Below are positions 1 through 64,000 of a stretch of DNA of 64,000 nt, one piece after another. Source of the stretch: a virus; the IMG/VR virus record IMGVR_UViG_3300020037_005798, positions 4,764 through 68,763 of that record; one strand, written 5' to 3'. The first letter of the stretch is position 1; each line of letters opens with the position of its first letter. The notes under the pieces were generated by a model. That model saw only the letters and a program-made list of their open reading frames with translations, was not told where the DNA came from and did no database searches. A program made the translations under genes and the position numbers.

Positions 1-207
1 ATCACTTATTATTTTATATAAGTCTTCACATTCTTCTTTAATAGTGTTTTTTACTATTTCAGAAGGTTCTTCTTCTGCTAACTTTAAATCAATTTCTAAT
101 ATTGGTTCTAAGTTTTCTATAGAAATACATTGTACTTCATCACCTTCAGTTGTTGATAGCCATTCTATATTATCTTGAATAGCTTTTACCATTTGGTATC
201 TGTTCAT
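1..207 (-). CDS. Hypothetical protein, partial (runs off the left edge)
   Basis: ATG at 207 overlaps the primase stop; frame MNRYQMVKAIQDNIEWL... stays open to position 1. Confidence 0.6.
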   Translation of the reverse strand, partial: MNRYQMVKAIQDNIEWLSTTEGDEVQCISIENLEPILEIDLKLAEEEPSEIVKNTIKEECEDLYKIISD

Positions 208-1208
208 TTTATAAGTTTTTTACGTTTAAATACTTTCTCCAAAGTATGCATGCCATAATCTTTAGCAAGATCTGCCCAATCTTTAATACCATCAGATAAA
301 TAGCTTCTAGGACAATTACAATACTCAAAATCAAGTAATTTTGTTATTTGTAATGAATTTTTAACTCCTGTTTGATCACTATCGAATGATAGTATTTGTC
401 TTTTTGAATTTTCTTTTAAGAATTTGACATTTTCAGGGCTAAAACAAGCTATACCTTCATTTTGTACACCACAAGTAGTTTCTATTAATTTTTTAGAAAC
501 CATATAATCTTTTTTGGATTTATTTATAAAAGCAAATTCACAATTAATAATGTTTTCTTTGCCATCCATAGTGGTTATAGGTACATTATTAGGAACCCAT
601 TTTGTATCATGATTTCCATAAGGTCTATATATTTTCCAATGTCCATCATAAAAATAACCAAACTTTAATTCTGTTTTTTTAATTGTAAATAGTTTTCCAT
701 TTAAATAAACTTTATCAATAGAAAATACATTCTCTTTTTTTAAATCAGAAATATCTTGATGATACTGATTCCAATAAGCTAATTCTTCTAAAGTAAAATT
801 TCTTGTAACAACTTGTATTCTTGTATACTTTTTAGCAACATCTTCAGGTTGTTTATACTCTTTAATTATTCTTTTATAAGAATCTTTATTATCATTAGAC
901 TTAAATCCTAATCCAAAATCCCTATCTATAATCTCTAAAGCAGTATTAAAATTACAATTGAAAAGCGTTTTTACAAAAATAAAACAATTTCCCTTTTTAC
1001 TTTGATCCCCATAATCAACAAAAGATAGTGAAGAACCAGTAGTTTTAATCAAAAAAGAAGGTGTTCTTTCTTTTCTAAAAGGAGAAAAACAAAGTGAGTT
1101 TACTTTCCAATTTTCTCCTCCCATATACATTCTAAAAATATCATAAGCACTGATTTTCTTTAAAATATTATCAGGGGATAAAATTTCTTTTTTGTTTCCT
1201 TGTATCAT
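204..1208 (-). CDS. dnaG: DNA primase (DnaG-like, crAss-type)
   Basis: Degenerate Zn-finger region CFSPFRKERTPSF, TOPRIM-like SFDSDQTG and C-terminal KDWAD; replication cluster. Confidence 0.85.
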   Translation of the reverse strand: MIQGNKKEILSPDNILKKISAYDIFRMYMGGENWKVNSLCFSPFRKERTPSFLIKTTGSSLSFVDYGDQSKKGNCFIFVKTLFNCNFNTALEIIDRDFGLGFKSNDNKDSYKRIIKEYKQPEDVAKKYTRIQVVTRNFTLEELAYWNQYHQDISDLKKENVFSIDKVYLNGKLFTIKKTELKFGYFYDGHWKIYRPYGNHDTKWVPNNVPITTMDGKENIINCEFAFINKSKKDYMVSKKLIETTCGVQNEGIACFSPENVKFLKENSKRQILSFDSDQTGVKNSLQITKLLDFEYCNCPRSYLSDGIKDWADLAKDYGMHTLEKVFKRKKLIK

Positions 1209-1220
1209 AATAAAGAGAAT

Positions 1221-1254
1221 AAAAAAGCCTCTCCATATTACAGAAGAGGCTTCT
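1221..1254 (-). terminator. Intrinsic terminator
   Basis: Stem AAGCCTCT/AGAGGCTT followed by a U-run on the minus strand. Confidence 0.65.
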
Positions 1255-1271
1255 TAAAATTAATAACAATT

Positions 1272-2135
1272 TTAATAGTCCGAATTTTTATCATTCGTCA
1301 TAGGTGCATCAGATGCAGCTATGTTCTCTTCTGGGTTGTAATCTTTTAATGGTTTTAATACATAGAAATCTTTACAACCATAATCACCTGTAACTTGTAA
1401 AACAAATCTTTCATGTGGTTTTAAATCTGCTGTTTTTTTAGCATTAAGTTTATCTAACACTTCTTCACTACCATAATCAATTAAATTAAAGTTTTTCAAA
1501 GTATAAGCAGATAAAAATGCTTTATTGTAGATGTTTTGATATTCTTCTATTTTACCATCTCTATCTCTAGTGACAATAGTTGCTAAACATCCAACATTAA
1601 CAGCATATTCTCCATCAATCTGATCTTTTAAATCTTTAACATTACCTTTCATTAGTTTTTTCCAATCTACTTGTAGAACAGTACTTTCACTACGGTAATC
1701 TAATTTTCCTAACCAAATTCTTAAGAAATTATACAATTCCTCTTCACCAACATTAGATTTACGAAAATCTCTTTTAGCAAACCATTCAGGTAAATCGTTT
1801 TTATCTTCTGCCCAAGAACAAACACCAATTTCATTTATGTATTGATTCTTTGTGGCTTCTTTGTTAGATTTAATTTTATCTTCTAAAAAGAAACTTGTTT
1901 TAAATCTTCCACCAGTTTTTAATTCTTGTAACCAAACATCTATCCTTAAAGTAGTGTTTCCTTCTTTACTCTCTCCTAAATAATCAGCAGCTTTACTATC
2001 CTCTTTTACTTCAATATTTAAAAGTTCTTTGTATTGTTCTACTGTAGGATTAATAGCAATTACTTTGCCTTCAAATAAACCTACTTTTTTACTGTAGTCT
2101 ACTTCTTCTCTTTTTGATCCACCAATTCCACTCAT
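1272..2135 (-). CDS. Putative single-stranded DNA-binding protein (crAss-type)
   Basis: 287 aa with KVIAINPT motif and acidic tail; lies between primase and AAA ATPase as in crAss-like replication modules. Confidence 0.55.
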   Translation of the reverse strand: MSGIGGSKREEVDYSKKVGLFEGKVIAINPTVEQYKELLNIEVKEDSKAADYLGESKEGNTTLRIDVWLQELKTGGRFKTSFFLEDKIKSNKEATKNQYINEIGVCSWAEDKNDLPEWFAKRDFRKSNVGEEELYNFLRIWLGKLDYRSESTVLQVDWKKLMKGNVKDLKDQIDGEYAVNVGCLATIVTRDRDGKIEEYQNIYNKAFLSAYTLKNFNLIDYGSEEVLDKLNAKKTADLKPHERFVLQVTGDYGCKDFYVLKPLKDYNPEENIAASDAPMTNDKNSDY

Positions 2136-2160
2136 AATTTTCTATATTATTTATTATTTA

Positions 2161-2433
2161 TTATTTTTCTTCTTGTCTAAAAGCTTTTTCCCAAATAGGT
2201 ATCATTTTAACAGGGTTATCTATATATTCATTTATTGCTATCATAGCTTCTTTAATAGTGCTAAAAGCAATTTTTTTACAACCCACTCTTACTATACACC
2301 CTATTGATAAAAATTCTATTTCAATAGTGTATTCTCGTAACAACTCTGATTTTGGTCTTCTGTATTCTTTTTCTTCTTGTATGCAAGGAACAGGTTGTTC
2401 CGTTTGTGCACCTAATTCATTATTTACTTCCAT
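2161..2433 (-). CDS. Hypothetical protein
   Basis: 90 aa ORF in operon orientation. Confidence 0.6.
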   Translation of the reverse strand: MEVNNELGAQTEQPVPCIQEEKEYRRPKSELLREYTIEIEFLSIGCIVRVGCKKIAFSTIKEAMIAINEYIDNPVKMIPIWEKAFRQEEK

Positions 2434-2444
2434 AATTTTAAATT

Positions 2445-3281
2445 TTAATTGTTATAAATTTTTTCCCAAAATGTTTTTATTTCATCATTTTTGTCTTTAG
2501 AAGAAATTAATATTCTTCCTTTTAATTGAGGTGCTCTACTTCCAGCAACAATGCTATCATTTAAAACATCAAAATTAATGTATCTTTCATCCCCCTCAGC
2601 AACTAATTTTCCTAAAGCGGTAACTTTAGATGCAAATATTCTTTTAAGCTGTCCTGTAAGAGCTATTTCACTTCCTACTACTTCTTCTTTACCATTATCT
2701 TTGATATATTTATCAGTAATGTGAGCAGCATAAATTCTGTAAGGGCTAATTTGTCTAAAAATGTCAATTTGATCTAAAAACCATTTTCTTGTGTGTTGGT
2801 AACCTGCACCATCAGGTAATGTAATAACAGATTTCCATTCAGGATCTCCTACTTCATACTGTTCACCATAAGAACCACTTCCTAATTTAGGTCTATTAAA
2901 GTTTTTACCTATAATAGAGTTCATATAAGCCTTTGTTCCTCCAATTTCAGATAAAGCATCTAAATCTGATAGACCATCAATAATTAAATATTCATACTTT
3001 CCTTTATTCTCTAATAAAAGATTACGATATGAAATATAATTTTGAAAACTTTCATATAAATTAGTAGACTGATCTGTATATGTAGACATTTTTCTAGCTT
3101 TAATGTATTCATATCCTCCTTTTTCAAGGTCTAATACTAAAGCATTGTTTTTTGTTGTGAAATCTCCAAGTATTGTACCTTTACCCATTTTAGGTATAGA
3201 TAAAATAACCAGATCTCTTGGTGCTGATAAGTGAATATCACTTATTTCATCGGGTAATCTCAATTCTTTTTTTTCTTCCAT
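2445..3281 (-). CDS. AAA_24/Sak4-like ATPase (recombination)
   Basis: Walker A SIPKMGKG, LDLEKG, Walker B LIIDG, and AAH motif. Confidence 0.75.
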   Translation of the reverse strand: MEEKKELRLPDEISDIHLSAPRDLVILSIPKMGKGTILGDFTTKNNALVLDLEKGGYEYIKARKMSTYTDQSTNLYESFQNYISYRNLLLENKGKYEYLIIDGLSDLDALSEIGGTKAYMNSIIGKNFNRPKLGSGSYGEQYEVGDPEWKSVITLPDGAGYQHTRKWFLDQIDIFRQISPYRIYAAHITDKYIKDNGKEEVVGSEIALTGQLKRIFASKVTALGKLVAEGDERYINFDVLNDSIVAGSRAPQLKGRILISSKDKNDEIKTFWEKIYNN

Positions 3282-3299
3282 GTTTATCTAATTTAATTG

Positions 3300-3608
3300 T
3301 TATAAAAATTCTTTCTTAAATTTTTTATTAGTTGTAATATCAATTTTTGCTCCATTAATAAGAGCTTCATAAGCTGTTTTTGACATTACTAAATCAGCTG
3401 TGTGATCTGTTCCAATACCTATAGTAACACTTACTGTTTCTACAAAATACTCAGATCTGTAACCTGGTTGGTTAATACATAAATTAGCTTTTGGACTAAT
3501 TTTTATTTCTTTACCAAGTGTGGAAAATTTTTCAATAATTTGTTTGTACTCTCTAGTAACTGGTCTTCCTGGTTCATTAACCATAATAACCTCCATTCCT
3601 GTTTTCAT
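3300..3608 (-). CDS. Hypothetical protein
   Basis: 102 aa ORF with a promoter-like element upstream. Confidence 0.6.
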   Translation of the reverse strand: MKTGMEVIMVNEPGRPVTREYKQIIEKFSTLGKEIKISPKANLCINQPGYRSEYFVETVSVTIGIGTDHTADLVMSKTAYEALINGAKIDITTNKKFKKEFL

Positions 3609-3632
3609 AATTCAAAATTTAAAATTTGTATT

Positions 3633-3640
3633 CAAATATA
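3633..3640 (-). promoter_or_regulatory. Bacteroidota-type -7 promoter element (TAnnTTTG)
   Basis: TATATTTG on the minus strand in the intergenic gap upstream of ORF 3608. Confidence 0.55.
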
Positions 3641-3657
3641 CAAAAATGATTCTGTTT

Positions 3658-4734
3658 TTACAAAAATTCAATCTTATTTTTATCAAAAAATTCTAAAGAT
3701 TTTCTTAACCAATTAACTTCAACTTCTTCTTTTGTACTAATAATGTATATTATAGCTAGTTTTTCAGGGTTGTCATATTCATATGCCATACATCTGTTTA
3801 TTTTTTGAGTAAAGTTTTCACCATTACTATCAAAGTCTGCTAATATTACACAATTTAATGGTTTATAAGTAGTTCCTGTATTACCAATTTTAACTACTGC
3901 AAGATGATTTCCTATTCCTTCACAAAATTCTTGAAAGATAGTTTTATCTTTTGTTTTATTATGAAAAGATGGTATTCCTAAAGAATCAGCAATCTCTGTT
4001 CTTCCACAAAAGACTAAAGCTCTTTTATCTCCTAATTGTTTTAAGAGTTTTTTAGCTTCTATTACTTTACAAGGACTGTTTTGTAATATAGATTTTCTTT
4101 TTAACTTTAAGAATTTAGTATCTTTCCCTTCTTCAGTTAGTTTTTTAATTACATAAGATACATTATCATAATAAGCTTTTTCAGTTTTAGCTTTACCACT
4201 ATATAATTTAATAGTTTTAGCATCTAGTTCAGTACTTATTATTTTAATTCTATAATCACTAATTACTTTCTCATCAATAGCTTTTTGAATAGAATATTTA
4301 GCAACTACTCTAAGTTTCAAACTTCTTTTTAGATAAGATTCAGTTTGAGAAGTTAAAGTACCAGTTAATCCTAATATACAAGTATTCTTAATAAACAATT
4401 TTTGACAAGCCAATACTTGTGAAGTAGATAATAAATGAATCTCATCAATGATAACAATATCATAAATCTCAGTAACAAGTTTTTTGAGGGATAGATGAGT
4501 AGTGTATGTAACATTACTATCATCATAATTCATAGTCTCAAAATCTCTTTTCCAAGAATCTTTGATATTGTTATCAGGATAAGCTATTAATATTTTTGGA
4601 TTATTATATTTTTCCAATATTAGAATACTAGTTCTTATTTTACCAAAACGTGGGCATAAATTAAGGATACCTCTTTTTCCAGTTCTTTCAAAAATCTGAG
4701 AAAACTCTAATTGTCTTTGATCTCTTAAAGTCAT
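3658..4734 (-). CDS. Superfamily 2 helicase
   Basis: Q-motif LRDQRQ, CPRFGKI (Walker A), IIDEIH (DExH), GLTGT (motif III), QKINR (motif VI). Confidence 0.85.
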   Translation of the reverse strand: MTLRDQRQLEFSQIFERTGKRGILNLCPRFGKIRTSILILEKYNNPKILIAYPDNNIKDSWKRDFETMNYDDSNVTYTTHLSLKKLVTEIYDIVIIDEIHLLSTSQVLACQKLFIKNTCILGLTGTLTSQTESYLKRSLKLRVVAKYSIQKAIDEKVISDYRIKIISTELDAKTIKLYSGKAKTEKAYYDNVSYVIKKLTEEGKDTKFLKLKRKSILQNSPCKVIEAKKLLKQLGDKRALVFCGRTEIADSLGIPSFHNKTKDKTIFQEFCEGIGNHLAVVKIGNTGTTYKPLNCVILADFDSNGENFTQKINRCMAYEYDNPEKLAIIYIISTKEEVEVNWLRKSLEFFDKNKIEFL

Positions 4735-4946
4735 ATATGTTTATTTAAATAATACTTTAATTCCATTGCACTTCTTTTAATAGAACCAGCTAATCTTGTT
4801 CCATTAATACTATTAACTCCATACAATTGTGTACTTCCAAATATAGTATGTCCTTTCTGAAGTTTAGCTAAAGCAATACCTTCATCAATTTTGCTTTCAA
4901 ATCTTTTTAATTCTTCCTTAATCTTCAATAATTCTTTCAGATCCAT
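4731..4946 (-). CDS. Hypothetical protein
   Basis: 71 aa, coupled to neighbouring genes. Confidence 0.55.
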   Translation of the reverse strand: MDLKELLKIKEELKRFESKIDEGIALAKLQKGHTIFGSTQLYGVNSINGTRLAGSIKRSAMELKYYLNKHI

Positions 4947-4948
4947 AA

Positions 4949-6019
4949 TTATTTTTTATTTAAAAAATATGATTTATCTAAGACAGATTCATAATCATTA
5001 TCTGTCATGTCTTTTTTACGAGGTAGTTCTTTAAACATACCAACTTGGCCCAAAAATCCTAATCCAATGCGAATATCATCTTCTCCATAACTATTCTTAA
5101 TAAGTCTTAAAGACCTAAAGAATTTAGCACCATAAGAATCTATAAGTTTGTCAAGATTATAACCACTTGGGTCAGCCACTTTATAACGCATAGGATCAAA
5201 TAATGCTAATACAACATCTGCATCATCCTGAGTTTGTGAAGAATCTTTAAAATCTTCTAACTGAGGTTCTACATCACCATTTTTAATTCTAATAGGATTA
5301 GAAATATCTCTATTAAACTGACTTACTACAACAGGACTATATCCATAGAAATCTCTAGCAAACCTAAGTTCATCAGACATCTTATCAATAAGTTGTTTTT
5401 TGGTATTAAGCTCTTTAGTGGTTTTAAGAAGACCAATATGATCTATAACTACTTCAGTGAACTCATTAGGATTATTAGGAATATAAACTTTGTTGTATTT
5501 ACTAACTTCTTCTATAGTTCCTCTTTCTTCAGCATGAGCTTTTAATTCTTTAGCTATACCTACAGGGTTCTCAGGACCATCTATAATAGTAACAATTTCT
5601 AAGATTTCTCCAATATAATCTTTTGTTAGTAAAAAAAGATCATGTTCATCTTTAGTCATAGTTTCTGTCCATCCTAATAATTTAGGAACAGGTATAATAA
5701 CACCATGATCTAAGAATATTTTTCTTGAAACCCATTTAGCAAGCTTATAAACTTTACTTCGCTCCATAGAACGATATATAATCTTTAAGCTCACTCCTGA
5801 TTTCTTACCTTCTTCACTTAACATCCAATCAACAGGATTTAATACATAACAATCATCTAAAAAGCTTGTTTTACCACTTCCTGTTAATCCTCCAATTAGA
5901 GTGTAGATTCCTTTTCTAATACCAATATATCTATTAAGTCTATTAAAACCCATAGGTATACCATTATTTCTACCAGCTAAACCTTTGTTAACCTCATCAT
6001 CAAGACTTTCAAAGCTCAT
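4949..6019 (-). CDS. dnaB: Replicative helicase, DnaB family
   Basis: GGLTGSGKT, SME, VIDHIGL, VSQFNR, QDDADVVLAL motifs. Confidence 0.9.
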   Translation of the reverse strand: MSFESLDDEVNKGLAGRNNGIPMGFNRLNRYIGIRKGIYTLIGGLTGSGKTSFLDDCYVLNPVDWMLSEEGKKSGVSLKIIYRSMERSKVYKLAKWVSRKIFLDHGVIIPVPKLLGWTETMTKDEHDLFLLTKDYIGEILEIVTIIDGPENPVGIAKELKAHAEERGTIEEVSKYNKVYIPNNPNEFTEVVIDHIGLLKTTKELNTKKQLIDKMSDELRFARDFYGYSPVVVSQFNRDISNPIRIKNGDVEPQLEDFKDSSQTQDDADVVLALFDPMRYKVADPSGYNLDKLIDSYGAKFFRSLRLIKNSYGEDDIRIGLGFLGQVGMFKELPRKKDMTDNDYESVLDKSYFLNKK

Positions 6020-6314
6020 TTTTAAGTGAATTTACATAGTTAACTGCTTTTTCATGTTGTTTAAGAGCTTCTTCGTATGTTGAACATCTTACTTGATATT
6101 CTCCATGTTCAACTTTTCCAAATAACATTGTTTCAAATACTATAGGAACAGGACTATTACTAAAATTATGATCTAATCCTAAGAAAACTGTTGAAACAAA
6201 TACACCATTAATAGTTTCTTGCTTAACACTTCTCATTTTATCTGTTAACCCTTGTATCCACTCAGTAATAGTTACTTTATAAGGTTTTTTATTTTCATCT
6301 AATAAATAATACAT
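6009..6314 (-). CDS. Conserved phage hypothetical protein
   Basis: VSTVFLGLDH...FETMLFG...RCSTYEEA motif, recalled as common in phages. Confidence 0.65.
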   Translation of the reverse strand: MYYLLDENKKPYKVTITEWIQGLTDKMRSVKQETINGVFVSTVFLGLDHNFSNSPVPIVFETMLFGKVEHGEYQVRCSTYEEALKQHEKAVNYVNSLKNEL

Positions 6315-6460
6315 ATTAAATATCTTTTAATTGTTCTTTTTGACTATTGTCTTTTTTCTGATGTTTATGTAATCTATTATTTCTACAATAATCACAATTT
6401 CCATTATTTCTACATTGTTTAGAACTCTTTTTAGATTTTGTATAAGAAGATTTGACTGTT

Positions 6461-7141
6461 CTACTCATAGTATAAAATATTACCATTACTACTTAAAGTT
6501 CCAAACTTTCGATCTGTAACAATAGAACCATTACTAAATATAGTTGGATGAGCAGAAAGTTTTAATATTCCTGCATTAACAATATTTTCATTATTGTGTA
6601 TATGTCCAAACAAACAAAATTTAGGTTTAATTCTATTTAATACATGATTATTCAAAGCTTTACATCCACACATTTCTAAAACACCTTCTCTATTATAAGA
6701 AAAGTCTAGTATTCCTTTAGGAGGGCCATGAACTACTAATATATCAGTATCTTCAGGAATATGTTTCCACATTTCATCTAACTTACTTCTGTCTTTCATA
6801 AAAGCCCATTGAGCAAATTGAGGAGTATAGGGACTTCCATAAATTTTAATACCTTCAATTTCTACCCAATTATTTTCTAAATAGATAATATCTACTTCAC
6901 CAAAATCTTGTTTTTTTACTAAACCTTTTTCAATGCTAGTGTCATGATTACCTGCTACAAAAATCTTGTATTTAATAGGAAGAGCACTAAACCAATCTAT
7001 AAAATCTCTTACTTCCCACTCATTTGTATAAGGATCTCTAGGATTACTACAATCTCCTGAAAAGATTACAATGTCCACATCTTTAGGAATTTCTAATAAA
7101 CTGTGATAAGTGTGTGAATCACTAAAATGCCAAATTTTCAT
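6461..7141 (-). CDS. Calcineurin-like metallophosphoesterase
   Basis: SDSH, SGD, AGNHD, VHGPP and FGHIH motifs. Confidence 0.9.
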   Translation of the reverse strand: MKIWHFSDSHTYHSLLEIPKDVDIVIFSGDCSNPRDPYTNEWEVRDFIDWFSALPIKYKIFVAGNHDTSIEKGLVKKQDFGEVDIIYLENNWVEIEGIKIYGSPYTPQFAQWAFMKDRSKLDEMWKHIPEDTDILVVHGPPKGILDFSYNREGVLEMCGCKALNNHVLNRIKPKFCLFGHIHNNENIVNAGILKLSAHPTIFSNGSIVTDRKFGTLSSNGNILYYE

Positions 7142-7758
7142 ATATCTGTTCCGTTAAATTGATTTGTTTCCTGCACCTCAATATTCATAATCATTAGTTC
7201 TATGAAAGGCTCATAACTTCTTTGATTTAAATATGTAAGACTGTTTTGTAAATAAGTAAGCTTGTTTGTTTTTGTTTTAAAAGATTCCTCTTTTTTTTGA
7301 AGAACATCAAATTCTAATGCTTTGATAAGTTGCTCTGCAGAATATTCACCTTCGTTAAGAATTTTATCAAATTTTATTCTACATTCTAATTTAGAAGTTC
7401 TAAGTGCTCTTGCTCCTTCAAACACATATCCTTTATGTTTAAAGAAATTTGTACCAGGAAAAGTCATCCACCATTTACTAAAATCATCTGATTCAGCTTT
7501 TTTAATTACTAGTTTTATGTTTTTACCTGTTTCTAAATATAATAATAATTCAGAACCTTTTAAAGTTAGTTTATATTCATCTGTAATAAATCCTTTGATA
7601 ACCATTGAACCTAATACATTTTTTATTTTTAAACTATCCTTAATTAAGATTTCTACATCATAATTTTGATTAATCAACTGTAGTAAGTAAACGTGATCTA
7701 GTGAGTAAGATTTTTTTTGCAGTTCTGCGAAATGAAATGGACTTATGTTTAGTTTCAT
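7138..7758 (-). CDS. Putative replication/DNA-binding protein
   Basis: wHTH-like N-terminus; FSKWWMTFP and YLQNSLTYLNQ resemble phage replisome-organiser C-termini. Confidence 0.45.
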   Translation of the reverse strand: MKLNISPFHFAELQKKSYSLDHVYLLQLINQNYDVEILIKDSLKIKNVLGSMVIKGFITDEYKLTLKGSELLLYLETGKNIKLVIKKAESDDFSKWWMTFPGTNFFKHKGYVFEGARALRTSKLECRIKFDKILNEGEYSAEQLIKALEFDVLQKKEESFKTKTNKLTYLQNSLTYLNQRSYEPFIELMIMNIEVQETNQFNGTDI

Positions 7759-7894
7759 AGTGTATGATAATTTTTGCAGGTTTTTTTGATGTTTCTCTTT
7801 GCCAAGTGGCTTCTAAATCTTTTAATCTTTCCAATGCATAAATTGCATCTTTTTTGTGTTCATGTTCCCAATCAACGTCATTTACATTCATAAT

Positions 7895-8149
7895 TTAGTT
7901 TTTTGTTCTTACACCAAATGTTTGTTTGAAAAAAGTATAAGTTTCAACAGCTTTACTTCTGTTACATTTAAATACTTTCTTAATAAGCTTTACAGCATAA
8001 TTTTTAAACTGTAATTGTTGTTCTTGCGTCAATGTGATATTAAATCTCCAAATATCATCATTAACAATATCCATTATATTCTTATTAGCAAGTTTTAATT
8101 GATATTCCAATAAATGTCTACTAATGTTCTCCCTATTTATCTTTACCAT
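7895..8149 (-). CDS. Hypothetical protein
   Basis: 84 aa ORF downstream of the polymerase. Confidence 0.6.
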   Translation of the reverse strand: MVKINRENISRHLLEYQLKLANKNIMDIVNDDIWRFNITLTQEQQLQFKNYAVKLIKKVFKCNRSKAVETYTFFKQTFGVRTKN

Positions 8150-8155
8150 ATTTTA

Positions 8156-10150
8156 TTATTTTGCTTCACCCCAGGATTCTCCAGTATTTGCATCTGCTTT
8201 AATTTTTAAATTGGTTAAATAATGATTTCCTCCTTCTAACATACATTTTTCTATCATTATTCTTGTTCTTTCTGCTAATCTATCAGGAGATTCACAAACT
8301 ATTTCATCATGAATAGTATTACATAATAAAACAATATTTTGAAAATTATTTTTTAGTATCCATTCAAACAATAAACAAGTTGCAAGTTTTAATTGGTGAG
8401 CTCCTCTTGTTTGAACAGGATTATTAAGACACAATCTTTGATAACTTGATTTAAGTTTAAAGAAAGAGGATACATCCATTCTAACAGACATATAATAATT
8501 ATATGCAGTTATGTTTTGAATAATATATTCTTCATCTTTTTTAGAGGCTGCTCTTTCACTTTTACCAATTCTATATAAATCCCATTGCTCTTTACTAATC
8601 TTACCTATTTGTTCTTCAAGTCTTTTATACTTATCAAAGAAAGGTAATTTAAGTTTCCAACCATCTGCAGATTCAATATAACCTTGTTCAATAGCTTTTT
8701 TAAATTCTTTAGCTCCCCAAACATATAATCCTTCATGAAGAAGTTTAAATGCATTTTCAATTTCATAAGCTTTTTCTAATGGTATTCCCTCATTTTCATG
8801 AATGGTATAAGCAGAGCCTCCATACTGGAAAGCAAATCTTGGTGATTTAGCAGCTTGTCTTTTATCTTTATGTTCTTTTTGAATAATAGTATCTGTTAAA
8901 TCCTTAATTTCAGGAAAAAGTACTCTTGCAAAAGCACAATGTAAACAAGCTCCTGTAAGTACAGAATTAGTCATAGCTTCATCACCACTAAGATCAGCAG
9001 CAATAACAGTTTCTTGACCACTCCAGTCACATACAATCATTGAGTGGCCTTCTTTACATTTAAAAGCTTCTCTTGTAGCTTTATCAGAAGGAAAATTTAA
9101 AAAGTTAATAGAACCTTTTCTAGAAGATAGTCTAGCAGTATCAACCATAGGATTAAAACTAGTATAGATTCTTTCATCAATGATTTTATTAAAAATCTTT
9201 TCACCAAATGTTGTAACTCTATGATTAGCTTCTTGGAAGTTAAGCCACATTTTTACAAATTCATGTTTAGATTTACTAATAACAGTTTCATTTATGGAAT
9301 CTACACCATCTTTGTCTTTAGTTTCAATACCAAAAGCATTAAACACTTTAAGCATTTGCTTAGAAGAAGTCAAAGAAACTAATATTCTTTTCTTATCATC
9401 AAATAAATCAATTTGTTCATTTCTAAATTGAGGTAGGTTATCATAAATATACTCCTCTATAGCTCTTCCAAAAAGAATAACATTGTTTTTATCATCATTC
9501 ATTTTCTTTAGCCATCTCTCAGATGATATAGGCATACCACATACTTGCATGTAACTTAAAGCACGAATATATCTACAATGTAAATCATAAGTAAGTTTGA
9601 AACCCCCTTTAATAATTTTTTTTTCTAAAACTTCATGTAATTCTAGTAACTGATTAACATCAAGAAAACTATATTCTATAGTTGAAGGTTGTGAAAGTTT
9701 TACAATATGTATATTTTTTTGTTCATATTTATTAAGAAATATATTTAATTCTCGACTCATAAGAGCTCCTAAATCATGTCTTATTGTAGGATCACCATTA
9801 TATATTATTTTAGAAGCTAACATAGTATCTTTTATTTTTTTAGGAAAAAAACTGTGTCTATAAAAAAACTGTAAATCAAAAGTTAGATTTTGTCCAACAA
9901 GAGTTTTTCCTTCTAAATATGGGATTAGTTCTTTAAAAGTATAGTGATCAGAACTTGTATAAAAATCAATTAGATAATTATTCTCACCTGTACCTATTTG
10001 AATACAAAACATATCAAAGTCTCTAGAATTTAATCCTTCTGTTTCAGAGTCAATAGCAATTATTTCTGGTAAAATCATATCATTTAAATCACAAAAACTG
10101 TAATTTCCAAATGAAAAATAAGAAATGTTTTTTGTTATTATATAATTCAT
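8156..10150 (-). CDS. polA: DNA polymerase family A with 3'-5' exonuclease domain
   Basis: ExoI AIDSET, TARLSS, motif A CDWSGQE, motif B RQAAKSPRFAFQYG, motif C IHDEI. Confidence 0.95.
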   Translation of the reverse strand: MNYIITKNISYFSFGNYSFCDLNDMILPEIIAIDSETEGLNSRDFDMFCIQIGTGENNYLIDFYTSSDHYTFKELIPYLEGKTLVGQNLTFDLQFFYRHSFFPKKIKDTMLASKIIYNGDPTIRHDLGALMSRELNIFLNKYEQKNIHIVKLSQPSTIEYSFLDVNQLLELHEVLEKKIIKGGFKLTYDLHCRYIRALSYMQVCGMPISSERWLKKMNDDKNNVILFGRAIEEYIYDNLPQFRNEQIDLFDDKKRILVSLTSSKQMLKVFNAFGIETKDKDGVDSINETVISKSKHEFVKMWLNFQEANHRVTTFGEKIFNKIIDERIYTSFNPMVDTARLSSRKGSINFLNFPSDKATREAFKCKEGHSMIVCDWSGQETVIAADLSGDEAMTNSVLTGACLHCAFARVLFPEIKDLTDTIIQKEHKDKRQAAKSPRFAFQYGGSAYTIHENEGIPLEKAYEIENAFKLLHEGLYVWGAKEFKKAIEQGYIESADGWKLKLPFFDKYKRLEEQIGKISKEQWDLYRIGKSERAASKKDEEYIIQNITAYNYYMSVRMDVSSFFKLKSSYQRLCLNNPVQTRGAHQLKLATCLLFEWILKNNFQNIVLLCNTIHDEIVCESPDRLAERTRIMIEKCMLEGGNHYLTNLKIKADANTGESWGEAK

Positions 10151-10875
10151 AATTTATAATTAATTAAAATATTATAAACTTCACTAGACAAAGTATTTTT
10201 GTATTTATTTGCTAAACTTTTTATATGTTTTTCTTTAGATAAGTTATACTCAATAGAAGCTTCTTCAATTGTATTAAACATACCAAGATATTTGTTTTTA
10301 CCTTTAGTAGACATTTGGGCTGAAAATTTATTTTTATCTTTTCTAACTCCAGGAGGATAATTACTTTTTTTCTTTTGAATTATAGTAAAAGTTTGATTAA
10401 TTTCTTGAGGAATAAAACAACATGTTTCAGGAGAATAAATCTTGTTTCCTTTTATTAAAATGTCTTTGTCTAATTCAAAACCTTCGATGTAGTTTTTATT
10501 AAACCATTCTGCAAAATTTTGATAATTATGCCAATTTTTAGCAACATAACATTTTTCATAAGAAGATTGTTTTTTTTGAAAGTCTTTATCATAACATCTT
10601 TGAAGCATACTATTCCAAACATTGTAACTTTTTACAGCTTTTCTTTTTGTAGATACAGAATAAGTTCCTACACCTAAATAACCAACACCATAGACAGATA
10701 AATGATAAGGATTTTTTATTTTACCATTTTTAATATGAGAAAAAGTTATATTATGTTTAATCAAACCATTATCAAATTTTACAGAACAGTCACTATCTTT
10801 TAAATATTTAATAATTTCTATATTATAACCTTCCTTAGTTATATATCTTTCACCTATTCTATTTAACTTTTTCAT
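10147..10875 (-). mobile_element. Free-standing HNH/AP2-type homing endonuclease gene
   Basis: YNVWNSMLQRCY, W..YQNFAEW, LDKDIL..GNKIYSPETCCFIP, AP2-like KYLGMFNTIEEA; overlaps the polA start. Confidence 0.75.
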
Positions 10876-10950
10876 AAAATTATTTTTTTAATACCATAAA
10901 TATACAAAAAAATCCCTAATTATATAAAAACAATTAGGGATAATTTTTTT

Positions 10951-11784
10951 TTATTTTTCTTCTTCTTCCCAAGTAATAACTGGACATGCTTTTTTATATG
11001 TAAGATATATCATATCACAACCAATGGCAAGTCCTTTAAATAACCAAATAAAAGGGATAAATATTTTTAATAATCCTTTAAAGTTAGGACATTTTCTACA
11101 TTTAATCCATTCTAATAATGGAAATCCAATATATTTTATAAATAAAAATACTGTTATTGCAGTAATAGAAAACCCTAAGAATCCTAAACCTACTGCTTTA
11201 ATAATCTTATAATCTAAAGTATATGTATCAAGAAGAAATATTGTTCCATATAAAATAAGTCCTATTACTATTAAAAACATAGCAAAAGAAAAAACAATAG
11301 AAGTAACTGTAAATATCTTAGATTCTTTCATCTCTTTATATTTTACAACTCGTTGTTCTTTTATTTTTTCTTTCTCTATACTTTTAGTACGTAAAACTTT
11401 TCCATGCTCATAATATAAATCTTCTATATCATACATTAATTTCAAAGGAATCTCCCATTTATAGTTATTCCAACATTTAAGTAAAACAATGTTATATCCT
11501 TCTTCAGGAGTTAGATTTTCTTTGTTACACTTTGCTTTAAATTCTTCTACAAGTCTTATATTTCTATTTCTTCTATAAGATTCTGCACTTTCTAAAAAGT
11601 GTGTTCCTGCTTTACCAAATAATTTAATTATTAAAATCAAAGGCAATAATAGAATTGTAGGTACTAAAGACCAAAAGTAAGGACACATAACTTTGAATAT
11701 TTGACTAGGATCTTTATTATAAACCCATTTAAATAATTTTACATGCCAAGCATTTCTTTTAAAATTGTATAATTTTTTGAACAT
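10951..11784 (-). CDS. Membrane protein
   Basis: Three to four hydrophobic segments. Confidence 0.7.
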   Translation of the reverse strand: MFKKLYNFKRNAWHVKLFKWVYNKDPSQIFKVMCPYFWSLVPTILLLPLILIIKLFGKAGTHFLESAESYRRNRNIRLVEEFKAKCNKENLTPEEGYNIVLLKCWNNYKWEIPLKLMYDIEDLYYEHGKVLRTKSIEKEKIKEQRVVKYKEMKESKIFTVTSIVFSFAMFLIVIGLILYGTIFLLDTYTLDYKIIKAVGLGFLGFSITAITVFLFIKYIGFPLLEWIKCRKCPNFKGLLKIFIPFIWLFKGLAIGCDMIYLTYKKACPVITWEEEEK

Positions 11785-11804
11785 TTTATTTTGGTTTTAA
11801 GTTA

Positions 11805-12176
11805 CTATTTATGATATTCATAATAAGAACCATCTGTAAAAATAAGCCTTAAAGCTTCATCAAAAAGTTGCATTAAAACTTTTGACTCTGTTGTTGGTTC
11901 AAAACAATAGAACAATTGATAAAATTCTTTTGATTCTGTTTCTCCAGTGGTTACTTCTCCAACTATACGAAAAGTTAATGTTTTAGTTGGAAAAAACATA
12001 ACTACATTTTGTGTGTTTTCATTATGAAAAGAAACAACAATATCTAAATCAACCCATTCAGATTGACTTTCATCTTGGTTCTTAACAATGTAAGAACTAT
12101 ATGCTTCTGTAAACTCTTCTTGTGCGTTTACAAAGTTACAAAATAGCATTATAACTAAAATGATTATTTTTTTCAT
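11805..12176 (-). CDS. Exported protein with signal peptide
   Basis: MKKIIILVIMLFCNFVNAQ is a typical Bacteroidota SPI signal ending in A-Q. Confidence 0.7.
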   Translation of the reverse strand: MKKIIILVIMLFCNFVNAQEEFTEAYSSYIVKNQDESQSEWVDLDIVVSFHNENTQNVVMFFPTKTLTFRIVGEVTTGETESKEFYQLFYCFEPTTESKVLMQLFDEALRLIFTDGSYYEYHK

Positions 12177-12178
12177 AA

Positions 12179-12412
12179 TTATAAATTGTTTATAAATTCT
12201 TTGATTTTAATTACTACCTCATCAAAAGTTTTTTCTTCAAACTTTTGTTCTCCAATAGTGTTTCCTTTTGCAAATTTAACACTTGCTCTAGCACTCCACT
12301 CTTTAAATAAAGGAGATTTACTGTAAAAAATATTTATATTTGTAATACAGCTTTTTGAAAAAGGATCTTCAATAATTCCTATTTTCGTATTTCCAAATCC
12401 TAGTAAATTCAT
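12179..12412 (-). CDS. Hypothetical protein
   Basis: 77 aa ORF, TAATTATG-type coupling. Confidence 0.55.
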   Translation of the reverse strand: MNLLGFGNTKIGIIEDPFSKSCITNINIFYSKSPLFKEWSARASVKFAKGNTIGEQKFEEKTFDEVVIKIKEFINNL

Positions 12413-12542
12413 ATTATCTAAATTTTTAATTATTTTTTCAAAGTTTCTTGTAAGAGTTTACAGCTATGTAAAGCTGTTATTAATCTTGGACATGTTGGGC
12501 ATGACTCAACACTATCTTTTTTATATGTACAATTTGCCATAA

Positions 12543-12758
12543 CTATTTAATATTTTCTAAAGGATAAGCATTTAAAACTTTTTCAACAGGTATAACTTTA
12601 CAGTCATCCCAATTCTCGGTGTTATCTAATACTTCTTTTAAAGCTGCTTCTACATGAAGTTTAGCAAATTCAATCATAAAATAAGGAACATCTGTCCCAT
12701 ATTCTTCAAATCCTAAATATTCGTTACAAAATTTTTTTGCTGTTGGTATATCATTCAT
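12543..12758 (-). CDS. Hypothetical protein (MIEFAKLHVEAAL family)
   Basis: Motif recalled from Bacteroidota phages; ends NAYPLENIK. Confidence 0.6.
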   Translation of the reverse strand: MNDIPTAKKFCNEYLGFEEYGTDVPYFMIEFAKLHVEAALKEVLDNTENWDDCKVIPVEKVLNAYPLENIK

Positions 12759-12760
12759 AA

Positions 12761-13372
12761 TTATTTCTTTTTAAATTGTTCAAACCATTCATCTACATTT
12801 GTTGTATTTTCTGAAATTAAATTTTCGGAAACACCCATTTTATGAGACATATCATAATAGAAATTAAATGCCATTTTTTTAGCTTCTTCCTCACTATAAC
12901 TTCTTTCTTGTTTATTTATTTGCCATTTAGCACCATTAATGAAATGTTTAGTGGTTATTTTTTGATGTTTTGCATATCCTGGAGGAACCAACTGACCTGG
13001 TGGTATTGATTGCTTTTCTCCTTGTTTATTTAAAGGCCATATAAAACTTTTATGAGCATAGTTTTTAGCAGCTTCTTCAAGTGTTTCTTGTTTAGGTTTA
13101 GCATAACATTCATTATCTGATTGAGATGTTTCAGCTCCACAGTATTTACAAATATGTGTTTCTTGTTTATCAACGTGGGTAATTGTAATACCTCTTTCAA
13201 TTTCTTGTTTAGGTTCTTTTATTAAACTTTCCATTGCTATATTATGACAATGTTCTATATGTCTTGAAGTGTAATCTTGTTTAAGTTTAAAAAGATAACA
13301 TTCCCCGCAAACAACAGAACAATTATGAAAAGCACAAAAGCAAATATTTGGTTGGTCTATTTCTTTGTTCAT
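12761..13372 (-). CDS. Mosaic hypothetical protein with PKQE repeats
   Basis: EPKQE, KQET and KPKQETLEEAA segments; Cys pairs. Confidence 0.65.
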   Translation of the reverse strand: MNKEIDQPNICFCAFHNCSVVCGECYLFKLKQDYTSRHIEHCHNIAMESLIKEPKQEIERGITITHVDKQETHICKYCGAETSQSDNECYAKPKQETLEEAAKNYAHKSFIWPLNKQGEKQSIPPGQLVPPGYAKHQKITTKHFINGAKWQINKQERSYSEEEAKKMAFNFYYDMSHKMGVSENLISENTTNVDEWFEQFKKK

Positions 13373-14121
13373 ATTCTTTTAAGTTTAAATTTACTTTTCA
13401 ATTCTTCATATACTTTTTCACCATCTAAATACATATCACCACTTTTTGTTGGTTTAAATTTCCAAGCAAGTATTCCAAATAAATCATCCCATATTTTAAA
13501 ATCTTCTTCAACCGTTTCTTGTTCATCATAAGGGTCAATACCCATTGTGTATTTAGACATATCAATTTTTTGTTTAGGTTCTATATAACCAACTTTTTCT
13601 TGTGTTGATTTTGGAAAATTTGACCAATCTATTTTTACTTTTGGAAGTGGTTCTTCACTTGGGATGATTATTTCATAACTATCGTGAGTAAAATTTTCAT
13701 CATCATTCCATAAAATATCAACATCAACTTCCTCACAACTTGGATTCTTTACAAACCATTCTAAAAACTCAGTAGAAATAGCCTGTATGCCATCTTTAAT
13801 GAGGTCTTGGTCTGTTGTTAGAATGATTTTATAAACTTCATTTCTTTTACAAAAACCAAAACCAATATCTTCTTTAGCGTCAATCATTAATTGCTCTTCA
13901 TATATATAATGACATTTTCTTATTCTACCGTGAGAATGTTCATATTTTAATAACATATAATCTCCTTCTTTAATTTCTTCATCAGAAGTGATGTAGATAT
14001 TTTGATTTTGACAATCTAATTCGATATTTTCTAACATTTGATTATCAAATCCTAGCCCTTCTTCTTTGGTTATAAAGATTCTACTTGGTTTATCTGTTGA
14101 TAATATGTGAATATTTTTCAT
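13369..14121 (-). CDS. Mosaic hypothetical protein
   Basis: MKNIHILSTDKPSR...KIILTTDQDLIKDG...EFLEWFVKNPSCE; EPKQ repeat. Confidence 0.65.
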   Translation of the reverse strand: MKNIHILSTDKPSRIFITKEEGLGFDNQMLENIELDCQNQNIYITSDEEIKEGDYMLLKYEHSHGRIRKCHYIYEEQLMIDAKEDIGFGFCKRNEVYKIILTTDQDLIKDGIQAISTEFLEWFVKNPSCEEVDVDILWNDDENFTHDSYEIIIPSEEPLPKVKIDWSNFPKSTQEKVGYIEPKQKIDMSKYTMGIDPYDEQETVEEDFKIWDDLFGILAWKFKPTKSGDMYLDGEKVYEELKSKFKLKRI

Positions 14122-14133
14122 AATTACTTTATA

Positions 14134-14478
14134 TTAAAATTCTACCCATTTATTTCTTGTTGCTATTTTTAAAACAGAATTATCCCCATTATATTCAACA
14201 ATTTTCTTTTCTTTCTTAATAATTTTATAATAAGATTCTATTGGAGAATAACCATAATTTGTTCTTACTTCATAAGGCTTGTAATCAGAATGTTTTAAAT
14301 CTAATATTGTATGAGGTTTCTTAGGAAATCCACTAAATTTATAATTTAATTCATATAATATAAAAGTTTTATCTTCTTTTATTCTGCCTCTACCAATAGG
14401 AAACACCTCATCATTAACTTGTAAATTTTCGTTAGATAAAGTATATCTAATTCTATCATGCATTTGTTCTATTATCAT
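14134..14478 (-). CDS. Hypothetical protein
   Basis: 114 aa ORF. Confidence 0.6.
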   Translation of the reverse strand: MIIEQMHDRIRYTLSNENLQVNDEVFPIGRGRIKEDKTFILYELNYKFSGFPKKPHTILDLKHSDYKPYEVRTNYGYSPIESYYKIIKKEKKIVEYNGDNSVLKIATRNKWVEF

Positions 14479-15064
14479 AATTATTCTTGTCTTAAATTAA
14501 ACAATTCTTCAAATGTGATATTATCTAAACATCTATCAATAAATCTCATTTTTCCATCTTTTTGTAACCAATACCAACCTCCTTGAGATTTGAATAGAGC
14601 ATTTCTAATACAATTAAAAACGCAAAAAGATGTAAGTCTTCTTGTTGTTCTTATTGTATCTATAGGTTTAATATACATTGGTTTTCCATATACCCAAATC
14701 TTAGTTTCCATATTAATGAATATAAATAGGTAAACGTCCTTCAAATTTTTCAGGATCAACAATCATCCATTCACATTGACTTTCTTTAAATGTAGAGCCA
14801 TGTTCTGAATGTTGTTGGATTAAAAATTCTTCTCCTGATTCCCAAACTTTGGGGTCATAATCAAAAATATGGACTTCCCCTGTAGAGAAGTCCATTATTA
14901 CTATTTTGTTCATACTTTTTCTTCGATTTTATAAACACGTTTAAAAACTCTTACTTTTTCTTGAAAAATAGAAAACACTTCTGATATATGACGAGCATCT
15001 ACAATTTCTTCACAATCTACACAATCATCGTTCTTTTCAATCCAATAGTGCACAACATACTTTC

Positions 15065-15388
15065 TCATAGTCTGTCTTTTGTTATAATGTTATTTTTAAG
15101 CCATTTTAATCCATGACTTTCCCAATGATTTTTCTTTCTGATTAATACTCTATTAGCTTTTGGATAAAAATCTATTATTCCAAATTTATCAGTCTGAGTA
15201 TTAATTGTAAACTTAGAACCATCAAAAGGATGAACAATACAGTCATTATACTCTAATAAAGGTATATATCCATTGTCTTCAAAATGTTCTAAATTTCGTT
15301 CTCTAAAAACCTTAACCATTTTACCTAAGTAAGCTAAATCACTATCTTGTTCATCCGCTTCTTTTTTAAGATGTTCAGATTTTTTCAT
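15065..15388 (-). CDS. Hypothetical protein
   Basis: 107 aa ORF. Confidence 0.6.
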   Translation of the reverse strand: MKKSEHLKKEADEQDSDLAYLGKMVKVFRERNLEHFEDNGYIPLLEYNDCIVHPFDGSKFTINTQTDKFGIIDFYPKANRVLIRKKNHWESHGLKWLKNNIITKDRL

Positions 15389-15932
15389 AATATATAATGT
15401 TTATAAATTCTGTAGGTTCTTTAGAAGCCCATTCTTTGACTTTTTCATAATCAGCACTAATCCAATGTGGTATAGAATATCTAAGTTCTGGATGTTCTTC
15501 ATCAAATTTACGTATTAGTTCTGTTCTTTCATGAGAAATTTCTTTATCCCAAATATTTAATTGCCCCATTAATTCTCTTCTTTTTTGTGAAAGAGCTTTA
15601 TATTCTTCCACTTTAAAATCAGGATTTGGACCATCATAAAAAGGACATTCAACAATTCTTAACTCAACTTTTTTACCTTTTAAAAGATCTTGTGAAGAAA
15701 AGGTAAATCCTTGTATAGCTAAATTAACATTATCTGCTTTAGATAAATATTCTTCTAATGTACTATCATTAATTTTTTTTAATTTATAATTAAAATTTTT
15801 TGTAATAGTATCAATTTGACTTTCAGAGTCTGTATAAACTTTAGGAATATTACTAACAGGCCCAAAAGTACCTCCATACCAACCTATAAACTGATTATCA
15901 GCATAATAGGCAAAACATATATTTTTTTCCAT
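15375..15932 (-). CDS. Hypothetical protein
   Basis: 185 aa ORF. Confidence 0.65.
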   Translation of the reverse strand: MEKNICFAYYADNQFIGWYGGTFGPVSNIPKVYTDSESQIDTITKNFNYKLKKINDSTLEEYLSKADNVNLAIQGFTFSSQDLLKGKKVELRIVECPFYDGPNPDFKVEEYKALSQKRRELMGQLNIWDKEISHERTELIRKFDEEHPELRYSIPHWISADYEKVKEWASKEPTEFINIIYYEKI

Positions 15933-16684
15933 TATAGGATAGAATTTAAAAGTTTTTTATATTCTTCAGGATCCAAAGTTGCAAGCTTAAATTTGTCTTT
16001 GTTTCGTTTTAAGTTTGTCATGTATTTTGTATGAAGATAATTAGGATGAGCATTTATTAAACTAACATAAGAAGAAATAAATAATTTATTACTTCCTCTA
16101 TCCATTCTACCAATGATTTTAAGAGCATCTGTTATACAATCTAACAAATACTTACCTCTTTGTTCATCTTTCACTTTAAAGTCACCACGTTTAATTAAAC
16201 GAGTTACACTGTTACCTCCTTGAGCATAACTACATTCTCCATCCATAAGTAATTGAGCCACCTGACTTAATTCAACATCATATGTTGTGTGATATTGATT
16301 TAAAATAACATAATCTTTTCTAATATTACTCCACACTTGGATATAATCTTTTAAACTCCATGATTTAGAAGAATTGTTTAATAAAGCTAAATGTTCTGCT
16401 AAATCAACAGGATTTTTAATTTCAATTTCTGTGTATGGCACATCCCAACCAAGTCTAATCAATCCCATATATAAATGTTGTCCATCTATAATATAATTAG
16501 TTGGTGTACCAGTAAGAAAACTAATTTCAGAAACAACAACAGGTCTAATTATACCCATTTTTTCTAAAGAAGTACTCATACTAGTAACATGACTAGGTAT
16601 AATTGATCTATTAATACCTGCTAAGAATTGTAAACCTTTAGTACCATTTCCTTTTAATGTTTTGTAGTCGAATGTTTTTTTCAT
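15932..16684 (-). CDS. ParB/Srx-like (DGQH) domain protein
   Basis: INR.I...HV, PVVV, YIIDGQHL, LNNSSKSW motifs. Confidence 0.7.
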   Translation of the reverse strand: MKKTFDYKTLKGNGTKGLQFLAGINRSIIPSHVTSMSTSLEKMGIIRPVVVSEISFLTGTPTNYIIDGQHLYMGLIRLGWDVPYTEIEIKNPVDLAEHLALLNNSSKSWSLKDYIQVWSNIRKDYVILNQYHTTYDVELSQVAQLLMDGECSYAQGGNSVTRLIKRGDFKVKDEQRGKYLLDCITDALKIIGRMDRGSNKLFISSYVSLINAHPNYLHTKYMTNLKRNKDKFKLATLDPEEYKKLLNSIL

Positions 16685-16721
16685 TTTTTCTTGTTTTAAA
16701 GTGATTTATTATTTTAAGATA

Positions 16722-16808
16722 ATTGGATTATGCACTTACACCTCATGCAGGTTTATCTATGTAAGCATTTTTGGCTATAGCAGGAATAGCCAAGGGATTT
16801 CAACCTAG
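16722..16808 (-). ncRNA. Candidate structured RNA (three-way junction)
   Basis: Stems UUGGCUAU/AUAGCCAA and GCUUACA/UGUAAGU within a weak closing stem; intergenic. Confidence 0.45.
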
Positions 16809-17191
16809 GATTTTAACATTGCTTCTAATTCTTCGATAGATTTGCTTCCCAAACCTTCTTCTTTCTTTTTCTCAATGAGTTCCATAATTTTCTCTCTTTG
16901 AGCTTTATTTTCTTTAGCTTCTTTAAGAGCTAAATTATCTTGTCTTCTAGTAAGATAAACATCTTTTAAAATGTCAAAACGTAATTGTTGAGTTTTATCA
17001 ACAACAACATTGACATCTAAAAAAGCTAAATCATCATCTTCTGTACCTTCTTTTGACAATGTTTTTTTAACAGATTTGATACAATTAGTCAAATCTGTTA
17101 AAGGTAAATCCCATAACTGTTCTACTGTAAGAGGGCCTCTAGTAGTTAAGAATCTTAGCCCTTCTTTACTTGCTTGTTTGTAAATGCTCAT
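16805..17191 (-). CDS. Conserved phage coiled-coil protein
   Basis: LRF.T.RG.LTVEQLWDLPL motif; recalled as partner of the upstream 714 aa protein. Confidence 0.65.
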   Translation of the reverse strand: MSIYKQASKEGLRFLTTRGPLTVEQLWDLPLTDLTNCIKSVKKTLSKEGTEDDDLAFLDVNVVVDKTQQLRFDILKDVYLTRRQDNLALKEAKENKAQREKIMELIEKKKEEGLGSKSIEELEAMLKS

Positions 17192-17219
17192 TTTTATAAA
17201 ATATTTAATTAATAATAGT

Positions 17220-17293
17220 ATGGGAGATAGGACTCGAACCTACAACCTACGCTATGTTTAAGTGCGTTGCTCTACCACTTGAGCTACTCCCAA
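17220..17293 (-). tRNA. Atypical tRNA or tRNA-like RNA with 11-nt anticodon loop
   Basis: TGGGAG/CTCCCA acceptor, D-arm GCTC-AAGTGGTA-GAGC, T-arm GTAGG-TTCGAGT-CCTAT, anticodon arm ACGC-ACTTAAACATA-GCGT. Confidence 0.8.
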
Positions 17294-17298
17294 AATTT

Positions 17299-19443
17299 TT
17301 AAAACTTAATCTTAACTGTTCTTTTAAAAGAACCTGATAATTTAACTATCAATTCATCTTTTACAGTAGCATTAAACCCTAATCCAGATAATTGTTTAGG
17401 TATAGAATCAACTTTAATACTAGTTCCTAATGTTTCTAAAACTTTTCTATGTTTAGCTAAATCAGGAATAAGATTTTCCATATGGAAACTTGTTATAGGT
17501 GTTGGAGAAATACAATTTTCTAACATAAAGAAGTAATGTTTATTACCTACTTTGTTTTCATCCCAATGATTAGGACTTAAACAAACAAGATTAACTTTAT
17601 GAAACTGATTAGTTTCTAAACCATAAAATTCTTTTGTTACTCCTTCTCCTTCACTACAAGGCATATTATGCTCTACAGTAAATTCTCCATTTTTGTATAC
17701 AACTGTTGCTACATTAATATTTTTGTTTGTAGCAATAGAGCTATTATGAGAATAATTAAATGTTTTACCATCAACTTCTATTTCCGCTTTAAAACCTTTA
17801 CTGTTACTTCCTCTAAATTGATTAATCCAGAAAGTATATTTACCTTCTTTCATTTTTTTTAATTCTTTAAAGTAAATATTTTCAGCATGTGTACCAGGAA
17901 CATTACCTCTATCATCTAAATCTAATTGTCCTGATAAAGCTGTAAATTTATTACCAGAATCTTTTCTGTAACCAGCATTAAATCCTATTCTTACACCATC
18001 AGGTTGTAAACACCATAAATCTAAATCAGAATTATCATTTTGATTTTCATCATTCCAGATACCAGAGAATCTTAATACACCATCTATATTACCTCCTTTG
18101 GATTTAACAACTTGTTTAATTTGACTTTTACCTGCAAGATTACCATTAAAAGTCCAAGAATAGTTATTATCCCATTTGAATATAGGAATACTATTAGGAT
18201 TTTTAGAAGTAGTAAGTGTAACAAAATTGTTTTCATGCTCATTAACTACAAAAGCTTCTACAGAAGAACAATTAGGTAATATTTCAGAAATGAATTTTTC
18301 AATAGACACCTCTTCAACACCATCAAATTCATTTCTTTTATGTCTTGTTGAAGCAGCTGGTTTAACTCCATCAAAAATAGAAACATTTTTGATTTTATTA
18401 TTACCACCATTAGCATGCAAAATTTCAGATACTTTAATATCATCTATAGTAGCCATTCTTCTGTCAAAAGATTCTGTAAAACCATTTTCTTCAACAAATT
18501 TTTGTGCTTCTTCAATTTGTCTTTTACTAATAGGAGCAACAGCTTTCATATAATTTACAGGATCTACTCTGTAATTCCAAGTTTTGCAAGCTTCATTAAT
18601 CTCTTTACCTTCAGATAATTCAACACATAATGTACCAATTAATTCATTTCTGAATTTAGCTAAAGGAAACTTATATGAAGTTATCCAACACCAATTGTCT
18701 TTTTTATCAGCAGCTAAAGTATCATATACTTGTTTAAATCCTAATATGGTTTCTACTTTGTGAAGATGTGTTTGGCCATCTAATAAAGAACCTTGAATAA
18801 TAAGATCTCTTACTAATATTAAAGTATCAGCAGAAATTTCATCCATAGCTCTTTTGAAAACATTTTTTGCATCTCTAAATTCACCACTAATAGCTTCAAT
18901 AGATTGATTAGTAAAACTTACAAACTGTTTTGGTAAATCCAAATGCATATGATTAAAAGTATAAGTTTTATCAACTTCTACATGTCCATAAGCAGCAGCT
19001 TCAGTAGCATTATATTGTTTATAGTTTACAGCTGTACCTAATCTAAATATATCATTTGTCTTTTTACAAGACTCATATGGTAAACTATTAAGTTCATCAA
19101 ATGTTTCAATAAATATATCTTTAATATTCGCTTGTTTAACAGCAGTAGCCATAGCTAAAGCACTAGCCTTATACTCTTCATCAGCAAGAACATCAAATAT
19201 TGTTATAATATTATTATTAGCATCTAATGCTACAATATTACCATAACGTCTAACAAAGTTATTACAATGATTACAATTATGATAACTGGATGCTGGATCT
19301 CTAAATACAGGATCATGTTCTTTTGGAAAAGCTTTTAAATACATTGTCCATAATGCATGACCAGATATTTCTGATCTAAATAATTTACCAGTTGCACACA
19401 TCCTAGCAAACTGTTCTTGGAGTTGTTGATTGAAATTTTTCAT
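17299..19443 (-). CDS. Large conserved phage protein with C-terminal DLDL (YfaP/DUF2135-like) domain
   Basis: HNCNHC motif; VLRFSGIWND...SDLDLWC...GQLDLD...AENI. Confidence 0.6.
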   Translation of the reverse strand: MKNFNQQLQEQFARMCATGKLFRSEISGHALWTMYLKAFPKEHDPVFRDPASSYHNCNHCNNFVRRYGNIVALDANNNIITIFDVLADEEYKASALAMATAVKQANIKDIFIETFDELNSLPYESCKKTNDIFRLGTAVNYKQYNATEAAAYGHVEVDKTYTFNHMHLDLPKQFVSFTNQSIEAISGEFRDAKNVFKRAMDEISADTLILVRDLIIQGSLLDGQTHLHKVETILGFKQVYDTLAADKKDNWCWITSYKFPLAKFRNELIGTLCVELSEGKEINEACKTWNYRVDPVNYMKAVAPISKRQIEEAQKFVEENGFTESFDRRMATIDDIKVSEILHANGGNNKIKNVSIFDGVKPAASTRHKRNEFDGVEEVSIEKFISEILPNCSSVEAFVVNEHENNFVTLTTSKNPNSIPIFKWDNNYSWTFNGNLAGKSQIKQVVKSKGGNIDGVLRFSGIWNDENQNDNSDLDLWCLQPDGVRIGFNAGYRKDSGNKFTALSGQLDLDDRGNVPGTHAENIYFKELKKMKEGKYTFWINQFRGSNSKGFKAEIEVDGKTFNYSHNSSIATNKNINVATVVYKNGEFTVEHNMPCSEGEGVTKEFYGLETNQFHKVNLVCLSPNHWDENKVGNKHYFFMLENCISPTPITSFHMENLIPDLAKHRKVLETLGTSIKVDSIPKQLSGLGFNATVKDELIVKLSGSFKRTVKIKF

Positions 19444-19471
19444 GTTTATATATAATTATTGTTTAATAAAT

Positions 19472-19503
19472 AAAAAACACCACACTATTTCTAATGTGGT
19501 GTT
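19472..19503 (-). terminator. Intrinsic terminator closing the ncRNA array
   Basis: AACACCACAUUA-GAAA-UAGUGUGGUGUU then UUUU. Confidence 0.75.
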
Positions 19504-19509
19504 AGTTTT

Positions 19510-20432
19510 TGTAATAACCTCTCGTAAAAGTAATTACATTGTAAACCTAGTATTAGCACCCTCTTGTCTTATTAAATCATCCAGTAAATACATACTGTTG
19601 CATTTCATTTAATAAGAGTAGGGTCACGTAGTTAATATGACGTTTGCTGATTGCTACCAATTAAGGTGTAATACAACGGTTCTTTAACTACTTGCTGAGA
19701 ACTCCCAAGAGTTTATAATAGCATATCTCATACAGCTATATCTCTTCTACTATATTTCTATAGAGTTTCTATCAGGGTTTAGATTTTTTAAATATGCTTC
19801 CAAATATATTACTATATGAATTTTAGAATTATAAGAGCAAGACCCTCTTTTGCTGGACTAAATGCAAACGCTGGATTTTTACTTGACCTATTACGTGGTA
19901 TTTCCAAAGCCCACCACTTATAATTCAAGGACTGTGATAACCTCATCAATACTCCAGTTAGATTAACGTATCCGCTATCGTTACCTTAATTATTCCATGC
20001 ATTGTTTGCGGTTATGGAAGCTGGTTTATATCAACTACATACAGTTTATGTATTAATCCTGTATGGGATTGTTAAAGTACAATTCTAAACTTTTATTAGA
20101 CTATCCTATCAGATATGCCCAAGAGTTCAGGTTGTTGGTGCTAACCCTCTCTCAGAGACTGCTGCATATCATTCATACCCAACGCGTATTTAGATAAGAT
20201 AGTTATTTTAAAAACCACACACCCTTCAAGATAGGAATAAACATTTTCAGCATACTAACGTTGTCCATTGACATTCTACATACTTACTTATCATACTCAA
20301 CAAACGTAACACTTCTTGTAGTGTCGTAAATCCAGGTTATAAACTTTGGTCCCAATCCTATCTTCAAGTCTTATAATAGGAGTTATCCAGTAGGCCAACT
20401 TCATTACTTGTTTGTCTTTCTATGTGTGATTT
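19510..20432 (-). ncRNA. Tandem array of structured non-coding RNAs (about five domains)
   Basis: About 920 nt without a credible ORF, GC-richer than flanks; closing stems define 20212-20432, 20100-20203, 19928-20086, 19826-19926 and 19542-19781. Confidence 0.7.
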
Positions 20433-20437
20433 CTATC

Positions 20438-20752
20438 TTATTTAACTTGTTTTCCTTCTACACCTCTTTTTATTCTGTCAGAGGTTCTTTTGTTCAACCA
20501 TAACAAAGCTTCATCTAATTTTGTTATAGCAATAGCATTTTCTCTACAAGGAAATTTTGATTGTAAGAAGTTTAAACGGTCTAACAGAACTTCAATAACT
20601 TCTTCGTTAGTTGTACCATCAGAAATAGTTAATAATTCTGTAGAACCTTCTTCTCTTGGTTCTTTGTGAATGAATTGAAGAATTTGTCCTTCAGGATCTT
20701 TATCTTCAAAGTTTTCTAGAGCATATGTATGCCCAGGGATAAGATTTGTCAT
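20438..20752 (-). CDS. tad1: Tad1-like anti-defence signalling-molecule sponge
   Basis: GTTNEEVIEVLLDRLNFLQSKFPCRENAIAITKLDEALLWLNKRTSDRIKRGVEG matches the recalled Tad1 core (DRL..FQ...F..REN..A.T..EEAL.W.N.R..DRI.R.V.G). Confidence 0.8.
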   Translation of the reverse strand: MTNLIPGHTYALENFEDKDPEGQILQFIHKEPREEGSTELLTISDGTTNEEVIEVLLDRLNFLQSKFPCRENAIAITKLDEALLWLNKRTSDRIKRGVEGKQVK

Positions 20753-20780
20753 TTTTATTTATTTTTTAAAATGATATTTG

Positions 20781-20788
20781 CAAAGGTA
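20781..20788 (-). promoter_or_regulatory. Bacteroidota-type -7 promoter element
   Basis: TACCTTTG about 30 nt upstream of the tad1 start. Confidence 0.6.
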
Positions 20789-20945
20789 GTGTCTATTTGC
20801 ATTTTATTTAATAATTCTTCTGCAGACATTTTCTTTGCTTCATCAATAATTTTTTGTTTTTGATCTTGAATGTTTAAATCCACTCTAGCCTCACTAGCCA
20901 TATTTTTAAAATTAATCCCTGTTACTTTTAATAACAGGGATATGA

Positions 20946-22535
20946 TTAATACTGAATTAACTCTTCACAACCCTCTTTGTTATGACAGAAAATCTTTCTG
21001 TTTTCACATATTTGAATTTGTTTTCCACCAGAATCAATACAAAGTTGTTTTAACTGATCACTAAATTGTAACAAAGAAACTGCATTGACTTTGTAAGGAA
21101 AGTTTGAAACATGTACTTTATCTTGACCATCATTTATAATTAAAATTTCAGGTAATTCTCTGGATAAATCAACTTTTAAGTTGTGTAATTTTCCACTTTT
21201 TACTTCATCTGCAACATATTGTACAATTCTACCAATGTCTGTTGTACTTCCTCCTGGATAGTTAGAAAAGGTTGACCAAAATTCATTAACACTTTTTTCA
21301 TCTTTAAGATGATAAAATTTCAAATCATAGGTACTACTAACAAAGAAACTAAAGAAGATTTCTGCTTCTCCTTTAATTACATATTTCATTCTTTCCATAA
21401 GGATTCCATTAACCCAATTTTGTTTCTTTCTATCAGACATACTTCCTGAATAATCACAAAGAATAATAAGCTTTTGCTTTTTTTCAGAACGATTAACAGG
21501 CATGTTGATAATTAAATCTTTGGTAAGAAATCTTGTTTCAAAATTAGGTAACATTCTTTGTATCATGTCAACTTTGGTTACTTGTTCAAAAGAAGACATT
21601 ACTTTTTTCTTGTATGTAATAGCATTGTGTACTTCTTTCTCACTAACATCTAATTCTACTTTAAATTCTTCTCCCATTTTACCAACAAGAGAAATATTGT
21701 TTAATGTTTCAAATCTACTATCTTGAGCATATGGATTTTTATCAACAAGATTATTTAGAATAGGATTACAAAAAACATCTCTTTCAAAAACAGCAATAGA
21801 AGTAGAAGATTGACCAGGATTTCCTTGAGCATTACGATTAGCTTCAGTATCTGTTATTCTCCAATGAATAGCTATTGCTTGTTCTAAAGGGCTGAATCCA
21901 GGTAAAAAAGTATCATATATTTCATCAAGAACTTGTTTTTTCTTTGCAAAATCTTCTAGCTTAATAGGAATAGTTTCATCTTTAGAATATAACTCTGATA
22001 AGTATTCTCTATCATCAATCATTTTAAAGTAACAAACTCTGGCGTATTCTTTTATTGTATCAATTTTATCTCTTGAATAAACAGCTACTTTTTGTTTGAT
22101 TTCTTCTGCTGTTGGGGTTAAATAACTTTCAGGTTCTTTAACCATCAACTTAGAATTATCATCAATTTCTGTTGTATCATGAGTAAATCCGTAGAAATTA
22201 TAATTTGACCACTTTTTAGGTGTCCAAGCAAATTCTTTCTTTTTTTCAGGTTCTATCCAATGTGAATGTCTATGATTTCTTTCTCTTGGGTAGCTATCAT
22301 AATAATTATATTCATCTGAAGCTACATAAGCTGATGCACCATAAACATCATCATTATGATTTGGTTTATAAGACCCTGGGCCTTGTCCATAGACAGGAGT
22401 TCTTCTAATAGTATTTTCATGATCTTCTTTTTTACGAAATTCATAACGCATACTATTTGGACCTAGCTCTCTAGCTATTATTTCTCTTACTGAGGGCTTT
22501 TTCTTTTTATTACCTGATTTTGACCACCAATCCAT
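20946..22535 (-). CDS. vWA (MIDAS) domain protein
   Basis: LCDYSGSM (DxSxS), GGSTTDI, IINDG; adjacent to MoxR ATPase. Confidence 0.85.
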   Translation of the reverse strand: MDWWSKSGNKKKKPSVREIIARELGPNSMRYEFRKKEDHENTIRRTPVYGQGPGSYKPNHNDDVYGASAYVASDEYNYYDSYPRERNHRHSHWIEPEKKKEFAWTPKKWSNYNFYGFTHDTTEIDDNSKLMVKEPESYLTPTAEEIKQKVAVYSRDKIDTIKEYARVCYFKMIDDREYLSELYSKDETIPIKLEDFAKKKQVLDEIYDTFLPGFSPLEQAIAIHWRITDTEANRNAQGNPGQSSTSIAVFERDVFCNPILNNLVDKNPYAQDSRFETLNNISLVGKMGEEFKVELDVSEKEVHNAITYKKKVMSSFEQVTKVDMIQRMLPNFETRFLTKDLIINMPVNRSEKKQKLIILCDYSGSMSDRKKQNWVNGILMERMKYVIKGEAEIFFSFFVSSTYDLKFYHLKDEKSVNEFWSTFSNYPGGSTTDIGRIVQYVADEVKSGKLHNLKVDLSRELPEILIINDGQDKVHVSNFPYKVNAVSLLQFSDQLKQLCIDSGGKQIQICENRKIFCHNKEGCEELIQY

Positions 22536-22546
22536 AAAAAGGAGTA

Positions 22547-23689
22547 TTACAAGCGACTTGTAGCAGTTGCTCTACGTTTTGGTTTTGTCTCTTTTATAGA
22601 AGAATCAGAATTTACTTCTTGTTCTTTAGCATTATCTGCTAAAGCTTCTACAATTGCTCCAGGGGTAACAGCATCAATAGCTTTTTTCTTGTTTAAAGCT
22701 CTGTGATATTTGTCTTTGAAATCAATAAGTTTTTCAGAACATTTTTTAACTACAGCTGTGTGTGTAGCTACCAAATCATCACTTACTACTAATTTTCTTA
22801 AAGCTCTTTCAGTATTTAAGATTATAGTATAGTCTTCAATGATTTCTAAATACTCTTCATCTGTACTAATAACAATTCTTTTTGAAGAATCATCAACATT
22901 CATTGTTAATTCTTTAAACTTAACAGTTGCTTCAAATTTCTTTAAAGTTTCTGTAATTAAGTTAGCTTTTTTGCAGAAATCAGCAATAAACATTAAAGAA
23001 TCAGGACCACACTCTTGATAAATATCATAAGCATCCAATGCTATACGAGGACTAATGGTAATACCATTTTTAGCATATTGTTCCAAAATAAAAGGAATAA
23101 TAGGATCAACACTATCTTCACCAAATCTTTTTTGCAAAAGAGTATTATAACTGGTTTCATTATAGTTATCCCATATTACATTTAATTCTAAAGGAAATCT
23201 TTCCATTAAAGCTTTGATGGAATCATTTTTAGCATACTCCTCTCTAGTTTTGTTGGTACAACAAATAATAAATTGAGTTTTTATTGGAAATACCTGAGTT
23301 CCGTTTCTGAAGAACCCTGAAGAAAGAGTATCTTTCAATTGTTCCAAAATAAAATCAGGAGCATCCATCATCTCTTCAAGAATCACAAATTCATGATTCA
23401 TAAAAGAGTTTTCAACAAGATATTCAATTTTACCTTCTTTTAATAAAGGAATATTAATACCTCCAAACAACCTTTCGGTTGTCATACCAGAACCCATAGT
23501 AATAATATATGGATTAATACCTTTATCATAAAGATATTCTAAAGCAAAATCTGATTTACCATGTCCTCCAGGACCATACAGAATTACATTTTTACTTGTT
23601 TTCAGACCAACATCAAGTATTTTATTGGCTTTATCCATAAATACAAATCTGTCTAATAAACTTCTTTTTTCTTCAACTGCTTCTTTCAT
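22547..23689 (-). CDS. MoxR/RavA-like AAA+ ATPase
   Basis: GPGGHGKS, RLFGG, Walker B variant VILEEM, CCTN, ALMERF, ISPR. Confidence 0.85.
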   Translation of the reverse strand: MKEAVEEKRSLLDRFVFMDKANKILDVGLKTSKNVILYGPGGHGKSDFALEYLYDKGINPYIITMGSGMTTERLFGGINIPLLKEGKIEYLVENSFMNHEFVILEEMMDAPDFILEQLKDTLSSGFFRNGTQVFPIKTQFIICCTNKTREEYAKNDSIKALMERFPLELNVIWDNYNETSYNTLLQKRFGEDSVDPIIPFILEQYAKNGITISPRIALDAYDIYQECGPDSLMFIADFCKKANLITETLKKFEATVKFKELTMNVDDSSKRIVISTDEEYLEIIEDYTIILNTERALRKLVVSDDLVATHTAVVKKCSEKLIDFKDKYHRALNKKKAIDAVTPGAIVEALADNAKEQEVNSDSSIKETKPKRRATATSRL

Positions 23690-23715
23690 TTTTTCAATGT
23701 TTTAATAATGTTGTT

Positions 23716-23750
23716 AAAAAAACAGACTGTAATGACTACAGTCTGTTTTT
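23716..23750. terminator. Bidirectional-type terminator hairpin
   Basis: AAAAACAGACTGTA-ATGAC-TACAGTCTGTTTTT. Confidence 0.7.
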
Positions 23751-23760
23751 AATAATTAAT

Positions 23761-24420
23761 TTACTTTCTAAGTTTTAATAGTCTTCTTCTTGTTACAACT
23801 GTTTGTAGTTTTTCAGAAATAATAGACGAACTTCTAGCATACGCTTTTATTGTACGTTCTTCTATAGATGGAGCTTCAGGTATTCTGAACTCTTCTCTTG
23901 GAGTAAATCTTCTTGGAACAGCATGCCAGTCATTAGAATTAATATTACAATCCAATGAAATCATATCCAATAAATTAAAACTAGAGCTTGCCTCAAAAAA
24001 AGTAGAATCTTCTTCAGTATCTTCAATATCAACTAAATATGCACAAAGAGGCATAGTACTTTCACAATCTGCTGAATACACACGATGAGTTTCTTTTGTG
24101 TATACATAAACACGTTCTAAAGCTTCTTCTGGATACTCTTCATTTTGTTTACAAAACTTTTTGACTAGTTTGGCAATATTGCTTTCCAATTCTACACTAT
24201 CAATAAGGTTGTCATCTTCTGTTTTTTCTCCTTCATAATAGAATGAACCTAATTTAGGAGCACCAACAATAACCATTGACATACATTCTTTTGGATGAAT
24301 ACCTGAGTTAAATTCAACTAATTCAATTCCAGGAATGCGTAATAAGTTGGATTTGATATATTCAACATCAAATCCACTAGCCAAGGTTGACTTGGCTAGA
24401 TAGACTTTTTTGTTGGACAT
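23761..24420 (-). CDS. Hypothetical protein
   Basis: 219 aa; N-terminal KKVYLAKS weakly resembles a flavodoxin/TIR-like fold start. Confidence 0.6.
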   Translation of the reverse strand: MSNKKVYLAKSTLASGFDVEYIKSNLLRIPGIELVEFNSGIHPKECMSMVIVGAPKLGSFYYEGEKTEDDNLIDSVELESNIAKLVKKFCKQNEEYPEEALERVYVYTKETHRVYSADCESTMPLCAYLVDIEDTEEDSTFFEASSSFNLLDMISLDCNINSNDWHAVPRRFTPREEFRIPEAPSIEERTIKAYARSSSIISEKLQTVVTRRRLLKLRK

Positions 24421-24422
24421 AA

Positions 24423-24806
24423 TTATGCCTCAGTTGATGGTTCTACAGAAGCACTGAAGTACTCTGCTTGTACTTCTTCAGCAATAGCAATTTCGTCATC
24501 CAAAAGTGCAATTTGGAATCTGTAATCACATAATTTTGAAACCCATTCTTTAGGGTTAAAATTTGAACTGGTTGGACGTAATGAATCTTTTGTCTCAACA
24601 GATAAATCTGTAAGATTCAACATCTCAACTTCTAATTCATCTCTTTTGTCGTTAAGAGTTTGAAGTTTGCTTGCCATTGCTTTTGCTGCACTTTTGTAAG
24701 CAAGTTGTGATCTTCTGTCAAGTACATCTTGACCTGAAGCAGATAAAATTTGCTCGAATTTTGAAATTTTTACTGCTTTTCCGTTGTTGTTTTTAGCTAC
24801 TGCCAT
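24423..24806 (-). CDS. Coiled-coil hypothetical protein
   Basis: 127 aa, helical. Confidence 0.65.
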   Translation of the reverse strand: MAVAKNNNGKAVKISKFEQILSASGQDVLDRRSQLAYKSAAKAMASKLQTLNDKRDELEVEMLNLTDLSVETKDSLRPTSSNFNPKEWVSKLCDYRFQIALLDDEIAIAEEVQAEYFSASVEPSTEA

Positions 24807-24920
24807 AATAAAAAATATTAAATTGTTAAAAAAATTGTTATATAATGAACACCATGTCCATTATGGGTTTAAAAGATTTCTCTTTTGTATTGTGAATAAA
24901 AATTATTGTTTTTTGATAAA

Positions 24921-25382
24921 TTAATTTCCGTCATCTTCTTCATCGCTATTTCTTTTTTTGTTTTTTAAATCTTCAATTTGACGTAGAATATCAGATTTAT
25001 TATCAGTCTTTTCAGAATCTTCTTTTGCTTTCAGAAATTCATTTTTAGATATTCTTGTAACAAAAGCTCTATCTCCAAATATATTTTTAAATAAAGAAAG
25101 AATTGGGTCATTCTCTATAGACTTCATCATTTTTTCTGCTTTCTTTTTTTCAAGGTCTTCTATTAAATTAGAGCAATAAAAACTAGCTACTAATATTACT
25201 TCTGAATAAGAAAACTCTTTTAATAAGCCTTCAATAAAATAAGAACTTCTAAGAGGTTCTTTTTTATAATTGTCTTTGATAAATTTTTTTAATTTATCTT
25301 TTAATGCATCAAATTCTTCAGTTGTACATCCTATTGCAGCTGGAATAGTTTTTTGACTATGGTCAACACTTACGATTTTCAT
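24921..25382 (-). CDS. Hypothetical protein
   Basis: 153 aa ORF. Confidence 0.6.
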   Translation of the reverse strand: MKIVSVDHSQKTIPAAIGCTTEEFDALKDKLKKFIKDNYKKEPLRSSYFIEGLLKEFSYSEVILVASFYCSNLIEDLEKKKAEKMMKSIENDPILSLFKNIFGDRAFVTRISKNEFLKAKEDSEKTDNKSDILRQIEDLKNKKRNSDEEDDGN

Positions 25383-25645
25383 GATTTTTTTGTTTTAAAA
25401 TTTATATACTTTCTCTGAATAATAGTGTTTAACAGGAGCAATTCTAACCAAGCTATACGTTCTTCGATTAGTTGACCCTACAATAAATCCTAAAATTATT
25501 CTTGTTCTAATATGCTTTCTTTGTGCCATTTTTATTTGCCTTTGTTTATTAATAATTAACAAAATGGGGAAATTTCTTTCCCCAATCTGCCTTCAACAAC
25601 AATTCTTAAAACAGAATTATTAACACTAAAAGTAAGCTGTAGTAT

Positions 25646-25906
25646 TTAGGTTTGAATTTTTTCGTTCTCTTCATCAGGTTTAATTGGTTTTATGATTTGT
25701 AATTTGAATTTTGTTGTACACAACCTATGTTTTATTATATATAGATCTCTAAGTTTAACAACTTTAATAATATCATCATCATATCCACATACAATAGGGA
25801 CTCCATCAACAGATATAGCACTATAAAAAGTATTTCTTCTCTTATCATAGTGTACACCAATATAACCAAGTTTGTTTTTAGGGCATTTTTGATATTTTTT
25901 TGCCAT
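25646..25906 (-). CDS. AP2-like DNA-binding domain protein
   Basis: NKLGYIGVHYDKRRNTFYSAISVDG...G.....RDLYII. Confidence 0.6.
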   Translation of the reverse strand: MAKKYQKCPKNKLGYIGVHYDKRRNTFYSAISVDGVPIVCGYDDDIIKVVKLRDLYIIKHRLCTTKFKLQIIKPIKPDEENEKIQT

Positions 25907-26108
25907 TATTTATGAATTAAATAAAAAAATATAGCCCAAAAGGCACATGTAATTATTGTCATAATAAAAGAAATTATATCAATTTTATTATTTTCTCTTA
26001 TGTCTATTATAGTACTAGTTATTGATATGTAACTAATAATTAAACAGAAAAACATTATTATTGTAAAACTAATAACTGATTCCATATTTTTTAAAATTTA
26101 AATTAATA

Positions 26109-26178
26109 TTTAGCCCATCCGCATTTAGTACCTTACTAATTCTCCTTTGGAAAGAATAATGATGCGTTAACTGCTAAA
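26109..26178 (-). ncRNA. Twister-like self-cleaving ribozyme (copy 2)
   Basis: P1 UUUAGC/GCUAAA, UAA, P2 CGCA/UGCG, P4 AUUCU/AGAAU with loop UUCCAAAGG, P5 UAGUA/UACUA, GAUGG pseudoknot strand. Confidence 0.7.
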
Positions 26179-26248
26179 AACCCAGAAAATCATAACTGGT
26201 AAAAACTGACTATTAGTTTTTTACAAACGACAAATAAAAAAGAACGTA

Positions 26249-26500
26249 TTATTTAAGCATATCACCTAACTTTATGTGATTGATAAGTGACATGAAATGC
26301 ATTGTTGCCATGAAAAGAAGCTCTTTTTGAGTCATTGTTTTATTAACTACATCAATATAGTCATAACCATTCAATTTCCCTTCTATTTGAGCTTTTGTGA
26401 TAATCTCTACTTTATTAATATAGTCATGATATTCTTCAGGAGAATCAAAGACTATTGTCATAGGATCATTATTGTCTAAATTTATTTTTAGTGGTTCCAT
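26249..26500 (-). CDS. Hypothetical protein
   Basis: 83 aa ORF. Confidence 0.55.
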   Translation of the reverse strand: MEPLKINLDNNDPMTIVFDSPEEYHDYINKVEIITKAQIEGKLNGYDYIDVVNKTMTQKELLFMATMHFMSLINHIKLGDMLK

Positions 26501-26697
26501 AGTTCAATATAATAAAAATCATTAAACATTGACACAATGGAGGCTATCCATAATATCATTAAAATAAGAATTGGTGTGTCTAATTTGACAACCAATGTAT
26601 CATTATCATCATCTTCTTTTAAAAAGAAAATAACAACAATGAATGTAGATACTATTGCTATTAGCATTAGTATAAGTGTTAGTTTAGATAAACCCAT
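26488..26697 (-). CDS. Small membrane protein
   Basis: Two hydrophobic helices separated by an acidic loop. Confidence 0.55.
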   Translation of the reverse strand: MGLSKLTLILMLIAIVSTFIVVIFFLKEDDDNDTLVVKLDTPILILMILWIASIVSMFNDFYYIELWNH

Positions 26698-26714
26698 GTT
26701 GTTGAATTTAGGGA

Positions 26715-26933
26715 TTAAACTTGTATAAGAAAATTTTCATCTGCTTTTCTTTGAAAAGTAAAAATGTCTTGTTCTCCATCATAATTCCATTGACTATTGT
26801 CATTATCAATGATAACTATTATATCAAAACCCCATTCATTTCTACCTAATTCAAATTTTCTTTTATAACCTACTTCATCTAGTTCTTCTAGTGTAGCAGA
26901 TCCTGTCTTTTTTAAGTCGTTTAGTGTAAGCAT
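26715..26933 (-). CDS. Hypothetical protein
   Basis: 72 aa ORF. Confidence 0.5.
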   Translation of the reverse strand: MLTLNDLKKTGSATLEELDEVGYKRKFELGRNEWGFDIIVIIDNDNSQWNYDGEQDIFTFQRKADENFLIQV

Positions 26934-27024
26934 CTAGTCTTTTTATTAAAATAGCATATACTAAGAGATTTTTACTCTTATCCAATAGCAAAGCTACCAT
27001 GTTGTCTTTTACACCAAGTATACA

Positions 27025-27297
27025 CTATTTAATTTCTTTTTGTTCTTTTTTAAAAAATTCTAATAAACCTTCTAACTTACGTGAAGTTAGATAACCATCA
27101 TAATCATAATTGTGCAATACAATTATATTTTCAGGATACTGAAAACTATCTGCAATAAAGAGCATCTCATTTGGAGTTCCTAAAGAACCAATAGACAAGA
27201 ATCTATTTCTTTCTAGTGGATAAAACAAACTTCTTAATAAAGTAGGTTTATCATGTTCTTTAAATCCTAAAGTTTTAACTTCATCTCTACTCATCAT
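27025..27297 (-). CDS. Hypothetical protein
   Basis: 90 aa ORF. Confidence 0.6.
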   Translation of the reverse strand: MMSRDEVKTLGFKEHDKPTLLRSLFYPLERNRFLSIGSLGTPNEMLFIADSFQYPENIIVLHNYDYDGYLTSRKLEGLLEFFKKEQKEIK

Positions 27298-27700
27298 ATT
27301 TTGTATTCATAAATTTCCAAGATGATACCATAAAATGTTCATTATGAACAACATAAGGTTCTTCACAATTAGCATCTTCTATCTTAATTAAGAAAGTAAA
27401 TCCACTTTGCCAATTTATCCCATCATCACTAACGTATATAATTCTTTTATTAGAATTAGTGTTAGTGTCTGAAGACATATCAATTAATGAAGTTATCTCT
27501 TTAAGAGGAAGATTTAGTGGAGGAGAAGGACTCCAATGAAACTTATTATTTTCATAATAATAATATCTACCTTTTACAAGACTAGTACCAAGGGGAAAAA
27601 ATTCTTTACTATATATAAAATTTTTGTATGAAAGATACCCATTCATGTAAATAGAAAATGCCCCAGCTTTAAAATCTTTTATTAATTCAGTTTTATTCAT
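27287..27700 (-). CDS. Paralog family member 4 (VSDDG..W domain)
   Basis: C-terminal IYVSDDGINWQSGFTFL...YVVHNEH..SSWKF. Confidence 0.7.
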   Translation of the reverse strand: MNKTELIKDFKAGAFSIYMNGYLSYKNFIYSKEFFPLGTSLVKGRYYYYENNKFHWSPSPPLNLPLKEITSLIDMSSDTNTNSNKRIIYVSDDGINWQSGFTFLIKIEDANCEEPYVVHNEHFMVSSWKFMNTKYDE

Positions 27701-28127
27701 TTTTATCTCCTTTAATAAATAACCAAATAGAAGTCATATAGAACTCATTATAAACTATAAAATAAGTTGTTCCATCTTTTAACTCTAGTTTGGTTAGAAA
27801 TTTTGCTTCTTCCCAATCTTCATCATTATTACTAACAAATACATTTTGACCCTTAGTAAAGAATAAATTATTGCTTAATTCGACAATTTCACTTAATGTA
27901 TATACTTTTTCTAAGTATTTATTATCTTCTTCATAAGTATTATTAACTATTATAGGATGACTATTCTCTTTAATAGCAAAATATTGTCCTATTCTAGGAA
28001 TATAAGAACCTAAAGCAAGTAATTCTATGGCTAAATTTTTTGCTTTCTTTTCAAAAGGAAGATCAATAAGGACACAAGCATTTTTTCCTTTGAGTCTTTT
28101 GTTTTTAAAATCTTGAATAAATGACAT
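27693..28127 (-). CDS. Paralog family member 3
   Basis: C-terminal VFVSNNDEDW...FL...FIVYNEF..SIWLF. Confidence 0.7.
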   Translation of the reverse strand: MSFIQDFKNKRLKGKNACVLIDLPFEKKAKNLAIELLALGSYIPRIGQYFAIKENSHPIIVNNTYEEDNKYLEKVYTLSEIVELSNNLFFTKGQNVFVSNNDEDWEEAKFLTKLELKDGTTYFIVYNEFYMTSIWLFIKGDKNE

Positions 28128-28129
28128 AA

Positions 28130-28588
28130 TTATTGATTTAAGGGTTCAAAATAAGGCCAAAAAGATGAATTATAAAATTCATCATAAACAATAACTCCAG
28201 GTATAGCAAGTTTTTTAAATGCAACAAGAAATTTATATCCTTTAACATACTCTGAACCATCTTCACTTACTAGTATTTCAGTACCTTTATCACAAACATT
28301 TTTATACTGTTCAACTAAATCTGATATTAAATGAACATGACCATTAGGATAACTATCTCCCATAGCAGCAGCTCCACTTTTCAATACAGCATATTTTGCT
28401 TTTAATGAAGGACTAAATGTTTTATAATCAAATAAAGCTCTCATTAATTCAAGAGAATCATAATTGTTTACATCATATTTTACTACTTCTTCATTATCCA
28501 TTAACTGTTGTCTAAACTTTTTAACATTTAACATACTAATAAGTTTTAAGTTTAACAAATTTCCATTCAGAAGTAACAAGTCTTTCAT
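28130..28588 (-). CDS. Paralog family member 2 (real start probably the internal Met of MLNVKK)
   Basis: C-terminal ILVSEDG...GYKFL...VIVYDEF..SFWPY. Confidence 0.65.
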   Translation of the reverse strand: MKDLLLLNGNLLNLKLISMLNVKKFRQQLMDNEEVVKYDVNNYDSLELMRALFDYKTFSPSLKAKYAVLKSGAAAMGDSYPNGHVHLISDLVEQYKNVCDKGTEILVSEDGSEYVKGYKFLVAFKKLAIPGVIVYDEFYNSSFWPYFEPLNQ

Positions 28589-29183
28589 TGTGAACTACAT
28601 GTTTAGCTTCACAATCTTCTTCAGGTATTTCAGCCAAATAAGTAAATCCATCCTCCCAACTTTGCCCATCATCACTTACTAATACCTTAGAAAGAAATTT
28701 TAAAGTTGGGGTTACTTCAATAAGATCATTAATGTTTATAACATCATTAGTGCTTGATGTATTTCTTTTTGTTACATTTCCTGCCTCTCCTGTATAAAAT
28801 TTACCTGCTTCCCAATATGCAACATTAACTAAAGGCCATAATTCCTTCATTTTCTTTACCTTTTCAGTAGTACATTCATCTAAATAAATAGATACTGTTA
28901 TATTTTTTAATTTGTCTTGAATTGATTCGATGTTTTCCATTGTTTCTTTTGTGTTTATTAAGTCAATTAAATTTATTTCTTTCCCAGGTCCTAATATGTT
29001 ATGTGTTGAAGTAAATACTCTACCATTTTTAAAATAATAATAAGTATTATCTTTAATACGAAAAAAACCTATATTAAATAAGTTTCTCATTAAAGATATT
29101 CCATCCCATCCTACAATATTTATATTTTCAACCTTTACAGCTAAGAGTCCTTGTTTAATTTCTGCTGATTGTTTATCCGTCAT
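28536..29183 (-). CDS. Paralog family member 1
   Basis: C-terminal VLVSDDGQSWEDGFTYL...HVVHNER..SEWKF. Confidence 0.7.
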   Translation of the reverse strand: MTDKQSAEIKQGLLAVKVENINIVGWDGISLMRNLFNIGFFRIKDNTYYYFKNGRVFTSTHNILGPGKEINLIDLINTKETMENIESIQDKLKNITVSIYLDECTTEKVKKMKELWPLVNVAYWEAGKFYTGEAGNVTKRNTSSTNDVININDLIEVTPTLKFLSKVLVSDDGQSWEDGFTYLAEIPEEDCEAKHVVHNERLVTSEWKFVKLKTY

Positions 29184-29465
29184 AAGAATTATCTTTAAGA
29201 ATGTGAATTATGTATAAAGTAATTAATACAAATAATGTAATTACTGGTATATAATGATACTCTTTAAAATAAAAAGGAAAAACTAATGATACCAATAAGC
29301 TTATTAATATTCCTATTAACAAGAATGCTTTATATACTTTTTTCATACTATTTTTCTTTAGTAAAAATGTTAATAATAATATCTACAGTTTTGATAAAAA
29401 CATAACCAAACCCAAAAATTAAAAGTCCTCCAGTAACGATAGCTAAAGCTCCTGCAAATACGCTT

Positions 29466-29861
29466 CTAAAAGGTTCCATCTTTCAAAGTTTTTTCTAACC
29501 ATTCTTTAGCTTCATCAACACTACTAGACATATGTCCATTACAGTTTTCACTTGCAGTCATATTAGCAACATCCATTACTATTTCTCTAAACTCTTCAGT
29601 TAATCTATTATTATTTCTAATAATACTTAATAAAGAAATACCAGAATTAAAAGTTGCTATTTGTCTCCACATTAGAGTACCAGCATCACTATTATCCTTA
29701 CTACCACCTTTTCTACCTGCATATCTAATAGCAGTATTATCAAATCCAAAGAACTGCATATTTCTTACAGCATTAACAGCATAAATCTCTTCTTGAGTTT
29801 CTCCTGTTAAATCCCAACCAATAGGATTATTTTTTTCGTCTTTTACGATTTCTAATTTCAT
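29466..29861 (-). CDS. Hypothetical protein
   Basis: 131 aa ORF. Confidence 0.6.
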   Translation of the reverse strand: MKLEIVKDEKNNPIGWDLTGETQEEIYAVNAVRNMQFFGFDNTAIRYAGRKGGSKDNSDAGTLMWRQIATFNSGISLLSIIRNNNRLTEEFREIVMDVANMTASENCNGHMSSSVDEAKEWLEKTLKDGTF

Positions 29862-29889
29862 AGTATTTGTTTTTAAGATTGATAAAAAT

Positions 29890-29917
29890 AAAAAACCCCC
29901 ATATTACTATGAGGGTT
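29890..29917 (-). terminator. Terminator after tmRNA
   Basis: AACCCUCAUA-GUAA-UAUGGGGGUU then a U-run. Confidence 0.7.
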
Positions 29918-29919
29918 AG

Positions 29920-30178
29920 TAAAAATTTCGCTTTTCTTGCGGAATTATGCTACCATTCTTAATGGTGCATTATTCATTTGGATAACTTTTGAAGTTATTG
30001 TTTAATAATTCTCGTTGAGTCCTACTGTATTGCTGTCAAATCCCGTTATCCCCTGATTTACCGCTTGTTATTTAAACTCGTAGCGATGAAACGAGGCAAT
30101 CAACTTATAAACGGATTTCTAGTGGAGATAGAGGGAGTTGAACCCTCGTCCAAACAATGTTCAAAAACAAGTCAACAA
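29920..30178 (-). ncRNA. ssrA: Circularly permuted (two-piece) tmRNA
   Basis: Acceptor piece GGAC-GAGGG-UUCAACU-CCCUC-UAUCUCC-A (30123-30151) precedes coding piece starting GGGGAUA...GAUUUGAC (30053); G3:U70 pair; tag frame SKVIQMNNAPLRMVA* at 29945-29992. Confidence 0.88.
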
Positions 30179-30202
30179 ATTATTATGCTGTAAATATATA
30201 AA

Positions 30203-30502
30203 TTAAAAATCATCTGCAACACCATTGTAAGCTAAATGACTATAATCAACATAAGCGTATTTAGAATTTCTTGCATTATGATTTTGTATTCTATGAAATT
30301 TATCTTCTTTTGCTAAACCACAATTTAATTTGCGCCAAACTTGTTTATAGTTTTCATCTGTTATTTCTTTAAAATCAGTATAAATTCTAAGATTAAATTT
30401 AAGCTGTTTTGTAGTAAGATTTTTAACTCTTCTTATTTCTGCTTTATTTAAATTTAAAAGAAGTAATTTATTTTTAAATTCTGTTGGGTTTAATTTAGCC
30501 AT
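30203..30502 (-). CDS. Hypothetical protein
   Basis: 99 aa basic protein. Confidence 0.55.
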   Translation of the reverse strand: MAKLNPTEFKNKLLLLNLNKAEIRRVKNLTTKQLKFNLRIYTDFKEITDENYKQVWRKLNCGLAKEDKFHRIQNHNARNSKYAYVDYSHLAYNGVADDF

Positions 30503-30694
30503 TTTATTTAGGTTTATAAGTTATTAATATAGTCAAATGAGCATCATCACTTTTAACAATTTTAGTACCATCTTCATTCCAATAACTTTTAGTTGATAAA
30601 ATAGTCAAACTATCTATTATTGTATTGTACTTACAAAAATCATTAAGTAAAGAATTAACATCTTTAACAGTACCAGATAATGTTGTTTGCATAA

Positions 30695-30955
30695 TTATTC
30701 TTCTTCTAAACTATATTCAACAATGTTTTCATGTATGTTTAAACATTTCCAGGTAACTTTTCTATAACCATAAAAATCAACTCTATCTCCTTCATTTAAA
30801 TGTATTTCTTGATCTAGTATGATATAAACATTTTGATTTTCTTTATCAAGAATAAATCCTTTAGATTTATATTCCTTTTCATAATAATCAAAACATTCTT
30901 TTAAAGAAGTAGCAGAAGTAAAGATTTCGTTACTAATTTCAAATTTTGTTTTCAT
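30695..30955 (-). CDS. Hypothetical protein
   Basis: 86 aa ORF just downstream of the twister-like RNA. Confidence 0.55.
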   Translation of the reverse strand: MKTKFEISNEIFTSATSLKECFDYYEKEYKSKGFILDKENQNVYIILDQEIHLNEGDRVDFYGYRKVTWKCLNIHENIVEYSLEEE

Positions 30956-30971
30956 AAATTTCTTTATTTAT

Positions 30972-31068
30972 ATTCAATCCCTCTGTATTCAGTTGTAAGG
31001 TAGGTAGTTATTTTATCCTTATCTCAACTGGTCATCCTTGGGAAATGACAATGATACATTGCTTAAAT
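30972..31068 (-). ncRNA. Twister-like self-cleaving ribozyme (copy 1)
   Basis: P1 AUUUAA/UUGAAU, CAA, P2 UGUA/UACA, P4 GUCAU/AUGAC with loop UUCCCAAGG, P5 CAGUUG/CAACUG, GAGGG pseudoknot strand. Confidence 0.75.
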
Positions 31069-31069
31069 T

Positions 31070-31510
31070 CATAAGGGTAAGAAGTGTAATAGCTTTGAGG
31101 GTTAGTCCCCTCTGCTTACATTACACTATACCCTATGTTAAAATCACTTGTCCAAATTCTAGTGGAATAGAATAGCAATACTTAATGCTCTAACTCATTC
31201 TATCTCTACAATAAACACAACTGCTAGTACAGTTTATAATTCTCATACGTTAAACATCGTCTACTCTATGTGAGGGAAATTCCATGAATTATTGTTTATC
31301 TTCAAGCAAGTGATTTATATTATTAAAACAGAAGGTTTGACGTTAGTTACACTCCCACTAGGAACTACACTTATTTATGACGGACTAAACCGCATCCTAA
31401 CTTCTATTTTATATTATTAAACTCTCACAAGGTTGCACCTTGTAGGATTTACTTAGTTGCATAAAATCCTTTTTCTCTACCACTATATCTAATATTAGTG
31501 TAGCCTTGAG
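31070..31510 (-). ncRNA. Second array of structured RNAs (four domains)
   Basis: Long hairpin 31070-31137; AAAUCACUUG/CAAGUGAUUU-closed domain 31141-31316; AAAAUAGAAG/CUUCUGUUUU-closed domain 31325-31410; multi-hairpin domain 31422-31510. Confidence 0.65.
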
Positions 31511-31668
31511 ATTTTAATTCTTCTCTGAGTTCTGATTTAACATTATCTGATAAATCAATAAAAACTGTTTTAGGTGCTGCTTTTCTTGCCATTGTTATTT
31601 AAATTTAATTGTTAATAGTTGAACCCTTTGATTTTTGATCTCAGGGAACAACTAAAAAGACTTTTATT

Positions 31669-32838
31669 TTATTTTATTTTACTAGTTACATATTCAGAAG
31701 CTATATTTCTCATAATACTAAAAGCAATATATTGATTTGTATATCCCCCTTCTGAAGTAGCGTCACGATTAATTAATATTCTGTTTGCTTCCCATCTAAC
31801 TATTGAAAATCTAGTTGTAATAACAGATTTTAAAGGTAAATCAATATTAAATGCTTTAAGCATATAAATTATTTCAGGGAATTTAGCAGAATCATCAGTA
31901 ATAATATAATCTTCTTGAGAATCTGAAGTAATACCATCAATGATTTTTGCTTTAACTAATTGGTCATAAAGATATTCAGGAAGAACATAATCAAAAGTTG
32001 TTGTACCCATAAGACCAGCTAATTTTTGCATTAAAGAGGAGCCAAACTTTTTACCACTAGCAACCATGTCTTTAATAACTTCTAAATTAGATTCAGAAAA
32101 TTTTCTTGGTTTCATATCATTATATCCTGAAGATAAAACAAGGTGCATACATCTATGATCAATACCTTCAGTAATAAAATCTCTCATGGCTTTATCAAAA
32201 TCACTTTCAAGAGCTAATCTGCTTTCATTAATCTCAATATTATTTAAACTAACATCAAAATTAATTTCTTTATTATCATCAGAACATCTAATACCTTGTC
32301 TGTATAAATTAAAACAATCACTACTTCTTTCATACATACTACCTAAAGCATTAGTGAAAATAGGAGTTCTTTCTAAAGCAAAATAATGATCAAAATTTGA
32401 TATTACTCTCTCTAATTCACTATTCATAGGAATATAATAAGTAGTTTTACCATCTTCACCAATCATATCAGGATTAACCAAAGATTTAATTGTACAATTT
32501 CCTTCATCAAGAGCATTAGAAATAGTTTCTCTTAAAGCCATCCAACCAGTCCATTTAGGACCCATATTAGAAGTAATAGATGTATCAATACCATTTACAG
32601 TTAATACTTTAACAGGATTATCTCTGTGAAGTACAACTTTAGTATCTAACTTCATCTCTTCTGTACCTCTAAATACTTTAGGCACACAATTATTTCTAAA
32701 ATACCAAGCTAAACTAAACTTGTTACCACTACCAAATTCACCAATTTTACCTTCAACTCCTCTTTTTGTAGAAGAACCAATAAGTGTTAAATCTTCAGTC
32801 TCAATAAGACCATCGTTTGTTACTTTTAAATAAACCAT
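31669..32838 (-). CDS. GHKL/HATPase-like ATP-binding protein
   Basis: VTNDG, LIGSSTKR, IGEFGSGNKF and LRETISNALDE motifs. Confidence 0.65.
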   Translation of the reverse strand: MVYLKVTNDGLIETEDLTLIGSSTKRGVEGKIGEFGSGNKFSLAWYFRNNCVPKVFRGTEEMKLDTKVVLHRDNPVKVLTVNGIDTSITSNMGPKWTGWMALRETISNALDEGNCTIKSLVNPDMIGEDGKTTYYIPMNSELERVISNFDHYFALERTPIFTNALGSMYERSSDCFNLYRQGIRCSDDNKEINFDVSLNNIEINESRLALESDFDKAMRDFITEGIDHRCMHLVLSSGYNDMKPRKFSESNLEVIKDMVASGKKFGSSLMQKLAGLMGTTTFDYVLPEYLYDQLVKAKIIDGITSDSQEDYIITDDSAKFPEIIYMLKAFNIDLPLKSVITTRFSIVRWEANRILINRDATSEGGYTNQYIAFSIMRNIASEYVTSKIK

Positions 32839-32864
32839 TTCTTTTCTTTTTAGTTATTATTAAT

Positions 32865-32946
32865 TTTAGTCTGATCATCAGTATTCAGTGACTAATCTGA
32901 ATATACAGCTCTCTACATTAACACATATGAGAGAGCTGTTTCACTA
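32865..32946 (-). ncRNA. Hammerhead ribozyme (type II, pseudoknotted)
   Basis: GAAA - stem III CAGCUCUC/GAGAGCUG - UA - stem I UAUUCAG/CUGAAUA - CUGAUGA; loop I UUAGUC pairs with 3' GACUAA; predicted cleavage between 32904 and 32903. Confidence 0.88.
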
Positions 32947-33681
32947 TTTGGAATAATATATTAAAATGATATAAGTATATGAAGTATTAATATTAGACAC
33001 CATTTGTACTTAATGATATGCATAATATTACAGAAGAGAATACCAATTGACTCTAACTACTCTGCTTCTTGGATAAAGCAAATACACAACACACACTTAA
33101 TCACTATCAACACTCCTAATGCTATATTAATTAAACATACAGCATAGGAACATAACGCAAGAATAATACAACAACGAATTAATGGCCATACTTAGCTATT
33201 AGCACCATTCTTATATGCGTTAACTCTTAAAAACGTAACACAAACCTCTTAATCATAAAGAATAATACAAATAATACCCTTTATATAAAGAACAAATAAT
33301 ACAGTAGTATATAGAATAATGTATTTACTAATGCTATATGTTTAGTCTGTTATTACTATTTTTCTTTCTTTTTAGACACTACCACACTATTAGGTGGTGT
33401 ACTCTCCTACAAAAACACACTCAAAAACAACATTTACAACCATTACAATATGTTAAAATATTGCATTATTCATAATTGGGTCAAAAAATATACGGCATAT
33501 TGACAAAACCAATTATGATATTCGCAATGAAACCTCTCAAAAGCTAAGAATGTATCAATATTTGATTAAAAAGTGTAAATCCACAAGAACGTGTTGCAGA
33601 TTTACACCTATATATATATACATCATTAGGACCTTTTAAAAAGCCCACCCAATTGTTCTCTGAACCCACCCTTATATACGA

Positions 33682-33712
33682 AATAACAACACCCTTTTCA
33701 GGGTGTTATTAT
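33682..33712 (-). terminator. Hairpin/terminator after the first leftward gene
   Basis: ATAACAACACCC-TTTTCA-GGGTGTTATTAT. Confidence 0.55.
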
Positions 33713-33720
33713 AGTATCAG

Positions 33721-34200
33721 TTAGTTTCCGAAAGCAATAGTATCTTCCCAAACCAATTGTCTTGGCGCTTTAACTCTCTCTTTGGCCTGTTTAATCAACT
33801 CTTTGGTTACTGTAGAGCCTAAGCCTGTTCCTTCAGCCTCAACTCCTACTACTCTCCGATTGACTGTTTCCATTTTGTCTGTCTCGGTGTTCAATCGTGT
33901 TCTCGTAGTTTCCCAAATCACTCCCGTTAGCAAGATTTCTGTTAATTTGGCCTCAACCTCTTTGGTCGTATCGCAAGCCAAAATCTCTCTACTAATAATG
34001 CCTGAAGCACTATAGACTACTCTATCTCCGTCCTTGTCTATCAGCGCAAGAGCTAATCCTTTCTCGCTGTCTCGACTGATGTTTCTTGCGGAAGCGATTT
34101 CTAATCTTCCTCCCTCACCGATGAAATCAATTACGTTAGCAAATTTCACTAACTTAGATTCTTTCTGTTGTTTGGCCAAAGCCTCTTTGAATAAACTCAT
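33721..34200 (-). CDS. First gene of the leftward arm, hypothetical
   Basis: 159 aa ORF with CpG-rich composition distinct from the rest of the window. Confidence 0.7.
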   Translation of the reverse strand: MSLFKEALAKQQKESKLVKFANVIDFIGEGGRLEIASARNISRDSEKGLALALIDKDGDRVVYSASGIISREILACDTTKEVEAKLTEILLTGVIWETTRTRLNTETDKMETVNRRVVGVEAEGTGLGSTVTKELIKQAKERVKAPRQLVWEDTIAFGN

Positions 34201-34346
34201 GATGTATTGATTTAATTATTAATGTTCATTTTTGTGGCGGGACTATCCCAACCACGTAATTCGTAATAGGGGTTTTTGCTTAGAGTCTACTACTCTCTCA
34301 TCTATAAAAAGGTGGGGGTACTTTTAAAATTTTAATTATTTTTTAT

Positions 34347-34354
34347 TATATTTG
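34347..34354 (+). promoter_or_regulatory. Bacteroidota-type -7 promoter element for the rightward arm
   Basis: TATATTTG 18 nt upstream of ATG 34373. Confidence 0.6.
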
Positions 34355-34372
34355 TAACTAATTTAGTTATTT

Positions 34373-34720
34373 ATGGAAACCAATAAAGTTATTTTACAGA
34401 GATTAAAGAAAAGCTTTCCCACGGAAATAGAGAAAGCAGAAATGTATTTTGGTATTATATCTTCCGTTAATGCCTTGGGTTTATCTACTAGGGAAATTCA
34501 GCTGGTTGCTTTTACTGCGGTTAAAGGGAATATTTCTAATGGTAATGCTAGGGAGGAGTTTTGCAGGATATATGATACTAGTATTCCCACTATTAATAAT
34601 ATTATATCAAAGCTTAAGAGGTTATCTATTTTTGTAAAAGAAAATAAGAAGATTAAGGTTAATCAGAAGTTGGCTTTGGATTTTAAGAAGGAGATTGTTT
34701 TACAGTTTAATATGGAGTAA
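34373..34720 (+). CDS. Putative winged-HTH DNA-binding protein
   Basis: LSTREIQLV...REEFCRIYDTSIPTINNIISKLKRL HTH-like pattern. Confidence 0.55.
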   Translation: METNKVILQRLKKSFPTEIEKAEMYFGIISSVNALGLSTREIQLVAFTAVKGNISNGNAREEFCRIYDTSIPTINNIISKLKRLSIFVKENKKIKVNQKLALDFKKEIVLQFNME

Positions 34721-35063
34721 TATGGCACTTTCAGTTAAGGATATAATTATTGCAAAGATTTCCTCGGAGGATTCTTTTAATAATAGGTTTGTAGTTCAGA
34801 GGGTTATTGATCATCAGTTTACGGAAGCTAATGAGGCTCTTAATCATAATCATGAGGTTGAGATTTCTGGATTTGGTAAATTTATTTTTAAAGAACAACG
34901 GGCTGTAAAGCTTTTGCCTAATTTGCAAAGAACTGTAGTGGAGTATAATAAGAAGTTAAAGGATCCTGAGTTAGATCATAAGGAAAGGATTAATCTTAAT
35001 AAGAGGATAGTTACTATTAATGGGGTTATAAAGTATTTAATCAATAAATTGGAAAATAAATGA
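34695..35063 (+). CDS. HU/IHF-like protein (start probably MALSVK)
   Basis: EVEISGFGKF signature. Confidence 0.6.
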   Translation: MFYSLIWSNMALSVKDIIIAKISSEDSFNNRFVVQRVIDHQFTEANEALNHNHEVEISGFGKFIFKEQRAVKLLPNLQRTVVEYNKKLKDPELDHKERINLNKRIVTINGVIKYLINKLENK

Positions 35064-35302
35064 GTTTATCAGAAATGTTGGAAGGTTGGAAAAATAACCT
35101 TTTGCCAAAGGAGGAAATGAAAACGCTTATTGAAGCGGTTCACTCTGAAAGAATAGCAATCTGTGAGGCATGTGAATTTCATTCTAAGAATCATTTGTCT
35201 ATAAGACCAGATGTACATTGTACGAATTGTGGGTGTACGCTGGCTGCTAAGACACGGTGTTTATCTTGTAGTTGTCCAATAAATAAATGGGAAAAAAAAT
35301 GA
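35060..35302 (+). CDS. Cys-rich Zn-binding protein
   Basis: R.AICEAC...CTNCGC.L.AKTR....SCP..KW. Confidence 0.7.
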   Translation: MSLSEMLEGWKNNLLPKEEMKTLIEAVHSERIAICEACEFHSKNHLSIRPDVHCTNCGCTLAAKTRCLSCSCPINKWEKK

Positions 35303-35511
35303 GTGTAAAAGCAGTTGCAGTAAAGGTTCCGCTACGGGGCTTGATAGCTTCTCTAAAAGAAATGGAGAAGAGAGGGTTGTTTTTTGTGGATGTTCATGTT
35401 CATGAGGATACAGATAAGGATGAAGACAGTTTGTTTATTATTGGAAGAGATGAGTACTTAGTAGATGATGAAGATGATAGAGCTGAAACAAATTTTGAAG
35501 ATTTAATATAA
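35287..35511 (+). CDS. Hypothetical acidic protein
   Basis: 74 aa ORF. Confidence 0.5.
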   Translation: MGKKMSVKAVAVKVPLRGLIASLKEMEKRGLFFVDVHVHEDTDKDEDSLFIIGRDEYLVDDEDDRAETNFEDLI

Positions 35512-35529
35512 ACTTTAAAAATAATAAAA

Positions 35530-35796
35530 ATGGAAAATAATTTAACCACAGAAAATGATTGTATTGGTATACAAACTTTTTTAGATGAAACTGTTGATGA
35601 GTGGGAGATCATAAAAAATCAATATGATCTTGTATTTAAAGATAAGAAAAGGCTTCTTGTAATAAGAGAATTTATAGTACAACAATTGCATGAGGTAGAT
35701 TCTGCTCTCACCACTGTAAACATTTCTATAAATAGACTTGATGATCGTTATAGTAAATATAAAGAGAATGCTTTAAATAACAAAGATTTTGAATAA
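35530..35796 (+). CDS. Hypothetical protein
   Basis: 88 aa ORF. Confidence 0.5.
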   Translation: MENNLTTENDCIGIQTFLDETVDEWEIIKNQYDLVFKDKKRLLVIREFIVQQLHEVDSALTTVNISINRLDDRYSKYKENALNNKDFE

Positions 35797-36128
35797 TGGC
35801 AGTAAAGAAAACTACATATACGGAAATTGAGTTGGAATGGGCTGAACAACAGTTGGCTTCTTGGAAACAATATGTTGATGCTAATCCTATGCATGAGTTA
35901 AAAGATAGGATTGAGTGGAAACCTACAGCTAAAGGTGGTTTACTTCCAATGGTGATTGCAAGCATTGAATCTCAAGGGAAGTTCATTCAGGAGACGATGA
36001 AGAATTATTTGGCTCTTTTGGAACAGGTAGAAAGGCTACGGGAAAAAGAAGAGACAAAAAAGGTAGCGGTTAGGGGTGATGTTCAGCTTGGTAGTATGGC
36101 TGATGAATTTCTTAAAGGAAGAAAATAA
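35796..36128 (+). CDS. Putative terminase small subunit
   Basis: 110 aa helical ORF coupled (TAATG) directly to terL; positional inference. Confidence 0.45.
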   Translation: MAVKKTTYTEIELEWAEQQLASWKQYVDANPMHELKDRIEWKPTAKGGLLPMVIASIESQGKFIQETMKNYLALLEQVERLREKEETKKVAVRGDVQLGSMADEFLKGRK

Positions 36129-38143
36129 TGAAATTACATAATATCACATTTAAGGATTGGTTTATAAACCAAAAGAGAGTTCCAACAGAGGATTCTGAAG
36201 AGTATAAAGCTTTTTATAATTTTCAAAGGGAACTATGTATGAATGGGGCAATGATGGATGGACAGTTTATAAACCCATTTTTAATGTGGCATTTAAACTT
36301 TTGGAATACTGAAGTTGACATTATAGATGATTATGGTAGAATTAATCAGAAGTATGCTAACCCTTTACTAAGAGATAATGAATGGTTAGTGACTAATGAG
36401 ATTGATAGAGCTCATAAAGAAAAGAAAGGATTAGTTATTCTTGGGATAAGAAGGTTTGCTAAGTCAGTATTAGAAGCTAGTTATATTGGGCAGGGGGCTA
36501 CGTTTGATGAGAACTCTCAGAATATTATTGCTGGGTTGAATGCTCCCGATATTAAGTTGATTACTGATAAGATTGACAAAGGATTAAACTTCTTACCTAA
36601 AGCTTGGAGATGGCAAAGGGTAGAGGATAACTGGAAACAACAAGTTACGTTAGGAATAAAAACCAAAGCAGGAGAACGTATTCCTTTTTCACAGATTTTA
36701 ATTAGAAACTTAGATGAAGGGAATAATGAGGAAGCTATTGCAGGAACAAAACCACGTCGTCTTATTATTGATGAGATTGGTAAGGGTAATTTCTTAAGAG
36801 GATTACAAGCAGCTATTCCTGGTTTTACTACTCCTTTTGGATGGGGGTGTTCTCCAATCCTTACAGGTACAGGTGGGGATATGAAAAAGTTTATGGATGC
36901 TAAAGGGCTTATGTTTGATGTTGGTAACTTTAATTTCTTGGAATATAATAATGCCAATGATACTAAAAGAGTTCATGGTTTATTTATTAGCCATAAATTT
37001 AGAATGGAAGCTAAAGAAGAGAGTACTCTTGGGGCTTATTTAGATGCTCCTTTAGGGTCTTCTTTACATGAGGTTCCTATGTTAGTTTCTAATGAAGAAT
37101 TAGCTACTAAAATTACAGATGAAAATCTTGAGAAATTAAGAAAAGCAGGGGATAGAATGGCTTATCTTAAAGAGAAGATGTATTATCCTAAAGAAGTAGA
37201 TGATATATTTCTTAATGAAGACACAAATATCTTTGATATTGAGGCAGCTAAAAGACAGAAAGCAAAATTATTATTACAAGAAAGAGTTGGAGTACCTGTA
37301 ATATTGTATGATGATGGTGAAGGAGTTAAACATAATTTTACTGATAAATTACCTTTAACTAATTTTCCTTTGAAGAACTCAGATATGAAAGATGCTCCAG
37401 TAGTTATATATGAATTTCCTATGGAGAATCCACCGTATGGATTATATACAGCAGGAGTTGACCCTTATAGACAGGGAAAAGCTTCTTACTCTACATCTTT
37501 AGGGTCTGTATACATATATAAAAGGATGCATGCCATTAATGGAGATAAATATCAAGATATGTTTGTTGCTAGTTATTGTGCTAGACCTGATGATAAGAAA
37601 ACATGGGAAGAACAAGCAAGACTTTTAATTAAATTTTATAATGCTAGAGCTCTTTGTGAAAATGATGAGATTTCTTTTATAGATTATATGGTTAGTAAGG
37701 GGGATGCTCATTATTTAGAAAGACAGCCAGAATGGTTAAAAGAAATTGTACCAGGAACTACTGTAGCTAGAGAGTTTGGAATACATAGATCTGCTGAAAA
37801 AATTAGAAACTTTCTGCATGGTTGTTTAAAGAAATATACTGAAGACCCAATTTTTACTGAAAAAGATGAAACTGGTGCAATAATTTCTGAAATAAAAGGA
37901 ATGGCAAAAATATTTGACCCTGTTCTTTTAGAAGAAATGATTCAGTATAATGAAGATGGTAACTTTGATAGAATTGTTGCCGCTGAGTTAGCTATAGCAT
38001 TAGCTATGAAAATGGACCCAATTTATGGAAAAATTGGTAATGATGAAGATTCTAGGGTAAAATCTTTAGGAAATAAAAGAAAAAACCCGTTATTTGCAGA
38101 ATCAAATAGAATGTTTAATAAACCTACTCGTAAACTGTTTTAA
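36128..38143 (+). CDS. terL: Terminase large subunit
   Basis: GIRRFAKS (Walker A), IIDEIG, TGTGG, nuclease AGVDPY, END, NFDR. Confidence 0.92.
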   Translation: MKLHNITFKDWFINQKRVPTEDSEEYKAFYNFQRELCMNGAMMDGQFINPFLMWHLNFWNTEVDIIDDYGRINQKYANPLLRDNEWLVTNEIDRAHKEKKGLVILGIRRFAKSVLEASYIGQGATFDENSQNIIAGLNAPDIKLITDKIDKGLNFLPKAWRWQRVEDNWKQQVTLGIKTKAGERIPFSQILIRNLDEGNNEEAIAGTKPRRLIIDEIGKGNFLRGLQAAIPGFTTPFGWGCSPILTGTGGDMKKFMDAKGLMFDVGNFNFLEYNNANDTKRVHGLFISHKFRMEAKEESTLGAYLDAPLGSSLHEVPMLVSNEELATKITDENLEKLRKAGDRMAYLKEKMYYPKEVDDIFLNEDTNIFDIEAAKRQKAKLLLQERVGVPVILYDDGEGVKHNFTDKLPLTNFPLKNSDMKDAPVVIYEFPMENPPYGLYTAGVDPYRQGKASYSTSLGSVYIYKRMHAINGDKYQDMFVASYCARPDDKKTWEEQARLLIKFYNARALCENDEISFIDYMVSKGDAHYLERQPEWLKEIVPGTTVAREFGIHRSAEKIRNFLHGCLKKYTEDPIFTEKDETGAIISEIKGMAKIFDPVLLEEMIQYNEDGNFDRIVAAELAIALAMKMDPIYGKIGNDEDSRVKSLGNKRKNPLFAESNRMFNKPTRKLF

Positions 38144-38145
38144 CA

Positions 38146-40731
38146 ATGGCTATTATTAGATACACCAAAGATGCTACAATACGTTATGCGTATTTAAACA
38201 TATTTCCTGATCAGTTTAAAACACAGAAGGAAAAAGAAGATGAGAGCTATATTAAGAATACTATGGATTATTTTTCCAATAAAGCATATTCTGAGTATAC
38301 TAAAAATAGAAATACCTTTACTAAAAATTATGATTTAGTTAAAGGTATATTACATCCAGAAGATTTTTATCTGGAGCCTACAGTAAAAAGTTTTACAGAG
38401 ATTCTTAAACAAGATATTAATCTCCCAAAATATGTACAACAGTATTCTATTGTAACTGCTCCTCTTAATGCTTTAGTGGGAGAATGTACTAAAAGACCTG
38501 ATTCATACTCTGTAAAAGCTTTTGATGATGATAGTCGTTCAGAAGAATTGTCTTATAAGACAGAAATACTACAAGACTATATTATAAGTGGAGCTAAACA
38601 AAAGATTTTAGTGAAAGCACAACAACAAGGTATTGAAATCCCTGAAGAAGAATTACAACAAAGAAGTTTAGAAAGTGTTAAAGAAGATTTAGATTCCTAT
38701 ACTTCAATAGCTGAAAAATGGACTAATCATGCTTTAACTTCTTGTAAGGCAGAGTTTAATACTAAAGAAAAGAGTGAAGAAGCATTTAGGGATTTGCTTA
38801 TTAGTAATCATGAATACTTCCACATATATGAGGATAACTCTAAAACAGGATTTAATGTTAGAGTAGAAAATCCTAAAAATGTCTGGAAACTTACTACACC
38901 AGATAAAAAATATACTTCAGATCCTTCTGGAAGAAATCAAGGAGCATATGCTAGTGGTATTGTGGAAGTTATGGAACTTTCTGAAATTATAGAAACAGTA
39001 CCAGAATTAACAAAAGAAGAAATAGACCATCTACGAACTTCATTACAAGATTATGGACTTATTAATGTTAGAGAATCTAACTTAGGTAATCCAAATGCTG
39101 CTGATGGGCAAGACTCTATATTATATGATACATATGATCCTTTAGTTCTACAACAAAGAATGTTGATAGAATCTGAAATGAAAGAGAATAATGATGGACT
39201 TAGAGATTTTCTTGGGTTAACATCTAATGTCTCTGCCTTTGGATATAAATATGTAGTAGTTACAGCATACTGGGCTTCCAAAAAGAAAATAGGAAAAGTC
39301 ACTTATTTAGATGAGTTTGACCAACCACAAACTATGTTAGTAGATGAGAACTATAAAAGTGGTACCATACCAACACAAATTTCTTTAGAGTGGGGTTGGA
39401 TTAATCAATGGTATAAAGGAAGAAAGATTGGACCAGATATTTATCATATGTCCCCTCTTAAATTACTAAATTATAATCCTATTATAGGACTTAACTATGA
39501 TATTAAAAATACAGAGGGTAGGAGTTTCATTGATATGATGAGACCTTTCCAAGCTACCTATAATGTATGTATGAACCAATTATGGCAACTTCTTGAAAAA
39601 GAGATTGGTAATGTTGGGGTAATTAATGTTAGAAGAGTACCTAGGGTTAAAGGTGGAGATTCTAATGATGATATTGATATTTGGGAAATGGAAGCTAGAG
39701 AAAGAGGTATCATGTTTGATGATGATTCCCCAGAGAATACTAAAGCTCCTGTTACAAATCAATCTGTTGCAAGAAATGTAGATTTAACTCGTTCTAATGA
39801 GATGCAAACTAGATATAATTTAGCTGTACAATTAAAGAATGAGTGTTGGGAACTTATTGGTATGAGTAAACAAAGACTTGGTGCAGTTACTGCTAGTGAA
39901 AGTGCTACAGGTACTAATACAGCAATGCAACAATCTTATGTTCAAACAGAACCTTGGTTTATTGCACATGAATATTTATTAGGACAGTTTTATCAAGGTA
40001 TAATTGATGCTTGTTTATATATTGCTTCAACAAAACCAGAATCAACTGTATCTTACATTAATTCAGAAGGACTTTCAAGTTTTGTATCTGTAAATCAATC
40101 TGATTTATCTTTTAGAGATTTAAAAGTATTCCCAACTAATAGACCAGAAGATGTGAAAATGTTGCAAGAACTTAGAGAACTTGCACAACCTCTTATGCAA
40201 AATGGTGGTTCTTTATATGATGTTATTGAATTGTATGGTAATAAATCTTTACGTTCACTTAAGAAAGTATTTAGAGATCTTAGAGATAGACTTGCTGAAC
40301 AACAACAACAAGAACAAGACATCAAACGTCAAGAACTTGAACAACAACAAGCACAAGCACAAGCTCAAATTGAACAAGCATATCAACAACATAGAGAAAT
40401 CATGGAAAACCAGAATATGCAAAATGAGCTTGATAGGCTTTCTGATAAAGAGATTGCTATCATTAAAGCAAGTGGGTTTGGACAAGTTCAAACTGAGGAT
40501 GCTGACAAAGATGGTATACCTGATATTCTTGAACTATCTAAAATACAACAGGATAGAGATAAGATTACTAAAGACTATAATTCTAAGCTAACAGATATAG
40601 CTTCTAAGAATAAACAGTTTGATGGTAAAATGGCTATTGAAAGAGAAAAAATCAAAGTAGCAAGAGAAAATATGCGAAATGATTTAGAGATTGCTAAGAC
40701 CAATGCTAAGAATAGAGGTACAAAAAAATAA
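38146..40731 (+). CDS. Portal protein
   Basis: 861 aa after terL; GMSKQRLG.V.ASESATG motif and Q-rich coiled tail typical of crAss-like portals. Confidence 0.88.
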   Translation: MAIIRYTKDATIRYAYLNIFPDQFKTQKEKEDESYIKNTMDYFSNKAYSEYTKNRNTFTKNYDLVKGILHPEDFYLEPTVKSFTEILKQDINLPKYVQQYSIVTAPLNALVGECTKRPDSYSVKAFDDDSRSEELSYKTEILQDYIISGAKQKILVKAQQQGIEIPEEELQQRSLESVKEDLDSYTSIAEKWTNHALTSCKAEFNTKEKSEEAFRDLLISNHEYFHIYEDNSKTGFNVRVENPKNVWKLTTPDKKYTSDPSGRNQGAYASGIVEVMELSEIIETVPELTKEEIDHLRTSLQDYGLINVRESNLGNPNAADGQDSILYDTYDPLVLQQRMLIESEMKENNDGLRDFLGLTSNVSAFGYKYVVVTAYWASKKKIGKVTYLDEFDQPQTMLVDENYKSGTIPTQISLEWGWINQWYKGRKIGPDIYHMSPLKLLNYNPIIGLNYDIKNTEGRSFIDMMRPFQATYNVCMNQLWQLLEKEIGNVGVINVRRVPRVKGGDSNDDIDIWEMEARERGIMFDDDSPENTKAPVTNQSVARNVDLTRSNEMQTRYNLAVQLKNECWELIGMSKQRLGAVTASESATGTNTAMQQSYVQTEPWFIAHEYLLGQFYQGIIDACLYIASTKPESTVSYINSEGLSSFVSVNQSDLSFRDLKVFPTNRPEDVKMLQELRELAQPLMQNGGSLYDVIELYGNKSLRSLKKVFRDLRDRLAEQQQQEQDIKRQELEQQQAQAQAQIEQAYQQHREIMENQNMQNELDRLSDKEIAIIKASGFGQVQTEDADKDGIPDILELSKIQQDRDKITKDYNSKLTDIASKNKQFDGKMAIEREKIKVARENMRNDLEIAKTNAKNRGTKK

Positions 40732-40849
40732 AGGTATTATAATGCTATATTACCAAAAATATTTAATGATATATTAACTAATTACTTTGAAATTATTAAA
40801 ATACAGAGTAGTTTTACACTAGAAATAAACCAATTTATATAACTACATT

Positions 40850-42094
40850 ATGGCACAAGATGATAACAACCTTTCTATAGGTGACTTTAGTATTCAGGAT
40901 ACTATGGAATTGGGAGTAGGTAATACAGCATTACTTGAAGGATTATATGCTTCAGAAAGTGCTTCAGCCTCCCCAGAAGATATTTCACCAATTGTTAAGA
41001 CAGTTGAAGAAGATTTTATTCCAGAAGAAAAAACAGCCCCTAAAGGTAAACAGGTATCTCACCCAGAAGCTCCTGAAGAAGAAAAAAGAAAAGATATAAT
41101 TTCTAATTTCTTAGGATCAGAAGAAGTGGTAGTACCAGAAGCTGGAGAAAAGAATATTATTAAAGAAGTACAAGATGTTCCTGAACCAGAAACTTCAACA
41201 GTTACTCAGTATACTGCACTAGCAAATGATTTATTCAATCTAGGAGTATTTAGTAAAGATGAAGATGAAGAAGATGTTGAGATTAAATCTCCTGAAGAAT
41301 TTTTAGAAAGATTTAATGCAGAAAAGAAAAAAGGAGCTATTGAAACTATAGATAATTTTATAGGTCAATTTGGTGAAGATTATAAAGCCGCTTTTGATGC
41401 CATATATGTAAAGGGAGTTAATCCAAAAGATTACTTCTCTGTATATAACACATTAGTTGATTTTGCTGAATTAGATATTTCTAATGAAGACAATCAAGTA
41501 AAAGTTATGAAACAAGCACTTACAGATCAAGGGTTTGACCCAGAAGATGTAGATGCAGAAATTGAAAGATTGAGAAATTATGGTGATTTAGAGATAGCAG
41601 CTACCAGACATCATAAAGTATTGGTTAAAAAAGATGCTAACAGATTGCAAGAAATGGAAGCTAAGGCTCAAGAAGGTTTGCAAAGAAAAGCAGCCATAAA
41701 AAACCAATACATTCAAAATGTTCAAAGTGTCATAACAGACAAATTAAAGAATAAAGAATTTGATGGTTTACCATTAAATCCAAAAATAGCAGCTGAACTA
41801 CAAGACTTCTTATTAGTTGATAAGTGGAAAACGCCAACTGGAGAAACGCTTACAGATTTTGATAGAGCAATCTTAGATCTTAAGAATCCAGAAAAACACG
41901 CAACCAAGGTTAAGCTTGCATTGCTAATGAAAATTTTAGAAAAAGATCCAACCTTATCAACGATACAGAAAACAGGTGTCACTAAAAAAACTGACCAATT
42001 GTTTTCAGAAGTTGCTAGACAGGCTTCTAAACAAGGAGGTAATGCTCCTACAAATTCACAAGCATTTAATGCTGAAAGTTGGTTTAAAAAATAA
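40850..42094 (+). CDS. Putative scaffolding protein
   Basis: Acidic N-terminus, helical, located between portal and MCP. Confidence 0.6.
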   Translation: MAQDDNNLSIGDFSIQDTMELGVGNTALLEGLYASESASASPEDISPIVKTVEEDFIPEEKTAPKGKQVSHPEAPEEEKRKDIISNFLGSEEVVVPEAGEKNIIKEVQDVPEPETSTVTQYTALANDLFNLGVFSKDEDEEDVEIKSPEEFLERFNAEKKKGAIETIDNFIGQFGEDYKAAFDAIYVKGVNPKDYFSVYNTLVDFAELDISNEDNQVKVMKQALTDQGFDPEDVDAEIERLRNYGDLEIAATRHHKVLVKKDANRLQEMEAKAQEGLQRKAAIKNQYIQNVQSVITDKLKNKEFDGLPLNPKIAAELQDFLLVDKWKTPTGETLTDFDRAILDLKNPEKHATKVKLALLMKILEKDPTLSTIQKTGVTKKTDQLFSEVARQASKQGGNAPTNSQAFNAESWFKK

Positions 42095-42118
42095 TTAATA
42101 ATCTAAAGTTAAATAAAA

Positions 42119-43672
42119 ATGGCAATTCAAACTATTCCTGGCTTAACTGGCTTTACCTACGCAAGGGTCGCTTCAATGGACAAACGTGCAGTAGGAAAAT
42201 TGACAGATAGCAATCACTTAGAGTCTTTTCACTCTACAGAACCAGCTGACTATGATAAGAAAATCATCAGCTTGTATACTCAGAGCTCATTATATTCTAA
42301 TGACTTCTTAGACATGATCAACAAGAGCACTCCTTATTACATTGATAATAATAGTGATTCTTGGAAATGGGACATCAATGTTCCTTACAAATTCCCAAAA
42401 ATTATTGAAGTCCCTACTTCTACTGCAGAATTAATTAAACCAGGTATTGATGGTCAAGAGTTTTCTCTTGTTCTGGATAGAAATGAGTTTTCTAAAAATG
42501 CTATCATTGCTGTAGGAACACGTCAATATGGTCCTCGCTTCTACGTTATTAAAGATCCTATGCCTTGGGGTGTTGGTTTCCTTTACACTTTCACACTTGT
42601 TTCTGATAATCCAATGGTTGACTTTGTCACTAGTACATACCTACAAGTAGGAGTAGAATGTGAGTTAGTTGATGCTGCTATTGGTGAGTTTGATCAAGAC
42701 TTGTTAGGTTTACCTAGCTTGGGTGAAAAAATCACAATGTTTGAATCTTTAGGTTCTGCATATGGTTTTGAGCATACAGTTTCCAAATGGGCTGATGAAA
42801 AAATGTTACGTGATGCTTCAGGAAGACCTTTGGATATTCTTGTATATGCTAGACAACAAAACAATGAATTACCATTAACTCGTAATGATGTTAAGTGGGA
42901 GCCATTTATTGAGTTCTGGATGCGTAAAAGTATGTTGGAATTGAAAGTTAAAAAAATGATCTGGGGTAAACCAGGTACAGTTAAAACTAACGGTTCTAAA
43001 CAAGAAGTTAAACGTACTTCTGCTGGTGTATACCACAGAATGAGAAACAACGGTAACTTAGTACAGTACAATAGAGGTGAGTTTAGTGCAAACTTAGTTC
43101 GTTCTGTATTTGGTGATTTATTCTACAGAAGAGTAGATGTTAAAGACCGTAGAGTTAAAATGTATACTAATGAAGCTGGATTCGATGTATTCCAACAAGC
43201 TTTGAAAAATGATGCATTAAACTCTGGTTTAACTTTCGTAGCAGATTCTGGAAACAGATTTATGCAAGGTGAAGGTCAGCATATCACATATAACTTTGCT
43301 TTTGATAGTATGATTACACGTGAAACTGGTCGTGTTGAGTTAATTCACTTGAAAGAGTTAGATTTACCTCAAACTAACTTAGAGTATGGACAAAACAAGA
43401 AATCTACTCCAGTATTTATGGTGTTCGATGTTTCTCCAATGTCTGATGGTTCTATGATTAACAACATTCGTGAAGTGAGAATGAAAGGTGCTCCTTCAAT
43501 GACTTGGGGTTATATCGATGGTCGTGCTCATCACTTAGGTTTTGCTAAATCTCAAGGTATGCAATCGGCTAATAAATTCCCAGGGTATACCTTGTGGATG
43601 GAAGACAGATGTGATGTCTTTGTTGAAGATTTATCAAGAACTGTGTTGATCGAAGAGATTCCACAATTCTAA
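42119..43672 (+). CDS. Major capsid protein
   Basis: 517 aa; position after portal/scaffold, high-expression codon bias, crAss-like MYTNEAG.DVFQ motif. Confidence 0.85.
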   Translation: MAIQTIPGLTGFTYARVASMDKRAVGKLTDSNHLESFHSTEPADYDKKIISLYTQSSLYSNDFLDMINKSTPYYIDNNSDSWKWDINVPYKFPKIIEVPTSTAELIKPGIDGQEFSLVLDRNEFSKNAIIAVGTRQYGPRFYVIKDPMPWGVGFLYTFTLVSDNPMVDFVTSTYLQVGVECELVDAAIGEFDQDLLGLPSLGEKITMFESLGSAYGFEHTVSKWADEKMLRDASGRPLDILVYARQQNNELPLTRNDVKWEPFIEFWMRKSMLELKVKKMIWGKPGTVKTNGSKQEVKRTSAGVYHRMRNNGNLVQYNRGEFSANLVRSVFGDLFYRRVDVKDRRVKMYTNEAGFDVFQQALKNDALNSGLTFVADSGNRFMQGEGQHITYNFAFDSMITRETGRVELIHLKELDLPQTNLEYGQNKKSTPVFMVFDVSPMSDGSMINNIREVRMKGAPSMTWGYIDGRAHHLGFAKSQGMQSANKFPGYTLWMEDRCDVFVEDLSRTVLIEEIPQF

Positions 43673-43770
43673 AAAATAGCTTAGAGAAATCTAAGCAAAA
43701 GAGTGCAGGTAAGCTGTGGCCCTTCAATGGGCACACTCTTCTAAATTAAACCAATTTAATCAACTACATT

Positions 43771-44739
43771 ATGGGTAAGATAGGAAAAATCTCTACTATT
43801 AAGAAAGAGTTTAACAGTTCTCAATTGCAAACTATGCAAAGTGAGTTAGCTAAGAAAGGTATGACAAGGATTCCTGGAACAGGAGTTTTTAAATATCCTT
43901 ATAAAGAGGTAGATGGTAAGTATAGAACAGGATTAGATCCAGATGCTGCTTACATCAAAAGAATTGCAGATCCTCTAGAAAAAGATTTAGAAATCGAAAG
44001 AGTTACTAAATTAAAAGAAAAACTAGAGAACGCTTTAGGTGGTTTAGACTTAGGTCCAAGAGCTCCTTTCTGGAATTATGGTTTATCACGTTCTTCTTCA
44101 GACGAATTACATGTACAACCAGTGAAGCTAATAGATGGTGATAACATTTACGATCTTAATGCTACTTTTCAAGAACTGGCTTTTTCATGGTTAAGAGTAC
44201 ATCCTTCAATTGCATCAAGCTATCAAGCTTGGGAAAGAGGTGAATTTCCTGCTGACACACAATTTTATGTTGTGGATGAAGATGTTGAAAGTGCTATCGT
44301 TCATAGAAAAAAACAACTTGTAAACAAAGCTATAGGTAAGTTTGAAAATATGTCTCCTGAGAAAAGAAAAAAAGTTGCAAGACTTTTAGGGCTTCCAGTG
44401 AGTGAGAACACTAAGGAAGAGATTGTGTACAATCTAATAGATACTGTATTAAAACAAACAGAATTTAAAACTGGTTTATTCCAAGGTAAAAGTCCTGTAG
44501 AAGTATTTAATAGATTTGCAGATATGCAAGAAAACTTACTCCATATTAAAGATTTGGTTAAACAAGCTATTGGACATTCTATTTATAGAGTTAGAAATAG
44601 TGGAAGAATTTATGAAGGCGAGTATGAAGTTGCAGTAGATGAAGATGCATTAGTTAAATACTTAATTAGTGAAGAACATCAAGATGACTTACTCGTTTTA
44701 GAAGAAAAGCTTAAAACTAAAAAATTTGCTTCTGTTTAA
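43771..44739 (+). CDS. Conserved crAss-like head-module protein downstream of MCP
   Basis: 322 aa; position in the head gene block. Confidence 0.55.
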   Translation: MGKIGKISTIKKEFNSSQLQTMQSELAKKGMTRIPGTGVFKYPYKEVDGKYRTGLDPDAAYIKRIADPLEKDLEIERVTKLKEKLENALGGLDLGPRAPFWNYGLSRSSSDELHVQPVKLIDGDNIYDLNATFQELAFSWLRVHPSIASSYQAWERGEFPADTQFYVVDEDVESAIVHRKKQLVNKAIGKFENMSPEKRKKVARLLGLPVSENTKEEIVYNLIDTVLKQTEFKTGLFQGKSPVEVFNRFADMQENLLHIKDLVKQAIGHSIYRVRNSGRIYEGEYEVAVDEDALVKYLISEEHQDDLLVLEEKLKTKKFASV

Positions 44740-44759
44740 AAATTTAAAGTGAATAAACA

Positions 44760-45491
44760 ATGATACCTGTAGATAGTTTATTATATAAGATTGACCAACG
44801 ATTGAATAAGCTATCAACAAATGAACATCAGCAAATTCAATTAGAAGATAAGATTTTAGCTTTGAATGAAGCTCAAATCAAGTTAATTAAGCAAAAGGTT
44901 GATGGTTTTAGTTCTTTGAGTGGTATGGGGCTTGATGCTTTTAAGAAAAGATATGAAGATTTACAAATGCTAATCATAAGCTATGTAGATGGTGAATTAG
45001 ATTTAACTTTAAAAGATCCAGTCATAAATCAATATGGTGCAGACATACATGCTTTAGACCCTAAATATATGTTTTATATAGATGCATATATTTTAGCAGA
45101 CAAAGGTGTATGTAAGGACAGAAAGATATGGATTAATAAAGATCTTGCTAAACATGGTGATCTCTCATTGTTATTAAATAATGAGCATTATAAGCCAAGT
45201 TTTGAATATCAAGAAACTTTTAATTTTCTTTCTTCAGATGAGATGAGTATTTTTTCAGATGGTACATTTACTCCTAAAAAAATATTTGTATCATATATGA
45301 GATACCCACAATATATTGACAAAGCAGGTTATATTAAATTTGATGGAACACCATCAATAGATGTAAACTGTGAACTAGAAGTATACTTAGAAGATGAATT
45401 ATTAGATTTAACAGTTCAAAATCTAGCAATGTATACAGGAAACCAACAAGCTGTGCAATCCTCACAAATGAGGATACAAACAAATGAGTAA
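44760..45491 (+). CDS. Putative tail ring / head-tail connector protein
   Basis: LNEAQ...YMRYP...CEL...ELLDL pattern typical of crAss ring proteins. Confidence 0.6.
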   Translation: MIPVDSLLYKIDQRLNKLSTNEHQQIQLEDKILALNEAQIKLIKQKVDGFSSLSGMGLDAFKKRYEDLQMLIISYVDGELDLTLKDPVINQYGADIHALDPKYMFYIDAYILADKGVCKDRKIWINKDLAKHGDLSLLLNNEHYKPSFEYQETFNFLSSDEMSIFSDGTFTPKKIFVSYMRYPQYIDKAGYIKFDGTPSIDVNCELEVYLEDELLDLTVQNLAMYTGNQQAVQSSQMRIQTNE

Positions 45492-45512
45492 TAATAATTA
45501 ATATTTATAACA

Positions 45513-46667
45513 ATGGCTGATTTTTCATTAACTACGCTTTTTGTAGTACCAGTAGGGCAAACAACACTCCCTAGCTCTGGATCTACACAAGATTTGACAG
45601 CAGGACAAGTAGGTTTATTCAGAAATGATTATACCTTAGCTACTGCAGGCAATATCGCAGCTGCTCCATATTTTTATGTAGCACAAGGAAGAAGTAACAC
45701 CTATTTACAAGGCTCTAAAAGATCTGATAAGATTAAAGGATGTCCTAGTGGTGCAGGGTGTAACTCAAATGTTACTGAGTGGTATAAAGTAACAGGATGT
45801 GCAACTCCTGTGAACCAAATCACTGATGTAACAGACTTTAATGTAAAATGTGGAGATGTAGTAACTTTAACGTTACGTGCTTTCTCATCTTATATTAACA
45901 CGTTGTATTTCAATGGATTTACACGTTCAGTAACTGTTCAAGCACCTTGTTGTGATTGTGGAGCTGATCCATGTGAAACAACTGATGTAAGTGCTTTGAT
46001 TGATCAATTGATTGAGAAATTAACTCAAGCTGCTCCTGGGACTAATCCAGACAACATTAGCTTTAACACATTCTACACATTTACAAATGTTGGTGGAACT
46101 ACGTTAAGAATTGAAGGAAAACCATTAACCAAATATGGTGTACCTTGTGATGTTGCTGCTTTCCCTTATGAATATGACAGAATGTGGTTTAGAACCTTTG
46201 TTATCAATGGTCCAGCTACTACTGCAGATTTCATTGTGGATGATGCTTGTGATGTTGTAGCTGTAGCTACTGACATTCAAAAATCTAACTATGCTAAAGG
46301 TACTTCAGAAGAAATTGCTCAATTAGAGAAAAACTTCTATAGCTATCAAGCTGGTTACTTGAAACATTTATTCAGAATGGCTGGTTTCAACCAGAATTTT
46401 GAAAGTTTAGTAGCTGATGGTCAGGTTTATGACCTATACTACATCAAGTTCAATGAAATCAACAAAGCAGCTTATAATTTTGGGGATTATGTTCCACAAG
46501 ATTCTACTGTTGTAATTGCAACAATTTCTGGGGGTGCTTTTGCTACTGCTTTAGAAACTGTACTTGAGGCAGGTTTAGGAACTGTTGTTGATGATTCTGG
46601 GGTTTGTGTTACTACAACTTCAACTACTACTGTAGCACCAACAACTACCACTACTACTACTACATAG
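45513..46667 (+). CDS. Putative auxiliary capsid protein with poly-Thr tail
   Basis: 384 aa, high-expression codon bias, ends VTTTSTTTVAPTTTTTTTT. Confidence 0.55.
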   Translation: MADFSLTTLFVVPVGQTTLPSSGSTQDLTAGQVGLFRNDYTLATAGNIAAAPYFYVAQGRSNTYLQGSKRSDKIKGCPSGAGCNSNVTEWYKVTGCATPVNQITDVTDFNVKCGDVVTLTLRAFSSYINTLYFNGFTRSVTVQAPCCDCGADPCETTDVSALIDQLIEKLTQAAPGTNPDNISFNTFYTFTNVGGTTLRIEGKPLTKYGVPCDVAAFPYEYDRMWFRTFVINGPATTADFIVDDACDVVAVATDIQKSNYAKGTSEEIAQLEKNFYSYQAGYLKHLFRMAGFNQNFESLVADGQVYDLYYIKFNEINKAAYNFGDYVPQDSTVVIATISGGAFATALETVLEAGLGTVVDDSGVCVTTTSTTTVAPTTTTTTTT

Positions 46668-46686
46668 TAGATAAGGTCTTTAATAT

Positions 46687-46728
46687 AAAGAGGGGAAGGA
46701 AAGCTAGCTTTCTCTTCCTCTTTTTTTT
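46687..46728 (+). terminator. Intrinsic terminator
   Basis: AAAGAGGGGAAGGAAAGC-TA-GCTTTCTCTTCCTCTTTTTTTT. Confidence 0.75.
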
Positions 46729-46742
46729 AAAATAAACTTAAA

Positions 46743-47294
46743 ATGGCTGTATTAAACTTAAATATACTTGTTATTCCTACCTATAATGTAGATACTATGA
46801 TGGTTGTGGATGCTTCTACATATCCTACAGATCCTCCTGCAGTTATTTCTCCAACTATTGAAGTTACTCCTCCAGGGTTTGAAACAGCAGTATTGCCTTT
46901 TAGTATTGATGATTATAATATTTTCACCACTTCTAATCTTGGTATTACAGAAGAAGGAGTTAATCAAGCATTACCTGATGGTATTTATCATATAAAATAT
47001 TCTATTGCTCCAGCATTTACAAACTTTGTTGAAAAATCTATAATGAGAGTAGATAAGCTTCAAGAAAGATTTGATGAAGCATTTATGAAGTTAGATATGA
47101 TGGAATGTGACCAAGCAATTAAAACTCAAGAAAAAGTAAATTTATCTACTATTTATTTCTTTATTCAAGGAGCTATTGCTGCTGCTAATAATTGTAGCAC
47201 TGTAAATGCTATGGAGTTATATAATAAAGCTTCTAAAATGCTTACTAGTTTTATGAAGCAAGATTGTGGATGTTTTGGTACTAATTATAAATAA
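46743..47294 (+). CDS. Virion structural protein (tail hub/adaptor candidate)
   Basis: 183 aa, LPDGIY.I.Y Ig-like motif, C-terminal CGC. Confidence 0.55.
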   Translation: MAVLNLNILVIPTYNVDTMMVVDASTYPTDPPAVISPTIEVTPPGFETAVLPFSIDDYNIFTTSNLGITEEGVNQALPDGIYHIKYSIAPAFTNFVEKSIMRVDKLQERFDEAFMKLDMMECDQAIKTQEKVNLSTIYFFIQGAIAAANNCSTVNAMELYNKASKMLTSFMKQDCGCFGTNYK

Positions 47295-47302
47295 TCATTG
47301 TT

Positions 47303-47413
47303 ATGGGCTGTCAATCAACAAGTTGTAAAAAATGTGGGGCTTCATATCCTGCTTGTCAATTAAGAAATGGGCTTTGTAGTATATGCAGAGCTATAAAATC
47401 TTTGTTATGCTAA
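47303..47413 (+). CDS. Small Cys-rich peptide (36 aa)
   Basis: MGCQSTSCKKCGASYPACQLRNGLCSICRAIKSLLC; fills the gap and overlaps the next ATG. Confidence 0.55.
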   Translation: MGCQSTSCKKCGASYPACQLRNGLCSICRAIKSLLC

Positions 47414-47673
47414 CACCTAGACTTACTAATTGTAAAGAATGTGCTGACATTAGTTCACTAATTGCAGAAATAGATTGTAAGTTAGCTGAATTGAGTGTAA
47501 ATTTGTACAACAATATTGTATTTATCTTGAATAAGAAAATAAATCAAGAAGCTATTTCAGATTTACTACTATATAAAAGAATACTACAGTACAAGTATTG
47601 TAATCCTAACTATGCTGGAGAGTACACTGTAAATATGATTCAAAGTAGAATTAAAATTTTAAAATATAAATAA
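47407..47673 (+). CDS. Small structural protein (start MLTPRL)
   Basis: Internal ATG at 47407 of the listed ORF 47383-47673. Confidence 0.55.
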   Translation: MLTPRLTNCKECADISSLIAEIDCKLAELSVNLYNNIVFILNKKINQEAISDLLLYKRILQYKYCNPNYAGEYTVNMIQSRIKILKYK

Positions 47674-47674
47674 A

Positions 47675-48745
47675 ATGGGATGTAAAAATTGTTTTAATGG
47701 ATGTGCTGATATTATATCAGATAAGTGTATGAAATACACAGGTATAGATATTCCAGCTTTAGGCATTGAAAATGGGGATACTTTGGCAGCTGTTGAAAGT
47801 GCTATTTTTACTTTCCTAGTTCCTGTATTAACTGGTACTGGTGTAAAGCCTAATATTGATAAAGATATTATTTGTGAAGTAATTAATCAATACTTACCTG
47901 TTTGTACTGAATGTACAGGATTTACTTTGAATGAAGTATTAACAGCAATAATTAGAGCTGTTTGTAACTTACAGAATCAAATTGATGTAACAAATGAAGC
48001 TATAGATGTTATAGAAGCATCTTATACTATTGGATGTTTAACAGGGGTAAGTTCTACTTCTGGTACACATAATATATTACAAGCTGTAATTACAAAATTA
48101 TGTTCTTTAGATAGTACATTAAGTGCTTTGATTGTTTCTTTACCAACTACATATGTTAGTATTGCCAACATAAATACTTATATCAAAGATTATTTAGCTT
48201 CTTCAGGAGCAACTACTCTTGTATCAAGTAAAATGGTTCCACATACAGCAATGGAGTATTATGGTCCTTTAACACAATTTGATGTTACAGGAGCAGGTAC
48301 AGGGGATTGGGAAAAAATTTATTTATGTAATGGAAATAATGGTACTCCTGATAAAAGAGGTAGAGTTGCTGTAGGTACGACTTCTGGAATGGGTGGTGGA
48401 GTATTAAGTCCTGTTGTAGACCCTGGAGTAATAGGTAACCCTGCTTATTCATTAGGTACAACTGCAGGAAGTAATTTGGTAGTTCTTAACCAAGGACAAC
48501 TTCCAAGCCATACTCATACTGCTGTAGTATCAGACCCTGGGCATTTTCATACATTTGATAATTACAATATAATTAATGGGGTAACAACAACCCCAGTTAT
48601 TGGAAATAGTAATACAATTGCTCCTGCTAATACTAATCCAGCTACAACTGGTATTACAGTAACTAATTCTCCTACAGGAGGAGGAGCTGGGCATGCTAAT
48701 ATTCAACCAGTAATTGCTTGTCATTACATTATTTATATACCATAA
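47675..48745 (+). CDS. Tail fibre/collar-domain protein
   Basis: LCNGNNGTPDKRGRVAVG, LPSHTH, DPGHFH and HANIQP tail-collar/needle motifs. Confidence 0.75.
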   Translation: MGCKNCFNGCADIISDKCMKYTGIDIPALGIENGDTLAAVESAIFTFLVPVLTGTGVKPNIDKDIICEVINQYLPVCTECTGFTLNEVLTAIIRAVCNLQNQIDVTNEAIDVIEASYTIGCLTGVSSTSGTHNILQAVITKLCSLDSTLSALIVSLPTTYVSIANINTYIKDYLASSGATTLVSSKMVPHTAMEYYGPLTQFDVTGAGTGDWEKIYLCNGNNGTPDKRGRVAVGTTSGMGGGVLSPVVDPGVIGNPAYSLGTTAGSNLVVLNQGQLPSHTHTAVVSDPGHFHTFDNYNIINGVTTTPVIGNSNTIAPANTNPATTGITVTNSPTGGGAGHANIQPVIACHYIIYIP

Positions 48746-48755
48746 ATTATAACTT

Positions 48756-49400
48756 ATGTGGCCATTAATCCCAAAGAAATGTAATTGTGAAAATACTGGT
48801 ACTAACACTAGTGAAAATGCTATTTGTAATCATTGTGGCTTAACCACTAATGACTTAGTATATACTGGTGCTAATACAGAGTGTACACAGGTAAACACTG
48901 GTGATACAGTATCTGTTGCTTTTCAGAAGATAGATTATTTTATTTGTGGTGGGGGATTAGCTCAACAAATATTAAACCAATTACAAAATAATATTGAAGA
49001 GTATCCTGATTTTATAACTCTTGTTAATGGTGTAGTTAGTTGTGATGTTATCAATGCTTGTGGAGAACCTCCTACAACTACAACTACCACAACTACAGTA
49101 ATATACAATTGTGATATGACTGGGGAAGCAACATTAATAGGATGTGATTTATGGCAATACAAGGCAGACTTATATCGTTGTGAAGACTGTGTTAGTATAA
49201 CTTCAGGCATAGTTGTAATTAGTGATGAAGAACTTATTATAGGAAACTGGTATTTATTTTATCCTGGTGCTAAAATTTTTATAACTAGTTTTGAAACTTG
49301 TGCAACTGAAGGATCAACAGTAAATGTTATTGCTAGTTCTTCTAGTGATAACTGCTTAGATATAATTTGTCCTACAACTACAACAACAACAACAATTTAA
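48756..49400 (+). CDS. Cys/Thr-rich virion protein
   Basis: VYTG...GDT domain and two poly-Thr tracts. Confidence 0.65.
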   Translation: MWPLIPKKCNCENTGTNTSENAICNHCGLTTNDLVYTGANTECTQVNTGDTVSVAFQKIDYFICGGGLAQQILNQLQNNIEEYPDFITLVNGVVSCDVINACGEPPTTTTTTTTVIYNCDMTGEATLIGCDLWQYKADLYRCEDCVSITSGIVVISDEELIIGNWYLFYPGAKIFITSFETCATEGSTVNVIASSSSDNCLDIICPTTTTTTTI

Positions 49401-49921
49401 AAAATAATAAAATGGCTCTTTGTAACGAAACACCATGTAACTGTAATCCTGAAACTGATCCTTGTGGATGCAAAACATCTTCAGATGAGGTAGTATATAC
49501 AGGTCCAACATTACCTTGTACTGGTATAGAAAACTGTACTCCAGTAACAGAGGTAATTTCTACTATTAGTGAGTACTTATGTAGTTCAGAACTTATACAG
49601 GTTTTATTGAATACTATTATAAATAATGAAACTTTACTAGCTCAGTTTACTACTATTATAAACAATAATATAGAATGTCAAACTATTTGGGATTGTGCTA
49701 CTACAACAACTACAACCACTGAAGCTCCTCCTGCTTGTTATATTTATGATTTACAAGGAGATAATGCTGGTACTAGAGTATGGACAGCCAGAGAGTGTGG
49801 TACTAAAAATATAATAGGAGGAGCTATATCAATAGGGGCCACTATTACTACTCCTTGTATTATTGCTTCTACATTAACTATGTATAATGTAGGTATTAAA
49901 GATCAAACTAATTGTAGTTAA
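49367..49921 (+). CDS. Cys/Thr-rich virion protein (start probably MALCNE)
   Basis: VYTG domain paralogous to the previous two ORFs; poly-Thr tract. Confidence 0.65.
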   Translation: MSYNYNNNNNLKNNKMALCNETPCNCNPETDPCGCKTSSDEVVYTGPTLPCTGIENCTPVTEVISTISEYLCSSELIQVLLNTIINNETLLAQFTTIINNNIECQTIWDCATTTTTTTEAPPACYIYDLQGDNAGTRVWTARECGTKNIIGGAISIGATITTPCIIASTLTMYNVGIKDQTNCS

Positions 49922-49923
49922 TT

Positions 49924-50697
49924 ATGACAGTAGAAATAATTTTAACAACAGCAGGGAGTGATTTAGGCCCTTTTGATTTATACTCAGATGTAGATGGGTA
50001 TACTACTGCTTTTGAATCTGGTATAAGTAAAGCAACACTAGAAGCTGGGTATACTTCCAATCTTGTTCCTACAGGTACTACTATCATTAGAGTTATGTCT
50101 GTTGGTGAGTTTTGTGATAACTATATTGATCTTGCTGTAACTACAACTACTACCACTAGTACCAGTACCAGTACCAGTACTACGACTAGTACTACTAGTA
50201 CAACTACAAGTACAAGTAGCACAACTACTACAACTACCACAATTAACCCTTTCTTTGAAGTATATCAATTAATAAGATGTGTTACTTGTGTTGATCAACC
50301 TGCTGTAGCATATGCTTTAATACCTACTGGTAGTTTTAGTATAGGGGATGTACTTGTAACAAGTGAAGGTTTCTGTTGGTCATTAGCAGGAACTGCTATA
50401 AATACTCCTACAGTAGTTGCTCTATGGGCACCAGGTTCTATAATAGATTGTACAACTTGTGCAAATAGTATGCCACCTAGAGGATGCCCTGATACAGATT
50501 CTTGTAATGAGTATCAATTTGATAATGGTGAAATAGGTACAACTCCTGAGATAAGTTACATTGATTGTGATGGTAATCCTCAAACACATATTGCTACCTT
50601 TGGGACATCTTTTGTGTGTGGTAGAAAAATAACATCAATTGATCCTTATGATAGTATTGTGTACATATATAATAATGGGACAGCAGGATGTCTTTAA
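49924..50697 (+). CDS. Cys/Thr-rich virion protein
   Basis: AG.D.GPF.LYSD.DGY domain, long Thr/Ser tract, Cys-rich C-terminus. Confidence 0.65.
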   Translation: MTVEIILTTAGSDLGPFDLYSDVDGYTTAFESGISKATLEAGYTSNLVPTGTTIIRVMSVGEFCDNYIDLAVTTTTTTSTSTSTSTTTSTTSTTTSTSSTTTTTTTINPFFEVYQLIRCVTCVDQPAVAYALIPTGSFSIGDVLVTSEGFCWSLAGTAINTPTVVALWAPGSIIDCTTCANSMPPRGCPDTDSCNEYQFDNGEIGTTPEISYIDCDGNPQTHIATFGTSFVCGRKITSIDPYDSIVYIYNNGTAGCL

Positions 50698-50708
50698 AAT
50701 AGAATAAA

Positions 50709-51023
50709 ATGACAGCATTAATAACATTAACAGTAGCAGGAACAGATAGTGGCCCATTTAATCTTTATTCAGATTTAGATGGGTATATCTCTGCCTTTGA
50801 AACAGCTGTTGATAAAGGTGATTTATTAGCAGGGTATTTATCAGTATTAGTGCCTGATGGTACAAATACTGTTAGAGTTATGTCAGTAGGGCTTTATTGT
50901 AATACATATGTTGATATAGTATTAGAGGCTTTAACCACAACAAGTACTACTACTGTAGCCTTAACAACAACAACTACAACAACAGCTGGTATAACAACCA
51001 CAACAACAACAACTTTTGCTTAG
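50709..51023 (+). CDS. Small Thr-rich virion protein
   Basis: Paralog of the N-terminus of 49924 plus three poly-Thr tracts. Confidence 0.65.
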   Translation: MTALITLTVAGTDSGPFNLYSDLDGYISAFETAVDKGDLLAGYLSVLVPDGTNTVRVMSVGLYCNTYVDIVLEALTTTSTTTVALTTTTTTTAGITTTTTTTFA

Positions 51024-51060
51024 TATTTAAAAAGTCTTGTTTTATTGGTTTACAAGATTT

Positions 51061-51093
51061 CTCCCTAAGATAACTCTTGGGGAGTTTTATTTT
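51061..51093 (+). terminator. Intrinsic terminator
   Basis: CTCCCTAAGA-TAAC-TCTTGGGGAG-TTTTATTTT. Confidence 0.7.
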
Positions 51094-51193
51094 ATAACTA
51101 TTTTTGTTATAAATAGTAGTATTCAAAACTATTTTTATTATATTAATATAAAAGTATTTTTTTACCTTTACGATATTTTTTAATTCACAGATT

Positions 51194-51922
51194 ATGAAAA
51201 CAATGCGAAAAATGGTATCAGATGTTAGGTCGATGCACAAGTTGCTATCAACTGACAGTTTGATTACTGATAGAGCAATAGCATCTGATATTAGAAATAA
51301 TTCTCTTTTATTAATAAAAAGAGAAACTAATTTAAGAAAACTTTGGGCTTCAGATAGTTTATTCACTACTATTCCTTGTTTAGAAATGTGTGAAGTATCT
51401 ATATCAGAGTGTTGTAATTATGTTGATGATTGTACTATAGCAAGAAGTAAACATCCTTTACCAAGAATATCAGAAGGTAATTATCAATATGTAATACAAG
51501 GAGTTTATTCAATTAATGCATTGAGTGGTAAAGGTAAAAAGCTAAAAGAAATTACAGTAAATAGATACATAAATCTTTTAGGACTTCCAATCATTAAAAA
51601 AGAAGAATATTACTGGGTAACAAATGGATATTTGTATGTTACAAACCCAGATGTACAAGCTATAAGATTAGTTGCTTTCTTTGAAGAAGATGTACCAAAT
51701 GAAGTACTATACCCTGAATGTGGTTGTAATGGTAACCAAAATACAAATGAACAAATTTGTATGAATCCTTTAGATAAGGTTTTTAATGTTCCAGGATACT
51801 TAGAAAAACAAATTTTAGATTTAACCTCCCAAAAACTATTAACTACATATTTCAAACTAAAAACAGATATTACTGATAATGGTGTTGATGGTCAAGCTCC
51901 TAATACAATCCCTAATAGTTAA
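51194..51922 (+). CDS. Putative tail ring protein
   Basis: 242 aa; TIPCLEM..V, YLYV, FEE motifs as in crAss tail ring genes. Confidence 0.55.
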   Translation: MKTMRKMVSDVRSMHKLLSTDSLITDRAIASDIRNNSLLLIKRETNLRKLWASDSLFTTIPCLEMCEVSISECCNYVDDCTIARSKHPLPRISEGNYQYVIQGVYSINALSGKGKKLKEITVNRYINLLGLPIIKKEEYYWVTNGYLYVTNPDVQAIRLVAFFEEDVPNEVLYPECGCNGNQNTNEQICMNPLDKVFNVPGYLEKQILDLTSQKLLTTYFKLKTDITDNGVDGQAPNTIPNS

Positions 51923-51925
51923 TAT

Positions 51926-52411
51926 ATGCCAAGAGTAAAAGTAGGTTGGAGAAGTGCAAGTAAGGAAAACTATCTTGATTTTTGTAAAAAGAATAAAGAT
52001 ATAAAATTATCCTTCATAGAATGGAAACAAATAGTTTACTCTTTCAATGAGGAGTTTAGAAGAGAAATATTAGAAACAGGAGAAAAGTTAAGACTTCCAA
52101 TGGGATTAGGGGAGTTTACAATACATAAGAAAAAAAGAAAAACATATAAAGAATACGACGGAGTTAAAAAGATAAACCTTCCTATAGATTGGCAAAAAAC
52201 AAGAGAGAAAGGGAAAATTATATATAATTTCAATTACCATACAGAAGGATATTTTTTCGGATGGTTATGGTTTAGAAACACAGCTAGGTTCAAACAAAAC
52301 AATATGTGGAACTTTAAACCTTCAAGAGTTACTTCAAGATTAATTACAACCTATTTAAATACTGATAAAAAATACCAATATCTGTACCAAGAGTGGGCTA
52401 AAATACTATAA
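51926..52411 (+). CDS. IHF-like protein of the crAss tail module
   Basis: LRLPMGLGEFTI, IDWQKT, HTEGY, FKPSR. Confidence 0.65.
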   Translation: MPRVKVGWRSASKENYLDFCKKNKDIKLSFIEWKQIVYSFNEEFRREILETGEKLRLPMGLGEFTIHKKKRKTYKEYDGVKKINLPIDWQKTREKGKIIYNFNYHTEGYFFGWLWFRNTARFKQNNMWNFKPSRVTSRLITTYLNTDKKYQYLYQEWAKIL

Positions 52412-52415
52412 AGAT

Positions 52416-53351
52416 ATGAGCTATTACTATAAATACAATTTCGTAAGTCCTGATCCAATCTTTTCCATTATAAAAGAAGAGCTAAAAAGCTATTTTGATA
52501 CAGGAGCTATTGATGATCTTATGTTTCCAACATACTTAGATAAATGTTTGAGTAAGTTAGGTAAAGTGTCTTATGTTATAGTTCCTGAAATTCTTTATAT
52601 AGAGGATTTTGAGGCTAGACTTCCTGATAACTTTTATGCTGTTAGAGAGGCTTGGATGTGTACAGAGATTCCTTTGACATCTTATCAGAGTGCTAATTCT
52701 TTCTATTCACAAGCTGCTAGTGCAACTACAATACAAGTTAGCCCTGTAATCTCTAATGGTGTTCCTTGTACTAACTCAGAATGTACAACAGGGTGCCCTG
52801 ATTGTATGCCAGATATTGTACAAGCTGTCTATAAGACTAATAATGAAGTAGCACGTTCTTTTAAGAAACAATATTTATTAAAACCAGGAAATATAACTAC
52901 TGCTGAAAATTGTGGTGTAGATTATAATAGCAATTTAATCCCATATTCTTCTTCTCTTGACTCTTTTGATATAAGAGGGAATAAGTTTACCACTAACTTT
53001 AGAAAAGGTGTTGTGCATATCCTAATGTATGCTTATGACTATGATGAGGGGGGTTCTCAACTTATACCTGATGACTATAGAGTAAAAGAGTATATTGAGG
53101 CTTTTATTAAGTATAAAATGTTTGAAACATTAGCAAACCAAATAAATGATGAAACATTTAACCAAATTCAACAAAAACTTGTCTACTACAAGCAACAAGC
53201 AGATGAAGCATATATTCTTGCGGAGACAGAAGTTAAAAAACAGGATGCCTACACAAAAGTCAGAAGAATAATTGCACAAAAGAATAGTTTAAATATGTAC
53301 AAATTACCTCCTGGTGATAGAGGGTATAATGGTAGAAGAAGAAATTATTAA
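52416..53351 (+). CDS. Putative tail ring/tubular protein
   Basis: 311 aa upstream of the stabilisation gene; ARLPDNF, TNFRKG.V.I.Y, LIPD. Confidence 0.6.
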   Translation: MSYYYKYNFVSPDPIFSIIKEELKSYFDTGAIDDLMFPTYLDKCLSKLGKVSYVIVPEILYIEDFEARLPDNFYAVREAWMCTEIPLTSYQSANSFYSQAASATTIQVSPVISNGVPCTNSECTTGCPDCMPDIVQAVYKTNNEVARSFKKQYLLKPGNITTAENCGVDYNSNLIPYSSSLDSFDIRGNKFTTNFRKGVVHILMYAYDYDEGGSQLIPDDYRVKEYIEAFIKYKMFETLANQINDETFNQIQQKLVYYKQQADEAYILAETEVKKQDAYTKVRRIIAQKNSLNMYKLPPGDRGYNGRRRNY

Positions 53352-53356
53352 TAGTC

Positions 53357-56300
53357 ATGGCAGAAAATAACCAAAATAGAGAAGATATTCGTCTAGAATT
53401 TAACTCAGCCAACTCTGGGTTAGATATGGATAAAACTTCTAATCAAGTTAAGAAAGGTGTTTTAACCTATGCTTTAAATGCTGGGGTAGAAAACTATGAT
53501 GCTAACTCTATAAATTACCAGAATGAACCTGGTAATGAATTTTGTGTTTCTTTTCCTGAAGGGTTTACTATGATAGGGGATCACTTTATTCAGGAATACA
53601 ATAAACATATTTTCTTTATTACTAATGATGACACTAAAGATTGTCAACTTGGTTATATGGAAAATAATGATTGTATATTCAGAGTACTTATTGATGACCC
53701 ATGTTTAGGTTGGGATATTAGGTATCCTATACATAAAATTGTACATAAAATAACTAATTGTAGTACAGAGATTTACTGGCCTGACAATATAGCTAGAAGA
53801 TATTTAGACATTGACAATATTCCTTATATAAAGACATTAGACTCTACTTTATGTGATCCTGCCTTTACTAATAAGGTTGATTGCAATCAGTTAAAAATGC
53901 AACCAAACTTTAATATACCTCAACTTTATGTAAAGGATATTATTGCTGGTGGTAACAATACTGCTGGTACTGTTCAATTTGCTGCACAGTATTCAGATGC
54001 TGATGGTAATCCATATACCAATTTTTATTCAATTACAAACCCTACACCTTTAGCAGATACAGCTATTACCACACCTAATTTTAACTATAACGTAGGTAAA
54101 TCAGTAGTGGTTAATATTACAAATTTAGATGAAACAGGTATGTTTCAATACTTTAATTTGGCTGTCATTAAAAAAGTAAATGATATTACATCTGTTGAAT
54201 TAGTAGGAACCTATTATATTGATAGTATTACTAAAGATATAACCTATTCAGGACAAAATGTTGAACAGATAAGATTAACTATAAATGATATTTTTGAAAA
54301 GTATCCTTATTATGATTTAGCACAAGATATTACAGTAGTAGAGGATATTCTAGTATGGGACCAACTTACAACTGTAGATAGAATTAATTTTCAGAAGATA
54401 GCTAATCAAATTCCTTTATACTGGGAAACATATAGAATACCTGCTTCTGAGAATTACTCTGATGAATTAAATGCTACCAATCTTAGAAGTTATCTTAGAG
54501 ATGAAATATATGCTCTAGAGTTTGTTCCTCTTTTTAGAAATGGAAAACAGGGAGAATCTTTTCATATACCAGGAAGAGCTATATCAGGGTATGATACTGG
54601 ATTTCCTGATGTGCCTTATACTGATCCTGATTTTATAGGAGAACCTACTTATTATGATAATGATGGTATTGGGTATAGTCCTTACTGGAAAATATATAAT
54701 ACTGCTAGAGTTATAGGGCCTTCTAATAACCCCAATATAGGAAATGCTACTGCACATGAATATGGAGAATTTGGGTATTGGGAATCAGAAGAAACATATC
54801 CTTGTAATGAAAATGTTTGGGGAGAATTGGCAGGTAAAAAAATTAGACATCATAAATTTCCTGATGTTAATATCAGTCCTATTTATGAGTCAAAACCTAT
54901 AACATATACTCCTAATGGGGATTTTGTTCCAGTAATGGGTGATGATGATATTTTTCCTATTGGAATAAGAATAAACCCAGAACAAATACAACAACTTATA
55001 ATATCTTCACCTGATTTAACTTCACAACAAAAGCAAGATGTTGTTGGATTTAAAATAGTAAGAGGTAATAGAGGAACCAATAAATCAATTGTAGGTAAAG
55101 GAATCTTGCGTAACATAGCTTCTTATGAAAGAGATGAACAAATCTACTATTTTGCAAATTACCCTTATAATGAGATTGGTGAAGATCCTTTTCTTAATCA
55201 AACTAATAATGCTTTTGCACAAATAACAAAAACTTGGTTAATTATTTGTCTCTCTTCAGGAACTTATGAGTATGGTGATCCTAATACTAACAAAGCTGTT
55301 ATAACAGATATGGTTGCAGGTGAAACATATGAAATATGTTCTACTTGGAGACCTATATGGAAAACTGGACAAGCTGAAATTGGGCCTGCTGAATATGATG
55401 TTGTATTAGCAGACTCATCTTATGGTGTAAGAGGATATAAAATTTATTGGGAAGATCCTTTTAGTAGAGATAACCTAGAATATACAAGTCAAAGTGATTA
55501 TTTAGATAACTGGAAATGTTTTCTACCATTTGGTAATGCAGAGAGTAAATATTGTAGAGTAGCTATAGGTGGAACTGTTACAGATAAATGTAAAAATAAA
55601 AGATTTCAACCTTGTGAATGTGATGCCTCTACTTTTGTACAACCACCTGTAGTACAACCTAAAGGTGTTATAAGTGACCCTACACAAAGTAGAAGAAGCT
55701 CTGTTGACTGTTCTAAAGAAAATCCACTGTTTCCTATAACTCCACAAGATGATTTAAGACATAGACAAATATTCAATTCACCAGAAACTTCTTTTGGACA
55801 ACCTTTTTTAGGAAATGTTTTAAAATTAGAGTCTGTTATATATGGTGGGGGTAAAGCTCACTTTGTTGAAGTTAAGAAAAATGCTAAGTACAAGTTATTA
55901 AGTAAAGAGGCACAAGAAGATGCTATTGATAGTGCTAACAAGATAGGGGCAATAACTGACCCTTTCAATGCTGGTGCTATGTTTGCTGCTTACCAAGCAT
56001 ACCTTACGATTTATATTAATGGGATTACAAGAAGAAACTATGCATATTCTTATAATTCTATTGCTGATTATAATTATTTATCTGAAATACCTAATAGTCT
56101 TGGTGTAAAACAAAGAATGTTAGACTTAAAGCGTTATCTTATTCCTGGTGTACAATCTGTTGGGGAAGAAAATGGTATTGGTATTAATAATTATCAAAGA
56201 GAATCTTCTGTTTATTTACGAACAGACTTAGACAAACCTGCATTACCTTTCCCATCAGATAGTACTAATTTAATTGGTACTAATATCAAAGATGTTTCAA

Positions 56301-59167
56301 GAAAAACTATAGGGGAGTCAAAAGTTTGTAATGCTCCTGGTAAAGAACAGGATATTTCTGTTGTTTCTTACTATGCTTCTTTAAAAAACACATTTCCTTC
56401 TCAATGGGGACAAATATACTCTTATGATACTGTTGATACAGGGTATCAAGCTTTATTTGAAGCTAATAGTGGTAATGTTATTTTTGGGGGGGATACCTTT
56501 ATAAGTAGATTCTCATTTAAGACTAAAATACCTTTCTTTACTGATAATAGAGTAGGAGCTCCAGATGATAGTGATATTTTTTATGATGAAATAGGTAATG
56601 TTGCATACCCTAAATATTGGCACTCAGCAAGATCTATATTAGAAGACTATACTGTACAGGCATATGGTAATCCTGTTCTTAAAAACTTTATAAGTTATAA
56701 AGCTCATAATTTTGATTGCCCTAATGATCCAACTTCTATAGAAAATCCTGAAGGAGAAAACAATGTGTATGGCTCTTCAAGAACATACTATGATGGTTAC
56801 TTTTATTTATTTGCATATGGTCAACCTAACTTCTATTGTGAAAGTTCTTATAATTTAGATTTAAGACAAGCTTTCAATAATAAAGAAGGAGATTTCTGGC
56901 CACATGTGTCTACAAGTATTCCTGATGATTGGGTACAAGAAAGTTTTGTTAGTATAGCTAATGATAATACTTATACTTATAATGTAACCTATTCTACTCA
57001 AAATAAAGAAAACACCTTTACTCATCTTCCTCAAGATTGGGAAGCTATTTGTTACACTAATTTTGAGTTTAGAGGAATATACTCTGAAAAACAATTTACA
57101 AATTCTGATGTAAGAGTAAACAACTGGCTTATATATAGACCATTAAATAAATTTGATTTTCCACAAAACTTTGGTAAATTAATCTCACTAGATGGTATTC
57201 AGAATAGAGCAGTACTTGCAAGATTTGAGAATAAGAGTTTAATGTATAATAACTTATTAACTCTTGATACAAGTAACCCACAAGCAGCTTATTTAGGTAA
57301 TCCTCGTTTATTTGAGGGAGCACCTCCTATTGATTTTGCTGAAACAGATTTAGGGTATGTTGGTACACAAAATAAGTTTTTATTAAAAATACCACAAGGA
57401 CAGGTAACAATAGATGCTAAAAGAGGACAGATATTTTTAATATCAGGAACACAAGCTGTAGATTTAACAGCATTTGGTTCTGGTGTTAATAGATTTATGA
57501 CAGACCATTTAGCTTTTGAGATTTTAAGATATTTCAAAGATTGTCCTACTGATAATCATTATAATGGTATTGGTATACATGGTGTTTATGATAGTAAGTT
57601 TGATAGAATTATCATAACTAAATTAGACTATATTCCTATACAACCTGGTATTATCTATGATAGTGAGTTAGACCAATGGTTTATAGAAACTCTTTTAGGA
57701 GATATTACTATAAAAACAAGAATTTATTTAACAGATACAGAGTTTTTCTGTAATAAATCTTGGACTATGTCATTTAACTTTAATACTAAGAGTTGGATTT
57801 CTTTCCATAGTTATATTCCTAATTGGTATATAGGAGAGAATAACTTTTTCTATTCTGGTATAAATTCTTGTTGTGGTAATCTTGAAGCTTCTTTCTCAGC
57901 TATTGTAGGAGATACAGATAAAGCTATTACTACTACAACCACTACAACTGGAAGTATTCTTTTAACTACTACTACAACTACTACACTAGCATTAGATTGT
58001 TCTTTGGAAGGAACAGGTTATACTACTTCTTGTGAATTAGAGGGTACTGGAGTTATAACTGTTCCAGCAAGTACAACTACAACTATATGTCAAAGACCTA
58101 TACTACCTGCAGTTATATTTATATCAGGTTATCAAATAGATGCAGATCCACCAGTAGATACATCAACTTCTTTAGAAGATAGTTGTAATGGTTTATTACA
58201 AGTATTAACGTTATTACCTGACATAACCCCTACTTTATTATCAGGTAATTGTGCTAGTTTAGAAATAGGACAAGTAGTTTACTATGATTATGAATCATTA
58301 GATTGTACTTTATTCCCTGATGGTTGGTACTTTACAGAGGAAAGTATGTATGAAAACTTTGTATATCATATTGAAGGAGGAGTTATTGTAGCTATTGAAA
58401 GTTGTTCTTGTGAAACCACAACTACAACAACTACTCTTGTACCAGATATTTCAGAGTGTTGTGGAATATTATTTGACATAACAGACCAGATATACTATTC
58501 TAACCCTAATGAATCAGCAGATCTTATGATACCTGGATATTATTCTCAATTGGCTATAGGAATGTCTCCTAATAAGTTTTGGTCTATTGGACTCATTATA
58601 GAAGAATGGGATATTTCATTATCACCATTTATAGCTATTTACAATAGAAATGTAGCATTACCTTTAGGATTTGTTAATGCTGGTGGAATTGTAGGTAAAA
58701 ATAATACAACTATATTTGCTGTAGATGGTACAACACCACAAACAGTAGTTGAAATGAGTTTACTAGGTAGTACTGCTAGTGTTATTGCTAACATCTGTAA
58801 CCTTCCTGTAGATAGAGTAATCATCTCAAACATGGTTTATGCTGCTGAAAGTAAGTTAATATTTGTTACTGAAGATGTCCCTACTACAGACAAATACATT
58901 GTTCAAATAGATATTGAAACTGGTACTATAGAGTTTGATGTTAATATAGGTAGTGTAAAATTAATTACTATATTTGAGTGTCAATGTAAATTATATGGTA
59001 CAGATGTTTCTGGGGATACATATCTAATTGATTTGGTTAGTCCTTTTGGTATATCATTAGTTGGAGATTATTTTACTCCTACAGCTATATCAGCAACTCA
59101 ATTATCAACTTGTATAGGTAACTATTTAAGCTTACCTGCAACAACAACCACCACTACAACTTTATAA
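53357..59167 (+). CDS. Tail stabilisation/muzzle protein, N-terminal part with Thr/Cys-rich C-terminal extension
   Basis: GLDMD, YLRDEIY, FHIPGR, FGYWES, IRHHKFP, FGGDTFI, SWISFHSY motifs of crAss stabilisation proteins. Confidence 0.75.
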   Translation: MAENNQNREDIRLEFNSANSGLDMDKTSNQVKKGVLTYALNAGVENYDANSINYQNEPGNEFCVSFPEGFTMIGDHFIQEYNKHIFFITNDDTKDCQLGYMENNDCIFRVLIDDPCLGWDIRYPIHKIVHKITNCSTEIYWPDNIARRYLDIDNIPYIKTLDSTLCDPAFTNKVDCNQLKMQPNFNIPQLYVKDIIAGGNNTAGTVQFAAQYSDADGNPYTNFYSITNPTPLADTAITTPNFNYNVGKSVVVNITNLDETGMFQYFNLAVIKKVNDITSVELVGTYYIDSITKDITYSGQNVEQIRLTINDIFEKYPYYDLAQDITVVEDILVWDQLTTVDRINFQKIANQIPLYWETYRIPASENYSDELNATNLRSYLRDEIYALEFVPLFRNGKQGESFHIPGRAISGYDTGFPDVPYTDPDFIGEPTYYDNDGIGYSPYWKIYNTARVIGPSNNPNIGNATAHEYGEFGYWESEETYPCNENVWGELAGKKIRHHKFPDVNISPIYESKPITYTPNGDFVPVMGDDDIFPIGIRINPEQIQQLIISSPDLTSQQKQDVVGFKIVRGNRGTNKSIVGKGILRNIASYERDEQIYYFANYPYNEIGEDPFLNQTNNAFAQITKTWLIICLSSGTYEYGDPNTNKAVITDMVAGETYEICSTWRPIWKTGQAEIGPAEYDVVLADSSYGVRGYKIYWEDPFSRDNLEYTSQSDYLDNWKCFLPFGNAESKYCRVAIGGTVTDKCKNKRFQPCECDASTFVQPPVVQPKGVISDPTQSRRSSVDCSKENPLFPITPQDDLRHRQIFNSPETSFGQPFLGNVLKLESVIYGGGKAHFVEVKKNAKYKLLSKEAQEDAIDSANKIGAITDPFNAGAMFAAYQAYLTIYINGITRRNYAYSYNSIADYNYLSEIPNSLGVKQRMLDLKRYLIPGVQSVGEENGIGINNYQRESSVYLRTDLDKPALPFPSDSTNLIGTNIKDVSRKTIGESKVCNAPGKEQDISVVSYYASLKNTFPSQWGQIYSYDTVDTGYQALFEANSGNVIFGGDTFISRFSFKTKIPFFTDNRVGAPDDSDIFYDEIGNVAYPKYWHSARSILEDYTVQAYGNPVLKNFISYKAHNFDCPNDPTSIENPEGENNVYGSSRTYYDGYFYLFAYGQPNFYCESSYNLDLRQAFNNKEGDFWPHVSTSIPDDWVQESFVSIANDNTYTYNVTYSTQNKENTFTHLPQDWEAICYTNFEFRGIYSEKQFTNSDVRVNNWLIYRPLNKFDFPQNFGKLISLDGIQNRAVLARFENKSLMYNNLLTLDTSNPQAAYLGNPRLFEGAPPIDFAETDLGYVGTQNKFLLKIPQGQVTIDAKRGQIFLISGTQAVDLTAFGSGVNRFMTDHLAFEILRYFKDCPTDNHYNGIGIHGVYDSKFDRIIITKLDYIPIQPGIIYDSELDQWFIETLLGDITIKTRIYLTDTEFFCNKSWTMSFNFNTKSWISFHSYIPNWYIGENNFFYSGINSCCGNLEASFSAIVGDTDKAITTTTTTTGSILLTTTTTTTLALDCSLEGTGYTTSCELEGTGVITVPASTTTTICQRPILPAVIFISGYQIDADPPVDTSTSLEDSCNGLLQVLTLLPDITPTLLSGNCASLEIGQVVYYDYESLDCTLFPDGWYFTEESMYENFVYHIEGGVIVAIESCSCETTTTTTTLVPDISECCGILFDITDQIYYSNPNESADLMIPGYYSQLAIGMSPNKFWSIGLIIEEWDISLSPFIAIYNRNVALPLGFVNAGGIVGKNNTTIFAVDGTTPQTVVEMSLLGSTASVIANICNLPVDRVIISNMVYAAESKLIFVTEDVPTTDKYIVQIDIETGTIEFDVNIGSVKLITIFECQCKLYGTDVSGDTYLIDLVSPFGISLVGDYFTPTAISATQLSTCIGNYLSLPATTTTTTTL

Positions 59168-59169
59168 TT

Positions 59170-60033
59170 ATGAAAAATGTAGTAATAAAAATAACAAAAG
59201 CAGGTCCTAATACTGGGCCATTCAATATCTCCACAGAGTTTGGGGATATTGTTGCTACTGATATAAGTAAACTAACCCTTATACAAGGAATAACAGTTGA
59301 GGTTAAAGATGATGTTTCTGTCATTATACTAGAAAGCGTTGGCATATGCTCTTTCAAAAAGAGCCTCTCTCTAGAGTCTTACACTATTATTGATTATGTA
59401 AACGCTGAATATTCAGAAGCTAAGACTTCCTGTATGTGGAGACATTTGGATAACACTACTAATTACAATAATTTCTATGGAAACATAGAACCTTATATTA
59501 TAGAATATCCTTTTGCTTTTGAATTTCAAGATGAAATCTTACAAAATGTAAAAGATTACACTAAAGCTTATGAATACATTCCTTCTTCCATAGGAGCATT
59601 TAATGATAGTGCTAAAATAGAAGTAGATGACAAATGGTTCAATAAAGCTGTTCTATATAATGGACAACAGTCTTCTGGTGTACTAGAATTAGTAGCTAAA
59701 CCAAAAAACAATTTACAAGCCTATAATCAATATCCTATCTTTAATGAAGATAGTAAAACAATCCTATATACAAAGAGTGATAATTTTTACCAATATAATA
59801 CTTTCTGGGCATTACAAAAAAGTCCATACGTACCTATGTTCAATATATCTTGTAATTCTTCTTCTATTGATAAAGTAGTAAACCAAGACAATATGGATTA
59901 TAGTTCACGTTCTTTCAAAAAATCTCCATTAAGAGCAAAGGATTTAAAAATTCGTCACATCCTAGACAATTCATCAAGTATTCATTTAGTGAGTCAATTC
60001 TTAGTGGCTCCTTCTCAAATATCTTATAAATAA
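59170..60033 (+). CDS. C-terminal part of the muzzle protein fused to an AG..GPF domain
   Basis: MWRH...YNNFYG...YIIEY, FNKAVLYN.QQSSG.L.L; N-terminus paralogous to 49924 and 50709. Confidence 0.6.
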   Translation: MKNVVIKITKAGPNTGPFNISTEFGDIVATDISKLTLIQGITVEVKDDVSVIILESVGICSFKKSLSLESYTIIDYVNAEYSEAKTSCMWRHLDNTTNYNNFYGNIEPYIIEYPFAFEFQDEILQNVKDYTKAYEYIPSSIGAFNDSAKIEVDDKWFNKAVLYNGQQSSGVLELVAKPKNNLQAYNQYPIFNEDSKTILYTKSDNFYQYNTFWALQKSPYVPMFNISCNSSSIDKVVNQDNMDYSSRSFKKSPLRAKDLKIRHILDNSSSIHLVSQFLVAPSQISYK

Positions 60034-63000
60034 TGAAATGGTTAGATAAATATGGAGAAACTCCTAAAGCACAACGTGGTAAAACAATTATTACTGATGA
60101 AAGACAGTTAGGTAATACTATTAAAGATAATATACAACCTTACTCTTTAAAAAGAAAAGATACAGTTCCTTTAACTAAAGAACAAATAGCTCAAAGAAAA
60201 GCAGAAGAAATTAAGGCTAGACAAGGAGAAATTAGACAACATACTCCTCAATCTACTATGTCTAAAGCAAAAGAGATTGCTTTAAATCCTATGACAGCTT
60301 TTGGTTATGTTGCTAGAAATGAACAACTTCCAGAAAACTTTAGTAAAGGTAATAGAGTTGGATTAGATTATGCAATAGATGTAGTAAATCCTGTTCAATA
60401 TGTAGAAGATACAAAAAATGTTGTACAAGGTGCATATAGAGGAGACTTGGGGCAAGTAGGTGAAGGTTTATTAGGTGTTGTTCCTATGGGTCTTGAGGCT
60501 AAAAATATTTATAAAGGAATAAAAAACATACCAACAGGTATAGCTCCTGAGTTACAGGAAGGCCTACAAACAGCAGGAATATCAGATTTATATAAAATAA
60601 ATCCTTGGGCAACTAAAATTGATGATGCAGCAACTAAAGTGGTTGGTGAAGGAAAAAATTCTTTTATATATGATCCTTCAAAACCTAGGTATCATAGAAC
60701 ATATAAAGCAAATCCAAACTTTCTTACAGGATATAAACAAATCAAAAAACCTAATCAGTTAGATTTTAGTCCTATAATAGACACACGTACTGAAGAATTT
60801 AAAAATAAAGCACTTCAAAATTTTAAAACTCTTACAGGAGGAAAAGGAGATGATATAAATTTAGAACAATTTGTAGACTATTTTAAATCAAAACAAGAGA
60901 GACAACATTTAAAATGGGAATATCAAGATTTTTTAACTAATATAAACAGAGAAAAATTTTATGATACTCCTGAATGGAAAAATGTATGGCATGATTCTAT
61001 AGATCAAGTAGAAGATATTTTTGGAAAAATAGAAGAAACATTGGAACAAAAATCTTCTCCACTAGGTAAAAGATTAGGTTCTGGTGCAGAAGGAAGTGTT
61101 TATGAATTAGCAGCTGACCCTAACAAGGTTATTAAAATAGGAAATACTTTTAAGACAAGTAGTGCAGAGGATTTAGTAAAATCTTTTGAAGGTATTACAG
61201 ATGATAATATAGCAAGAGTTTTAAGAGCACATCAAGATAACAAACATCTTATTGAAATAATGCCTAATTTAAAGGCAAATGCAAAATTTAGTAATTTTAC
61301 AAAAGAACAAGTTTTAGGCAAATTAGAAAAAGATGCAAAAGGTCTTATGGATAGAGGTTTTTATTTAGACGTTGATAATATTGATGGTAATTTTAAATAT
61401 AATCCTGATAAAAATAAAGTTGATATTTATGATATTTCAAAACCTGCTGCTGGTCAAACAAGTCAAAATCCAGAAGCAGTTCTTAGAATACTGAAAAATC
61501 ATTTTAGTAATGACTTTAGAATACCAAAAACACATCCTTCATATAATCCTAATATGCCTTCTCCTGAATTTAAAGGAGGAGGAAATATTAAAAAAGCTCC
61601 ACAACTTCAACATGGAGGAAACACTGATTCAACAGCAATGCAAGGTAGTAAACAAACTATAACTCCAATATATCAATTTGGTGGTAATATACCTATGTCT
61701 ACTTGGGAAACCCAACAAGCTAAAGTAAAAGCTGAAAAAGATATTCAATTACAAAAATTACTAAAAGATAAATCTTATATTAAAAACCTTGAAAAAGAAA
61801 GTGCTAATAGAAGATCTCAAGTTCCTTCAGAACAATATATAACTATTAATGATGTTACAAATGTTCCTTTACAAAATAAACCTGAGAAAACTTCTGTTGC
61901 AGCTAGAAATAAAACAAATAAAGAAATAGCTCAAGAAAGACAAGCAAGAATAGATGCTCAAACACAAGCAAATGCACAACCTTTTGATTGGGGTAATTTT
62001 AGACAATCTTTAGCAGATAGAAGTCAAGCAACAGGAGATGTTTTTAGAGCATATAATGAGCCTAACTTTTTTGATGACTATTTAAATCCTGCCGCAATGC
62101 TAGGAAGCATGGCAGATAATTTAGGACAAGCACCTTTAAGGGCACAACAAGAAGACAGCTATATGCCGTATTTAACAGCCATAGGAACACCATTAGCAGT
62201 AGGTGCTTTGGCGGGAGTAGGGACAAATGGGAGTAAAATACAGTTTGTTAATAATTTAGTAAATCCTTTGGCGGGTATAAAAAACCCATTTAAAACCCCA
62301 CAAATAGATTTATCAAACTCCGCAGGAAAAATGTATGGAGAGCATCCTACAATTGTTCAAGCGGAAAGATTAAAGAATAAAAACATAAAAAACAAATATT
62401 TTAAATACAAAGATTATGACCAACCAATAAAGGAAAATTTTACTGATAAGATAAAAGATAAAGGTACAGATATAAACATATATAACTATGAAAATTTTAT
62501 AGATGATATTCACAACCAAACAGCTTTTGGGGAAGCTAGTTATTTCAATAAAAGTCCACAAAACTTAGGGTCAGGAAGTTTTAGACACAAAGGAAATATT
62601 TTTACTGACGCACCATTAGATACACAAGGTAAAGCAATAATAGAAGCTCATGAAAAAAACCACGGAGTTTTTGCAGGAACTTTAAGAGAAGATGTAATTA
62701 AGGATTTAAAATCTGCATTTAATTCTTCAGGACCTATAAAGGGGTACAAAGACACACATCAGGCAGATGAGATATTAGCTAGGATGGCTCAGTTTAAAAA
62801 CGCTTTAGGTTTTAGCAATAATCAAGTATTTACAAAAGGACATTTGGATTTAATTAGAAAAAACTATCCCAAAGAGTTTGTAGATAACGGTATCACAGAT
62901 ATGTTAGAAAAAATACCTAAAAATTCTAGTTATGAAAAAAAATTCATACAAAACATGAATAAGTACGCTTTTGGGATAGCACCAATAGCAGGAGCAACTT

Positions 63001-64000
63001 ATATGACTAGTCAACAAAACTCTTCATTTAAAAATGGAGGAGTTATTAAAGATGATATGGGTTATTGGAATCCTGATAATGTTGGTAAGACTGTAGAAAT
63101 AGGTAGTGGTAACATTACTATGGAAGGAGTTAACCAACCTTTGTTGGGAATAAGTAAAAGAACTATTACTCCAATATATCAATTTGGTGGTAATAAACCT
63201 TCATCAGAAAGTATAGACTATGACTATGTGAATTATGGTACTCCAGAATATGAAGAAGCTTATAAACAAGGTAAGTTTGCACATGCTACTAATCAATTAA
63301 ATGAAGTAGTTGTTACTCCTTATGATAAACAGTATCCTCATTATCAGCAATTATCTTCAAATGAACAAAAATATTTGAGAGATAATATTAATTCTAATGA
63401 CCCTATTACTAAACAATTAAAAGCAAGAGCTATAGATGGTCAGGGTTTCAATGCTGATAAAGCTAGTCAATTTGCTAAATCATGGTTATTAGATTTACCA
63501 TTAGCTTCTTTACAAGCACCACAATCTGCTCTTGTAGAAGGAATAGAAGGGCTTAGAGGTAATAATTTTAATATGTTAAATGCGTTAGAACCTGATAAAC
63601 AAAGAATACCATCAGAAACATGGGGAGTAGAAAATCCTTATGCTGCTTTTGCTGTAGATGCTATTACAGATCCTTCTATTTTAACAGGAATTGGTACAGC
63701 AAGAAAACCTTTACAAAAAGGATTACAACAAGCAGGAGAATATTTAATAACACAAACGCCTTTAAAAAACACTTATAAATTAAACCCTTATGCTTTTAAA
63801 CCTGACCCTGAAATGGGGTATAGAATGTTAGGTAAAGAGATTCCAGAGAATAAAGCTTTAATGCAAGAACATGTAGCTGTAGATTACAGAAAAAATCCTC
63901 TTTCAGATAAAGAAAAAGAAATGTATCAGTGGTTTGATGAACAAATGAGGTTTGATAAATTACCAGAAACTACAAATAAACAAAGTATTGAGGTTCTTGA
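60033..64000 (+). CDS. Large modular virion cargo / polyvalent protein, partial (more than 1320 aa)
   Basis: ATG overlaps the previous stop (TAATG); frame read open to the window end; kinase-like (about 61060-61500) and HExxH zincin (62649-62663) modules. Confidence 0.85.
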   Translation, partial: MKWLDKYGETPKAQRGKTIITDERQLGNTIKDNIQPYSLKRKDTVPLTKEQIAQRKAEEIKARQGEIRQHTPQSTMSKAKEIALNPMTAFGYVARNEQLPENFSKGNRVGLDYAIDVVNPVQYVEDTKNVVQGAYRGDLGQVGEGLLGVVPMGLEAKNIYKGIKNIPTGIAPELQEGLQTAGISDLYKINPWATKIDDAATKVVGEGKNSFIYDPSKPRYHRTYKANPNFLTGYKQIKKPNQLDFSPIIDTRTEEFKNKALQNFKTLTGGKGDDINLEQFVDYFKSKQERQHLKWEYQDFLTNINREKFYDTPEWKNVWHDSIDQVEDIFGKIEETLEQKSSPLGKRLGSGAEGSVYELAADPNKVIKIGNTFKTSSAEDLVKSFEGITDDNIARVLRAHQDNKHLIEIMPNLKANAKFSNFTKEQVLGKLEKDAKGLMDRGFYLDVDNIDGNFKYNPDKNKVDIYDISKPAAGQTSQNPEAVLRILKNHFSNDFRIPKTHPSYNPNMPSPEFKGGGNIKKAPQLQHGGNTDSTAMQGSKQTITPIYQFGGNIPMSTWETQQAKVKAEKDIQLQKLLKDKSYIKNLEKESANRRSQVPSEQYITINDVTNVPLQNKPEKTSVAARNKTNKEIAQERQARIDAQTQANAQPFDWGNFRQSLADRSQATGDVFRAYNEPNFFDDYLNPAAMLGSMADNLGQAPLRAQQEDSYMPYLTAIGTPLAVGALAGVGTNGSKIQFVNNLVNPLAGIKNPFKTPQIDLSNSAGKMYGEHPTIVQAERLKNKNIKNKYFKYKDYDQPIKENFTDKIKDKGTDINIYNYENFIDDIHNQTAFGEASYFNKSPQNLGSGSFRHKGNIFTDAPLDTQGKAIIEAHEKNHGVFAGTLREDVIKDLKSAFNSSGPIKGYKDTHQADEILARMAQFKNALGFSNNQVFTKGHLDLIRKNYPKEFVDNGITDMLEKIPKNSSYEKKFIQNMNKYAFGIAPIAGATYMTSQQNSSFKNGGVIKDDMGYWNPDNVGKTVEIGSGNITMEGVNQPLLGISKRTITPIYQFGGNKPSSESIDYDYVNYGTPEYEEAYKQGKFAHATNQLNEVVVTPYDKQYPHYQQLSSNEQKYLRDNINSNDPITKQLKARAIDGQGFNADKASQFAKSWLLDLPLASLQAPQSALVEGIEGLRGNNFNMLNALEPDKQRIPSETWGVENPYAAFAVDAITDPSILTGIGTARKPLQKGLQQAGEYLITQTPLKNTYKLNPYAFKPDPEMGYRMLGKEIPENKALMQEHVAVDYRKNPLSDKEKEMYQWFDEQMRFDKLPETTNKQSIEVL
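61647..63195 (+). repeat. 43-nt direct repeat pair (61647-61689 and 63153-63195)
   Basis: AGTAAAnnAACTATnACTCCAATATATCAATTTGGTGGTAATA, 40/43 identical, 1506 nt apart, in frame (SKxTITPIYQFGGN). Confidence 0.9.

Follow-up and report, generated by a model that had tools for sequence, protein, structure and literature searches.

Two identical AU-rich 14-mers flank a replaceable hairpin between members of two apparently undescribed RNA families in a phage genome

Why should one and the same AT-rich 14-mer stand twice in a short non-coding gap of a phage genome, each time exactly between two folded RNA domains? The question arises in the window, i.e., the whole stretch of 64,000 nt analysed here, which makes up most of a 68.8-kb IMG/VR viral contig. 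Its recognisable genes encode a terminase, a portal, a major head protein and a 1,936-aa virion protein; the portal shares 24-26% identity with the portals of crAss-like phages, and the source phage is therefore considered distantly crAss-like. Near-identical DNA occurs in 19 DNA runs from wastewater, sludge, manure and drinking water, with a small share only in a twentieth run. The ORFs lie on the minus strand up to 34200 and on the plus strand from 34373, the G+C content around the locus is mostly about 20-30%, and the gap without ORFs extends from 30956 to 31448 (about 490 nt). Its surroundings comprise the following features:

29825-30214, minus strand: permuted tmRNA gene, about 0.9 kb downstream of the RNA cluster
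30695-30955, minus strand: 86-codon ORF flanking the ORF-free gap
30956-31069, minus strand: weakly structured spacer (z -1.1), reaching the start of the ORF 30695-30955
31449-31592, minus strand: 47-codon ORF flanking the other side of the gap and coming after the 389-aa gene
31669-32838, minus strand: 389-aa gene

The 47-codon ORF, a putative coding sequence, is 100% identical in the metagenome contig L120 and has no homologue among the loci L002-L083. Relatives of the 389-aa protein were found at 7 loci (40-49% identity), none of them syntenic downstream and none having gap DNA in common with the window. In relatives lacking 30242-30976 (joint 30241 to 30977, runs X9 and X11), the tmRNA gene directly adjoins the RNA cluster. 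Against cultured phages, blastn of 30900-31700 gave zero matches at E 1e-5, and a shorter query at E 10 retrieved Cellulophaga phages.

As the first-pass annotation of this DNA had stated, the 14-mer TTTATATTATTAAA is present exactly at both junctions, namely at 31314-31327 and 31408-31421, and the window has no further copy even when one mismatch is allowed. The same annotation had left chance open, rightly so on the window alone, where shuffles and simulations give similar repeats: in 37 of 100 whole-window shuffles the 14-mer is matched at least twice if one mismatch is tolerated, and 14.5% of 200 simulated whole windows contain an exact 14-mer direct repeat of any kind within 150 nt. For Markov copies of the 713-nt gap the latter count is 29 in 20,000. 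At up to two mismatches, the window holds 16 matches vs 15.2 expected, and the 14-mer is no general motif of the source phage. The reality of the repeat is settled by conservation, the same pair being found in other phages (see below).

The strand on which the domains are to be read had been taken as the plus strand, with the domains placed 5' of a twister-like RNA. Both points have to be reversed. The minus strand is favoured by the fold of the region (-168.5 kcal/mol, z -6.6, vs z -3.0 for the plus strand), by homologues sharing the strand of neighbouring tRNA or tmRNA genes (7 of 7 loci having such genes), and by the invariant G-U pairs of one of the RNA families described hereafter (family B), which are consistent with this strand; with the RNAs on the minus strand, the domains sit 3', not 5', of the hairpin 31593-31668. 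In the order of the RNA, the cluster runs as follows, i.e., 3' hairpin of family A, linker 1, variable hairpin V0, linker 2, family B and hairpin D1:

31418-31451, minus strand: extended hairpin immediately following the 47-codon ORF and its stop codon
31422-31442, minus strand: family-A core, i.e., 3' hairpin and 3' strand of the closing helix
31408-31421, minus strand: linker 1, UUUAAUAAUAUAAA on the RNA strand
31328-31407, minus strand: V0, an 80-nt variable hairpin unit with a 7-bp closing stem
31314-31327, minus strand: linker 2, same sequence as linker 1, with its three final A's forming the first pairs of family-B P1
31141-31316, minus strand: complete family-B RNA of 176 nt (full-length profile match 31316-31140, E 3.4e-34)
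31070-31137, minus strand: D1, a long stable hairpin directly after the family-B RNA

The description of these domains as mutually unrelated stands in part, since two of them are members of large conserved families and the others are not. The fourth domain, drawn at 31422-31510, proves to be mostly the 47-codon ORF, its hairpin 31418-31451 being nonetheless a conserved RNA element, and the ACAAGG/CCUUGU stem reported there is indeed present; likewise, the UUAGU loop and its complement ACUAA are both found within 31328-31407, i.e., in V0. As for D1, it folds at -28.8 kcal/mol (z -8.2 vs mononucleotide shuffles) and is lineage-specific: it is identical in L120, an exact search of IMG/VR with its apical 24-mer gave 0 matches, and a relative in run X11 keeps D1 and loses similarity at 31132, where B would be expected to start.

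Family B was entered through a comparison of the contigs of four runs over 29800-32900, in all of which the stretch 31201-31237 is matched by short high-depth contigs with unlike flanks. A CRISPR repeat was considered for this widely shared 36-nt stretch and rejected, since it is found singly, both in 35 phage contigs and in 2 of 185,579 species genomes, rather than in arrays; the stretch instead corresponds to the core of family B. Run X20 is perhaps an RNA run; its high-depth contig over this core is the sum of many phages and is uninformative on the window locus. Exact copies of the 29-mer core are present in 35 IMG/VR contigs (6.7-306 kb), one per contig. Counting the window, a conserved 5' motif (CUUGAAGAUAAAC-like) lies 52-131 nt upstream of the core in 36 of 36 copies and a conserved 3' motif is found in 35 of 36. 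These correspond to 26 distinct RNAs of 157-271 nt, all copies measured ranging from 157 to 285 nt. In the window, the predicted parts of the family-B RNA are:

31316-31307 with 31150-31141, minus strand: P1, the helix closing both ends
31306-31304 with 31206-31204, minus strand: P2, 3 bp
31300-31293 with 31217-31210, minus strand: P3, enclosing V1 and P5
31292-31236, minus strand: variable arm V1
31234-31219, minus strand: P5, an invariant hairpin with its loop at 31229-31224
31235-31207, minus strand: invariant 29-mer core, exact in the window
31203-31167, minus strand: variable arm V2
31166-31151, minus strand: P7, a small hairpin with its loop at 31162-31155, abutting the P1 3' strand

This fold was assessed with profile HMMs and pair counts on an alignment (A4) of 15 sequences including divergent members, with 47 pairs. 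Standard pairs fill 89.6% of 694 pair cells, vs 39-44% after displacing the partners by 1-3 columns, and two-sided changes are seen in 22 of the 47 pairs vs 11.2 +/- 2.1 in shuffles, 0 of 500 of which reach 22. Unaided, RNAalifold recovers P1, P2, P3, the base of V1, P5 and P7. The fold is further locked by a contact between the loops of P5 and P7, which are complementary and both carry CUAG in the window. Among 51 distinct parsed copies, a CUAG loop in P5 goes with CUAG in the P7 region in 22 copies and with CUGA in none, and a UCAG loop is combined with CUGA/UGAUA in 20 copies and never with CUAG, the remaining 9 being unclassified for loop pairing; the association (Fisher p 2e-12) ignores relatedness, and the two states may correspond to two clades. 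In Cellulophaga phage phi4:1, the two loops can form six Watson-Crick pairs. The contact could be intramolecular or formed between two molecules.

Around this invariant frame, the interiors vary freely. V1, V2, the arm of family A and V0 are wholly different between phages and retain their closing stems. Vs mononucleotide shuffles, the median z of arm interiors is -1.07 for V1 (35), -0.45 for V2 (30), -0.35 for the family-A arm (75) and -1.94 for V0 (5); with such weakly structured interiors, the word hairpin is valid mainly for the closing stems. A comparison of 147 unique arms and modules gave 0 matches across types, i.e., no movement between positions. A T-arm-like motif was seen in 4 of 147 arms. 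Over 720 nt, the near-identical L120 departs from the window almost solely in having another V1 interior, together with three substitutions in the adjoining conserved parts, a pattern suggestive of a conversion tract derived from a different B allele, and contigs of runs X9, X17 and X20 skip the interiors of V1 or V2. When the phi4:1 RNA and its arms were compared with 301 host-family genomes, 5 had matches of 19-35 nt, 0 of them in an arm. The invariant core, with its unvarying helices, suggests sequence-specific recognition by a very conserved partner.

With a relaxed 21-mer, family B extends to 105 IMG/VR stretches, two contigs holding two copies each. Its cultured carriers are the Cellulophaga phages phi4:1 and phi17:2 as well as the crAss-like phage phi14:2; in phi4:1 the RNA, at about 129599-129793 of NC_021788, is overlapped by gp168, annotated as a 'hypothetical protein', and at the phi14:2 site two ORF features were withdrawn in 2020. 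The two species genomes with the core are those of a Joostella isolate and a Lutibacter MAG; Joostella, Lutibacter and Cellulophaga all belong to the Flavobacteriaceae. Genes for tRNA or tmRNA lie within 1.5 kb in 7 of the 20 Rfam-scanned loci, on the strand of family B in all seven; it starts 8-10 nt after a tRNA 3' end at three loci (L010, L020, L026) and adjoins a tmRNA at two (L014, L018). ORFs for GIY-YIG endonucleases interrupt the B gene at two different places (L025, L086), with an altered second B copy beside the insertion, namely of the 5' part in L025 and of the 3' part in L086. Most copies have neither V0 nor a second linker upstream, only a loosely AU-rich flank, and usually end in a short U run. 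Searched with Rfam 15, family B in 27 loci matched no family.

The second conserved element is, in the window, apparently the remnant of a larger RNA. The family-A hairpin, with stem CAAGG/CCUUG and a loop ending in GCAA followed by UGAGAG, is exact at 31422-31442, and the 18-mer of 31422-31439 is exact in 33 IMG/VR loci. In 31 of these 33, a 5' motif (AACUCUCAUCCAAUUGCAGG) is located 51-132 nt upstream of the 18-mer and supplies the other strand of the closing helix together with the partner of the hairpin loop. Part of this motif pairs with the UGAGAG after the hairpin, compensatory changes in the flanks extending the closing helix, and the UUGCA within it is complementary to the hairpin loop; this latter pairing is conserved, both of its sides having been fixed by the search patterns. 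A search with the 5' motif gave 105 IMG/VR stretches (108 matches), 77 of the 108 with UGAGAG within 235 nt and a hairpin loop of two main forms. Searched against Rfam in 20 loci, family A had no match at E up to 0.1, and neither A nor B reaches the gathering threshold of any family in Rfam 15, twister, tracrRNA, tRNA, GOLLD, ROOL and Drum included.

The window itself lacks the family-A 5' motif, a fuzzy search of 31400-31900 being empty, and the profile of alignment A2 matches at its positions 72-108 only (31455-31419, E 2.8e-8). As such, the window keeps the 3' third of family A, the 47-codon ORF sitting where the 5' half would be; at this locus the hairpin gains further predicted pairs between the stop-codon region and the first nucleotides of linker 1. 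To judge from this arrangement, the truncated piece may be a relic, or else a hairpin serving the 47-codon ORF as a stabiliser or in the manner of a terminator.

Between the two families, V0 is specific to the lineage of the source phage. It is identical in the near-identical contig L120, which keeps both linkers as well, and shows no similarity to other loci and arms and no second copy within the window. A Rfam scan of the gap returned nothing but a tracrRNA match in V0 at chance level (17.9 bits vs a gathering score of 70, E 9.9).

The layout of linkers around a variable unit, as proposed at first pass, does recur, though not everywhere in its exact form. In two other phage contigs, L077 and L078 (the same two contigs appear among the family-A loci as L045 and L051), the order is family-A RNA, 14-mer, hairpin, 14-mer and family-B RNA. 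The comparison of related phages suggested along with that proposal thus gives the change of unit that it looked for, the linkers being kept around units of 52 and 63 nt, vs 80 nt in the window, that have no sequence in common with the V0 of the window. A scan of IMG/VR for two 14-mers separated by 50-80 nt found these two phage contigs, two giant-virus tandem repeats and no more; in the metagenomes, a scan with 19 nt of linker and P1 gave 30 loci, 28 of which are chance matches in AT-rich DNA. Two further loci (L059, L067) have the order family A, hairpin and family B, but with degenerate linkers whose central part is not kept. At another locus (L110), 12 nt of linker and a coding region precede a B copy, neither V0 nor family A being found within 190 nt. 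Finally, close-relative contigs of run X9 match the window up to 31418 and 31317, i.e., to points inside both linkers, and continue with unlike sequence, so that this relative would replace V0 and the centres of both linkers, a comparison that covers the 30 letters shown per end of two contigs which may come from different genomes. Together with the degenerate linkers, this divergence indicates that the exact 14-mer is not required wherever A and B are neighbours, and its identity in three phages might stem from common ancestry of the segment, or from its recombination, rather than from selection on the linker.

In folding models, the 14-mer is best described as a pair of helix ends separated by a few unpaired A/U nucleotides. 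In linker 1 of the window, the six central nucleotides have an unpaired probability of 0.56-0.91, vs 0.00-0.28 at the ends, and in the arrays of the window, L077 and L078 the 6-7 central nucleotides of the linkers reach about 0.5-0.96. The ends have partners in all three: the first 3-5 nt of linker 1 (5' UUUA(A) in the window) prolong the closing helix of family A, its last four (UAAA) pair with the first four of linker 2 (UUUA) and thereby lengthen the stem of V0, and the last three of linker 2 open P1 of family B.

The comparisons show a minus-strand cluster of RNA modules, with a genuine member of the structured and covarying family B, a truncated member of family A, and conserved joints around a replaceable hairpin. 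Beyond this, and with moderate confidence, the 490-nt gap is viewed as a cluster of co-oriented modules that would be jointly transcribed, cut at the joints by host endonucleases, and provided with conserved blocks usable as homology arms. The minus-strand modules lie in the leftward gene block, near the phage tmRNA gene, and would be transcribed together in the manner of tRNA/tmRNA clusters. The two 14-mers would be the joints between modules of a multi-RNA precursor and probably its processing sites: their outer 3-5 nt would provide the last pairs of the A closing stem, the V0 stem and the B P1, leaving some 7 central AU nucleotides single-stranded, and it is at such exposed AU-rich joints that host endonucleases may separate the modules. 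The A hairpin with linker 1 on the one hand, and linker 2 with the 5' part of B on the other hand, could double as homology arms, which would account for the exchange of V0 and B arms between phages. Family B itself would form a compact scaffold locked by the loop-loop contact, with an invariant core and two freely varying arms, and most likely acts in trans by binding a highly conserved component of the host or phage.

Several other explanations can be weighed against this module cluster. In the first of them, V0 is a small inserted element and the 14-mers are the 14-bp target-site duplication that it left at an ancestral A-B junction. Exact direct repeats do abut a unit whose ends are inverted repeats, three unrelated units occupy one site in three phages, flank-duplicating insertions are known in B genes from the GIY-YIG ORFs of L025 and L086, and the L110 copy keeps most of the linker but has neither V0 nor family A in the 190-nt range. 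In a transposon or MITE, extra copies or an empty site would be looked for besides the direct and terminal inverted repeats present here, and neither came to light: a search of IMG/VR for A and B standing 3-30 nt apart gave no empty junction, its 3 matches being due to chance in GC-rich coding DNA, and no second V0 copy is found within the window. Moreover, none of the five V0 units resembles another in sequence, nor any of the 142 further arms and modules, and thus no element family with conserved terminal repeats can be recognised, while the linker ends are already accounted for by the helices that they extend. An insertion scar is, on balance, unlikely, if worth keeping in mind.

Somewhat further down the scale of plausibility, the 14-mer would be a transcription signal, i.e., an AU-rich terminator tail, a -10-like element (UAUAAA) for the next RNA, or both. 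The position of each copy directly behind a strong stem, the AUAUAAA found just before P1 in several B copies, and the short U run at the usual end of B speak for it. Against it, matches to the 14-mer are no more frequent than expected in the rest of the window, a consensus scan of a kind that excludes Bacteroidota-type promoters found no sigma-70-like promoter at the linkers, and the scan of 30800-31800 returned 0 terminator-like sites (G+C-rich stem directly before a U run), the tails being of mixed A and U; in addition, a start 5-9 nt after UAUAAA would delete P1 nucleotides that covary with their partners. Bolder, and to be regarded as decidedly improbable, is the view that the window holds part of an 'RNA island' made up of three or more structured RNA families, undescribed and widely shared among Flavobacteriaceae-type phages (A, B and a third in 19444-20437), where B would be a rigid scaffold locked by its loop-loop contact or, if that contact joins separate molecules, a homo-oligomer, and its hypervariable arms and the V0 slot exchangeable specificity cassettes, acting as decoys or guides in phage-host or phage-phage conflict; if true, it would account for near-identical genomes differing in one arm only and for homing endonucleases targeting the invariant core. 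Last, a chance repeat without role in AT-rich non-coding DNA, for which the whole-window shuffles and simulations given above would speak, is extremely improbable and already contradicted by the 14-mer pairs with the same layout in 2 other phage contigs among 2.9 million IMG/VR contigs, in addition to the local probability of 29 in 20,000.

Beyond the 14-mer, these results touch on how phage genomes are read, since they are annotated almost wholly by their proteins and a short AT-rich repeat led here to RNA families. Two, probably three, strongly conserved RNA families absent from Rfam 15 lie beside phage tRNA/tmRNA genes in more than 100 uncultured phage contigs and in cultured Cellulophaga phages. 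An identical 29-nt core in otherwise different phages, a covarying contact, swapped arms and repeated invasion by homing endonuclease genes together argue for an important, sequence-specific role of family B, which is directly testable given that phi4:1, phi14:2 and their host can be grown.

The case of phi14:2 is instructive in this respect. Its family-B homologue lies at about 1285-1569 of NC_021806, in the early region at the g002-g003 junction. A third conserved element is recognised by a 25-nt exact match between phi14:2 3268-3292 and the window at 19612-19636, and this element lies with the tmRNA (4031-4500) inside the long g004-g006 intergenic stretch. According to the available part of a preprint on this phage, the g004-g005 and g005-g006 junctions are transcribed above most protein genes, early and persistently (10.1101/2020.03.07.982082); the same part does not single out the g002-g003 junction and defines no RNA families or structures. 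Family B may account for part of the abundant early 'long non-coding RNA' of phi14:2.

Families A and B are apparently new, i.e., undescribed and unnamed. Full-text searches of the literature found no description of either RNA, and PMC7886860 does not mention non-coding RNA. An IMG/VR survey reports 8,495 unnamed candidate structured RNAs, tRNA-like ones included, as far as its accessible parts go (PMC10690425). The core motifs of A and B are absent from 6 searched supplementary files of that survey, 3 further files being unsearched, and both families could be among its candidates; it is for this reason that they are called apparently, rather than certainly, undescribed.

Among known systems, GOLLD and ROOL come to mind in the first instance, along with the phage T4 RNAs C and D mentioned below. 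In the sections of PMC5737381 at hand, they are structured RNAs of phages, prophages and bacteria, often near tRNA genes, with which co-transcription has been proposed. Family B is likewise a multi-helix RNA with a pseudoknot-type contact, phage-borne and often near tRNA genes. It differs by its length (157-285 nt vs an average of 581 nt given for ROOL in the same sections of PMC5737381), by a core far more conserved in sequence, by its Flavobacteriaceae hosts, and by the failure of the GOLLD and ROOL Rfam models to match it. Multimer formation is reported for both GOLLD and ROOL in the part of 10.1101/2024.12.08.627333 that could be consulted.

The layout of the whole locus resembles that of tRNA/tmRNA clusters with processed spacers, from which A and B differ in being negative by ARAGORN and Rfam and in having no CCA end or cloverleaf; the likeness is one of arrangement, namely co-oriented stable-RNA genes with short AU-rich spacers between them. 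The tRNA gene cluster of phage T4 also holds small stable RNAs, namely RNAs C and D (species 1 and 2), and its tRNA region has the GIY-YIG homing endonuclease SegB. While T4 belongs to another phage group with hosts of another phylum, its RNAs C and D, likened here by description only, are like those of the present locus phage-encoded stable RNAs lying among tRNA genes.

Two genes for RNAs of the translation apparatus were predicted by ARAGORN in the window, and a hairpin termed twister-like in the first-pass annotation is located further along, between the 389-aa gene and a 47-codon ORF:

17218-17293, minus strand, tRNA-Phe with the unusual anticodon AAA
29825-30214, minus strand, tmRNA of the permuted, two-piece type, tag PQEKRNFY
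31593-31668, minus strand, twister-like hairpin

This hairpin matched no Rfam family at E up to 10, and in L120, a metagenome contig near-identical to the window, its loop is 2 nt shorter and carries 1 substitution. Between the tmRNA and the RNA cluster, the small ORFs (segments 30242-30976 and 30700-30965) are strain-variable: position 30241 is joined to 30977 in contigs of two sequencing runs (X9 and X11), and 30699 is joined to 30966 via 9 other letters in a contig of a third run (X17). Elsewhere in the window, exact 14-mer direct repeats (13081/13156 and 13084/13201, region 13081-13215) merge into longer shared stretches and lie within a 203-codon ORF (12761-13372, minus strand).

Genes of the conserved structured RNA family B are interrupted at two of the loci compared, each by a GIY-YIG homing-endonuclease-like ORF:

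L025, 743-1501, plus strand, inserted in the 5' part of the family-B gene
L086, about 520-1180, strand opposite to the RNA, inserted in the 3' part of the family-B gene

At both loci, an altered second copy of the insertion-site RNA sequence adjoins the insertion. Two family-B cores per contig are found in the IMG/VR contigs 3300037295_000360 (L277/L279; spacing 0.7 kb) and 3300033067_001736 (L309/L310; spacing 2.5 kb).

A probable third RNA element conserved among phages lies in the window:

19444-20437, probably minus strand, conserved part about 19540-19700

This element may correspond to what the first-pass annotation called the first RNA array; it matches L046, another compared locus, at 74% over 93 nt. 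Its 25 nt at 19612-19636 recur exactly in L009/L038, immediately upstream of the family-B RNA there, as well as in Cellulophaga phage phi14:2 (3268-3292), within an intergenic stretch for which strong early transcription as non-coding RNA has been reported (10.1101/2020.03.07.982082).

The family-B RNA of Cellulophaga phage phi4:1 (L088 1425-1619) encloses gp168 (L088 1442-1600, i.e., NC_021788 129616-129774), which is annotated as a hypothetical protein but probably does not encode one. The variable arm V1 of family B is nearly identical between phi4:1 and the unrelated phage phi14:2, the hosts of which are strains of one species.
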